A stretch of DNA of 43,726 bases from positions 1 to 43,726 of the IMG/VR virus record IMGVR_UViG_3300035685_000105; one strand, given 5' to 3'. Positions within the stretch are counted from its first letter, which is position 1. The number at the start of each line of letters is the position of its first letter. Source of the DNA: a virus. Taxonomy: Duplodnaviria > Caudoviricetes. This document shows, one piece after another, positions 1 through 43,726 of the stretch. Made by a program: the position numbers and the translations under genes. The notes below the pieces were generated by a model. It was given only the letters and a program-made list of their open reading frames with translations. It was not told the origin of the DNA and did not search any database.

Positions 1-34
1 TGCACCGGGCATTGTAAATGCTGCGTGGCGTTGC

Positions 35-62
35 TTGACAAAAGCTCTGGTTGAAGTACAAT
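35..62 (+). promoter_or_regulatory. sigma70-type promoter of tRNA-Leu
   Basis: TTGACA (35-40), 16-nt spacer, TACAAT (57-62), 16 nt before the tRNA 5' end. Confidence 0.75.
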
Positions 63-78
63 AATGACTGTTCGTTAC

Positions 79-162
79 GCGCACGTGGCGGAATCGGTAG
101 ACGCGCTAGCTTGAGGGGCTAGTGACTGCAAAGTCGTGGGGGTTCGAGTCCCTCCGTGCGCA
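79..162 (+). tRNA. tRNA-Leu(GAG); probable prophage integration site
   Basis: Acceptor stem GCGCACG/CGTGCGC plus discriminator A; D-arm TGGCGGAATCGGTAGACGC; anticodon arm CTAGC-TTGAGGG-GCTAG; long variable arm; T-loop GGTTCGAGTCC; CCA not encoded (CTC follows). Confidence 0.95.
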
Positions 163-1800
163 CTCAATTACGGAGTAGACATAATATCGTACCCAGGGAG
201 CGGGCTGGTAACGCACCACCTCCCCGGTGTTGAGGTCTACCGCGACCTTGACGAAGATGCTGGCGAAGATCTCCTTCTGGAGGTGCAAGCCAGCATTTTT
301 TATGAGGGCCGCCAGTTGGCCGATTTGTTGCATCGCCTCCTGGATGACGCCCAGGTCGCTACGCGCGCGAATCTGTTTTTCCAGGTCGCCAATCTCCGCG
401 TCATAGCGATCCAGCTTCGCCCTGAAGCCCTCCGGCGACAGCACGGCCATCTCCTGCACGAACTGCTCGACGTACAACTCCCGCAGCCGCTCGCGGCGGC
501 GCTTCACCACCTCCAGCTTGGCGCGCGCCTCCCGGTCCTCCTCGTCATCGTCGGCCAGCGCTAAAAGCACCGCTTCGAGGAGCGGCCAACTCTCCGGCGG
601 CAACGCCAGGTCTGCCATCAGGTCAGCAGCACGCGCCTCCACCTCATCAGCGTGAACCTGCCCCACGTCCGCCCGGCACTTCCCTTTATGTGAGTGCCGA
701 TAAAACCGAGTGCCGCCCTTGGCAACAATCTCGGTCTGCCCAACAAGCGGCCTGTCGCAGGCGGCGCAGTGCAGCAGTGGAGTAAGGGGGTAGACGTTGC
801 GCCGCGCGGGGGTGCGCTGCACATGGCGGCGGCTCTCCAGGATCTCTGCCACGTCATTGATGAGGTCGAGCGGCAGCAGCGGCTCCCACGCGCCCTCCTT
901 CAAGATCGCTGGCCCCTTCGCCGACTGCGACCGCCCCTTGATGAGGTTGCCCGCGTAGGTCTGATGCATGGCAATACAGCGCCGCACGTCGTCGCGCGTG
1001 AAGGCTCGCGGCTCGCCCCAGCGGTCGGCGTAGCGCCACCCTTCCAGGTTCAACTGCTCGGTCAGGCTCGCCCACCCGTGCTGCTGGCTGCGGTACAGCT
1101 CGTAGAGGCGGTGGAGCGCGTCCCAGTACCCGCGCCACTCCCACCCTGTCGGGTCCTGCGGCTCCTTCGCCCACAGCGGCCCGTTCTCGCCCTGCGGGGG
1201 GCGATACCAGACTCCCCGGTTGTCGCGCGCCAGCTTCTGCTCCTCGTCGCGCATCGAGCCGAAGGGGCAGGTGCCCCAGTGCTTGCCCTTGGCGCGGGCG
1301 CGACGCACCTTCGCCTTCATGTTGGCACTCGTGATGTCGCTCCACGCCTGCGCCATCGCCGCGTGCTGCTGGAAGGTCTGCATCTTCATCGCCACCTCAA
1401 GTTCGACGTTGCGCTCACACTCCAGCGGCACGTCGAAGTCGGCGGGGTCGAAGTCGATGTTCTCGGCGATGGAGACGAAACGGATGCCCTGCTTGGCGCA
1501 GCGCTTGGCGAAGACGATTGCCAGTTCCAGGTTGCGAAAGAGGCGGCTGATGCTCTCGACGATGACGACGGCCACCTGCTCGTCGCCGAGGCGGGCCTTC
1601 AGGCGGCTCCACTCCGGGCGACCCTTCTCCTTGCGCCCGGAGTGGCGGCCTATCACGTCGGCATATAGCTCGATCCTGGCCTGGTCGTAACCCTCGCGGC
1701 GGCACCAGGCGCGAATTGAAGACTCCTGCCGCTTCGGGGAGTCCGCCCCGTCCTGCCCATCGCTCAGGCGGATGTGCCCCAGCACGATAGCTTGCTGCAT
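106..1800 (-). CDS. large serine recombinase (integrase)
   Basis: Resolvase domain (HIRLS with catalytic Ser, RPEW, SISRLFRN), recombinase domain, Zn ribbon (LLHCAAC), coiled coil; GGAGG RBS before ATG 1800; stop lies within the tRNA. Confidence 0.92.
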   Translation of the reverse strand: MQQAIVLGHIRLSDGQDGADSPKRQESSIRAWCRREGYDQARIELYADVIGRHSGRKEKGRPEWSRLKARLGDEQVAVVIVESISRLFRNLELAIVFAKRCAKQGIRFVSIAENIDFDPADFDVPLECERNVELEVAMKMQTFQQHAAMAQAWSDITSANMKAKVRRARAKGKHWGTCPFGSMRDEEQKLARDNRGVWYRPPQGENGPLWAKEPQDPTGWEWRGYWDALHRLYELYRSQQHGWASLTEQLNLEGWRYADRWGEPRAFTRDDVRRCIAMHQTYAGNLIKGRSQSAKGPAILKEGAWEPLLPLDLINDVAEILESRRHVQRTPARRNVYPLTPLLHCAACDRPLVGQTEIVAKGGTRFYRHSHKGKCRADVGQVHADEVEARAADLMADLALPPESWPLLEAVLLALADDDEEDREARAKLEVVKRRRERLRELYVEQFVQEMAVLSPEGFRAKLDRYDAEIGDLEKQIRARSDLGVIQEAMQQIGQLAALIKNAGLHLQKEIFASIFVKVAVDLNTGEVVRYQPAPWVRYYVYSVIECARRDSNPHDFAVTSPSS

Positions 1801-1940
1801 CTTGACCTCCCGGCGCGGCGCGGCTACGATGTAAGGACAACGGCAGCCCCGCGCTGCTGAAAGAATTGGAAGAACGCCGCTCCCCTCTGCCAAGACGGGC
1901 GGCGTTTTTCGTTGCTGCCAGATGATAGAACGAAGTACCT

Positions 1941-1976
1941 AAAAATGGCAAGCGCTCCGGTGTGCTGGAGCGCTTG
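1941..1976 (-). terminator. hairpin/terminator between accessory operon and integrase
   Basis: CAAGCGCTCCGG-TGTG-CTGGAGCGCTTG (1949-1976), followed on the minus strand by CCATTTTT. Confidence 0.55.
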
Positions 1977-2090
1977 GGGGTGGTTATGGATGATATTGTC
2001 TGTTATCGCCACGGATCCCAGGGCTTATTCTCGCTGGATCAGGGCTGGCTTGTCCTACTCAATCGGTCATACACATGCCTGAAGGGAAGT

Positions 2091-3536
2091 CTACAATTTG
2101 GATTCCATCTCGCGTACTCGATCATAGAGCCCGCGGATTTTCTCGCGCTTGCTACTGATGCGCTGTTGGATGTCGCGAATCCTGTCATCTATACTGCGCT
2201 TGATTTCGTGTTCACGCGGCCCAGAGCGAACCCTTCTGTAGTTGTCGTGCTGCCGACTCAAGTTCTCCTCATCGCGTCGGACGGAATCCTCCATCTGTGT
2301 TATCCTCGCTCGCGTCTCTCGAATTCGCTGGTGCTGTTGTTCCCTCCACTGTTTCTGACGCGCCTCTGCTGCTTCCTTCTGGCGACGACTGAGAGTATCG
2401 AAGGCTTCGTTTACCTGCCGTTTCAGATAGTCGCGGTCATCCTTTTTCAGGTCTTCCGTTCGCACCTCTTGCGAGACAGCCATGAGGCGGGTACGTGTTG
2501 CTTGAAAATCAGCTGTGCTGCGCGCCTCGTAGACGCACTCCTGCACTCGCCTTTGTAAGTATTGGTTGTTCCGCATTTGTTTGCCTTCGCGCTCTTTGCG
2601 CCAATGTTCAAGGGCGTCAAAGCCTTGCTGCACTATCTTGCGAACGGCATCACGCTGCTCTCTCGTCAGGTCAGCGTCTTTGATTCGCCCCTGAATCTGC
2701 TTGAGGCTATCGCGGATCTGCTGAGTGTTCTCTCCCCGCGAATTCCCTGCGGCGTTAGCGGCCCGTTCAGCATCGCTCTTGAGGCCATTGAAGGCTTGCT
2801 CCTGAACCTTTGCTCGCTGTTCACGCTTGCGCTTGAGGGTCTCGAACCCTTGTTGCAGAGCAGCGAATAATTCATCACGCTCCTTCTTGCCCAGCGATTG
2901 AGTTTCCTTCACCTTAGATTGAAGTCGCTTGAGGTCATCGAAGGCGGATCGCGTATCCTGCGCCGAATCGGCCTGCTGTACCGCGCGACCAATCTCGACT
3001 TTAAGCGCTTGATATTGCCGTTGCGACTCTTGCTTGAATGCGTCTCTCCACTTGTTGAGCTGTGCAAAGATGCCATCGAGGTCGCGTTTAACACGGTCAT
3101 GATTAGCCTGGCTGATCTGCCCGGCGTTCCACAATTCCTGTAATGCTTTACTCTGCTCGACAGCCTCGTCCCACAGGTCGCGGCTGTAGCGACCTTGCTT
3201 ATCTAGCTCCCTCTGTAGGTTAGCCACTGAAAAATCGTCACCACGTAGCGCAGGAAGCGATCTTAACAATGTTGAGACAAATTCTTGCATCCAGAGTGGT
3301 ATCTCTGAGTAGTCATCGTGGCCACGAGGACCCTTGCCCAAGCTCCATTTGGCAATCTCGCCCTTCCCTAGTGCATCGGGCGTGAAGTAGTGAAAGTGCG
3401 GATACTCGTATGGGTACTTCCCGGGCCTGGGACCAATAAAGGCATCCATGCGCCCTGTCTGGTCATCAAAGAGGACACGCACATGCCACCTTGAGCCGCG
3501 AAAGTCGATCCATTGCTCAAATGTATACTTAGTCAT
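2091..3536 (-). CDS. helical-repeat/coiled-coil protein (DUF349-like repeats) with unknown N-terminal globular domain
   Basis: 481 aa; about four ~70-aa repeats (e.g. LKRLQSKVKE..ERDELFAALQQGFETL and LKQIQGRIKD..QRDAVRKIVQQGFDAL); GGAGG RBS; visibly lower GC. Confidence 0.7.
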   Translation of the reverse strand: MTKYTFEQWIDFRGSRWHVRVLFDDQTGRMDAFIGPRPGKYPYEYPHFHYFTPDALGKGEIAKWSLGKGPRGHDDYSEIPLWMQEFVSTLLRSLPALRGDDFSVANLQRELDKQGRYSRDLWDEAVEQSKALQELWNAGQISQANHDRVKRDLDGIFAQLNKWRDAFKQESQRQYQALKVEIGRAVQQADSAQDTRSAFDDLKRLQSKVKETQSLGKKERDELFAALQQGFETLKRKREQRAKVQEQAFNGLKSDAERAANAAGNSRGENTQQIRDSLKQIQGRIKDADLTREQRDAVRKIVQQGFDALEHWRKEREGKQMRNNQYLQRRVQECVYEARSTADFQATRTRLMAVSQEVRTEDLKKDDRDYLKRQVNEAFDTLSRRQKEAAEARQKQWREQQHQRIRETRARITQMEDSVRRDEENLSRQHDNYRRVRSGPREHEIKRSIDDRIRDIQQRISSKREKIRGLYDRVREMESKL

Positions 3537-3539
3537 CTT

Positions 3540-3776
3540 CTAACCCTCCCCTACTTTTATCACCCCAACCGCCGCCAACCCGTCCATCACCAGCACCTGC
3601 GCCGCCTCCGACTCCTCCCCAATATGCGCCCGCACCTCCTGGCACGCCTCGGCAAACTGCCCCCACCGCTCCCACTCCTCCAGGTTCTCATCCGCGAGGA
3701 TGGCCTTGATAGCATCGATGCGTTCCCGCATGGCCGGGCTGAGGGCGGCGCGGGTGGAGGAGTGGGTGTAGCGCAT
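3540..3776 (-). CDS. small hypothetical protein
   Basis: Fills the gap between neighbouring minus-strand genes; helical and acidic. Confidence 0.55.
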   Translation of the reverse strand: MRYTHSSTRAALSPAMRERIDAIKAILADENLEEWERWGQFAEACQEVRAHIGEESEAAQVLVMDGLAAVGVIKVGEG

Positions 3777-3781
3777 GGGCT

Positions 3782-4516
3782 TTATGGTAGAGTCTCGCAC
3801 GCGCTGCCGTCGTTGTCCCGGTCCAGGCGATGCGGATCAGACGATGGCCCACCCGCCGCGATGTAAAAGGCTTGCGCCTGCGCGTGAGTGCCAAAGTGGT
3901 CGCAATCTACGTCAGGACCAAAGGGGTCGTATGAGCCACTGTAGCCCCCAGCCGACGACGGCGGTGCGGCAGGCGGCGCGGCACTATTAGGCTGCGAGAC
4001 ACTACTGGATTGCGAGGCGGGCGCGATGTTCTGCTCGACGGGTGGGAGCGGAGCCGCCAGCACTGGTGCTTCCACCGTGCCCAGCACCTCCGCGCCGCTC
4101 AGTTGAACATAGTTCGCGTTGACCCATCCGGGCGTGGTGCCATCCAGCAGCACCTGTACCCACGACTGGTCAGCGTTGAAGCCTAACGCGGGTAGTTCTG
4201 TGCCGTTTACCACCGTGGTGATGATGGCGTAGTCAGGACTTGGACCCGTTCGCACATTGAGTCCATCCGACTGGACAACGGCCACTGGCTGCGCTGCAGG
4301 CGGCTCCTGCTCGGCAGGACGCTCCTCCTCCGCAGGCGCTTCGTCAGCCGGAGGAGCGTTGGCAGGCGTATCCGCTTCGGAGGACGTGGAGCGGGCTGGC
4401 CTCGGCGCGGTGGCGGGTCGCCCCACGTCCGGGTCGCGGCTCGTGGTCGCGTTCCCCGTGCTGTCACACGCCGACAGCGCAATTAAGCACACGATTAACC
4501 ATACCAGGCGGTTCAT
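3782..4516 (-). CDS. lipoprotein with bacterial SH3 domain and C-terminal Excalibur Ca-binding domain
   Basis: Lipobox LSAC; SH3b (LNVRTGPSPDY..GWVNANYV); Excalibur (DVDCDHF..AQAF..LDRDNDGSACE). Confidence 0.88.
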   Translation of the reverse strand: MNRLVWLIVCLIALSACDSTGNATTSRDPDVGRPATAPRPARSTSSEADTPANAPPADEAPAEEERPAEQEPPAAQPVAVVQSDGLNVRTGPSPDYAIITTVVNGTELPALGFNADQSWVQVLLDGTTPGWVNANYVQLSGAEVLGTVEAPVLAAPLPPVEQNIAPASQSSSVSQPNSAAPPAAPPSSAGGYSGSYDPFGPDVDCDHFGTHAQAQAFYIAAGGPSSDPHRLDRDNDGSACETLP

Positions 4517-4616
4517 ACATTCCCCTTTGGCAGTTGAATCATGCCGACCTACCGCGCTCCAGGAGCGCGGTATTACGATTTGTTCATGTTGAGAGAGCGG
4601 GTGTAGTCCAGGGCCT

Positions 4617-4925
4617 TTACGGTAGGCTCTCGCATGCGATACCGTCGCCGTCTTGATCGAGCCGATGCGGATCGCTCGACGGCCCGCCCGCCGCGATGAA
4701 CGCAGCCTGCGCCTCGGCTTGGGCAGCGAACTGCCCGCAATCGTAGTTTCTGAATGGGTCGTAAGCCTGGCCTATGGGACGCGCGTACGATAGCGGATTC
4801 ACCAGCCTGTCCATGCCCATCCAGGCCGAGGCGATGAGCGCCGGGATGAACCACATCAGGAAGAGGAAGTTCATGGCGCGGCGCGCCTCTTCCTCGGTGA
4901 GCAGGTTGCCGTCGTTGTCGTTCAT
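4617..4925 (-). CDS. membrane-anchored Excalibur-domain protein
   Basis: One TM segment, then YDCGQF..AQAAF..DPHRLDQDGDGIACE. Confidence 0.8.
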   Translation of the reverse strand: MNDNDGNLLTEEEARRAMNFLFLMWFIPALIASAWMGMDRLVNPLSYARPIGQAYDPFRNYDCGQFAAQAEAQAAFIAAGGPSSDPHRLDQDGDGIACESLP

Positions 4926-4931
4926 GGTGTG

Positions 4932-5720
4932 CTACGGGTTGTTTCCCGTGCCTATCACATACGAGGTCACTTCGCCCTCTTCGCCGAACCGATAGAGGAC
5001 GATGAAATCGCCCGGCCCTCCACCCGTCCAGAAGTCGCCTTCAAAACGAGCCGCCAAGGAGTCGCTGTGGTAAAGGTCTACCGTTCGTAGCGACATAGGC
5101 TCATACGTTTCAACCAAGCGGCTATCGGACGGGATAAGCGCCTGACTCATCTGACGCGCATCCTCAAGAGAAATTCCGCTATTGTCCCCAAACATGTGCT
5201 CCAGGTGCCACACCTTGCCTTCCTGAAATAGCAGGCTGTAGGTGCCATTCTCATAGTTGTAAAAGCCGAACTCCTCATCTGCTTCGCCGTGCCGTTGCTC
5301 CCAAGACTCCCGGCTTAGACCAAGCCCACCAGAGGCGTACTCGTCAAGGACGGGTGCGGGAGTTGGCTCCGGCGTCGCTGTCGGCGCAAGCGTCTCGGTT
5401 GGTTCTGGTGTCTCGGTTGGTTCTGGCGTGTTGGTGGGCTGGGGAGTATCAGTCGGCTCCTCCGTTGGTTCTGGTGTGCGCGTGGGGGCAGGTGTTCGCG
5501 TCGGGGCACGGGTGTTTGTTGGGGCAGGGGTCACAGTCGGCTCCTGCATAGCCGTCGCCTCGTCTTGCGGCTCCTCAGTAGCGGTGGCCTCTGGTGCCGC
5601 CGACTGTGTTGGTGCTATAGCTGTCTGAGTTGCACCAACTGATACCTGCGGTCCAGCCCCGCCACCGCACCCTACTAGCGCCATCACCAGAGCCACCAAC
5701 ACAATCACCGTCCGCCACAT
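4932..5720 (-). CDS. lipoprotein with Pro/Thr-rich linker
   Basis: GGAGGG RBS before ATG 5720; lipobox LVGC; TPEP repeats; C-terminal globular domain. Confidence 0.82.
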   Translation of the reverse strand: MWRTVIVLVALVMALVGCGGGAGPQVSVGATQTAIAPTQSAAPEATATEEPQDEATAMQEPTVTPAPTNTRAPTRTPAPTRTPEPTEEPTDTPQPTNTPEPTETPEPTETLAPTATPEPTPAPVLDEYASGGLGLSRESWEQRHGEADEEFGFYNYENGTYSLLFQEGKVWHLEHMFGDNSGISLEDARQMSQALIPSDSRLVETYEPMSLRTVDLYHSDSLAARFEGDFWTGGGPGDFIVLYRFGEEGEVTSYVIGTGNNP

Positions 5721-5835
5721 ATACCCTCCGCTGTTGAGCAATAGAGATAGACCGCGCACCCAACGCACAGCATGAACGCAGTCTTACAGTTTGTTCATCT
5801 TCGACAATTTACGGCTATTCAACCCCTGAAACCTG

Positions 5836-5864
5836 TGGACAGCCACGAACCCATGTGCTATATT
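5836..5864 (+). promoter_or_regulatory. promoter with putative LexA (SOS) box in the spacer
   Basis: TGGACA-17 nt-TATATT with extended -10 TG; CGAAC-CCAT-GTGCT (5846-5859) resembles the Gram-positive-type CGAAC-N4-GTTCG. Confidence 0.6.
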
Positions 5865-5907
5865 TGCGGCCTGTGCAGGCGTTGTTAACAGATGTTAGGA
5901 GCCGCCA

Positions 5908-6144
5908 ATGTCGCTCGGTGACACTACTGCCCAAGTCTATGCTATTACCGATGGTTCGGCTGCGGACCGGATGAGCCACTTTCACCTGCGCGTTCAGGCG
6001 GATCTTGCTGACCTGCGGCGCGTGCGGCGACCCTCGTCATCTCAGCGCCGCCAGATAGAGTTCCTTATGGGCCTTGAGCAGCGTCTACGCGAACGCCAAG
6101 GTCTACCATTAGGCGGTCGAACGTTTCGGGTACATTCGCCTTGA
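5908..6144 (+). CDS. small protein, candidate SOS-induced antirepressor
   Basis: AGGAG RBS; downstream of the LexA-boxed promoter; 3' end overlaps the repressor 3' end convergently. Confidence 0.5.
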   Translation: MSLGDTTAQVYAITDGSAADRMSHFHLRVQADLADLRRVRRPSSSQRRQIEFLMGLEQRLRERQGLPLGGRTFRVHSP

Positions 6145-6934
6145 GCGCACGTAGCTCGCGCTCCAAAAAGTCCATGTTGTCATCGCGCCACTCGTCTATC
6201 AGGCTCTCCCCTGCTGCCTGATAGACGTCTTGTGTTGGGGCGTGCTCTTCCCTTGCGTCCGCCGGGGGCGGGTAAATGCCCTCGGCATCAAGGTACGTCC
6301 AAGCGTAGAAGAACCCTGTTTGAACCAGGTCCTCGTTTACCATATACCCTTCGGCTGATTCGGCAACGGACTTCAAAAAATCGTCCACTACCTCACGGTT
6401 ACGCCCCGCGCCCCTCGCAATTAATTCAACCACCAGAGCGGAAGTGCTCTTGGCTTTTCCAAGGAGTACTGCATCAAGGAGCTTCTGGGAAAGTTCGGCG
6501 GCGGCGGGGTCCACTTGCGAAAGGTACGCCCGAACGACCCAGTAAGCCATTAGTATGCGTGTACGGCGTCGCTCAAGCTCTAGGGTCGCGCCCAAGACCG
6601 CGTTTAGTGCCTGGGCTGTTTCTGTTCTGATGCCCGGCGGCAACGTGTCGAGCGTATCCGCAAGCTTCTCCACTACAGGGTCCCGCTGCTCTGAGGGGGT
6701 AGTCTCGATGTGCCCGGCGAGTCTCAGAAGGTGTGTTTCGTCGACCTGCAGGGCTGCGGCTAGCTTTTTTAGTGTTTCTGCGCGCGGTCTAACACTCCCT
6801 GAAAGCGCATTGCCTAGCGCGCCGTGCGACACCCCTGCTTTTTGGGATAGCTCCCTAAATGAAAAACCTAGTTCATCCTTCCGCTTTCGCAGGTAATCGG
6901 CTAGCGCTTGCAGGCTCTGTGTCTCCTGTGTCAT
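6065..6934 (-). CDS. Xre/CI-like phage repressor
   Basis: N-terminal HTH (FSFRELSQKAGVSHGALGNALSGSVRP); divergent from a cro-like gene; no S24 peptidase motif seen; ATG 6934 lies 6 nt after a -10 element (probably leaderless). Confidence 0.85.
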   Translation of the reverse strand: MTQETQSLQALADYLRKRKDELGFSFRELSQKAGVSHGALGNALSGSVRPRAETLKKLAAALQVDETHLLRLAGHIETTPSEQRDPVVEKLADTLDTLPPGIRTETAQALNAVLGATLELERRRTRILMAYWVVRAYLSQVDPAAAELSQKLLDAVLLGKAKSTSALVVELIARGAGRNREVVDDFLKSVAESAEGYMVNEDLVQTGFFYAWTYLDAEGIYPPPADAREEHAPTQDVYQAAGESLIDEWRDDNMDFLERELRALKANVPETFDRLMVDLGVRVDAAQGP

Positions 6935-6940
6935 GTCAAG

Positions 6941-7004
6941 ATGGTACACCTGTTTAACCTCCTTTGTCAATGGGGTTGACAACGCATTAGAAAGCGCTTA
7001 TACT
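6941..7004. promoter_or_regulatory. divergent promoter pair of the lysis/lysogeny switch
   Basis: Rightward TTGACA(6976-6981)-17-TATACT(6999-7004); leftward TTGACA(6970-6965)-18-TACCAT(6946-6941); the two -35 elements form TTGTCAA-N5-TTGACAA. Confidence 0.8.
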
Positions 7005-7014
7005 GTCCGTAGAC

Positions 7015-7260
7015 ATGGAACATAATGTTACTTGTGGAGGGACAGTGATAGACCACAACCCTAATACCGAGCGCCTTGTGGCTCTGGTATCACCCGAAGT
7101 AAAGCAGCGCGTTGAAGAGATTGCTGAAAAGAACCCTCGCTTCTGGACGAACTTTCAGCCTAGCAACACGGCAGTCGTTCGGGAGGCGCTAGAGTTTTTT
7201 TTAGGCCATTGTGTCCTTCCTGATGGAACAATTCGTGACATGAAGGAGGGTATTTCGTGA
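7015..7260 (+). CDS. Cro-position regulator, ribbon-helix-helix-like
   Basis: First early gene; RLVALVSPEVKQRVEEIA...SNTAVVREALEFFL fits RHH; GGAGG RBS suggests GTG 7044 as the start. Confidence 0.6.
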   Translation: MEHNVTCGGTVIDHNPNTERLVALVSPEVKQRVEEIAEKNPRFWTNFQPSNTAVVREALEFFLGHCVLPDGTIRDMKEGIS

Positions 7261-7763
7261 TGGCCCACGAAATACCTCTGACCAGAGGCAAGGTCGCCAT
7301 TGTGGACGACACAGATTACGAATGGCTGTCGCAGTGGAAGTGGAGCTGTCACATTAATCGAAGCGGCAACTGCTATGCCGTGCGTACTGCCTGGAATCCT
7401 CGGCGCTACATTCGGATGCACCGCCTTATTACGGACGCCCCGCGCCACCTTGAGGTAGACCACATCAACGGTGACGGACTGGATAATCGCCGCTCTAACC
7501 TGCGCCTCGTTACACGCTCCCAGAACACACAGAACCGCAAGCCGTATCCGAACTCCACATCGCGCTTCAAGGGCGTTAGCTTCAACAAGAGGCTCGGCAA
7601 GTACGAGGCCCAGATTCAAGTGAGGCAGGGGCGGGTTAAGCGCAAGTTCCATTTGGGACTCTTTTATAGTGAAGAGGAGGCCGCGCGTATTTACGACGCG
7701 GCGGCGGCTCACCACTTCGGCGAGTTCGCCAAACTCAACTTTCCGCACGAGGCGCAGCCATGA
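7257..7763 (+). CDS. HNH homing endonuclease with AP2 domain
   Basis: RMHRLI..VDHINGDGLDNRRSNLR (HNH_3); SRFKGVS..HLGLF..EEEAARIYD (AP2). Confidence 0.93.
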   Translation: MMAHEIPLTRGKVAIVDDTDYEWLSQWKWSCHINRSGNCYAVRTAWNPRRYIRMHRLITDAPRHLEVDHINGDGLDNRRSNLRLVTRSQNTQNRKPYPNSTSRFKGVSFNKRLGKYEAQIQVRQGRVKRKFHLGLFYSEEEAARIYDAAAAHHFGEFAKLNFPHEAQP

Positions 7764-7870
7764 ACCTTTCGTCATCCCTAACCCCTTATGTCTGCGACGA
7801 GTGCCACGCCGAGCTTGCCCTGGAACTAGCGCTGGAAGCCGCACAGGCCGAGCACGAGGCCGAGGCGTAG
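7760..7870 (+). CDS. tiny hypothetical protein (36 aa, CxxC)
   Basis: ATGA overlap with the HNH stop; MNLSSSLTPYVCDECHAELAL... Confidence 0.45.
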   Translation: MNLSSSLTPYVCDECHAELALELALEAAQAEHEAEA

Positions 7871-7872
7871 CC

Positions 7873-8088
7873 ATGCCCCGCCCCACGAGCGCCACCCCTG
7901 CCCCGCCACGCACCTTCGCCGACATCGAAGCGGCGGCACGCGCCCACGCCCGCGAGCAGGGGGCCACCGACGCCGAGGCTGCCGAGGTCGCGCGCGGCTA
8001 CCTGCACTTCCTCAAGCTCCTCTCCCGCGAGGCCCTGCGCCAGGCCCAGGCCGAGGCGCGCCCTCCTGCCAGTCGTCACGTCGTCTAA
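7873..8088 (+). CDS. hypothetical early protein
   Basis: GAGG RBS before ATG 7873; operon packing. Confidence 0.55.
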   Translation: MPRPTSATPAPPRTFADIEAAARAHAREQGATDAEAAEVARGYLHFLKLLSREALRQAQAEARPPASRHVV

Positions 8089-8126
8089 TCCCTCCACCCC
8101 TACGCAAGGTTTGAAAGGAGACCCGT

Positions 8127-8375
8127 ATGACAACCACCGCCTCTGCCGTTCCCCTGGAACCCATCCCCGTCGTGAGGGCAGTGCGCTCGACCGAGTGGCG
8201 CGTCCTGCGCCAGTTCAGTTGCAGCGACGACTGGCAGGAAGTCGGGCGCGGTGACATGCCCACCGCCCAGCGAGCCTATGCCAACCACCTTTCCGCCCTC
8301 GGACGCGGCGCTTTAGCGCTGGTGTGCCCCGATGGTTCCGTTGCTGAGAGCGCCGACGCGGAGGTGCCCGCGTGA
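8127..8375 (+). CDS. hypothetical early protein
   Basis: AAGGAG RBS; GTGA coupling to the next gene. Confidence 0.65.
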   Translation: MTTTASAVPLEPIPVVRAVRSTEWRVLRQFSCSDDWQEVGRGDMPTAQRAYANHLSALGRGALALVCPDGSVAESADAEVPA

Positions 8376-8644
8376 CCCTCCAGTACGTCCGCTCCGTGCC
8401 CCAACTCGCCACCGTCATCGCGCGGCACGCCGGAACGGCTTACGAGGCTATCGGGCGCTGGCCGCACGTCGTATTCCGCCCGGTGGACTTCTACGCCTTC
8501 GACAAGCCCAGGGTCTACCTGCGAATCACCGTCCCCGACGACCCGCGCCTGGTTGACGAAGAAGGCAACGACCTGACTGCGCTCATCGAGGCCGAACTGC
8601 AGCGCATGGCTCACCAGGAAGAAGAACTCGCCTACGCCTACTAG
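8372..8644 (+). CDS. hypothetical early protein
   Basis: GGAGG RBS; translational coupling. Confidence 0.65.
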   Translation: MTLQYVRSVPQLATVIARHAGTAYEAIGRWPHVVFRPVDFYAFDKPRVYLRITVPDDPRLVDEEGNDLTALIEAELQRMAHQEEELAYAY

Positions 8645-8715
8645 TCTATCAAAAACAAAACTTCTTGTGTGGTCCCGGACAAGACCGGGCACGTTACGGC
8701 TAAGACCGGAAAGGA

Positions 8716-9063
8716 ATGAGAGATATGCCAACCCGGCGCATCGCCGTCGCCAAAGACGCCAAGGCCAAAATTCAGACCGCCTGCGATGGCCTGCTCGCCA
8801 CCCTCGCCAGTTGCCAGGCCGAGGCCACCGAGACCATTGAGGCCCACGACATGGTGCAGCGGGCGCTCGACCAGGGCGACCTGCATCGCGCCACTTTACT
8901 CTTGGTGAACGCCTCCATCAAGCAGCGGGCACGCGACGAACACCAGACACGGTTGGTCGCTTATGTGGTGAAAACGCTCGGCGACATCGAGGGCGTTGAC
9001 GAGCAGGTGGACCCAGCCGCCGCAAAACTCATCGAGCAGATCCTCCACGGCCGCGCAGCATAA
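8716..9063 (+). CDS. hypothetical early protein
   Basis: AAGGA RBS; codon usage like its neighbours; followed by a hairpin at 9067-9098. Confidence 0.65.
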   Translation: MRDMPTRRIAVAKDAKAKIQTACDGLLATLASCQAEATETIEAHDMVQRALDQGDLHRATLLLVNASIKQRARDEHQTRLVAYVVKTLGDIEGVDEQVDPAAAKLIEQILHGRAA

Positions 9064-9178
9064 AAAGGGCCTTCCCGGTCTACCAACCAGGAAGGCCCCC
9101 AGGAGACCTTACAGTCCCCCTACGCACTGAAAAGTATAGCAATGACCCGCGACGAAAGCAACCCCTCAATGAAAGTCA

Positions 9179-10045
9179 ATGCCTAGCACCCTGCCCCCGC
9201 GCGGCCACTACCGGGCCGACGTGGCCGTCATCACCGCGCGCGTGCCCGATGGCGCCTTCCGCTGCTGGCACCTGATTGCCGCCCACAACTGGCGCGGCGA
9301 ACCCTGCACGCTGACCGACGCCGAGCAGGGCAGCCTGCTCGGCGTGGACGAACGCACCATCCGCCGCTACCACCAGGCGCTGCGTGACGCTGGACTTCTA
9401 GGGAAGGAAAACTTCCCCTCCGGCGAACGCGGCCTCTGGGCGAAGTGGTTGACGGACGCGGATGTCCACGAATCTTATCCGCATGACGTTGATAACTCTG
9501 TGGATAACTCCGCGCCGCCGGACAATATTGTCCTAAATGGCCGGACAAATTTGTCCATCTCGCGGCCTAACGACGGGGGGAGGGGGGGAGAATATATAAC
9601 CCACCCAACCCAAAAGTCGTTGTCGTTAAGGAAAGGGGGTCTGGGGGAAAACCGGACAGAAGCGTCCGCCCCGGACAACGGTGTCCAGCCGCCTGTGGAA
9701 AACTCGAAGGCGGCGCTGGAACTACTCGCCGTCTTCGCGGCGGCGGGCGTCGTGCGGGGAGCCGAGATTATCGCCCGTGCCCGTGCAGAGAGCATTGGCC
9801 CTGACGACCTGCGCGCCCTGTTCGAGTTCCATTGGATGGACACAGAGGGCGAGGAGGTAAGGGACCGCGCGGCACTCGTGGCGTGGCGACTCCTCAATAC
9901 CCCCTTAGCCCTGACAGATGAGCAGCAGCGACGGCTCGACTTATTTGTGGACTTCTGTGGCCGGTGGCCCTCTGAGCCTGCCGGAACAGCCCTGCACAAC
10001 CCGAAAGGAGCACCCGATGCCGAGACTCGTACCAGCCGCGTTTAA
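9179..10045 (+). CDS. phage replication initiator (N-terminal winged HTH)
   Basis: HTH LTDAEQGSLLGVDERTIRRYHQALRDAGLL; central low-complexity linker carrying iterons, as in lambda O-like initiators. Confidence 0.75.
   Translation: MPSTLPPRGHYRADVAVITARVPDGAFRCWHLIAAHNWRGEPCTLTDAEQGSLLGVDERTIRRYHQALRDAGLLGKENFPSGERGLWAKWLTDADVHESYPHDVDNSVDNSAPPDNIVLNGRTNLSISRPNDGGRGGEYITHPTQKSLSLRKGGLGENRTEASAPDNGVQPPVENSKAALELLAVFAAAGVVRGAEIIARARAESIGPDDLRALFEFHWMDTEGEEVRDRAALVAWRLLNTPLALTDEQQRRLDLFVDFCGRWPSEPAGTALHNPKGAPDAETRTSRV
9475..9702. other. probable replication origin inside the initiator gene
   Basis: GGACA-N4-(T/C)GTCC dyads at 9520, 9543, 9654 and 9673; DnaA boxes TGTGGATAA (9499-9507, perfect), TTATCCGCA (9475) and TGTGGAAAA (9694). 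Confidence 0.75.
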
Positions 10046-10784
10046 AGATATTCGCCTCGATGCCGTCGAGCACCGTTATTTCCTCGGCGATACCGAACTC
10101 ACCGGCGTCTCCCGCCTCGTTGCGCGCGTGAAGGAACCTTACGACGCTCCCGCCCACGCCGCGCGATTGGCACCGAGTCGCGGCATGGCCCCAAAAGAGC
10201 TACTCGCCGAGTGGGAGCATGGGCGTAACGAAAGCGCCTGGCGCGGCAAGGAGGTACACGATTACGTCGCCATGCGGCTACAGGGCGCGCCCCGACCAAT
10301 ATTACGCAACCTGCCGGAGATGGACGCCTTCGAGGACTGGTGGCAGGCCAACCGCGATGACCTGATTGTTCTCGCCGTTGAGATGATTGTCGGTGACGCG
10401 GAGCTTGGTGTCGCGGGCACGCTGGACCTCCTCGTCTATTCCAAGCGCACCCAGGCCGTGCATGTGGTGGACTTCAAAACCAACAAGCGGTTCGATACCG
10501 AGACCCGCTACAGTGAAGCCATGCTACGGCCCTTCTCCGACCTCGATGCTTGCCACCTCGTCGAGTACAGCCTGCAAGTCAACACCTACCGTTTCATCCT
10601 GGAGCGGGCACTCGCTGCCGCCCGCCTGGGCTTGCCGGACACCGTGCCTGAGCATCACCGCCACACTACGCTCGGCGACTGCCTGCTGGTCCACCTGAGC
10701 CGCGCCGGGGCGTACCGCGAGCACGTCGCGCTCGACCTCATGCCCCGCATCCCGGCCTGGCTCGAATTCGAGGTGCCACGATGA
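10017..10784 (+). CDS. PD-(D/E)XK nuclease (Cas4/RecB-like exonuclease)
   Basis: HRY..LTGVS, GKEVH, E, GTLDLL, VVDFKT, YSLQVNTY; AAGGAG RBS before ATG 10017. Confidence 0.85.
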   Translation: MPRLVPAAFKDIRLDAVEHRYFLGDTELTGVSRLVARVKEPYDAPAHAARLAPSRGMAPKELLAEWEHGRNESAWRGKEVHDYVAMRLQGAPRPILRNLPEMDAFEDWWQANRDDLIVLAVEMIVGDAELGVAGTLDLLVYSKRTQAVHVVDFKTNKRFDTETRYSEAMLRPFSDLDACHLVEYSLQVNTYRFILERALAAARLGLPDTVPEHHRHTTLGDCLLVHLSRAGAYREHVALDLMPRIPAWLEFEVPR

Positions 10785-11200
10785 GCAGCAGGGTCCAGTG
10801 GCTCAAGCACGACATCCTCGATGAACTGATAGAAGCGTTCATCGCCGCGACCGGGAAGATGCCCCGCGAGACGACAGTGCTGGAACTCCAACTCTGGTCG
10901 GCCACCCGCGCCATTGAGGAAGCAGGCTCGCTGCGGCCCGACGTGGCGAACCGCCTCACCGTCTGGGCAGTGCTGTTCGTGCTCCGGGAGGAGTTGGGGG
11001 CAGAGGTTGATTTCCGCACCGTCGCGGGCTGGGCGGACGAGGCGCGCCTGGCCGTCGCGGAATGGGCCTTCCTACGCCTCCAGCAACCCGACCTGGTGCA
11101 ACCGCCACCGATGCCGAGGGCGCTGCGGGAGGCCATTGATGCGCTGACGCCTGAGCCACCAAGCGCGGAGATGGAGATGGCCGCATTGGGGGCGTCGTGA
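10781..11200 (+). CDS. hypothetical protein
   Basis: ATGA coupling; GAGG RBS. Confidence 0.65.
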   Translation: MSSRVQWLKHDILDELIEAFIAATGKMPRETTVLELQLWSATRAIEEAGSLRPDVANRLTVWAVLFVLREELGAEVDFRTVAGWADEARLAVAEWAFLRLQQPDLVQPPPMPRALREAIDALTPEPPSAEMEMAALGAS

Positions 11201-11880
11201 GTACCGGCACCCGCTTTCCTGCGGCGCTGGCCTACGAAGCTGCCCGGTCCTTCATCGCCGAGGTGTTTCCCCATGCGGAGCAACTCATGCTGGTGGGCAG
11301 CCTGCGCCGCGTACGCTCCGCTAACCGCGACGAGCGCGGCGACGCCAAAGCCTTCCTCCCGGAGGATACCGTCGGCGACATCGAAATAGTCGCTGAAGCG
11401 CGCTACGTGGCGGTGCCGCATCCGAAGTACCCCATGCTTGAAAAGGTGCTCCAGAACCTCATCTGGAAGCGCCTCGACGAGCTGGTGAATGACCAGGCGA
11501 GCGGCTACCAGATGTGGACGCTGCACCGCGCCTGGGGCGACAAGCTGCGGAAGGTGGCGGTGCCGCTCCCGGACGGCGGCCACATCAAATGTGAGGTCCA
11601 CTGCGTCCCCGCCGGGTGCTACGGCTACGCAGTTGCGCGTTGCACGGGCGACGCGGGCTGGAACCATCTGATGGTCACATCTCGGCGGCAGGGCGGGCTG
11701 CGCCCGGAGCATGTGCGCCTCGAAGACGGGCTGGTCTATGTTCGTGATGTGCTGACGCCTGTCCTCACGGAGCCAGCCTTCTTCTCCACGATGGAGATGC
11801 CCTGGACTCCACCTCACAAACGCACCCGCGAGGCTGCCGAGCGCCTGCACCGCGAACTCAAACTGAAGGTGATGGCATGA
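11197..11880 (+). CDS. polX: minimal family X DNA polymerase-like nucleotidyltransferase
   Basis: VGSLRR, VGDIEIV, TGDAGWN and thumb TEPAFFSTMEMPWTPPHKR; no lyase/fingers or PHP domain. Confidence 0.8.
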   Translation: MSTGTRFPAALAYEAARSFIAEVFPHAEQLMLVGSLRRVRSANRDERGDAKAFLPEDTVGDIEIVAEARYVAVPHPKYPMLEKVLQNLIWKRLDELVNDQASGYQMWTLHRAWGDKLRKVAVPLPDGGHIKCEVHCVPAGCYGYAVARCTGDAGWNHLMVTSRRQGGLRPEHVRLEDGLVYVRDVLTPVLTEPAFFSTMEMPWTPPHKRTREAAERLHRELKLKVMA

Positions 11881-12230
11881 CACTACTCCCGGAGGGTATG
11901 GCCCTGGTGCTGCTCAACGACCGCGCCCGCTTCGACTGGATTGGCAAGGTGGAGCGCGCCTACTACTCCGTCACCCGGCCCGAAGACCCGGTGCGCGCGC
12001 TGCTGGTGGACCACCGTGACTATGGCATGGGACGGCGCATCGAGGCCGTCGTGCGTGCCCGGACAAACACGGCAGTCGCCCCGCGCGGCCTTGTGCCTGC
12101 CGCCGATGTAGACCAACCCTGCCTCTTCATCCACGTTTACGAGGTGATTGGCTCCGTCGCCGAGGCCAACACCACCCTCACGGCGCTCCTGGAGCAGGCT
12201 CCCCGGCGCGCCCCCCAGGAGGTTCCCTGA
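11877..12230 (+). CDS. hypothetical protein
   Basis: ATGA coupling within the early operon. Confidence 0.6.
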   Translation: MTLLPEGMALVLLNDRARFDWIGKVERAYYSVTRPEDPVRALLVDHRDYGMGRRIEAVVRARTNTAVAPRGLVPAADVDQPCLFIHVYEVIGSVAEANTTLTALLEQAPRRAPQEVP

Positions 12231-12544
12231 TGCCCGCCTTACAGCCCACCCACGTCGCGCTCGCGGTGTTGCTGCCACTGCTCGCGGCCCTCGTCGCCTG
12301 GCTGCTGCGCGTCAACCGCGCACTGCCGGAGGTCGTTATCTCCCCGGAGGCTCGCCTCGATACAGAGTACCTGGGCGGCACCCACTACCGGCTGCGCTTC
12401 CTGGATGACCCGGAGTTGGCCGTCCGCCAACCCTTCCGCCTCCACGAGAAGACGCCGCGCCTCATCGTCACGCGGAAGGAACGGCGTGGCCGTGTGATGG
12501 TCTACGACGCTCGCCTGTTCTCGCCCGGCCAGAGGCACCAATGA
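12230..12544 (+). CDS. small protein with an N-terminal TM helix
   Basis: GGAGG RBS; hydrophobic VALAVLLPLLAALVAWLL. Confidence 0.6.
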   Translation: MPALQPTHVALAVLLPLLAALVAWLLRVNRALPEVVISPEARLDTEYLGGTHYRLRFLDDPELAVRQPFRLHEKTPRLIVTRKERRGRVMVYDARLFSPGQRHQ

Positions 12545-13260
12545 GCGCGCTGCCCTGGCGGGCGCTCCTCGCCCGACTTCCCCTCCCGATGCTGGCCCTC
12601 GCCGCCTCCTACGGTGTCTACCACTTTGCCGCCCTGTTCGTGCCGACGTGGGTGGCCGTCGTGCAGGCTGCTGCATTTGAGGTGACTTACATCGGACTTG
12701 CACTTTTGGACGTGCTCGACAAAGCGCAGCGCCGTCGGGCAGTGTCCATATCGGTTGGCGCGGTGTTGGTGAGCGTCATCTACAACAGCCTCGCCGGGTT
12801 CTTCCACCGCAATCCCCAGGTGTTGCAGCAGTTGTCGTTGTGGCAGGAGGGCGTGCTCGCGGTGTTGCACGGCGCGCCGCTCGCGATTGTTGCTTACCTT
12901 GTTGCAGACCTGTTGCTGCACTCCCGGCCTGCAACTGGAGCGGCCAGTGCAACGCCCCCTCCAAGCAGACCCGCCGTGCAAGTTGCGCGTCCGACACCGC
13001 CTGTGCAAGTTGCACCGCCGCCAGCCGCGCCACCCAGAGCGTTGCCTGCAACCGTTGCACAGCCGGTGCAACCTGCACAACTGGACGAGACGACAACAAT
13101 GGTTGTCATCCAGTACAACCAACTCCGCAACTTTGGAAGCGTGGGGCAACTCCATAACCGAAGTAGAGAGTGGGCACGAAAGTTGTACAAGCAAGCAAAA
13201 GAGGTTGCGCCCGAATGGGTTGCACAAATAGAAAGCGAGGCCACGCATGGCACTACTTGA
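12541..13260 (+). CDS. multi-TM membrane protein with Pro-rich linker and C-terminal HTH (DUF2637/Spd-like architecture)
   Basis: About four TM segments in the first ~125 aa; Pro-rich linker; C-terminal NFGSVGQLHNRSREWARKLYKQA is HTH-like. Confidence 0.7.
   Translation: MSALPWRALLARLPLPMLALAASYGVYHFAALFVPTWVAVVQAAAFEVTYIGLALLDVLDKAQRRRAVSISVGAVLVSVIYNSLAGFFHRNPQVLQQLSLWQEGVLAVLHGAPLAIVAYLVADLLLHSRPATGAASATPPPSRPAVQVARPTPPVQVAPPPAAPPRALPATVAQPVQPAQLDETTTMVVIQYNQLRNFGSVGQLHNRSREWARKLYKQAKEVAPEWVAQIESEATHGTT
12822..13223. repeat. intragenic array of GTTGC/GCAAC motifs (17 copies)
   Basis: GTTGC at 12822, 12864, 12889, 12901, 12912, 12982, 13009, 13041, 13054, 13204, 13219; GCAAC at 12931, 12949, 13048, 13068, 13127, 13146. 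Confidence 0.8.
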
Positions 13261-13627
13261 GGCCCGTTTGCTCGCCACGCCGGAGGAGGCGGACTTCTTC
13301 GGCGTGCTGGGCCTGCCCTACCTCGAGCCGCATGAGCGCAGTGTTGAGACGATGGAGCGGCTGTGGACGACCATCGCAAGGTGCGGCGTCTGCGGCAAGG
13401 AGTTGAACCGCGCCGAGCATGTGCCGGAGAGCGAGCGCACGATGGTCACGCTGGCCGCGCCGTTCGTGGCGCTCTGCGATGTGCCCGCGCATAACACGTT
13501 TTCTGACCTGAATTGGAAGGTTCGGCTAGAGTGGGTGGACGAGCAGGCTAGCGAGCAGCCTGACCTACAGGCCGTCGAGGAGATGGGCCTGGAGGCCAAG
13601 CGGCGCTGGGCTGAAGACCACGCCTAA
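13247..13627 (+). CDS. protein with an N-terminal PolX thumb remnant fused to a Zn-finger-like region
   Basis: TPEEADFFGVLGLPYLEPHER is a PolX C-terminal motif; then CGVC...CDVPAH. Confidence 0.6.
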   Translation: MALLEARLLATPEEADFFGVLGLPYLEPHERSVETMERLWTTIARCGVCGKELNRAEHVPESERTMVTLAAPFVALCDVPAHNTFSDLNWKVRLEWVDEQASEQPDLQAVEEMGLEAKRRWAEDHA

Positions 13628-13691
13628 GGCCCGGAGACGATAGGCGAGACGCATTCGTGCTCGTCAAGACCCCATAATGCAGAGGCTCAAT

Positions 13692-14432
13692 TCATCGAGT
13701 TTTAGTGGCTCGATTGGCACCCTTTAGGGAGGCGGCCTCTCGCAACTGGTCAGGGGTCACTTGAGCCCTTCTAAGATCACTCTCCTGAAGGTTAACGCCT
13801 TTTAGCGTGGCTCGCGCAAGGTTGGCACTCCGCAAATCGGCACCTTGCAGGTCAGCGCCCCGCAAATTCGCGTCTTGCAGATCCGCTCCCTGCAACTCCG
13901 CTTCCTTGAGATTGGCACCGTTAAGATCCAAAATCGGCTTATCCCCGCGTAGCAGACCCAGTTCGTGCACGAAGCGAAGTAATTGCCCACGGCGCTTACC
14001 GTCAAGGCGGTCTAATGCCACCAACGTCTGCCCGCGGGCGACGGTACGTGCTTCGCTCCCGTGCGGCGTTTCGCGCAGCTTGTGATCCAATAGCAACCGG
14101 GACAAATCGTCCATGAACTCGTTCAAGATGCTGTCGAGTGAGGTGCTCAGGGCAGACGCGCGTTCGGCTGCACGCGTGGTCTCGTTAATCCTGGTCACCC
14201 CATAGGCTATGACGAGCGGGACAACGAGTAGGTTTAGCCAATCCCAGAGGGTCTTTGGGTTTCCAATAATTTGCTGAGTCTCAGGGTTCCTTAGCCAGCT
14301 GAAACCTGTCCACGGTGCCCAGTTTCCCCTAAACGCCTGGAGCAGGCCAAAGATGAAGATGGCCCAAATGAGGAATACGGCGACTATCCCCCAGAGGAGT
14401 GGGCCAAGATACGGTGCCAATTTTGCGTACAT
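13692..14432 (-). CDS. membrane-anchored pentapeptide-repeat protein (moron)
   Basis: Two TM segments, KTLWDWL motif, A(D/N)LxG repeats; AGGAGG RBS; antisense to the operon; lower GC. Confidence 0.85.
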   Translation of the reverse strand: MYAKLAPYLGPLLWGIVAVFLIWAIFIFGLLQAFRGNWAPWTGFSWLRNPETQQIIGNPKTLWDWLNLLVVPLVIAYGVTRINETTRAAERASALSTSLDSILNEFMDDLSRLLLDHKLRETPHGSEARTVARGQTLVALDRLDGKRRGQLLRFVHELGLLRGDKPILDLNGANLKEAELQGADLQDANLRGADLQGADLRSANLARATLKGVNLQESDLRRAQVTPDQLREAASLKGANRATKTR

Positions 14433-14537
14433 GTTATTCCTCCTAATCAGTGCAATCGCTTAATAGGTCCAGTGTTTATTATAAAGCGGCGCAATTCATA
14501 TGGGAATACCCCTACCCGCCGCCACCCCGCCAGCCCG

Positions 14538-14566
14538 GAGACCATCCCGCCGTGTATAATGGTCTC
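14538..14566 (+). promoter_or_regulatory. -10 element with an overlapping inverted-repeat operator upstream of the ATPase
   Basis: GAGACCAT-N13-ATGGTCTC overlapping TGTATAAT. Confidence 0.5.
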
Positions 14567-14589
14567 ACCTGAACGTTCTGGAGGTTGCC

Positions 14590-16323
14590 ATGCCTGAGCT
14601 TCGTATCGCCGCCGACCTGACGCTGCCCGACTCTGCCGCCACGCAGACCTTTGCCGTCATCGCGCAACGCGGGGTGGGCAAGACCTACACCGCCAAAGTG
14701 GTCGCCGAGGAGATGCTGAAGGTAGGCAGCCACGTCGCCGTGATAGACCCCCTCGACGTGTGGTGGGGTCTGCGCTCCTCAGATGACGGTGAGCACGCGG
14801 GGCTGCCCATCGTCGTCTTCGGTGGCGCGCACGGCGACCTCCCCCTCCACGCCGAGAACGCGGCCACCATTGCCGATATGGTCGTCGAGCAGCACCTCTC
14901 GGCGGTGCTCTCCATCGGCCATCTGCGAAAGAAGGAGCAGCGCCAGTTCGTCGGCACCTTCTGCGAGCGCCTCTACCACCGCAAGGGCGAACCCGCGCTG
15001 CGCTACCCCACCCACGTCTTCATTGACGAGGCCGATATCTTCATCCCGCAGAAGCTGGCGGCGGGCGCGGAGACGAGCCGCGAGGCGGTAGATGACATGG
15101 TGCGCCGGGGCAGGGTGCGCGGGCTGGGCGTCACGCTCATCACCCAGCGCATGGCCGTCGTAGACAAGGACGTATTGACCCAAGCCTCAGTGCTCGTCGT
15201 GCTGCGCGTGGTCGCCTCCCAGGACCGTGCCGCCGTCGAGGACTGGATCAAGGCCAACGCCGAGCTGGAGGACCGGCAGGCGTTCGTGGAATCGCTCTCC
15301 GGGCTGCCGGTGGGCACCGCCTGGATATGGTCGCCGGGCTGGCTCGACCTCTTCAAAAAGGTGAAGATCCGCCGCCTGGAAACCTTCGACTCCTCAGCCA
15401 CGCCAAAGGTCGGAGAGACACCCCTCCAGCCCACAGCGCTCGCCGATGTGGACCTGGAGCGGTTGCGCGCCTTGCTCTCGGAAACCATCCAGAAGGCCGA
15501 GCAGGAAGACCCCCGCGCCCTACGTCGCCGCATCGAGGAGTTGGAGGCGCAACTGGCGAAGGGTGCCCGCGTGGATGTGCGCGAGGTGGAGAAGGTAATT
15601 GAGGTGCGCGTGCCTGTGTTCCAGGCGGAAGATTTGCAGGCGTTCCGGGATGGCATCCAGGAGGTGTTGAAGGTGGCCGCACGGCTGACCGAGGTAGGCG
15701 AGACCTTCGAGGAGAACGTTCAGGCAGCGATTCAGGCCGTTGAGCAGCCGCCCAAGAGTGGGACTCCTCCCCCGCCATCCGCCCCTCCGTCGTCAGTGGT
15801 CGGTCGTCAGTCGTCGGTCGTCAGTCGTCGGTCGTCAGTCGTTGAGGCGCAGGAGCAAACCGCTCTCACCGATGGCGCGCAGGGCCTCCTGAACGTGCTC
15901 GTCGACCGGCACCCGTTGGCGCTTACCCACAACCAGTGGGCGGGGTTGGCGGAGCGGGGCAACAAGTCGAGCAGCCTATACACCCACAAGCGCGAGCTAC
16001 AGCAGGCGGGGCTGGTCGAGGCGCGGAACGGTCTGTACGCACTCACGAGGCAGGCACAGAACCTTTACCAGCATCGCCTCGCCACGAACCGTAACGAGCC
16101 TCTGGTGGAAGTATGGCGGCGCGTGCTCGATGGTGGACCGCGTAAGATGTTCGATGTCCTGGTGGCCGTCAGTGGTGCCTGGGTTGAGCGCGACGAGCTA
16201 GCGCGGAAGAGCGGCTTCAGCCCCACCTCCAGCAGCGTGGGCGTCCACCTGAAGGTACTGCGCGACAATGACCTTGCCGAGACCCAAGGGAAGCGTGTGC
16301 GCCTCAAGCCCGGTATCCTCTAG
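14590..16323 (+). CDS. HerA/FtsK-superfamily ATPase (DUF87-like) with C-terminal winged-helix domains
   Basis: Walker A AQRGVGKT, VIDP, Walker B FIDEAD, Arg finger RRGRVRG, ITQR; two wHTH-like C-terminal segments; GGAGG RBS. Confidence 0.85.
   Translation: MPELRIAADLTLPDSAATQTFAVIAQRGVGKTYTAKVVAEEMLKVGSHVAVIDPLDVWWGLRSSDDGEHAGLPIVVFGGAHGDLPLHAENAATIADMVVEQHLSAVLSIGHLRKKEQRQFVGTFCERLYHRKGEPALRYPTHVFIDEADIFIPQKLAAGAETSREAVDDMVRRGRVRGLGVTLITQRMAVVDKDVLTQASVLVVLRVVASQDRAAVEDWIKANAELEDRQAFVESLSGLPVGTAWIWSPGWLDLFKKVKIRRLETFDSSATPKVGETPLQPTALADVDLERLRALLSETIQKAEQEDPRALRRRIEELEAQLAKGARVDVREVEKVIEVRVPVFQAEDLQAFRDGIQEVLKVAARLTEVGETFEENVQAAIQAVEQPPKSGTPPPPSAPPSSVVGRQSSVVSRRSSVVEAQEQTALTDGAQGLLNVLVDRHPLALTHNQWAGLAERGNKSSSLYTHKRELQQAGLVEARNGLYALTRQAQNLYQHRLATNRNEPLVEVWRRVLDGGPRKMFDVLVAVSGAWVERDELARKSGFSPTSSSVGVHLKVLRDNDLAETQGKRVRLKPGIL
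15789..15842 (+). repeat. heptamer tandem repeat (GTCGTCA/GTCGTCG) in the ATPase linker
   Basis: Seven full units plus a partial one, encoding SSVVGRQSSVVSRRSSVV. Confidence 0.85.
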
Positions 16324-16342
16324 CCACACCCTGTCACGTTGC

Positions 16343-16854
16343 GGGCCATGCCGACAGCGATGACATCACATTGCTAACTTCTGCAACTGCTCTACAAAGG
16401 TATAGAGCCAGTACATTAGCCAATAGAACACGGCTGTCACTACGAGACCCAGAAGGAGCCTGAGGCGACGGAATCGAATCGCCTTTATTCTGGCTTGATG
16501 TCGGTCGAGCATCCTCGAAAAGCGCGCCATCAGATTGCCGTACATGAGAAACAGCGAGGCCCAAAAAACGACAAGGGCACCTCGGTCGCCAGATACCCGC
16601 GCTACAAGTAGAAAAGCCCCCAGAAGGGTCAACCACCCGCCGAACTCGAACCATGCAGGCGCATTCCTAATTAGCCAATCATCACTGTGGTCGGCCCAGT
16701 CGTCCAACCGCTGTACCCAGGAGCTTCCTTCATTGCCGCCAAGTGGCTGCTTATCCATTATGCCCTCCCTCCAAAATCAGCGCAGTGCATAATGTACGCA
16801 GGTTGGCTCAAATCGTTGCGAGGGGATGAGACAGGGCCATGCCGACAGCGATGA
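16343..16854 (+). repeat. 21-bp direct repeat flanking a moron gene
   Basis: GGGCCATGCCGACAGCGATGA at 16343-16363 and 16834-16854. Confidence 0.9.
16366..16758 (-). CDS. small three-TM membrane protein (moron)
   Basis: GGAGGGAGGG RBS; three hydrophobic segments; lower GC. Confidence 0.75.
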   Translation of the reverse strand: MDKQPLGGNEGSSWVQRLDDWADHSDDWLIRNAPAWFEFGGWLTLLGAFLLVARVSGDRGALVVFWASLFLMYGNLMARFSRMLDRHQARIKAIRFRRLRLLLGLVVTAVFYWLMYWLYTFVEQLQKLAM

Positions 16855-16900
16855 AGATGCGATGAACAAGAACGCTAGCCCGCACAAAAACACGCGGCTA

Positions 16901-16957
16901 CACAAAAGCAGAAACCCCGCGCCTGTTACCCTCTAGCGCGGGGTTTCTGCTTTTGTG
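16901..16957. terminator. long perfect hairpin, probable bidirectional terminator
   Basis: CACAAAAGCAGAAACCCCGCGC / GCGCGGGGTTTCTGCTTTTGTG; 22-bp stem, 13-nt loop. Confidence 0.75.
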
Positions 16958-16960
16958 GGC

Positions 16961-17027
16961 TTGTCCTAGTTTGTGACAGTGATTCGTCCTAGTATTAGAC
17001 AGAATTTGTCCTAGTTTAAGACAGTGA
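16961..17027. repeat. three tandem 22-23 bp protein-binding-like repeats, (T/C)GTC-N9-GACA
   Basis: GTCCTAGT cores at 16963, 16986 and 17008; copies 1 and 3 are 20/22 identical. Confidence 0.85.
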
Positions 17028-17078
17028 CGCCGGACACGGTATCATCTATACTACCTCTCAACCTGAAAGAGAGGCATC

Positions 17079-17573
17079 GTGAACTTGTTTGACATGTACC
17101 GCCTGTTTCCGACCCATATAGACTGCATAGCCTTTTTGGAGCGGCTTCGCTGGGATGACACACCCGTTTGTCCATATTGCGGCTCAATTAGAACCTCCCG
17201 CGTCTTGAGGGAACAACGCCACCACTGCAACGGCTGCAACACGCCATTTCGCGTTACTGTCGCTACGGTTTTCCACCACACGCATCTCCCTTTGCAAAAA
17301 TGGTTCCTTGCAATTTGGCTTACCTTGAACACGAGGCGAGGTAGGTCACCGAAAGGACTCCCCGCTCGTCAATTAGCAAAAGCTATGGAAATCAACAAGA
17401 ACACAGCGCACTTAGTATCTAAACGTCTAAGGGGCGCAATGGAAGATGTAGAGCAGCGCGAACTTTTACTCCGCATTGGTGACGTGGGCGACTCAGCGTT
17501 AGCAATGGTCACCACTGCCCAAAGTCGGCAGCAACCGCTCTCAACACCCCTTGTACAGCAACAGGAGCATTGA
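17079..17573 (+). CDS. IS1595-family transposase N-terminal Zn-ribbon/HTH, lacking the DDE domain
   Basis: PVCPYCGS..CNGCNTPFRVTVATVFHHTHLPLQKWFLAI..ARQLAKAMEINKNTA; ORF ends before any catalytic domain. Confidence 0.78.
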   Translation: MNLFDMYRLFPTHIDCIAFLERLRWDDTPVCPYCGSIRTSRVLREQRHHCNGCNTPFRVTVATVFHHTHLPLQKWFLAIWLTLNTRRGRSPKGLPARQLAKAMEINKNTAHLVSKRLRGAMEDVEQRELLLRIGDVGDSALAMVTTAQSRQQPLSTPLVQQQEH

Positions 17574-17574
17574 A

Positions 17575-18507
17575 ATGGCAGACCAGATTGTTAATAAGCA
17601 ACTCGTTCGAGCTACGCATGGGTCACCAGATAACCCGCTACGCATTGGAGATGTAGAAATCCCCTGCTATGTACTAGAGGATGGGCGGCGAGTCATACAC
17701 CAGCGTGGTTTGGTTGCGGCACTAGGTATGTCGCGGGGGAGTAGTAGCGATTCAGGCGGTGACCGACTCGCCAAGTTTACGCAAGGCAAAGCGCTGCAAC
17801 CCTACATTTCGGAAGGGCTGCTTAACGCCGCCACGAAGCCAATTAAGTTTCGTACTCCAAAGGGGGCTTTGGCTTATGGCTATGAGGCTACTGTTCTCGC
17901 AGACATTTGCGAGGCGGTCTTGCAGGCACGAGCAGACAAGAGGCTACAAAAACAACAAGAGCACATCGCCCGACAATGCGAAATCCTTGTACGCGCCTTT
18001 GCTCGCGTAGGTATTATCGCATTGGTGGATGAGGCCACTGGTTACCAGTCGGACAGAGCAAGACAAGCCCTAGAAGAAATCCTGCGGAAGTTTATTTCAG
18101 AGGAACTTCTTAAGTGGGCGAAAACGTTTCCAGACGACTTCTATCGAGAATTGTTCAGGCTCAGAGGGATTCAGTATTCCGAGGTGACCAGCAAGCGGCC
18201 TGGCTATATCGGGAGGCTGACTAACGATATAGTATATGAACGACTTGCGCCGGGTGTCCTAGAAGAGTTGAAGCGCCTTACCCCAAAAGACAGCAAGGGC
18301 CGAAGAAAGCACAAGTATTTCCAGCGTCTAACTGAGGACATAGGTCACGAAAAGCTGCGTGAACACCTATCCAATGTCATTACCTTAATGCGAGCATCGC
18401 CAAACTGGCCCACGTTCTACAAGCTTCTGCAAAGGGCGCTGCCGAAATATAACCCCCAACTGAGTCTACCTATACCAGAAATGGGCGATGATGAACAGAT
18501 AGATTGA
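17575..18507 (+). CDS. P63C-domain protein
   Basis: IPCYVLEDGRRV, GIIALVDEATGYQ, KWAKTFPDDFY, TNDIVYERLAPGVL; AGGAG RBS. Confidence 0.88.
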   Translation: MADQIVNKQLVRATHGSPDNPLRIGDVEIPCYVLEDGRRVIHQRGLVAALGMSRGSSSDSGGDRLAKFTQGKALQPYISEGLLNAATKPIKFRTPKGALAYGYEATVLADICEAVLQARADKRLQKQQEHIARQCEILVRAFARVGIIALVDEATGYQSDRARQALEEILRKFISEELLKWAKTFPDDFYRELFRLRGIQYSEVTSKRPGYIGRLTNDIVYERLAPGVLEELKRLTPKDSKGRRKHKYFQRLTEDIGHEKLREHLSNVITLMRASPNWPTFYKLLQRALPKYNPQLSLPIPEMGDDEQID

Positions 18508-18776
18508 GTAAGACCAGAACACCAGTAGCTGGTTTCAATCTACTGGATACCCCGTCCTGGCCTCCGAGGTACGTTGCAATAAGGCGACTTGCACTTAAGG
18601 CAACCTTTGGCCCCTGCCCTTCTTGCGCCTCACCATTGCGCGGCATCCGAACATGGCTGCAATGCTAACACGGCCCCCAAACCCGAACCACAACCTTGAA
18701 GAGCGTCTTGTGCAGCTATATGACAAAACTGTAATCAAGTTGGGCTGCTAAATTGGCACTCGGTAGGCGCGAGTGC

Positions 18777-18805
18777 TTGTTTTTGCTGGCAACTTGTTCT
18801 ATACT
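18777..18805 (+). promoter_or_regulatory. promoter of the zeta-like kinase gene
   Basis: TTGTTT-17-TATACT, about 150 nt upstream of GTG 18955. Confidence 0.55.
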
Positions 18806-18954
18806 ACTAAAAGCAAAACGCCACCATGCCCTCAGAAAGCGGTGGCGTCTTACCCTGTATGTTCGCAAGCCAACAAAGGCCGCGTGCTGTGCGGAACTAT
18901 TGTATGCGACTCAGGGATCGAAGTCAACATCACCAGAACCCCTGAGGTGCGCCA

Positions 18955-19890
18955 GTGAAAGTCAGAGGCGGTAAGAGCAAAGAACTATGGAGTTGGGCTT
19001 CGGCCTTTATTAATATAGTCTTGCCAGCGAGGTATTCGTTCACCCCACCTACAATCAAGCGGAACCCGCAGCTAACTAAGCGCGAAAGGTACATCGAAGG
19101 TGACTTCATAGACTGGATAGAGGAAGATTGGGAACGGGCAGTTCGCGATTACTGCAAGCTACGAGAAAGCGAAAACGGACGAGTGCTGAATCCTGACATC
19201 GCTCGTGAGTTATCTCGGTTTTATAAGCAATCCGACGAAGACCGGGCTCGCTATGCTGTCGCGGTGCATGAGCCTGCTAGTGCCTTGGTAAAAGAAATCT
19301 ATCACCGCCGCCTCCGTAAGCGCTTTGTCAGGAGCCGACTGGTTTTCTTCACTGCTGGCGGTGCAGGCGCTGGAAAGACCACTGCTTTTAATGAAGTAAT
19401 GGGGATTGAGCAGTGGAAGCGATACCACACGGTATATGACAGCACTCTGAGCAGCTTTGAAAGTGCCAGCGTAAAGATCGAGCAAGCCTTGGCTGCCCAT
19501 AAACAGGCTCTGATCCTGTATGTGCATCGCCCAATAGGATTGGCGGTGCAAGGTGTTATAGATCGCGCCCTGGAACGCGGACGGGTTTTGCCCATTGACG
19601 AAGTCGCGAGAGGGCATTATAATGCACAGTGTGCAATATTCGAGATCATTGCACATTATGCAACTTCGGAGTACCGTGAGCGCGTGGCAGTGAGGATTGC
19701 GAATAACAGTAATGGCACCAAAGGTGCTATAATTGATATGACAATCCACGAACTGGAAAAGGCGCGCTATCCAGATCTCGAAACAGTAATGCGCCTAGCT
19801 AGGGGGGCTCTCGAAAATGTTAAAAGAACTCGGAGCAAAGCTGGGGAACCCATTCCAGAGACGCTCTACCGCATTCTCGCTCGAGCATGA
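18955..19890 (+). CDS. zeta-toxin-like P-loop kinase
   Basis: FTAGGAGAGKTT Walker A, VYDSTLS, LYVHRP, RALERGRVLP; N-terminal DIARELS..AVHEPAS motif. Confidence 0.78.
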   Translation: MKVRGGKSKELWSWASAFINIVLPARYSFTPPTIKRNPQLTKRERYIEGDFIDWIEEDWERAVRDYCKLRESENGRVLNPDIARELSRFYKQSDEDRARYAVAVHEPASALVKEIYHRRLRKRFVRSRLVFFTAGGAGAGKTTAFNEVMGIEQWKRYHTVYDSTLSSFESASVKIEQALAAHKQALILYVHRPIGLAVQGVIDRALERGRVLPIDEVARGHYNAQCAIFEIIAHYATSEYRERVAVRIANNSNGTKGAIIDMTIHELEKARYPDLETVMRLARGALENVKRTRSKAGEPIPETLYRILARA

Positions 19891-20023
19891 GGCTGACATT
19901 ATGTTGGGCGCAGCAATTCAAGGCTTAGAGAAGGCGGCGCGTGCGAAGGAAGAGCGAATTAGCGCAGACTCACGCATGAAGGAGGAGCGCGAACCCCGTC
20001 GCCAACCTGCTCATGTCTGCTAG
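19817..20023 (+). CDS. small overlapping protein, possible partner or antitoxin of the kinase
   Basis: 68 aa helical ORF overlapping the kinase 3' end and ending just before the terminator. Confidence 0.4.
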   Translation: MLKELGAKLGNPFQRRSTAFSLEHEADIMLGAAIQGLEKAARAKEERISADSRMKEEREPRRQPAHVC

Positions 20024-20044
20024 CCGATTCAATACGCGAACACT

Positions 20045-20075
20045 AAAACAGCGCCAGATTACCTGGCGCTGTTTT
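20045..20075. terminator. bidirectional intrinsic terminator
   Basis: AAAACAGCGCCAG-ATTAC-CTGGCGCTGTTTT between convergent genes. Confidence 0.85.
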
Positions 20076-20082
20076 CTATTGA

Positions 20083-21012
20083 TCAAGCGTCAAATCGAAT
20101 CCCCAGGGCGTCACAAGGCGCGTCCTGTAGGTCGAGGGTGTTGCCCAGGTAGATCTGCGTCGTGTTGATGTTGGAGTGCCCAAGGTTGATCTGGATTTGC
20201 TCCAGCTTGGCCCCGCCCTTCGCCGCGAGTTTGGCATAGGTTCTACGAAGGTCATGTGGTGCCACCTTGATCCCCGTGCGCGCCGAATGCTCCCCGACCA
20301 CGTTCCACAGCGTCTGCGTGCTGGCCTTCGCCCCGGCGACCCTACCGGCTTTGTTGACCGGGCGGAAGAGATAGCCGCTCCGAATCCCCGCCTCCTCCAG
20401 CCACGCATCGAGCAGCGCCTTCGTCCACGCCGCCATCGGCACGTTGCGAATCTTGCTGCCCTTCCCGTCCAGGTCACACACCACCCACCGCCCCTCGCGG
20501 ACCTGCACCTGCTCGATGGTGAGTGTGGCCGCCTCGTCGCGGCGTAGACCGCAGCCGATGAGCAGCCCCAGAATCGCCCGGTCGCGCTTCCCCTTCAGCG
20601 TGGCCGCATCCGGGGCGTTGATGAGTTCCTGAGCCTGCTCTTTCGATAGCCAGTTGCCGAGCCGCTTGCCCGCCTTCTTGACGCCCTTCACGCCCTCGAT
20701 GGCCCGCGCCTGCTCCGAGGAGAGTTCGCCCATCTCTTCGAGCAGCGCCGCCATGAGGCGAATTGCCGAGAGCGCCTGGTTCACCGACTGGCTGCCCGTG
20801 CCTCCGGCGCGCAGCACCTCCTTGTAGCGGCGAACCGTCACCGCATCGAGGCGCTTGTGACCAGCCGCCGCGTACCAGGTGAGGAAGGCGCGGATGTGGC
20901 GGCCATAGGCGCGTTTGGTGTGGCGGCTGCCCACCGCGTCACACACCATCTCGACGAGCCTGCCGGTCGTGTCCTGGGGCTGCTCGATGACGACTAACGC
21001 TGCGGATGTCAT
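20083..21012 (-). CDS. tyrosine recombinase (XerC/D-like)
   Basis: Full catalytic set GLRR, GKG, HDLRR, LGH, TQIY; SAM-like N-terminal domain; start uncertain (ATG 21012 chosen). Confidence 0.93.
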   Translation of the reverse strand: MTSAALVVIEQPQDTTGRLVEMVCDAVGSRHTKRAYGRHIRAFLTWYAAAGHKRLDAVTVRRYKEVLRAGGTGSQSVNQALSAIRLMAALLEEMGELSSEQARAIEGVKGVKKAGKRLGNWLSKEQAQELINAPDAATLKGKRDRAILGLLIGCGLRRDEAATLTIEQVQVREGRWVVCDLDGKGSKIRNVPMAAWTKALLDAWLEEAGIRSGYLFRPVNKAGRVAGAKASTQTLWNVVGEHSARTGIKVAPHDLRRTYAKLAAKGGAKLEQIQINLGHSNINTTQIYLGNTLDLQDAPCDALGIRFDA

Positions 21013-21198
21013 AGGGGATTCCAGGAGATACTGAGCATTATCATTCATCATAGGAATAGTGGTACAACTGCCTATCCAAGAGTGGAGCACCCCCCTTGCA
21101 AAGGCATGTGGCGCTGGCTATACTTGTGGGGTAATCCCCCCTCAAGCCCGCCGCGCGTGACCTTGGCCGGTTCCACACGCGGCGGGCGTCTTTGTGTC

Positions 21199-23076
21199 TT
21201 ACGCCACACTCCGCACCGCATCGAGCAGGGCGGGGTAATGCTCCAGCGTCCAGGCATCGCCACGGAAGCGATAGAAGCAGAGCGCGTGGACGAACTGCTC
21301 GCCCGGCTGCGCGTTCCACCAGGCGACGTAGCGGCCCGCCTCTACAATCCACCCTGTCGCGTCCTCGTCCCAGCCGAGGTTGCCATCGCGCCGGAAGAGG
21401 TGATTCGTCTCGGTGATGTAGAGCGGCAGGCGGCGGAAGATGGGCTGCCCGTCGCGCTCGTAGTCGTAGATGGCCTGCGCGAGCGCCTCCCACATCCTGA
21501 AGCCGTACACCTGCCAGCGCATCGAGGCGAAGCGCTCGTCAGTGTTGACCGCCTGGTCGGAGCGGTAGCTGTAACCATGCAGCGCGAAGCCCTCGGCCCC
21601 CGCCAGTCCCACGAGGATTTCCTTCTGATACTGAAGGGGGTCGCCCGACTGATTGTTGGTCGGGTCTATCGCCGGAGGGCTGAGGCGCACGCCGGTCGGC
21701 AACGCCTTCCACACCGGGTTGTAGACCGCCAGCACGTCGGCGGGGGTGATGGCCGTGCCGGGGTTCTGCTCGTCCTGGTAGTCGGGACGCTCGGCGGCGC
21801 GGTTCGTCTCGTTGCCGATGATGTGCAGGTGGACGCCCTTCGACTGCCGGATGCTCTCGTAGAGCCAGCGCCGGAACGCCTGATAGAGTGCTCGCACCGG
21901 GAAGGTGCCCAGGCCGCCGTCCGCCTTCGCCCAGGAGTAGTTCCATCTGACGATGACGCGAATTCCCGCCGCCTCGTAAGCCGAATAGTCCACCGGGCGC
22001 GGCGTGTTCAAGTCGCCGTGCGAGTAGACCACCTCGACGACGGTGCCCTTGAAGCCCGTCGCCAGCGCGTACTCTGCCGCGCCGTCCCCGTGTAGGCCAC
22101 GCAGGGGAAAGTTCGGGCGCTGGATGGGCGGCAGCACCTTCGCCGGGGTGGGCTGCACACCGAAGGGCAGGAGGTAGGGCTTCGGGTCCACCTGGTCGTT
22201 CGGGTACTTCGTCTCGCGCCGCGCCGTCGCCCCCTTGATTTTGAGGGTCAGGTGCAGGTGGCTCCCACTGCTGTTGCCCGTGCTGTCGGCGATGCCGATG
22301 ACCTGGCCCCACTTCACCCTCTGCCCCTCCCTCACGAGCGCCTGATGGAAGTGAGCGTAGATGGTTTCGTAGCTGCCGTCGTGGCTCACGATGCGGACGT
22401 GGATGCCGTAGTTGTGGCCCACTGGGTTCGTGCGGACCAGCTTCACCACGCCGTCATGGCAGGCGAAAATGTTGGAGCCATGCGGGGCGCGAATGTCCAC
22501 CCCCTCGTGCCCCGGCAAATCCCACTTGCGGTAGGTCGCCGGGTTAGCCCCGAACGCCTGAGTCACCGTCTTGTACTGCGTCGGCCAGAAAAGCTGAATG
22601 GTGTTCACGGCACTCTCCTCACTAGCCAGGCTCTCAAGCGCCTGGCGATACGTCTGCACCTTGTTCCAGTACCGCGCCACATAGTTGTCGAACGACGGCC
22701 ACGCGCCGCCGCCGCTGTAGTTGTAGAGGGCGCGCTGCTCGTCGCCCCCTGCCGCCTTGATGTTGTGGGCGAGAATCGAGCAGCCCCAGTGGAGGTTGGT
22801 GGCCGGGTCTTTCAACTGCGCCGTCGTGGGACGCCCTTTGAAGACGGGGTTGGGATTGCCGCTCGAAACCACCTGCATCAGGCCAACGGCGTGAAAGTCG
22901 TTGCTCACCCCCGCCTGCACCCCGCTCTCGACAATGGTGATGGCCGCGACGAGGAAAGGGGCTACGCCGTGCTTTGCCGCGGCGGCCTCGATGGCCGCCG
23001 CGTGCTGGCTCAGGCGGTTGGCGTAGGGAGCCAGTCCCGCGTGCCGCGTCAGGTTCAGTTCAGAAAGTCGCTTCAT
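21199..23076 (-). CDS. multidomain endolysin: SLT lytic transglycosylase + M23 peptidase + glycoside hydrolase-like TIM barrel
   Basis: IVESG/AVGLMQV/ALYNY (SLT); HEGVD, YAH, HLH (M23); IGNETN and YITETN (clan GH-A acid/base and nucleophile); GGAG RBS. Confidence 0.85.
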   Translation of the reverse strand: MKRLSELNLTRHAGLAPYANRLSQHAAAIEAAAAKHGVAPFLVAAITIVESGVQAGVSNDFHAVGLMQVVSSGNPNPVFKGRPTTAQLKDPATNLHWGCSILAHNIKAAGGDEQRALYNYSGGGAWPSFDNYVARYWNKVQTYRQALESLASEESAVNTIQLFWPTQYKTVTQAFGANPATYRKWDLPGHEGVDIRAPHGSNIFACHDGVVKLVRTNPVGHNYGIHVRIVSHDGSYETIYAHFHQALVREGQRVKWGQVIGIADSTGNSSGSHLHLTLKIKGATARRETKYPNDQVDPKPYLLPFGVQPTPAKVLPPIQRPNFPLRGLHGDGAAEYALATGFKGTVVEVVYSHGDLNTPRPVDYSAYEAAGIRVIVRWNYSWAKADGGLGTFPVRALYQAFRRWLYESIRQSKGVHLHIIGNETNRAAERPDYQDEQNPGTAITPADVLAVYNPVWKALPTGVRLSPPAIDPTNNQSGDPLQYQKEILVGLAGAEGFALHGYSYRSDQAVNTDERFASMRWQVYGFRMWEALAQAIYDYERDGQPIFRRLPLYITETNHLFRRDGNLGWDEDATGWIVEAGRYVAWWNAQPGEQFVHALCFYRFRGDAWTLEHYPALLDAVRSVA

Positions 23077-23083
23077 GGTGCTC

Positions 23084-24193
23084 CTATGCGGTTGGGATGA
23101 TGCGGCGGCGGGTGGCGTCGTCCATAAAGCCAACACAGAGAATCAGCATCTGCGTCAGAATCAGTTCCGCCTCAAGCTGCTTGGTGCCGCCCAGTTCGGC
23201 GTCACATCGGGGGTCAATTAACTGCGGGTGCGTGGGCCGCCCGTCGGGTGCCCGGCCATAGTGCGCGATGCGGCCCGTGCCGCTGGCTGTGTGGCTGACG
23301 CCCCAGTCCAGGTAGTCCACGTTGGGGTAGGGTGTATTGATGGTCGCCTGGATCTCGGCCTTACGCGCGGCAGCAAACCCTTGGCGCGTGCTGTCCATAT
23401 AGCTATTGAACAGCTTGTCGATGCCGCAATTGATGGCCGGTTCTGGGTCGCCCGAACGCGTCGAGGTATGCACGTCGATACCGCCAACGAACTCCCACGC
23501 GGCAATCGTGTCCTGCACGTACTGGAGTTCGGGCAGCGCCCCCGCCGATGGCCCCTTGTAGAGCGTCGAGCCTGCCGGATAGAGCGTCGAGCCCGGATCC
23601 CACAGCGCCCACAGGTCATCCACCACGCCCGTCGAGTTGTTCAGTGCCTCGCACACGTAGCCCCGGTTGCCGTTGATGCGGACGCCGGAGAGGCCGGGGC
23701 AGCCGTAGGTCTTGGTGGCGTGGGCGAAGCCGCCGGAGTTGATGACCGGATGCACCACGAAGTGAGTACGGGCAGCCATCTCTGCGTACAGGTCGGGGTT
23801 GTCGGAGAGCGCGGGGTTGTCCAGCCGCTTGGCGAACTCCATTGTGGCAACCACCGAAGCCCATTCCGAGGCGTGGACGCCCGCCCCGATGTAGATGTGG
23901 CACTCCGAGGCCGAATCGCCGATCTCGAAGCGATTCACCTCCTGTGCCGGGTAGCCCGTGATGCTCGTCGAGTCACCCAAGTCCACGAGGTTGTAGGCTG
24001 AGGCGGGCAGGTTCGCGTCCACCCAGGCCCGCGTCGTCGCGGGCACGGGCGCATCCGCGTTCCCCAGCGTGCCGTTCCAAGTCTCGTAGACAAAGGTACG
24101 CGCCGGGACGATGATGGGCGGCAGGCTCACGCGGGTGCGTGCCCGGCGCGGCACCTCCAGCATATGATTGCGGCCGTAGCGAGGAAAGGGCAT
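23084..24193 (-). CDS. M14-family zinc carboxypeptidase-like protein at the distal end of the tail module
   Basis: GVHASEW (HxxE), PVINSGG, NGNR, IDVH. Confidence 0.72.
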   Translation of the reverse strand: MPFPRYGRNHMLEVPRRARTRVSLPPIIVPARTFVYETWNGTLGNADAPVPATTRAWVDANLPASAYNLVDLGDSTSITGYPAQEVNRFEIGDSASECHIYIGAGVHASEWASVVATMEFAKRLDNPALSDNPDLYAEMAARTHFVVHPVINSGGFAHATKTYGCPGLSGVRINGNRGYVCEALNNSTGVVDDLWALWDPGSTLYPAGSTLYKGPSAGALPELQYVQDTIAAWEFVGGIDVHTSTRSGDPEPAINCGIDKLFNSYMDSTRQGFAAARKAEIQATINTPYPNVDYLDWGVSHTASGTGRIAHYGRAPDGRPTHPQLIDPRCDAELGGTKQLEAELILTQMLILCVGFMDDATRRRIIPTA

Positions 24194-24194
24194 C

Positions 24195-25061
24195 TTAGCC
24201 TTCCGTGTAACCCATCAGGGTGTAGCCTAGTTGGAACGAAGTTGAGCCAGAAGTGTTGTCGAAGATGATCTCCACGCCTTCAGGGAACTCTTCCGGGCCG
24301 ATGTACTTCAGGCCGTAGCTGCCTGACCCCTGCCCGCCCGTGCTGCCAGTGGTCGTGTCCTCGATGAGTTCAAACAGTTGCGGGGAGAGGTCGCGCACCC
24401 GATCCGGGTACCACTGCGTGGTCGAGGAGGCGGCCCCGGTCTTTTCCATCGGGTAGAGGAAGTGCTGCACGCCACTCCGTCGCTCCCGGATGGTCAGGCG
24501 CATGTAGTTCTCGGTGTCCGTGAACCACACGAAGTACGGGATGCGGGTGGGCAGCGTCGTGTTGACCAACGTAATCGCCGCGTCCGCTGCCGCATAGGCT
24601 CCCGTGATTCGGTGAACGCCGATGCTGGTGATGGCCGGCGGCGTCGTCTTCATGCGCCCCGATGCAATCGCCCCCTGCAGCGTGTTGAGGTGGGCTTGAA
24701 GGCTCGTAAACAGGGTGATGTCTTCGGTCGAGAGCGTGACCGCCAGTGCCGCCGCCCGCGCCTTCTGACCGATGCTTGCCGGAAGCAAGCCTATCAGTGA
24801 GGTCAGCCGCTGCGCGATGCGCTGGAGCCTGCCGTTCAGCCCGGCGGCGGCGGTGTCTGACGCGGGCGCGGTCTCACCCGTCGCGCCGAGCAGGGCTTGC
24901 GCGACGGTATCCTGCACGGCCAGGTCGGCTACGTCTTCACCGTGCTGCTGCGTCGGGCTGACTCCTCGCCACGCCACGAACTTGTTGACTCCTAGAACGG
25001 ACGCCAGAACGCCTGCGAACGGCTTTCCGTTCACGCTACTCGGTTGATTGGGATAAGCCAC
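24195..25061 (-). CDS. putative tail fibre/minor tail protein
   Basis: Position after the tail-tip genes; GGAGG RBS; helical N-terminal half and beta-rich C-terminal half. Confidence 0.55.
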   Translation of the reverse strand: MAYPNQPSSVNGKPFAGVLASVLGVNKFVAWRGVSPTQQHGEDVADLAVQDTVAQALLGATGETAPASDTAAAGLNGRLQRIAQRLTSLIGLLPASIGQKARAAALAVTLSTEDITLFTSLQAHLNTLQGAIASGRMKTTPPAITSIGVHRITGAYAAADAAITLVNTTLPTRIPYFVWFTDTENYMRLTIRERRSGVQHFLYPMEKTGAASSTTQWYPDRVRDLSPQLFELIEDTTTGSTGGQGSGSYGLKYIGPEEFPEGVEIIFDNTSGSTSFQLGYTLMGYTEG

Positions 25062-25070
25062 GTTTCCTCC

Positions 25071-26912
25071 TTAAATCCCTGCTTCGCTCTTGAGGGGCCG
25101 GATGACCCCACCTGATAGCGGCTGCGGGTGCGCGTGCAGCATCAACTGCTGCCGCGCGAGTTCCAGCACCACGTCATCATTCGTGCGCGGCCAGCGGTCA
25201 CTCGACGCGAACTTGAGGCCGGTGGGCGAGATGCCGCGCGCGTCCCACCCCTCCCGCACCTCAAGGATGTAGAGCGGCTGCCCGGCGGCGTAGGTATCCA
25301 CGTCAACCAGGACGCAGACGACCTCATTGCCCGCCTCGTCCCACTCCTCGCGCGTCGCCCGGAAGACGGCGTGGAGCGTGCTGCCGGGGTCGAGCGCCTT
25401 GCCGAGTGGCACCTTCACCACGTCGGCGTCGTAGACCACGAACTCCTGCTTCACCTGCTCCATGTACGCCACCGTCGCCCAGGCCAGCTGCGTGGCGGCG
25501 GAGGCATCGGCGGCGGCGGTGGCGTCTACCCCCGCGACCTCCTTGAAGTGCTTCTGCCGCTCCTTGCGCCCGAACTGCGCCTCCGTGGCCCCGCGCGTGA
25601 TCCAGTTGTTCTCCCGGTCCACCACGTAGCCGCCGGGCAGCGCCTCGATCTCCGCCTTGACCGAGTCGGGCAACTGCGCGAGCGTGATGCGCGCGTCGCC
25701 CTGGCCCGCGCCGAAGGGCTGGACCCGCGACCAGATCTCGTAGCTCTCCGAGTCAATCGTCGCGTTGCGGATGAGCACCACGTCGTCGTTCGCCGCCACG
25801 GCCTCCGGGTCGTCTGGGGCGCGAATGGCTCGCAGCCCCGTCGAGGGGGCGCTCGCCATCGGACCCAGCCACTGGAGGAGCTTCTCGCCGCCCGCGCCGA
25901 TGGCCCCCCGGAAGTGCTCGCCGTGCAGGTTCCCGATCTGTCCGAACGCGCCCAGCGGCGTATCGTCCATCACCGCGAGGTAGGTGCCGCGCTGCGTCGC
26001 CTGCTGGTAGGCCGGGTCGGGATCGAGGCTCCAGTTCAGGTCGGCGACGTGGTCGTGATCCAGAATCGCCTGGAGGTCCGCCGCCTTCGCCTTCCGCACC
26101 TTGGTGCTGATGGCGCTGATGTCCACCGGGTTCAGGATGACCGACGGCACGAAGAGGCGGTGCCAGAAGAGCGTCTCCCCCTCCGCCCCGATCTGCCGCC
26201 ACACCGCAGGCATCTCCCACCCGACGGTGCCGTTCTGTCCGAAGGGCGCGCCGCCGCCGGAAGTGCCGTCCGTTACCGCCTGGAAGTTGCGCCACTCCTG
26301 GCTTTCCGACTCGCCCTCATAGTAGTCCACGTACGTCGTGCCCGGCACCGAGTTGAGCTGCGTGCCGAGGGCGACTTGGTCGGCCAGGGCAGGCCACTCC
26401 GTACCGACGTAGAGGTAATCCGGCCACGCCACCGAGTCCATTGTCAGCGTGGCGAAGGTGGCGGGGTTGCCGTCCGTCACCACGCTCGTGATATCGGTCG
26501 CCGAGTAGACCCCGTCCCCCGCCGCGTCGCGGATGACCAGCACCCGCTTCGGCGCTTCCCACACCTCGTCACAGAGGTCCAGGCGGGGAATCACCCGCTC
26601 CGCCAGCTCCGCCATCTGGTCCAGCCCCTCGACCTCCAGCACCTCCGCCCCGCGCCCCACGCGAACGCGCCGACCCTTGATGATGCCCGCGCCCAGCTCC
26701 ACGCTACCGCCGTCCAGGTAGCCGCGCGCCCGTACCCGCGCCTCGTGCTGGAGGTGCTGCGCCGCCGCGTCGCCCGCCGGAAGCTCGAACGAAAACTCAC
26801 CCGCCTGATCGACGCGGCGCGTGCGGCTGCCGCGCGTGGCTGTGGTGATTGGCCCGCTCGTGTTGAGCCGCGCCCCCGTCTGGGGGTGGAAGGCGTCTAG
26901 CTCGACCCTCAT
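25071..26912 (-). CDS. tail tip/baseplate hub (Tal-like) protein
   Basis: Follows the Dit-like gene; VDQAGEFSFELP and SRVQPFGAG motifs typical of siphovirus tail-tip proteins. Confidence 0.65.
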   Translation of the reverse strand: MRVELDAFHPQTGARLNTSGPITTATRGSRTRRVDQAGEFSFELPAGDAAAQHLQHEARVRARGYLDGGSVELGAGIIKGRRVRVGRGAEVLEVEGLDQMAELAERVIPRLDLCDEVWEAPKRVLVIRDAAGDGVYSATDITSVVTDGNPATFATLTMDSVAWPDYLYVGTEWPALADQVALGTQLNSVPGTTYVDYYEGESESQEWRNFQAVTDGTSGGGAPFGQNGTVGWEMPAVWRQIGAEGETLFWHRLFVPSVILNPVDISAISTKVRKAKAADLQAILDHDHVADLNWSLDPDPAYQQATQRGTYLAVMDDTPLGAFGQIGNLHGEHFRGAIGAGGEKLLQWLGPMASAPSTGLRAIRAPDDPEAVAANDDVVLIRNATIDSESYEIWSRVQPFGAGQGDARITLAQLPDSVKAEIEALPGGYVVDRENNWITRGATEAQFGRKERQKHFKEVAGVDATAAADASAATQLAWATVAYMEQVKQEFVVYDADVVKVPLGKALDPGSTLHAVFRATREEWDEAGNEVVCVLVDVDTYAAGQPLYILEVREGWDARGISPTGLKFASSDRWPRTNDDVVLELARQQLMLHAHPQPLSGGVIRPLKSEAGI

Positions 26913-27754
26913 GGCTGCACCGGGTAGAAGCGAATCGCGAACGTGTCGCTGGCGGGGGCCGTCGAGGTGACGGCGAGCGTCAGGCTGTTGGAGCCGCCCG
27001 CGATCTCAAACCAGTTGGCTTTGTTCGCGGGGCGGATGAAGTTCGCGTCGTAGGCGTCCGCGCCATCCTTCTTCACCGAGGAGGCTCCGCAGTGAACCTC
27101 CAGCGCCTCGCCCGGGTTCAGGATACCGCTCCAGCTGAGGACGTGGCCCGTCGTGTGGTTGGTCAGCGTCCAGGCGGAGATGACCCCCGTGCCCGCCGTG
27201 AGGGTGATGACGGGCGTCGTCGAGGGCAGCAGCCCCTCGTTCGTCACGCCGACATCCATCGGTCCCCCCGCGTCGCCCTCAACGAAGAGCGTGAGCATGT
27301 CATCCGCGCCCGTGTCAGCCAGGCCAGTCGTCTCGACTTCAACCTCTTCCGCCCCGTACCAGTAGCCCGGTGCCTGCGGCTCGAAGGTCATTGTCACCAC
27401 CATGTAGCCGATGTGGCGCGGAGACTCGTCAATCTTCACCGAACCGACCCGCACCCACAGCCACTCCTCCGCGCCCGTCGCCAGCGCCGTGCGGTAGAGT
27501 TTCGCGCGCGAACCCTGGAGCGCGGCCAGGCTGCGGTAGGCTGCCAGGAGCGCCTCCGCGTCGGCGCTCACCTCTTCAGCGCGCAGGGTGATGGGCGCGA
27601 GGTCGCGCGCCGCGCGTCCGTTTCCCAGCGCGTCATACCCGCCGCCGCCCGCCAGCCGCAGGTCGGCGAGCAGGCTGCCGCCCGTGCCCGTCTCGGTGGC
27701 GACCTCGTAGGCGGGCAGGGCGACGCTGTTCACGCGCGAGTAGTAGTAGATCAT
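26909..27754 (-). CDS. distal tail (Dit-like) protein
   Basis: Directly after the tape measure gene (ATGA overlap); VTNEG..TPVITL..FEIAGGSNSL pattern. Confidence 0.7.
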   Translation of the reverse strand: MIYYYSRVNSVALPAYEVATETGTGGSLLADLRLAGGGGYDALGNGRAARDLAPITLRAEEVSADAEALLAAYRSLAALQGSRAKLYRTALATGAEEWLWVRVGSVKIDESPRHIGYMVVTMTFEPQAPGYWYGAEEVEVETTGLADTGADDMLTLFVEGDAGGPMDVGVTNEGLLPSTTPVITLTAGTGVISAWTLTNHTTGHVLSWSGILNPGEALEVHCGASSVKKDGADAYDANFIRPANKANWFEIAGGSNSLTLAVTSTAPASDTFAIRFYPVQP

Positions 27755-30700
27755 CCGGCTACCCACCCCTTTTGCAGGCCGCGCTGGTTCACACCCGCGC
27801 CGACGAGGCGAATCACCCGCTCCTGCGTCTCGCCGCGCTCGACGAGGTTCACCAACTTCTGCTGGAGCGCGGTCATCTCTTTCAGAAGTGCCTTGACCTC
27901 GCTCACGTCTGCCTCCGCCTCCGCGCTCCCGCCCACCTCGCCGGGGAAGGCCGTGTAGCCCGAAATCGCCTCGCGGTTGGCGTAAGTCGGGCGCGGCGGC
28001 TCCAGGTACTGCGGGAAGGGCGTGTAGCCGGGAATCTCGTCGCGGTCGTAGTGTGGGCCTGCATAGCCAAACTCGCCAGGCCCAGGGGCGCGGCTGCCGG
28101 GCGTGGCCCCGTAGGGCCAGGGCATAATGCCACTGGCGTTTGCGGGCCAGACAACGGCGGGGCCGTTGACGAACTGCCCTAGCTCCTCCGAGGTCTGCAC
28201 GGTGATGAACTCAACCATGCTGCCTATCATGTGCTGGAGCGTGGTCCGCAATCCGGCCTGTCCGTCTCGAATGGAAGCCGCAAGGTTGTCCACGAAGGCG
28301 GTACCCGACGCTGCCCCCGCCTCTCCTATGTGGTGCTCGAACGTTATGTAACCAGAAACGCCCTCACCAGAGGGCCACAAAGCTGACGGCGGAATTGACG
28401 GCCCGTATGGGTCGTCGGGGTTCCACCGCGTACCTTTGTGGCCAACGTTCATGCCACTACCACGCCGATAGCCCGCGCCTTTGCCGCCGTCAACAAGCGA
28501 ACGGCGCAGGGGGTCGTCCGGGCCGAACATGTCTCCGAAACCAGAGGTTTGTACTGCGGTAATGACCATCTCCCGCAGGTGGTCGGCGAAGGGAGCGACC
28601 CGTTCGCGGATGCTCTGGATCATCCCGGCCATGAAAGCGTCGCCCGCCGTCTCGCCATCCTCATGGATGCCGCCGAAGTAGACGATGCCGGGAATGCCGC
28701 TGGCGGTGGCGCGTGACGCCTGAGTCTCCGAGGCATTCAGGATTCGCCCACCTACGTCGGGCACGAACATCTCTGGGCCTCGTTCACCTATCAAGTACGT
28801 GAGTCCTGCTATAACGGGGCCTCCGAGGGCACGCTCTCCATCCGGCTTCTGCGCGGGCTGGCCCGCCGCCCGACCACCGCCAGAGCCACCACCAAAACTG
28901 CCCCCGCTACTCGTGTTCGGGTCGTTGTAGACAGGTGTGATCGGCGTACCGTTGACGGTGTTCGCCAGGCTCTGCCATGCCCCCCGGATGTCCTCAATTG
29001 CGCCCTCGATGGAGCGCAGCACGCCGCCCAGCGTATTGTCGTACAGGTTCTTGACGGTGCTCCCGACGCCTTCCCAGCCTGGACCCCAGGAACTCGTCAA
29101 CGTATCCAGTGAGCCGGGGAGGTCAGTGTCCAGCATCGGGAGAATCAGGCCGATGGCTGTGCCAATCCGCCCCTGAGATAGCTCGACGGCCACCGCCATA
29201 AGCGGCGCGTTCTCCTCGAACTTGGTCTTCGCAGTGGAGATGGCTCCCGGCAGCGTGACCTCGAAGAAGTCGTCCACAGTGCCGCCCGCCAGCGTCTCCG
29301 CCTGTGCATTGAGCCAGGTGGCGAGCGCGGTACTAGCGCCGTTCAGCGCGCTAGTAAGAGCCTTTTCGACCTCCGGCCCCTTCTTGTTCAGCCAGACCGT
29401 CAGGGGGAAGTCCTCTTCTGTAGCATCGGTCAGGGCTTGGGCCAGGTCGTCACTGAGCCCCTGTATGACGGGGGCCCACTCCACATCCTCCAGCGGCGTG
29501 CCGCCGAAGAGGAAATGGCTCCAGTCGAACTCTCCGTCCTCGTCGATCGTCGTCTGGCTCAGTTCAGTGGCGACGTGCGAGGCGAAGGCAGCGGCGACCT
29601 TGTTGGCCCCTTCCTCCAGCTCCTCGCCGATGGCTTGGTCCAAGTTGGCGAGCGCCGTCCCCAAGCTCTCTAGACCTGGCCCTGCGTCGGGCTTGAACTC
29701 ATCATTGAACCAGTTCGTGAAGGTATTGCCCGACTTCTGTGCCGGCTCAATAAAGAGCGCCGCAAAGTTCTCGTTCCAATTGGGCGCACTCGTGGCAATG
29801 CCGGAGATAGAGGTCGCCAGCCCCTGCGTCAGCGCGCCCACAACCTCCCCGGCATGTTCGCTTACGTAGGTTTTTGCCTCCTCGATGAGCGGTCCGAACG
29901 CCGCTTCAGCCGCGGTTTTCGGGTCCACTCCGTTGGAGACCATGAAGACGAAGGTGCCGCCCCGCTCCTTGATCTTGTCCAGTTCGCTGACGAGGTGGCT
30001 CACCCCGTTGATGATGGGGTTCAGCTTCTCCATCGTGTCAGGTGGCACGAGGGTTGAGAGCACCGTCTTCAGCGCGCTATCGGCGGGTATGTCGTTGTCA
30101 ATGAGGAACGTGAAGGCATCAATCGCTCGATTGACATCCCCCATCTGCGTGAACAGATCGCCGACGGCAACGTGCAGTGGATGGATCTTGCCGGGGGCCG
30201 ATTCCCAATCGCCGTTGAACGCCTGCCCTGCCGTTACCACGCCATCGCGCAGGAGGGAGAAGAAGCCCACGATGTCGTCGCCGTTGGCGTCCAGCACGCC
30301 CGCCAGCCCGTCCACGCCCTCCTTAACCAGTGGCAGGAACTCGTCACCCACGCGGATCTTCAGCGTCTCGACGATGCCGCCCAGGACCTCCATCGAGCCG
30401 CGCAGGTTGTCCATGCGCGTTGCGGCGGCCTCGGTGGCGTCCGTCTGCGCCATCGTCGCCTGGAGTTCGCGGAACTGCTCCTCCGTCATCTCCGCCAGAC
30501 CGAGCGCCGCGCGCATGGCGTCCGTACCGAAGGCTTTGGAGACGAGTGAGGTTCGGTCCTCCTCGCTAAGGGCGGATATAGAGTCGTGGAGGATGCCCAC
30601 CACTTCGTCCATATCCTTGAGTTGGCCCTCGGCGTCATAGAACGCACTATGGACGAGACCGACGCTCTCAGACCACTTGTTGAACTCCTCGACCTGCTCC

Positions 30701-31632
30701 TCAGTGCCGCGGGTCAGCCCCGTCATCTCGGCATGAAAATCGGCGAGTTGGCCCCATAGCTCGCCGAGGTTGCCGTTGACAGGCTTGATTCCACGCGACG
30801 TGAGCAGCTCCATCGCCCGCGTCGCGTCGTAGGTCATCAGACCCATCTGCGCCATTGCCTCCGCCGCAGGGCCGGAGGTGGGTACGAGGCGCTGGAGCAT
30901 CGTCTTAAAGCTCGTGCCCGCGTCGCTGCCGGAGGCGAACGAAGGTGCGATAGCCGCGATGGCCGCGTTGAAGTCATCGAACTCCACGCCCGCCCCTGCG
31001 GCCACGCCGCCCGCCTGCGCTATCGCCAGGCGATAATCGTCAATCGTGAACTTCGACGCCTGCACGACGGAGGTGACGCCGTCCACCGCCCCCTGCATCT
31101 CGGAGGCTTCGATGTTGAAGAGCGACATCACGTCGGAGGCGATGTTCGCCGCCCCCGCGAAGGTGCCCCCGGTCGCATTGGCGAGCAGCACCGCGCCACG
31201 CGCAGCACCCGTCATCACCGCCTCCATCGGCACGCCGTTGAGCACCAGCGCGTCTATCGCCTGCGCTGCCTCGGTCGCCGAGACCTTCAGCTTGGGGTCA
31301 ATGCCCAGGTCCAGCGTTAGCTGCTTCAGCCGCCCGATTTCGTCGCTAGAGAGGCCCGCCGCCGCCGCCGTCGAGGCCAGTTGCGACTCCAGATTGGCAG
31401 CGCCGGAGACCGCGCTCACCATGCCGCGCCCCAGCGCGTCCACGCCGCGCGTCAGCATCGTGCCAAGGAAGGTGCCCACCGCCGTCTGCACGACGCCGCC
31501 CAAGCTGGTGATGGTGCGGATAGGCGTGGCCGCCGCCTGATCGAGGCTGTGCAACGAGCGCACGACGGCCCCGATGGGGCCGCTGGCCTGGTCCTTCCCT
31601 ATAATGGCGATTGCGACATTCAAGTCGGCGAT
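27751..31632 (-). CDS. tail tape measure protein (TP901-type core)
   Basis: About 1290 aa, Ala/Gly-rich helical; SGSDAGTSFKTML, AATRMDNLRG, RALGGPV..GERGPE; start is TTG 31623 or ATC 31632. Confidence 0.93.
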   Translation of the reverse strand: MADLNVAIAIIGKDQASGPIGAVVRSLHSLDQAAATPIRTITSLGGVVQTAVGTFLGTMLTRGVDALGRGMVSAVSGAANLESQLASTAAAAGLSSDEIGRLKQLTLDLGIDPKLKVSATEAAQAIDALVLNGVPMEAVMTGAARGAVLLANATGGTFAGAANIASDVMSLFNIEASEMQGAVDGVTSVVQASKFTIDDYRLAIAQAGGVAAGAGVEFDDFNAAIAAIAPSFASGSDAGTSFKTMLQRLVPTSGPAAEAMAQMGLMTYDATRAMELLTSRGIKPVNGNLGELWGQLADFHAEMTGLTRGTEEQVEEFNKWSESVGLVHSAFYDAEGQLKDMDEVVGILHDSISALSEEDRTSLVSKAFGTDAMRAALGLAEMTEEQFRELQATMAQTDATEAAATRMDNLRGSMEVLGGIVETLKIRVGDEFLPLVKEGVDGLAGVLDANGDDIVGFFSLLRDGVVTAGQAFNGDWESAPGKIHPLHVAVGDLFTQMGDVNRAIDAFTFLIDNDIPADSALKTVLSTLVPPDTMEKLNPIINGVSHLVSELDKIKERGGTFVFMVSNGVDPKTAAEAAFGPLIEEAKTYVSEHAGEVVGALTQGLATSISGIATSAPNWNENFAALFIEPAQKSGNTFTNWFNDEFKPDAGPGLESLGTALANLDQAIGEELEEGANKVAAAFASHVATELSQTTIDEDGEFDWSHFLFGGTPLEDVEWAPVIQGLSDDLAQALTDATEEDFPLTVWLNKKGPEVEKALTSALNGASTALATWLNAQAETLAGGTVDDFFEVTLPGAISTAKTKFEENAPLMAVAVELSQGRIGTAIGLILPMLDTDLPGSLDTLTSSWGPGWEGVGSTVKNLYDNTLGGVLRSIEGAIEDIRGAWQSLANTVNGTPITPVYNDPNTSSGGSFGGGSGGGRAAGQPAQKPDGERALGGPVIAGLTYLIGERGPEMFVPDVGGRILNASETQASRATASGIPGIVYFGGIHEDGETAGDAFMAGMIQSIRERVAPFADHLREMVITAVQTSGFGDMFGPDDPLRRSLVDGGKGAGYRRGSGMNVGHKGTRWNPDDPYGPSIPPSALWPSGEGVSGYITFEHHIGEAGAASGTAFVDNLAASIRDGQAGLRTTLQHMIGSMVEFITVQTSEELGQFVNGPAVVWPANASGIMPWPYGATPGSRAPGPGEFGYAGPHYDRDEIPGYTPFPQYLEPPRPTYANREAISGYTAFPGEVGGSAEAEADVSEVKALLKEMTALQQKLVNLVERGETQERVIRLVGAGVNQRGLQKGWVAG

Positions 31633-31650
31633 GATGCACCTGCCACAAAC

Positions 31651-31692
31651 AAAAAGACGTGGGGACTCATTCGCGAATGAGTCCCCACGTCT
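31651..31692 (-). terminator. intra-operon terminator upstream of the tape measure gene
   Basis: 38-bp perfect palindrome AGACGTGGGGACTCATTCGCGAATGAGTCCCCACGTCT (31655-31692), then a T-run on the minus strand. Confidence 0.7.
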
Positions 31693-31731
31693 CGCGGGTC
31701 GTGATTCGTAACAGGGTTGGGCGAGTTGCCG

Positions 31732-31875
31732 CTAGCGGCGCGTGGCCCGGCTCTTCGGCGGGGGGCTGCCCCGCTCCGTTAGTTCCTTCTCGACGCGGCC
31801 CACCTCCGCCAGCAGGTCGCGCCGCAGCTTCAACAGCGCCTCCAGGCTCAACTCGGCAAGAGGCTTGTCGGCCAT
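31732..31875 (-). CDS. 47-aa small protein
   Basis: MADKPLAELSLEALLKLRRDLLAEVGRVEKELTERG...; starts 1 nt after the gpT-like stop. Confidence 0.5.
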   Translation of the reverse strand: MADKPLAELSLEALLKLRRDLLAEVGRVEKELTERGSPPPKSRATRR

Positions 31876-31876
31876 G

Positions 31877-32110
31877 TCACCGCCTGCCTCTCTTCTTCGG
31901 GGCGCACTCGGCCTCCAGGTTGCTCAACTGGATTTCGAGATTGACTTCATCCTGCGGGGCCTCGTCCACCTCCCAGGGCATGCAGCCCCAGGCGCGCGCT
32001 ATCAGCCGCCGCGTGTGCTCCCAGGGCACGGTCAGCCCGTCTTTATTCGTGGCCCGCAGGTACAGCCTTAGCGCCGCTTCGTCTGCCTCTGAGAGGCGGC
32101 CAGCTTTCCC
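31877..32110 (-). CDS. tail assembly chaperone frameshift extension (gpT-like part of gpGT)
   Basis: -1 frame after the slippery site gives GKAGRLSEADE...WGCMPWEVDE. Confidence 0.78.
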   Translation of the reverse strand, partial: GKAGRLSEADEAALRLYLRATNKDGLTVPWEHTRRLIARAWGCMPWEVDEAPQDEVNLEIQLSNLEAECAPKKRGRR

Positions 32111-32415
32111 ATTTCGACCTGAACTTGCGCGATAACGCACGCCGCGAGTTCGTTGGGGATCTGCTCCCAGAAGGCGAGCTCCGTCGCGGGTGGGTAGGGC
32201 TGCCCGTCGAAGTCGCGCCAACCGTTGTGCTCCAGCACGATCTTCTGGAGCGCCTCCGAGTCCCCGCGTGTGAGGACGCTCACGAACAAGTGATTGGGCG
32301 CGTTGACCCACATGCGGAACTCGAAGCCCTCGTATTCATCCGGCAGCGGCACCCACTTCTCGCGGCGCTGCACCTGCGGCCCCGTGGGGACCGCTACCTG
32401 ATCACTGTCTTTCAT
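32068..32415 (-). CDS. tail assembly chaperone (gpG-like)
   Basis: Between the major tail and tape measure genes; GGAG RBS; slippery site near the 3' end. Confidence 0.82.
   Translation of the reverse strand: MKDSDQVAVPTGPQVQRREKWVPLPDEYEGFEFRMWVNAPNHLFVSVLTRGDSEALQKIVLEHNGWRDFDGQPYPPATELAFWEQIPNELAACVIAQVQVEMGKLAASQRQTKRR
32104..32110 (-). other. programmed -1 ribosomal frameshift site GGGAAAG
   Basis: ATG GGA AAG (M-G-K); same heptamer as the lambda G/GT site. Confidence 0.85.
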
Positions 32416-32423
32416 GTCGCTCC

Positions 32424-33407
32424 TTAGAAGGCGCTGGACCGCGCGTTCTGCGCCCGGATCTGAAGCCCATAGGCATTTGTCGGGTCGTAGACGTATTGCA
32501 GCCGCAGCTCGTAGGCACGGGTTTTCTCGTCGGTCTGGCCGAGGTCAACGGCCTCCCACGCGCCGGGAATGTCAATCGTGACGAACGCCTTGTCCGAGCC
32601 GTCAATCACCTTGTTCTGGCCGAACTCCAGCCCCAGCAGGCGCTGCGTCACGCCGTTCCAGTTGGCGAACTCCGTGGCCGCGAGCGCCGCCGACGCCTCG
32701 ATGAGCAGCGTCGCCTTGATCTCGATCTGGTCAATCGTGATGGCGTCCGGGCTGAGGGCGTTGTCGGCGTGGTACTTGCGCGCCAGGCCGTTCGTCACCT
32801 CGATGTCCCAGTTGATGAGCGCCCCACTCTTGGCCGTCGTGCGCGCCGTGCCGCCGAAGGCATCGAGGTAAAACTTCGTCTCCCAACCCTCGATGAAGTC
32901 CGGCTGGCGGTCGGGCAGCGCCGCCGTCATCGCGCCCGGCTCCATCGTCAGGCCGAACACGTCGCACGTCACCACCGTCTCCTCGCGCACATTGCCGGAG
33001 ATGCGGAGCTTGTCCCCGTAGACGCCGCCCACCTGCCACGCCCGCGCGCCGTCGTACCACTCGGCAGTCGCCGCCTCCAGCGTTTCGCCGGGCGTGAAGA
33101 CCCACAGCTTGGCCGCGCCCGCGCCCGTCGGCGTGACGCCAGCGCGAATGGTCATGAGCAAGAGCTCGATGATCTCGCTCGCCGAGAGCGCCTGCACCAG
33201 CGTCCCGCTCACCTGCGTCGGCCCCAGCGTCACCGCCCCCACGTTCTGCCGCCCCCCGGTCGCGTGGCGATGCACGCGCGGCGCGCGCTCGCGGCTGAAG
33301 CGCGAACCGTCCGTGCGGAAGTACATCTTGCGCGTGGCGGCGACGGGGCTGTTCGCGCTCACCTGCTTGCCGAACTGGATATAACTGCGCCATAGCTCTC
33401 CGGCCAT
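32424..33407 (-). CDS. major tail tube protein
   Basis: 327 aa, beta-rich; canonical position before the chaperones. Confidence 0.8.
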   Translation of the reverse strand: MAGELWRSYIQFGKQVSANSPVAATRKMYFRTDGSRFSRERAPRVHRHATGGRQNVGAVTLGPTQVSGTLVQALSASEIIELLLMTIRAGVTPTGAGAAKLWVFTPGETLEAATAEWYDGARAWQVGGVYGDKLRISGNVREETVVTCDVFGLTMEPGAMTAALPDRQPDFIEGWETKFYLDAFGGTARTTAKSGALINWDIEVTNGLARKYHADNALSPDAITIDQIEIKATLLIEASAALAATEFANWNGVTQRLLGLEFGQNKVIDGSDKAFVTIDIPGAWEAVDLGQTDEKTRAYELRLQYVYDPTNAYGLQIRAQNARSSAF

Positions 33408-33586
33408 TACACCTTCTCCTTCTTCGTCCTGGCCGGGCGAACCCGCACCAGCTTGTACAGCGGACTCTTCTCGACGACCGCCCGCTGCTCCTCCGAGAGG
33501 GCTGCGACCTCCTCGGTGCTCAGGCTGCGCGCCGGAATGCCGTTGTGAAACTCTCTTCCGTCGCCCGTGTACTCTGCTCGCATCAT
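33407..33586 (-). CDS. small protein (59 aa) before the major tail gene
   Basis: MMRAEYTGDGREFHNGIPARSLSTEE...; coupled by ATGA and TAATG overlaps. Confidence 0.7.
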   Translation of the reverse strand: MMRAEYTGDGREFHNGIPARSLSTEEVAALSEEQRAVVEKSPLYKLVRVRPARTKKEKV

Positions 33587-34020
33587 GGGTTCACCGTGTA
33601 GCTTCCTGTCTGCTTCGCCTTGACGACGATGGGGTATTCGCGGTACTCCTTGCCCGTTCGCAGCTGGTACTCTGGCTCGTCGGCGAGCCCGGTATCCACC
33701 TCCAGGTCCAGGCAGGTGCCGCCCAGCGTGAGGTCGGCGTAGAGCGCGGCCTGGAAACCGTCCACGAGGGCCATCAGGGCCTCCTCTGCCGCCGCCTCGC
33801 CTCCCTTCTCCACGCGGTACGCAAAATTCACAAAGTAATGAGGCCAGCGCTCGACCGAACCCGCGTGCTTGCGCGTCTGCGGCTGGCTGCCCATCGTCAC
33901 GTAGGCGGAGACCCGCGTCGGCACGTCCACCGGCGCGCCCTTCTGCACGGTGCCGATACCTGTCAGCCCCTCAAGCATCGCTACCAGCTGGTTCGCCACC
34001 GCCAGCGTGTTAAAGCTCAT
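33583..34020 (-). CDS. tail terminator/completion protein
   Basis: Size and position; ALYADLTLGG motif. Confidence 0.65.
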   Translation of the reverse strand: MSFNTLAVANQLVAMLEGLTGIGTVQKGAPVDVPTRVSAYVTMGSQPQTRKHAGSVERWPHYFVNFAYRVEKGGEAAAEEALMALVDGFQAALYADLTLGGTCLDLEVDTGLADEPEYQLRTGKEYREYPIVVKAKQTGSYTVNP

Positions 34021-34391
34021 CGCTGCCTCACCTCATAGATCACCGAGCGCCGCAGCCGCCCCTTCAGGCGTGGTGCGCGCCGCCTGGAGGCCCGCCGGGC
34101 CCACAGCGCCAGCCGCTTCAGCACCCACGGGCCGGGCGCGCGCACCTTGTTCAGTCCCTCGGCGATGTCGCGCTGGCCGTCGCTCAACACCTCATCCACG
34201 CCGCCGCGCAGGTACGCCGCTCCGCCTGCCGCGCGGGCCAGCTTGCCACTGACGCGGTGCCGCCCGTACTCCTGGCCGTAGGCATAGGGCATCCTTGAGC
34301 CGACGCGGGCCTGCTGCCCGTTCATCCGCCGCGACCCGGCCTGGATGCGCCGGGTCGCCTTCTCGGCGTCCTCCAGCCCATTCAGGCTCAT
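34017..34391 (-). CDS. HK97 gp10-like neck protein
   Basis: Basic; VGSRMPYAYGQEYG and APRLKGRLRRSV motifs. Confidence 0.65.
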   Translation of the reverse strand: MSLNGLEDAEKATRRIQAGSRRMNGQQARVGSRMPYAYGQEYGRHRVSGKLARAAGGAAYLRGGVDEVLSDGQRDIAEGLNKVRAPGPWVLKRLALWARRASRRRAPRLKGRLRRSVIYEVRQR

Positions 34392-34393
34392 CT

Positions 34394-34720
34394 TCACGCG
34401 TCGGCCCTCGTCACTTCGCAACGCTGGTAGGCCACCGCGCCGCCGATGCCGCGCGCGACGACCAGCGTCCCCGCCTGCACATTCCAGCGCGCCCCATCCA
34501 CCGCCACCTGCGCCTCCTCCGGCATCGTGTAGCCCGGCCCCCAGAGGAGCCGCCTGCGCCCGCTCAGGTCGGCACGCTCCGGGTTTGCGGCCTCCGCAGC
34601 ACCGGAGATGCCGCCCACGAGCGCCAGGCGGCAGGGACGCGCCTCACCGTCAGTCTGGTCATACGCGCCCGTCGTCTCGTTCGGCGTGTAGACCGTCATC
34701 TGCTGCGCGAGGCCAATCAT
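34394..34720 (-). CDS. head closure/stopper protein
   Basis: Position after the adaptor; 108 aa, beta-rich. Confidence 0.6.
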   Translation of the reverse strand: MIGLAQQMTVYTPNETTGAYDQTDGEARPCRLALVGGISGAAEAANPERADLSGRRRLLWGPGYTMPEEAQVAVDGARWNVQAGTLVVARGIGGAVAYQRCEVTRADA

Positions 34721-35292
34721 CCATGCACCACGAAGCGATGCGGCTCCAGAAGCGCCTCCACCGAGGCGGGAAGCGCTTCAGCCGCGTAGGCGCGAAACTG
34801 CACCTGGAGGTCAGGTAGCTGGTATGACTGCACGCCATAGGTACCGGGCTGCAGGTGGGGGCGCATCCAGTAGGCCACCAGCTCCGTCGCCGCCTGCTCC
34901 ACGTCGCCCGGCACGCTGTCGGCCTGCGTGTAGCTCACGCGCACGCGGTCGAAACGGAGGGGGGAGAATAGCCGAATCAGTCCCGCCTCCAGATCCTCCA
35001 CCTCGTAGTCGGTGCCTAGGGCGAGTGTTTCTTCATCGGCCCCGACGCCCGCGCGCCCCTTGACGGCCTCCACGCTCTCGATGGCTGGGTACTTCAGGTA
35101 CACCGCGCCGGACGGGCGGTAGTGCGCCTCGTCGGTTTGCTCGCCAACCAACCAGGCGCGGTTGCAGAAGCGGTCAATGCGCTCCTCCGCCCGCCGGGCC
35201 AGCGTCGTGCAGTGCGCCGCCTGCTCGGCGGAGAAGGCCACCCCCAGAAAGGCGGCGACCTTCCCCGCGCCGGTGTACCCTTTAGGCTCCAT
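34717..35292 (-). CDS. head-tail adaptor (gp6-like)
   Basis: AEERIDRFCNR, VPGDVEQAATELVA, VEALLEPHR. Confidence 0.75.
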   Translation of the reverse strand: MEPKGYTGAGKVAAFLGVAFSAEQAAHCTTLARRAEERIDRFCNRAWLVGEQTDEAHYRPSGAVYLKYPAIESVEAVKGRAGVGADEETLALGTDYEVEDLEAGLIRLFSPLRFDRVRVSYTQADSVPGDVEQAATELVAYWMRPHLQPGTYGVQSYQLPDLQVQFRAYAAEALPASVEALLEPHRFVVHG

Positions 35293-35293
35293 C

Positions 35294-35740
35294 CTAGCCT
35301 ACGACCTCATCCACCGTTGCTGCGTCGGCGGCAGGCTGGTAGCGCGCGTTGTGGCCGAGGATCAGTCCGCCCGCGTCGCTCGTCGCCGTGCCCACCGTGA
35401 TGGACAGACGGACGTGCGTGTAGCCGCCGTTCACATCAAGCTCGTCGGCGCGGCAGTTGATGATGGCCTGCTTGTCGTCGTCGGCGTCGGCCTTGGTCAA
35501 CTGCGTGATGGCCTTGCCCGCTACGTCCTTCGCGCTCGCGCCCGCCGCGCTCTTGGCCTGCTCCAGCTTGGCGTCCAGCGTTGCCAGCGCGCCCAGCGTG
35601 CCCGCCAGCACCAGTGCCTGGATCTGCTCGAAGGTGCTCATCGCCACCCAGCCGCTGGTGTAGGTGCCCGTCGTGTAGGCGTCGGGATCAATCACTGCGG
35701 CCAGCGTCGCCTGCTCGCTTGGTTTTACATTGGGATCCAT
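35294..35740 (-). CDS. probable capsid decoration/cement protein
   Basis: Directly after the major capsid gene; AAGGAG RBS; beta-rich, 148 aa. Confidence 0.6.
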   Translation of the reverse strand: MDPNVKPSEQATLAAVIDPDAYTTGTYTSGWVAMSTFEQIQALVLAGTLGALATLDAKLEQAKSAAGASAKDVAGKAITQLTKADADDDKQAIINCRADELDVNGGYTHVRLSITVGTATSDAGGLILGHNARYQPAADAATVDEVVG

Positions 35741-35831
35741 TCCCTTACTCCTTCATGATCGGTTCTTCAGGTCGTCCACTCGGTACGGCAGGGGGCGAGA
35801 CTCCTCACCCCCTCAATCAGAATCGCTAGAC

Positions 35832-37127
35832 TTAGGCGCGGTCGGCCAGCTTCACGAAGTGCGAGCGCGTGGCGCTGCCCTTGGCGGGGCTGACGGGCGT
35901 GGTCAGGAGCGGCTGGCCGCCGAAGCGGAAGGTCCAGCGGAACGCCTGGATGCCGTAGTCGAAGAAGAGATGGATGGATGAATCGAAGGCGACGTTGCCG
36001 CGCGTGATGGCGTAGTACCCCGTGGGGTCGAAAAGCTGGATGTCGCCCGCGTCGCCGAGAGTCGGGCAGTGCTCGGAGAACTGCACGGGGCGACCGAAGA
36101 GGAAGCCACCGGGCGCGTTGGCGAAGCCGGAGGCCGGGGGCGTCCAGATGGGCTGGTTGCCCAGCGTCATTGTCATCAACTGCGGCAGGATGTCCTGGTT
36201 GGCGAGCCAGATGGAGCGGCCCGGATTCAGAGCCCGGCTGTACGTCTTCGCCACATTGGCCGCGACGATGGTATCGGCAGCCTGCCCCGCCTCCTTCGCC
36301 ACCTCGACCATCGCGCCGGAACCCAGGTAGCCGAGCGGCTGCCCGACGCCTGTACCCGTCATGATGGCCTCCGACGCCTTGTAGGCGATGGCCTGCGGTG
36401 CCTTGCGGGTCAGCCGCTCGTTGAGTCGCGGGCCATCGGCGAGTAGCTCGTCGGTGGAGAGGACGAAGGCGTATAGCTCGTGCGCCTTCACCGCCTGCAT
36501 CTTCGTCGCCATCTTGCTGGCGGTCATCTGCGTACCCTCGCCGCGCCACGATGCCTGGATGCCGGTAGCGCCCCACGGGGTGGTCTCGTCGGTGAGGATC
36601 TCGACCGAGTTGGAGCTGGTCGGCTCCGGGTTCACCATGGAGAGGAGGCTGCCCGTCTCAAAGACGAGTTCCCAGATCTCATTTCGCATCGCCGGGGGCA
36701 CGTTGTAACCCTCGCCGGAGTTCCCGCCCTCCTGGTGGAAGTTGGTCGGGGCCGCGCCGATACGCAGCCGCTCGTCAACGTGCCCGCCGATTCGGCTCGC
36801 GCCGCGCACGGCCAGGGCGAAATCGGCGAGGTTGGCGAAGCCGCGCTTGGGGTCGTCCTCGGCGCGGTCGCGCATCCCGCTCACAACCGCCTGCTCGGCA
36901 GCCTGGCGATTGCCGTCCTGCACCGGGGCGACGGAGCGCTCCCGCTCGCGGCGCGCCTCATGGCGCTTGATGTCGGCGTTCACCTGGGTCAGCCGCGCGT
37001 TGATGGCATCGTCGCGTGCCGCTTCCTCGGCGTTGAGGCCGCGCCCTGCTCTCTCGGCAGCCTCGAAGAGCGCCCTGCCCTCGGCCACCAAGTCTGCCCG
37101 CTCCTGAAGTAGAGCCTTGTATTCCAC
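35832..37127 (-). CDS. HK97-fold major capsid protein with an N-terminal delta/scaffold domain
   Basis: Coiled-coil N-terminus; GYNVPP, STDELLAD, GTGVGQPLG, LFGRPV; AAGGAG RBS before GTG 37127. Confidence 0.93.
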   Translation of the reverse strand: MEYKALLQERADLVAEGRALFEAAERAGRGLNAEEAARDDAINARLTQVNADIKRHEARRERERSVAPVQDGNRQAAEQAVVSGMRDRAEDDPKRGFANLADFALAVRGASRIGGHVDERLRIGAAPTNFHQEGGNSGEGYNVPPAMRNEIWELVFETGSLLSMVNPEPTSSNSVEILTDETTPWGATGIQASWRGEGTQMTASKMATKMQAVKAHELYAFVLSTDELLADGPRLNERLTRKAPQAIAYKASEAIMTGTGVGQPLGYLGSGAMVEVAKEAGQAADTIVAANVAKTYSRALNPGRSIWLANQDILPQLMTMTLGNQPIWTPPASGFANAPGGFLFGRPVQFSEHCPTLGDAGDIQLFDPTGYYAITRGNVAFDSSIHLFFDYGIQAFRWTFRFGGQPLLTTPVSPAKGSATRSHFVKLADRA

Positions 37128-37178
37128 AGTCGTTACTCCTTGATTGTCGGTTTTCGTTAGCGCTTCGGCCCCAGCGCC

Positions 37179-37240
37179 TGCTCGACGGAGCAACGCGACG
37201 CGGCCCTCTGGGCTGCCCGGTCTCGACGGAGCCGGGCAGC
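37179..37240 (-). other. structured intergenic leader upstream of the capsid gene
   Basis: Two hairpins with the identical apex CTC-CGTC-GAG (37181-37190 and 37222-37231). Confidence 0.55.
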
Positions 37241-37244
37241 GGGG

Positions 37245-38177
37245 TTATCCCTGCTCGGCCAGCCGCAGGCGGCGGCGGCGCAGGTCCAGATCATCACTCT
37301 CGGCGGAGGCCGAGGCCCCGGAGGGCTTCCGCCTGCCCCGTGCCAGCCGCTCGATGGTCTCGTCGAGCGTGCCCACGCGGTCAGCCATGCCCAGTGCCAC
37401 GGCCTGCCGCGCCCCCACGCAGCGCCCCTCGCCGAAGCCGCTCCGCACGTCGGCGGCTTTGACCCCACGATGGCGCGCGACGGCAGCCACGAACATCCCG
37501 TAATAGTCGTCCACCCGCGCCTGGAGCGCCGCCTGCGCCTCCTCGCCGAGCGGCTCGTAGGGGTTCGCCTCGACCTTGTACTTCCCGGCGCTGACGAGCG
37601 TCGGCTTCACGCCCTCGGCCTCCAGCGCCGCGCTCCAGTCCTCGTGGACCATGAAGACGCCGATGCTGCCCACCTCGCCAGAGGGCGTTACCACCACCTC
37701 GTCCGCAGCACTGGCAATCCAGTACGCCGCGCTCGCCGCGAGGCTGTTGGCGACCGCCACGATGGGCTTGGTACCACGCGCCTTGTAGATTTCAGCCGCC
37801 AGCTCCTCGACGCCGGAGACCGCGCCGCCGGGCGAGTCCACGTCCAGCACGATGGAGCCGATGCTCGTATCCGCCACCAGCTCGCGGAACTGCCGCGCCA
37901 CGCGCTCGGTCGAGGTGCCGCCGCTCGTCTCCGTAAAGATGTCCGCGCGCTGCACCACCGTCCCGTAGAGCGGCAGCACCGCCACGCCGCCCGCCACCCG
38001 CGAGCCGGGGCGTACTACCGCGCCAATGCGCTGCTGCACCTCCTCGGCGCTCAGGTTCCCGCCCTGCGCCTTGAAGGCGACGAGATCAAGGATGGTCGCC
38101 AGCTTCCCCGGCAGAATCGCCCAGGGCGTCTCCTGCACCGCGCGCACGATGTGCCGATACTTCAGTTCATTCCCCAC
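37245..38177 (-). CDS. prohead protease, peptidase S49 (SppA-type)
   Basis: DVDSPGG, LAASAAYWIAS, GSIGV, AGKYK. Confidence 0.92.
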   Translation of the reverse strand: MGNELKYRHIVRAVQETPWAILPGKLATILDLVAFKAQGGNLSAEEVQQRIGAVVRPGSRVAGGVAVLPLYGTVVQRADIFTETSGGTSTERVARQFRELVADTSIGSIVLDVDSPGGAVSGVEELAAEIYKARGTKPIVAVANSLAASAAYWIASAADEVVVTPSGEVGSIGVFMVHEDWSAALEAEGVKPTLVSAGKYKVEANPYEPLGEEAQAALQARVDDYYGMFVAAVARHRGVKAADVRSGFGEGRCVGARQAVALGMADRVGTLDETIERLARGRRKPSGASASAESDDLDLRRRRLRLAEQG

Positions 38178-39705
38178 GGTGCTCCTCCGTCATCCGCTGC
38201 ACGAGCCACGAGACGCTCGACGCTTCCAGGTTGGCTAGCCACGCGGGGCCTCCCGCAATGAGGTCGCAGAGTTGTTTGCCCACGTAGCTGTTTGCCGCCT
38301 CCGGCCCGATGTGGAGGGTCTCGGCCACAAGCGGGGCGTGCTCCCGATAAAAGGATTCAACGGCCTCTGCCCACGCCAGCGAGTCGCCCTCTGTGCGCTT
38401 GGCTGCCTTCGTCATCGCGGCGATTTCCTTGCGAACCACTCGCGCCGCCGCGTCGTGAGTCAACTGCTGGTAGTGAGCGCCCCCCGCTCTCGATGAGCCG
38501 GGCTTGGCCTCCGCCGCTTTACCCGCCTCCCCCATGTTCAGGGGCTGGAGGTAGATGTCGCCGTTGGGGATCGGATTCTGGTTTTCCAGACGGCGCACAT
38601 CATTGGCGCTCATGGTGCCTATGTTGCGCGCAATCTGATACGCCTCGTAGCGACTCTTCGTGTCTCCCCGTAGCAGTGTGTCAACTAAAAACTCTGCGAA
38701 ATACTTGTTGCCAGCAATGATGAGATCGCGGTCAATCGCCTGCTCCCATCGCTGGAGCCACGGCAAAAGCGTGTAAATCACAAAACCAATCGATAGCTGC
38801 TCGATGCCCGTGCCCCAGCTCGTCGCCTTCGACGTGACGCCGATCATGTGAGGCGAGACGCGGAACCAGCGTGCGATGTCCTCGGCGGTAAACTCCCGCG
38901 TCTGGAGGAACTGCGCGTCCTCCGGCGCGACGCCCATCTGCTGCCACTTGACTCCGTCTTCGAGGACGGCCACCTTGTGGCTGTTGCCGACGCCCGCGTG
39001 CGCGGCCTTCCAGGAGGCCGCCAGGCGTCCCGCCGCTTTGTCAGAAAGCTCCTTGTCCGTCTGGAGCACCCCCCCTGGGCGCGAATCGTTGCCGAAGAAG
39101 CGCGCCCCATAGGCTTCCGCCGCCAGTCCGAGGCCGAGCGACTCCCGCGCGTAGGTGATCACCGAGACGCCCGTCAGCCCGTCAAAAGAGGGGCCGCGCA
39201 GGTGAAACATATCCTCGTCGAGGATGATCCGGTCACGCCCGTCCACCTCGCGCACCTTGTAGCGTGGGCGGCCATCTTCCAGCCGCTCCACCGTCACCCG
39301 GTCAGGGTGCAGGGGAATAAGCTGGTCCACCGCGCCGCGCGGCCCGGGCACGATCTCCGCGTAGCCGTTGCCGCGCAGGAGGACGTGGCCCATCAGCATC
39401 TCTTTGAACTCGAAGGCCGTCTGCCACCTGTTGGGCTGCCGATGCAGGATGTCGTAGAGCGGATGATTCGGTGCCCGCTCGCGCCCGCCATCGGTGAGCC
39501 GCACGAACATGAGGAGCGGCAGCATCGCCACCGTCTCGGATAGCAGCCGCACGCAGGCCCACACCGCCGAGAGCCGCAGCGCCGTCTCCGCGTTCACCGT
39601 CACGCCCGCCTGCGTCGGTCCCTCCGCCGTCGGCGTCCACCAGCGCCCGTCGTTCGGGTCGCGGCTGCTTGCCGATGGCGTCAGGAGTGTCGAGAGAAGG
39701 CCCAC
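38167..39705 (-). CDS. HK97-family portal protein
   Basis: SAVWACV, PNRWQT, LLRGNGY, PLHPDRV, QFLQTR, IARWFRVSPHMIG. Confidence 0.95.
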   Translation of the reverse strand: MGLLSTLLTPSASSRDPNDGRWWTPTAEGPTQAGVTVNAETALRLSAVWACVRLLSETVAMLPLLMFVRLTDGGRERAPNHPLYDILHRQPNRWQTAFEFKEMLMGHVLLRGNGYAEIVPGPRGAVDQLIPLHPDRVTVERLEDGRPRYKVREVDGRDRIILDEDMFHLRGPSFDGLTGVSVITYARESLGLGLAAEAYGARFFGNDSRPGGVLQTDKELSDKAAGRLAASWKAAHAGVGNSHKVAVLEDGVKWQQMGVAPEDAQFLQTREFTAEDIARWFRVSPHMIGVTSKATSWGTGIEQLSIGFVIYTLLPWLQRWEQAIDRDLIIAGNKYFAEFLVDTLLRGDTKSRYEAYQIARNIGTMSANDVRRLENQNPIPNGDIYLQPLNMGEAGKAAEAKPGSSRAGGAHYQQLTHDAAARVVRKEIAAMTKAAKRTEGDSLAWAEAVESFYREHAPLVAETLHIGPEAANSYVGKQLCDLIAGGPAWLANLEASSVSWLVQRMTEEHRGE

Positions 39706-39896
39706 TAGCTACCCTTCTCCGGGGCTGGCTTGCGGAGCGACCAGAGGCTAAGCACCAGGAAGAGCGCGCCCACCACGACGAAAGCCAGCGCGGGCAGCAG
39801 CATCCACAGGCCGCGCGCAAACAGCAGCAGCCCCACCAGAAACGCCACGTCGCGCAGCTCGATATGTTTCAGTGCCTTGCCAGCGACTTCCCTCAC
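39705..39896 (-). CDS. small two-TM membrane protein upstream of the portal
   Basis: Hydrophobic 63 aa at a position commonly occupied in HK97-like phages. Confidence 0.65.
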   Translation of the reverse strand: MREVAGKALKHIELRDVAFLVGLLLFARGLWMLLPALAFVVVGALFLVLSLWSLRKPAPEKGS

Positions 39897-39898
39897 GT

Positions 39899-40138
39899 TC
39901 AGCCTTCTATCCTTTGGGCAACCAGCACATCCACGTTCTCTTCCACAATGCGTGCTCGGTACGGGCCGATGACGAGCACATCGCCCTCGCGTCGAAGAAG
40001 CGCCGGATCGGCCTGCTCCAAGAGGTCACGGGTGACGCCGATGGTGTTCCCACCGACCCACTCAAAGCTGTATTGCCGCAACCCCTCATCAATGGTTTGT
40101 TCGCACGCCTGTACTCTTCCAGTTATGTGGTTACTCAT
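39899..40138 (-). CDS. hypothetical protein between terminase and portal
   Basis: ATGA overlap with the terL stop; 79 aa. Confidence 0.6.
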   Translation of the reverse strand: MSNHITGRVQACEQTIDEGLRQYSFEWVGGNTIGVTRDLLEQADPALLRREGDVLVIGPYRARIVEENVDVLVAQRIEG

Positions 40139-41823
40139 ATCACCAAAATTCCTCGCTCTTCGTAGACCGACCCGGCGTTACCGTTGCGAATCGCCCGATC
40201 CAGGGCCATGATGAGCGCCACCACGCCGTCAATCTTCTCGGTACTCTTTGACTTGTCCGGCTTCAGGTTCCCCGCCGGGTCCTGCTTCACCACCATGTTC
40301 GAGGCCATCCAGCGCAGCACCGGGTTCCCGCCGTGGCGGATGCGTCCCGCGAGCACCAGACTCATCAGCTCCTTCGTCGGCTCGCTCATCGTCTGGAAGC
40401 CCTGCCGCACCGGCACCACGTTCAGCCCCTCCTCCTGGAGGTGGATCGAGATCTGCGTCGCGCTCCAGGGGTCGTACCCCAACTCTGCGATAGTGAACTC
40501 TTCGGCCAGTTCCCCGATCCGCGCCTCGATGGCGCGGTAGTCAATGACGTTGCCCTCCGTCGTCTCGATGAACCCCTGCTCTGCCCACGTCAGGTAGGGC
40601 ACGTTGCCGCTGCGCGTCCGCTCGATGACCGTCTCTTCCGGCACCCAGAAGAAGGGAAGGATGTCGTAGCCAACCGGCTCCTCGTCGTCGGGGAAAAGGG
40701 CCACCGCCGCCGTGATGTCGCTCGTCGAGGAGAGGTCCACCGCCACGTAGCAGCGCCGCCCCGCCAGCTTCTCCCGGTCCACCTCCCCGTCGCACTCGTC
40801 CCACTTCGCCACATCCATCCAGCGGTCCGCCTGCTCGGTCCAGACATTCAGGTGCAGCCGCTTGAAGGCATTCTGCTCGGCGGGGATGCTCTTGGCCCGC
40901 TCGGCCTTCCGCGCCAGGTCGTCCGGCTTGACCGAGACTCCCCAGTTCGGGTTGGCCTTCGCCCACACCGTCGGGTCGGTCCAGTCGTCCTCCTTATCGA
41001 TGGAGGCGACGAAGGCGAACCATGTGTCATCCTCGACGATGGCCTGCAGCACCTGCTCCGAGTAGCGGTGGTGCTGCCAGCAGACCGAGAGCCGGTCCCA
41101 CCCCGCCGTCGTAATCTCGAAGATGAGCGCCTGCCGCCGCGCGCCGGTCGCCGTATCCAGCACGTCCACCACGCCGCGCGTCTTGTGCGCGTGCAGCTCG
41201 TCGATCAACGCGCCGTGCAGGTTCAGGCCGTCCATCGTGTCCGCGTCGGCACCGAGCGGCTCGTACTTCGAGTTGGTCGCCGGGACGTTCAGGTTGTCCT
41301 TGAAGACCCGGACCCGCTTCCGCAACGCGGGCGACGCCTTGACCATGCGCGTCGCCTCGCCGTGCGTGATGCGCGCCTGGTCGCGTTTGGTGGCCGCCGT
41401 ATAGACTTCAGCGCCTGGCTCCCCATCTGCCACCAGCAGGTAGAGGCCGACGCCACTTGCTAAGGTGCTCTTCCCGTTCTTGCGCGGGATTTCGACGTAG
41501 GCGTTGCGAAACCGACGTAGCCCATCGGCGCGCTTCCACCCGAAAATCGAACCAACGATAAACTGTTGCCACGGCTCAAGCCGGAATGACTCCCCGGCCC
41601 ACTCCCCTTTGGAGTGCTTCAGCCAGCCAAAGAATTCAATCGCGTGTTGGGCGGCATCCTCGTCGAAGTAGAGGCCGCGCCCGGCACCCGCCTCCAGGTC
41701 GCGGAGATGCCGGGCGCACGCCTGCCGGATGAGTTCCCCGGCGAGGATCTCCCCGGAAACCACCGCCTCGGCGTACTCGTGAACGACCCACCAGCCCTGC
41801 TCACTTGCTGCCACCTGCGCCAC
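40135..41823 (-). CDS. terL: terminase large subunit
   Basis: LEPWQ, IPRKNGKST, LIDELH, ITTAG, VDLS, KIDGVVALIMA. Confidence 0.96.
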   Translation of the reverse strand: MAQVAASEQGWWVVHEYAEAVVSGEILAGELIRQACARHLRDLEAGAGRGLYFDEDAAQHAIEFFGWLKHSKGEWAGESFRLEPWQQFIVGSIFGWKRADGLRRFRNAYVEIPRKNGKSTLASGVGLYLLVADGEPGAEVYTAATKRDQARITHGEATRMVKASPALRKRVRVFKDNLNVPATNSKYEPLGADADTMDGLNLHGALIDELHAHKTRGVVDVLDTATGARRQALIFEITTAGWDRLSVCWQHHRYSEQVLQAIVEDDTWFAFVASIDKEDDWTDPTVWAKANPNWGVSVKPDDLARKAERAKSIPAEQNAFKRLHLNVWTEQADRWMDVAKWDECDGEVDREKLAGRRCYVAVDLSSTSDITAAVALFPDDEEPVGYDILPFFWVPEETVIERTRSGNVPYLTWAEQGFIETTEGNVIDYRAIEARIGELAEEFTIAELGYDPWSATQISIHLQEEGLNVVPVRQGFQTMSEPTKELMSLVLAGRIRHGGNPVLRWMASNMVVKQDPAGNLKPDKSKSTEKIDGVVALIMALDRAIRNGNAGSVYEERGILVI

Positions 41824-42283
41824 GCTTCATGTAACCCTCGAACGGATCCTCTTCCTGGTCCGGCTCCGGCAACGTCATCCGGCCCCTGGCCGAGGGCGTC
41901 AGCCCAAACTCCGCCGCGAACTGCTTGATGGTTGCCCAGCACTGCTTGGCAATGGAGATGGCGGGGTGCGCCCCCACGTAGCCCTTCTCCGTCGTGAAGG
42001 TCGTCCCCTCCTCAGCGAGCGTCTTCTCCGCCTCCATCCAGCGGGCATACGCCTGGCAGTAGACCGCGAGCGCCGCCACGTCCACCTCGGTCAGCAGCCC
42101 CATCTCGTGCAGCACCGGGGCGACACGCTTCCACTCTTTCTTAGCGTTTTCGCTCAAAAACGCTGGGCTTTTCGGCGCTTTTGCACTGGTTTTTGGCTTC
42201 GGTTCAGCCCGGTTCAGGGACCGTTTCCCAGGGTTCCCGCCGAGTACTTTCAGTGATGTAGGCTTGGGTGACCGCCCTGCCAT
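41801..42283 (-). CDS. terS: terminase small subunit (P27 family)
   Basis: GRSPKPTSLKVLGGNPGKR, EWKRV, HPAI, EFGLTPSAR. Confidence 0.93.
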   Translation of the reverse strand: MAGRSPKPTSLKVLGGNPGKRSLNRAEPKPKTSAKAPKSPAFLSENAKKEWKRVAPVLHEMGLLTEVDVAALAVYCQAYARWMEAEKTLAEEGTTFTTEKGYVGAHPAISIAKQCWATIKQFAAEFGLTPSARGRMTLPEPDQEEDPFEGYMKRGAGGSK

Positions 42284-42522
42284 AGCCCCCCCCATCGAAT
42301 TTCGCGGCCGTGTGAGGAAGAGTCCCCATGCCGGTCTATTTGCAGCGCTGTGAACTTTCGCACCCCCCTACCCCTTCGACCCGTTGAGTGGCGGTGTCGA
42401 GACCAGGGCTTGAGGCCATGAAGCTGTGCGGCCAGTGCTTGTAGGGCACGAGTCGCCTTCCCGCAGGCGTCAATAAGAGGCGTAACGTCGGCTCGGAACT
42501 CTATTGAAGGTAACTGGCTCAT
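42250..42522 (-). CDS. hypothetical protein
   Basis: ATGA-coupled to the HNH stop; its 3' part reads through the putative cos region. Confidence 0.4.
   Translation of the reverse strand: MSQLPSIEFRADVTPLIDACGKATRALQALAAQLHGLKPWSRHRHSTGRRGRGVRKFTALQIDRHGDSSSHGREIRWGGLWQGGHPSLHH
42286..42375 (-). other. probable cos/packaging-initiation region
   Basis: G-run-bounded segment GGGGTAGGGGGGTGCGAAAG...CGCGAAATTCGATGGGGGGG between HNH and terS, where HK97-like phages place cos. Confidence 0.5.
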
Positions 42523-42860
42523 CGTCTCCACCCGCCGCCGTTCTCTCTGTTCGTCTTTTGGCTGTGGTGCATCTTGCACATCGCCTGGAGGTTCGTCCAC
42601 TCGTTGGTACCGCCGTCGCGCAAGGCTTTGATGTGGTCCACCTCGGTTGCCTGCTCACTACAGACGACGCACGTTGGATGCTTCTTGAGGTAGGCCGCGC
42701 GGATGCGTCGCCACTTGGCATCGTAGCCGCGCTGGGCGGCGCTGGGCCGCTCGTCTGCTGGCCTCTCGCGTGGCTGGTAGTGCGTAGCGCAGTAGCCGCC
42801 GTGCGTGGCGCGTCCAGGGCAGCTACGGTGGCGACATGCGCCAAGTGGTCGCGTGGGCAC
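42519..42860 (-). CDS. terminase-associated HNH endonuclease (HK97 gp74-like)
   Basis: RGYDAKWRRIR, CVVC, EVDHIK, NLQAMCKMHHSQKT. Confidence 0.92.
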   Translation of the reverse strand: MPTRPLGACRHRSCPGRATHGGYCATHYQPRERPADERPSAAQRGYDAKWRRIRAAYLKKHPTCVVCSEQATEVDHIKALRDGGTNEWTNLQAMCKMHHSQKTNRENGGGWRR

Positions 42861-43010
42861 CTACTTCGACCTGCCGTGGCAGTGCTTCCACTTCCTGCGG
42901 CTGAGGCAGGGGCAGGGCGTGTTGCGGTCCCTACCCTTCATCTGCCGGATACGAGGCTGGGGGCGCAACCCATTCGAGAGCGCCTGCATGGCTTGAATCA
43001 AGGGGTTCAT
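42861..43010 (-). CDS. 49-aa SEC-C motif peptide
   Basis: MNPLIQAMQALSNGLRPQPRIRQMKGRDRNTPCPCLSRRKWKHCHGRSK; abuts both neighbours with no gap. Confidence 0.7.
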   Translation of the reverse strand: MNPLIQAMQALSNGLRPQPRIRQMKGRDRNTPCPCLSRRKWKHCHGRSK

Positions 43011-43229
43011 CTACCAGACCTCCAGCCACTCCAGCGGCCACTCGTAGCGGTGCAGCACCACACACTTCCAGGCTCCATCCACGTACTCCTCAACGAGGAG
43101 CAGCACGCTTTCGCGGTACATGCCCGCGCCGAAGGCTTTCTCGATGACTTGGCCGGGGCGGTACCAACTCCGGGGCGTTTCAAGCTGCCAGGTCTGGACG
43201 GTCTCCGGCGCGGCGTCGAGGGGGTCCAT
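43011..43229 (-). CDS. hypothetical protein
   Basis: TGATG coupling to the holin stop. Confidence 0.6.
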   Translation of the reverse strand: MDPLDAAPETVQTWQLETPRSWYRPGQVIEKAFGAGMYRESVLLLVEEYVDGAWKCVVLHRYEWPLEWLEVW

Positions 43230-43726
43230 CAGGGCCTGTGCGTGACGTGGGTCTCGCCGGGCAGGACGATGGAACCGCGTTGTTCACTGGCAACGCTTGC
43301 GTTCATCGCTGCGGTCACACGCCGCGCGAAGGGGGTGATGAAGGGAATCTGCATGTCAGCCTTGCCGAAAGTCTCAACGACGGAACAGACCTCGACGAAA
43401 ATGTATAAGCCTTCCACTGCGGAGATGGCTATCACCGTCACGGTGCCATTGGTACCGGGCAGGTAGGCCAGCGCTGGTTGGATGATGGTCGCTGTCGCCA
43501 CGCCGAGGAGCGTCAGTGCCTTCTTCGAGACGCCGCGCCAAGCAATCTTGGAGGAGATGCGGCCCTCCCGACTGGCGACAATGACCCCCGCCAGCGTGTC
43601 TATTAGCATCATGACCACGAGCACGATGAAGAGTTGCAGGGGGACAGGAAGGCTCTCGAAGAAAACGAAGGGGTTGTTGCTCACGGCGATATCCATTTCG
43701 TAGGAGCGGGGCAAGGCCGCCTGCAC
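43229..43726 (-). CDS. phage holin (holin family 4-1-like); start uncertain at the window edge
   Basis: MLIDTLAGVIVA..ISSKIAWRGVSKK..EVCSVVET..G motif; about three TM segments. Confidence 0.8.
   Translation of the reverse strand: MQAALPRSYEMDIAVSNNPFVFFESLPVPLQLFIVLVVMMLIDTLAGVIVASREGRISSKIAWRGVSKKALTLLGVATATIIQPALAYLPGTNGTVTVIAISAVEGLYIFVEVCSVVETFGKADMQIPFITPFARRVTAAMNASVASEQRGSIVLPGETHVTHRP

Follow-up and report, generated by a model that had tools for sequence, protein, structure and literature searches.

A gene of a temperate tailed phage, encoding a protein of 239 amino acids, carries within its own coding sequence a dense array of the word GTTGC and its complement GCAAC; this array is real, and the constraint that maintains it acts on the DNA. 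We assign a probability of roughly 0.5 to the reading that the gene specifies a self-addressed DNA-membrane tether, working like the SpdB2, SpdA2 and TraB-clt systems of Streptomyces. Comparison of related sequences makes it probable that the predicted HTH tail of the protein binds the word found in its own gene, and there may be about an even chance that tethering of DNA to the membrane is the function under selection.

The window, i.e., the whole stretch of 43,726 nucleotides analyzed here, is classed as a provirus, and its content of serine integrase, repressor, terminase, portal, capsid and tail genes is that of a temperate tailed phage. The 239-aa gene is located within the early/replication arm of this prophage (Table 1). 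Upstream of it, an HTH replication-initiator-like gene (9179-10045) contains nine copies of GGACA/TGTCC, several of them paired inversely, an arrangement that resembles iterons inside an initiator gene. The two ORFs that flank the array gene (11197-11880 and 13247-13627) have weak matches to the DNA polymerase beta thumb (E 0.048 and 6.5e-5) and may represent fragments of a PolX-like gene, separated by an inserted block. Accessory genes of lower GC (13692-14432 and 16366-19890) encode a membrane pentapeptide-repeat protein, an IS1595-like zinc ribbon, a P63C-domain protein and a Zeta-toxin-like kinase, and beside them lies a tyrosine integrase (20083-21090), present in addition to the serine integrase. 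Note also that seven copies of GTCGT, six of them with a 7-base period, lie in the HerA gene at 15789-15842, in the linker that directly precedes the C-terminal domain; this tandem run is unique within the window and may be a plain short tandem repeat.

Table 1. Features of the 239-aa gene and of its immediate surroundings in the window.
Feature	Position	Strand	Remarks
104-aa single-TM ORF	12230..12544	+	overlaps start codon of the 239-aa gene at 12541-12544; without array
Gene for the 239-aa protein	12541..13260	+	predicted four-helix membrane domain, Pro/Ala-rich linker, HTH-like tail
Conserved membrane domain, aa 6-127	12556..12921	+	hallmark of the family; without Pfam, PHROG or PDB match
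GTTGC/GCAAC array, n = 17	12822..13223	both	11 on +, 6 on -; spacing irregular
Low-complexity linker, aa 128-182	12922..13086	+	disordered in AlphaFold2 model
Near-palindromic site pair	13003..13015		arm of 16-nt inverted repeat with 13064-13079
Predicted sigma70-region-4-like HTH, aa 183-222	13087..13206	+	no close relative of tail found
HerA/DUF87 ATPase	14590..16323	+	context only; starts 1.3 kb downstream of the 239-aa gene

A sequence-only reading of this DNA had counted 17 copies of GTTGC or GCAAC where about one would occur by chance, and the exact count is indeed 17, the window-wide rate predicting 1.1 per 402 bp. Ten of the 17 copies are extended to GTTGCA/TGCAAC, and five of the six strand/frame classes are occupied, in agreement with what that reading had stated on the extended word, the use of both strands and the different codon phases. 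When one mismatch to GTTGCA is allowed, the gene holds 29 sites, compared with 5.9 expected. The array is the strongest 5-mer and 6-mer cluster of the window (Poisson 6e-15, not corrected for the scan), and its gene ranks first among 30 window ORFs scored alike (11.4 versus at most 6.8). Five of the sites fall in the membrane domain and eight in the linker; the copies are dispersed, have little flanking sequence in common and are separated by gaps of 6-59 bp, among which neither fixed spacing nor helical phasing was detected.

That the constraint concerns the DNA and not the protein, as had also been proposed, is upheld by three protein-preserving controls, all of which the enrichment survives. 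Recoding with phage codon usage yields a mean of 3.0 copies (maximum 9), shuffling of synonymous codons within the gene 6.7 (maximum 14) and uniform-codon recoding 4.5 (maximum 13), 17 copies being reached in 0 of 3000 runs of each control; a protein-level cause, such as Val-Ala/Leu-Gln content, is therefore rejected. The AT-ending codons described as rare in neighboring genes are elevated here, GCA accounting for 13 of 40 Ala codons (87 of 910 in 18 other window ORFs) and GTT for 9 of 28 Val codons (51 of 572 in the same ORFs), and GC3 drops from about 0.8 to 0.47-0.63 in the 3' half of the gene. Across the whole window, GTTGC/GCAAC is not enriched (121 copies versus 113 +/- 10). A genome-wide uptake or restriction-type motif is rejected, because enrichment does not extend outside the 239-aa gene.

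The AlphaFold2 model of the protein, based on a 47-row alignment (pLDDT 77, pTM 0.46), predicts long N-terminal helices at residues 14-30, 36-54, 61-90 and 100-126, followed by the linker and a helical tail. The roughly four transmembrane helices originally assumed thus correspond to four helices in the model, of which a plain hydropathy scan passes only three, and the Pro-rich linker is recovered as a Pro/Ala-rich, disordered segment. For the C-terminal HTH, an hhalign comparison of the tail with sigma70-region-4-like tails of homologs (72%, E 3.5e-5), sigma factors found by the tail profile in the PDB (E 0.003-0.007) and resemblance to HTH folds at TM 0.58-0.70 are in favor, whereas the tail is without match in Pfam; taken together, the sequence and model comparisons weakly point to a divergent sigma70-region-4-like HTH. 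A protein search with the tail alone returned only the 239-aa protein itself, with no relative among five candidates, and a tail-only scan returned two HTH genes, both unrelated. Fold searches gave nothing at E <= 0.001 in the PDB or in BFVD, the best BFVD match (1.4e-3) being unnamed. Neither Pfam nor the AlphaFold2 model contains an ATPase domain for this protein.

The membrane domain defines an unnamed family of 440 proteins at E <= 0.001 (396 clusters at 50% identity), carried by mobile elements and found almost only in genomes of Chloroflexales. Its members share residues 6-127, and the part downstream is swapped between HTH, winged-helix, zinc-finger and other tails. One clade is inverted, with an HTH-like N-terminus (weak Pfam support) and a C-terminal membrane domain, in 27 of the 150 representatives listed; the occurrence of an HTH-like segment at either end of the membrane domain suggests that both ends face the cytoplasm. 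All named genome matches of the family are Chloroflexales. In scans at three ranks, 23 of 167 genomes of this order have matches (at least one, G157/L123, is probably false); for the phylum, 3 of 401 genomes do, each of them a member of Chloroflexales, and for the class 16 of 401, one of which is outside the order list. Since the matches are almost confined to Chloroflexales, the host of the window is likely a member of this order. Chloroflexales have a filamentous habit, and the proposal of a filamentous host is supported to this extent. No relative was found in a single-protein scan of viral contigs, and no significant match to the family in annotated phages (one at E 0.4) or in a plasmid collection. 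We found no description of the family or of its design in the open-access literature, and both are apparently undescribed there. Two members deserve mention on their own account: at L064 (G003:C18:38798-39212) the family gene is split into three frames, by frameshifts or assembly errors, and in P0198 (572 aa) LNP/EPL/EPV recur dozens of times along an extended linker, a pattern to be expected from a word at the DNA level. Judging from linker dipeptides, P0023 would be expected to have a word of TGCA type, and members with SRQAAQQRY tails one of GTCGAC/GTTGAC type.

Neighboring genes were surveyed at 62 loci, including the window, after 17 redundant or broken loci had been set aside. A membrane-anchored FtsK/HerA-like ATPase adjoins the family gene in 11 of them; in the 51 others, among them the window, an ATPase of that family is not in the flank examined, many flanks being short. 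A single-TM winged-helix gene is close by in ten loci, a rolling-circle Rep in four and a small multi-TM gene in several. In each of two larger regions, genes for integrase, ATPase and membrane proteins form a single module, which also includes an M23 peptidase in the first case and primase/helicase in the second. Loci with the ATPase look like a TraB/Spd-type pump. At L043, L011, L012 and L021 a Rep_1 rolling-circle gene adjoins the family gene, in small plasmid-like or ssDNA elements.

The association with an ATPase suggested for the window gene therefore exists elsewhere in the family, but not through the HerA gene of the window, whose product lies downstream as described and yet has no TM segment, is unrelated to the usual ATPase of the family (E 0.089) and is a member of a family that is widespread, with named occurrences in several phyla; this HerA is rejected as a partner because it is not linked to the family in other loci. 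Similarly, the translationally coupled upstream membrane gene is present as a single-TM ORF, but without relative in the flanks of the 61 other loci. More generally, no window ORF between 7000 and 19000, these two included, has a relative in those loci, and neither the usual ATPase nor the small membrane partners were found in the window.

Partner genes also carry arrays with words of their own. In the single-TM winged-helix family, CAGAC is found in L039 and L075, mainly on opposite strands and encoding different amino acids; GAACC/GGAAC is common to the ATPase genes of L078, L097 and L121, and GCTAC arrays occur in partner genes of L063 and L083. Adjacent genes of one element have unlike words, ATGCC versus CGTTC in L089 and GAACA versus GAACC in L088. 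These differences agree better with an address for every gene than with a centromere for every genome, as a single centromere would need less variety. We also would like to point out three further observations. A single-TM HTH-like gene upstream of the family gene in L019 (2421-2906) and L013 has the same GCGCA array as the family gene, in 27 copies; a segment between the primase and helicase genes of L089 (4173-4727) holds 26-28 copies of ACTGCC/CTGCCA and is a candidate element origin; and two neighbors in L096 (5270-5683 and 3810-5189) have their own arrays, of GTAAC (12 copies) and AAACG (15 copies).

Arrays in the homologous genes themselves are built from words such as CCGCA, GCGCA, AAGCG (27 copies, in all six frames), ATCCG, GAACA, ATGCC, CGCCA and TGACA. 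Among 46 complete, non-identical family genes, near-identical sets being still included, 11 reach -log10 p >= 5 against codon-resampled nulls, compared with 6 of 83 flank genes (Mann-Whitney p 0.004); this control comprises at most three genes per locus out of 112 flank genes, and two of its six matches are due to the upstream gene of L013/L019 with its GCGCA array. In 12 of 34 loci (5.2 expected), it is the family gene that contains the strongest cluster. In a later set of 14 loci (one without a complete ORF; L093 and L096 had been examined earlier), 6 of 13 family genes score at least 5 versus 5 of 35 flank ORFs, or 5 of 12 when the probable false match L123 is left out. Given these proportions, arrays are common in the family and not universal. 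The expectation that each homolog has its own over-represented intragenic word thus holds for many members, but 35 of the 46 are without a strong array. The window array is among the strongest of the family, and those of L013, L019, L056 and L077 are plain tandem expansions.

The location of the words bears on autoregulation, the best placed of the alternatives to a tether and in our view an unlikely one. According to this explanation, the protein bound to its own ORF would be a transcription roadblock that caps the production of a potentially toxic, pore-forming membrane protein, tethering being a by-product. It agrees with the finding that words are gene-specific and stop at the ORF boundaries of the homologs, which is true even of the adjacent genes of L089 and L088. 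However, the sites are gathered in the 3' part of the genes, where word density is 32 per kb, compared with about 8 in the part encoding the membrane domain and 2-5 in the flanks (L013 omitted), and the 300 bp upstream of family genes, the best place for an operator, are not enriched (4.0 words per kb versus 3.5-4.8 farther off). Moreover, repression usually needs fewer than the 10-60 weak sites present. The toxicity argument draws on SpdB2, the closest analog, which makes pores (PMC4447253).

The word follows the tail rather than the membrane domain. Among 43 dereplicated genes, those with similar tails tend to have similar motifs (partial r 0.40; 0 of 5000 permutations), and membrane-domain similarity shows no such relation to the motif (0.002). 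When only linker DNA is considered (32 genes, L019 and L056 being excluded and the final 50 codons trimmed off), the motif-tail correlation is 0.30, or 0.235 when controlling for linker similarity (0 of 3000), carried mainly by L009/L010/L024 and L001/L034, most zinc-finger pairs sharing no word. Out of sample, a search of the membrane-domain DNA for the word of the same gene's 3' part gives 71 occurrences versus 30.5 expected (2.3-fold, at synonymous sites), compared with 1.19-fold for unrelated words, and 0 of 20000 label permutations reach the level of the own word; this set consists of the 25 genes scoring at least 4, minus the near-copies L019 and L056 and the truncated L057, i.e., 22 genes. 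CCGCA is common to L009, L010 and L024, which have the same tail type, ATGCC to L060, L042 and the distant L074, again of one tail type, and GAACA is the top word of both L078 and the last-found L105, whose tails are similar. The predicted covariation with the C-terminal domain is borne out to this degree, whereas GCGCA occurs with HTH and zinc-finger tails alike, and L071, the only DNA locus with a tail like that of the window protein, gives a moderate enrichment: its top word, CGCAA, is related to GTTGC, and six GTTGC are found in its 714 nt versus eight in 2873 nt of flank. A word that changes with the tail among relatives makes it likely that the protein binds its own gene. As linker and tail are adjacent, the covariation may also reflect simple co-inheritance of both.

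Co-inheritance is at the heart of the explanation that the arrays are unselected, which we consider rather improbable: slippage or gene conversion would fill a tolerant linker, and the word would travel with the physically linked tail. The four tandem expansions, the majority of family genes without a strong array and the unrelated flank genes that at times score as high can all be read in this way. It accounts poorly for the window copies, dispersed on both strands and in five frames with little common flanking sequence, for the enrichment at synonymous sites of the conserved domain, and for a word such as CAGAC that accompanies one tail type on opposite strands with different amino acids (L039/L075). 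Least probable is that the array is real and selected and not read by the tail of the window protein, being a relic or the target of another reader (a partner since lost, a host factor or a different HTH protein of the phage), as the divergent tail without relatives or Pfam match and the missing partners would allow. Against this, the ORF is intact, its tail aligns with and is predicted to fold like an HTH, the array ranks with the strongest of the family, and the remainder of the prophage shows no enrichment of the word.

In the tether that we favor, the protein would be embedded in the membrane by its predicted four-helix domain and would bind, through its predicted HTH tail, the GTTGC(A) sites of the gene that encodes it, so that the locus would be tethered. 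With many weak sites of 5-6 bases, specificity would come from several anchored copies binding at once, and sites within the ORF would keep lock and key together when tails are swapped. Inheritance might be served by a tether that holds the excised element at the septum or the membrane; alternatively, the tether might assist the passage of this element along the filament by a TraB/Spd-like pump; as the usual ATPase was not found in the window, a stand-alone role in positioning or stability is likelier for this prophage. We know of no account of how mobile DNA is inherited along Chloroflexales filaments. If the proposal is true, one gene encodes a membrane anchor plus its DNA target, and the gene sequence itself reveals the specificity; dozens of tails with their matching words become available, and membrane-linked spreading or positioning of DNA in the manner of Streptomyces would also occur in another filamentous group, unrelated to the first, on its phages and integrative elements. 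Much more tentative is a general "self-addressed cassette," in which linker, tail and array would be swapped among four-TM anchors, single-TM anchors and membrane FtsK-like motors, forming a pump for prophage or integrative-element DNA between the cells of Chloroflexales filaments and obeying a code that relates recognition helix or zinc finger to word.

Among known proteins, the layout is similar to that of the DUF2637 (PF10935) plus HTH proteins of Actinomycetota, which a language model retrieves as look-alikes at 0.84-0.86, a lead only. By HMMER comparison, however, the family is not DUF2637: the PF10935 profile has no match in the window protein at E <= 1, in 23 permuted members with HTH-like N-terminus or in 13 distant members at E <= 2, and is not among the best 25 of 125 Pfam families for 47 members. 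A single protein that bridges a DNA motif and the membrane, as proposed here, positions DNA in the RacA-ram and RocS systems. RicO-ricS, with sites in the origin region, works in the same manner using an amphipathic-helix anchor (bioRxiv 10.64898/2026.03.06.710092). RicO, RocS and RacA are chromosomal and have an N-terminal DNA-binding domain and a C-terminal amphipathic or peripheral anchor, whereas the 239-aa protein is the product of a prophage gene and has a multi-pass N-terminal domain and a C-terminal HTH-like tail.

The Streptomyces systems offer closer functional parallels. SpdB2 of plasmid pSVH1, from a filamentous host, has four TM helices, binds DNA and forms pores (PMC4447253), and the window protein resembles it in its four predicted helices and a DNA-binding-type tail. 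According to the same source, SpdB2 binds DNA non-specifically, has an N-terminal coiled coil and is described without an intragenic array, in contrast to the C-terminal HTH-like tail and array found here; a possible counterpart of the SpdB2 operon, with small membrane genes and an FtsK-like motor, is seen in 11 of the 62 loci and not in the window. SpdA2 of pIJ101 binds sps sites inside its own coding sequence, which synonymous recoding removes, and affects segregational stability (PMC4170104), so that an array inside the gene of its candidate reader has a precedent. SpdA2 is a protein of 135 aa with an SRDD/E motif and two to three copies of a conserved 12-bp palindrome, and it is described without a membrane domain (PMC4170104), whereas family members have 10-60 short, non-palindromic words (17 in the window), which vary from member to member and accompany a membrane domain. 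In the conjugative plasmids of Streptomyces, TraB/TraA-clt combines a membrane-anchored protein, a C-terminal HTH-type domain and element-specific short repeats (PMC3583192), a combination also predicted here; clt is mostly non-coding and read by the motor itself, whereas the 239-aa protein has no ATPase, and the repeats are inside its own ORF on both strands. The 239-aa protein lacks the profile match of DUF2637, the palindromic sites of SpdA, the ATPase domain of TraB and the domain order and anchor of RicO; by analogy, its design appears to work like a fusion of SpdB2 and SpdA2, with element-specific repeats as in TraB-clt and a bridging of DNA and membrane as in RicO.
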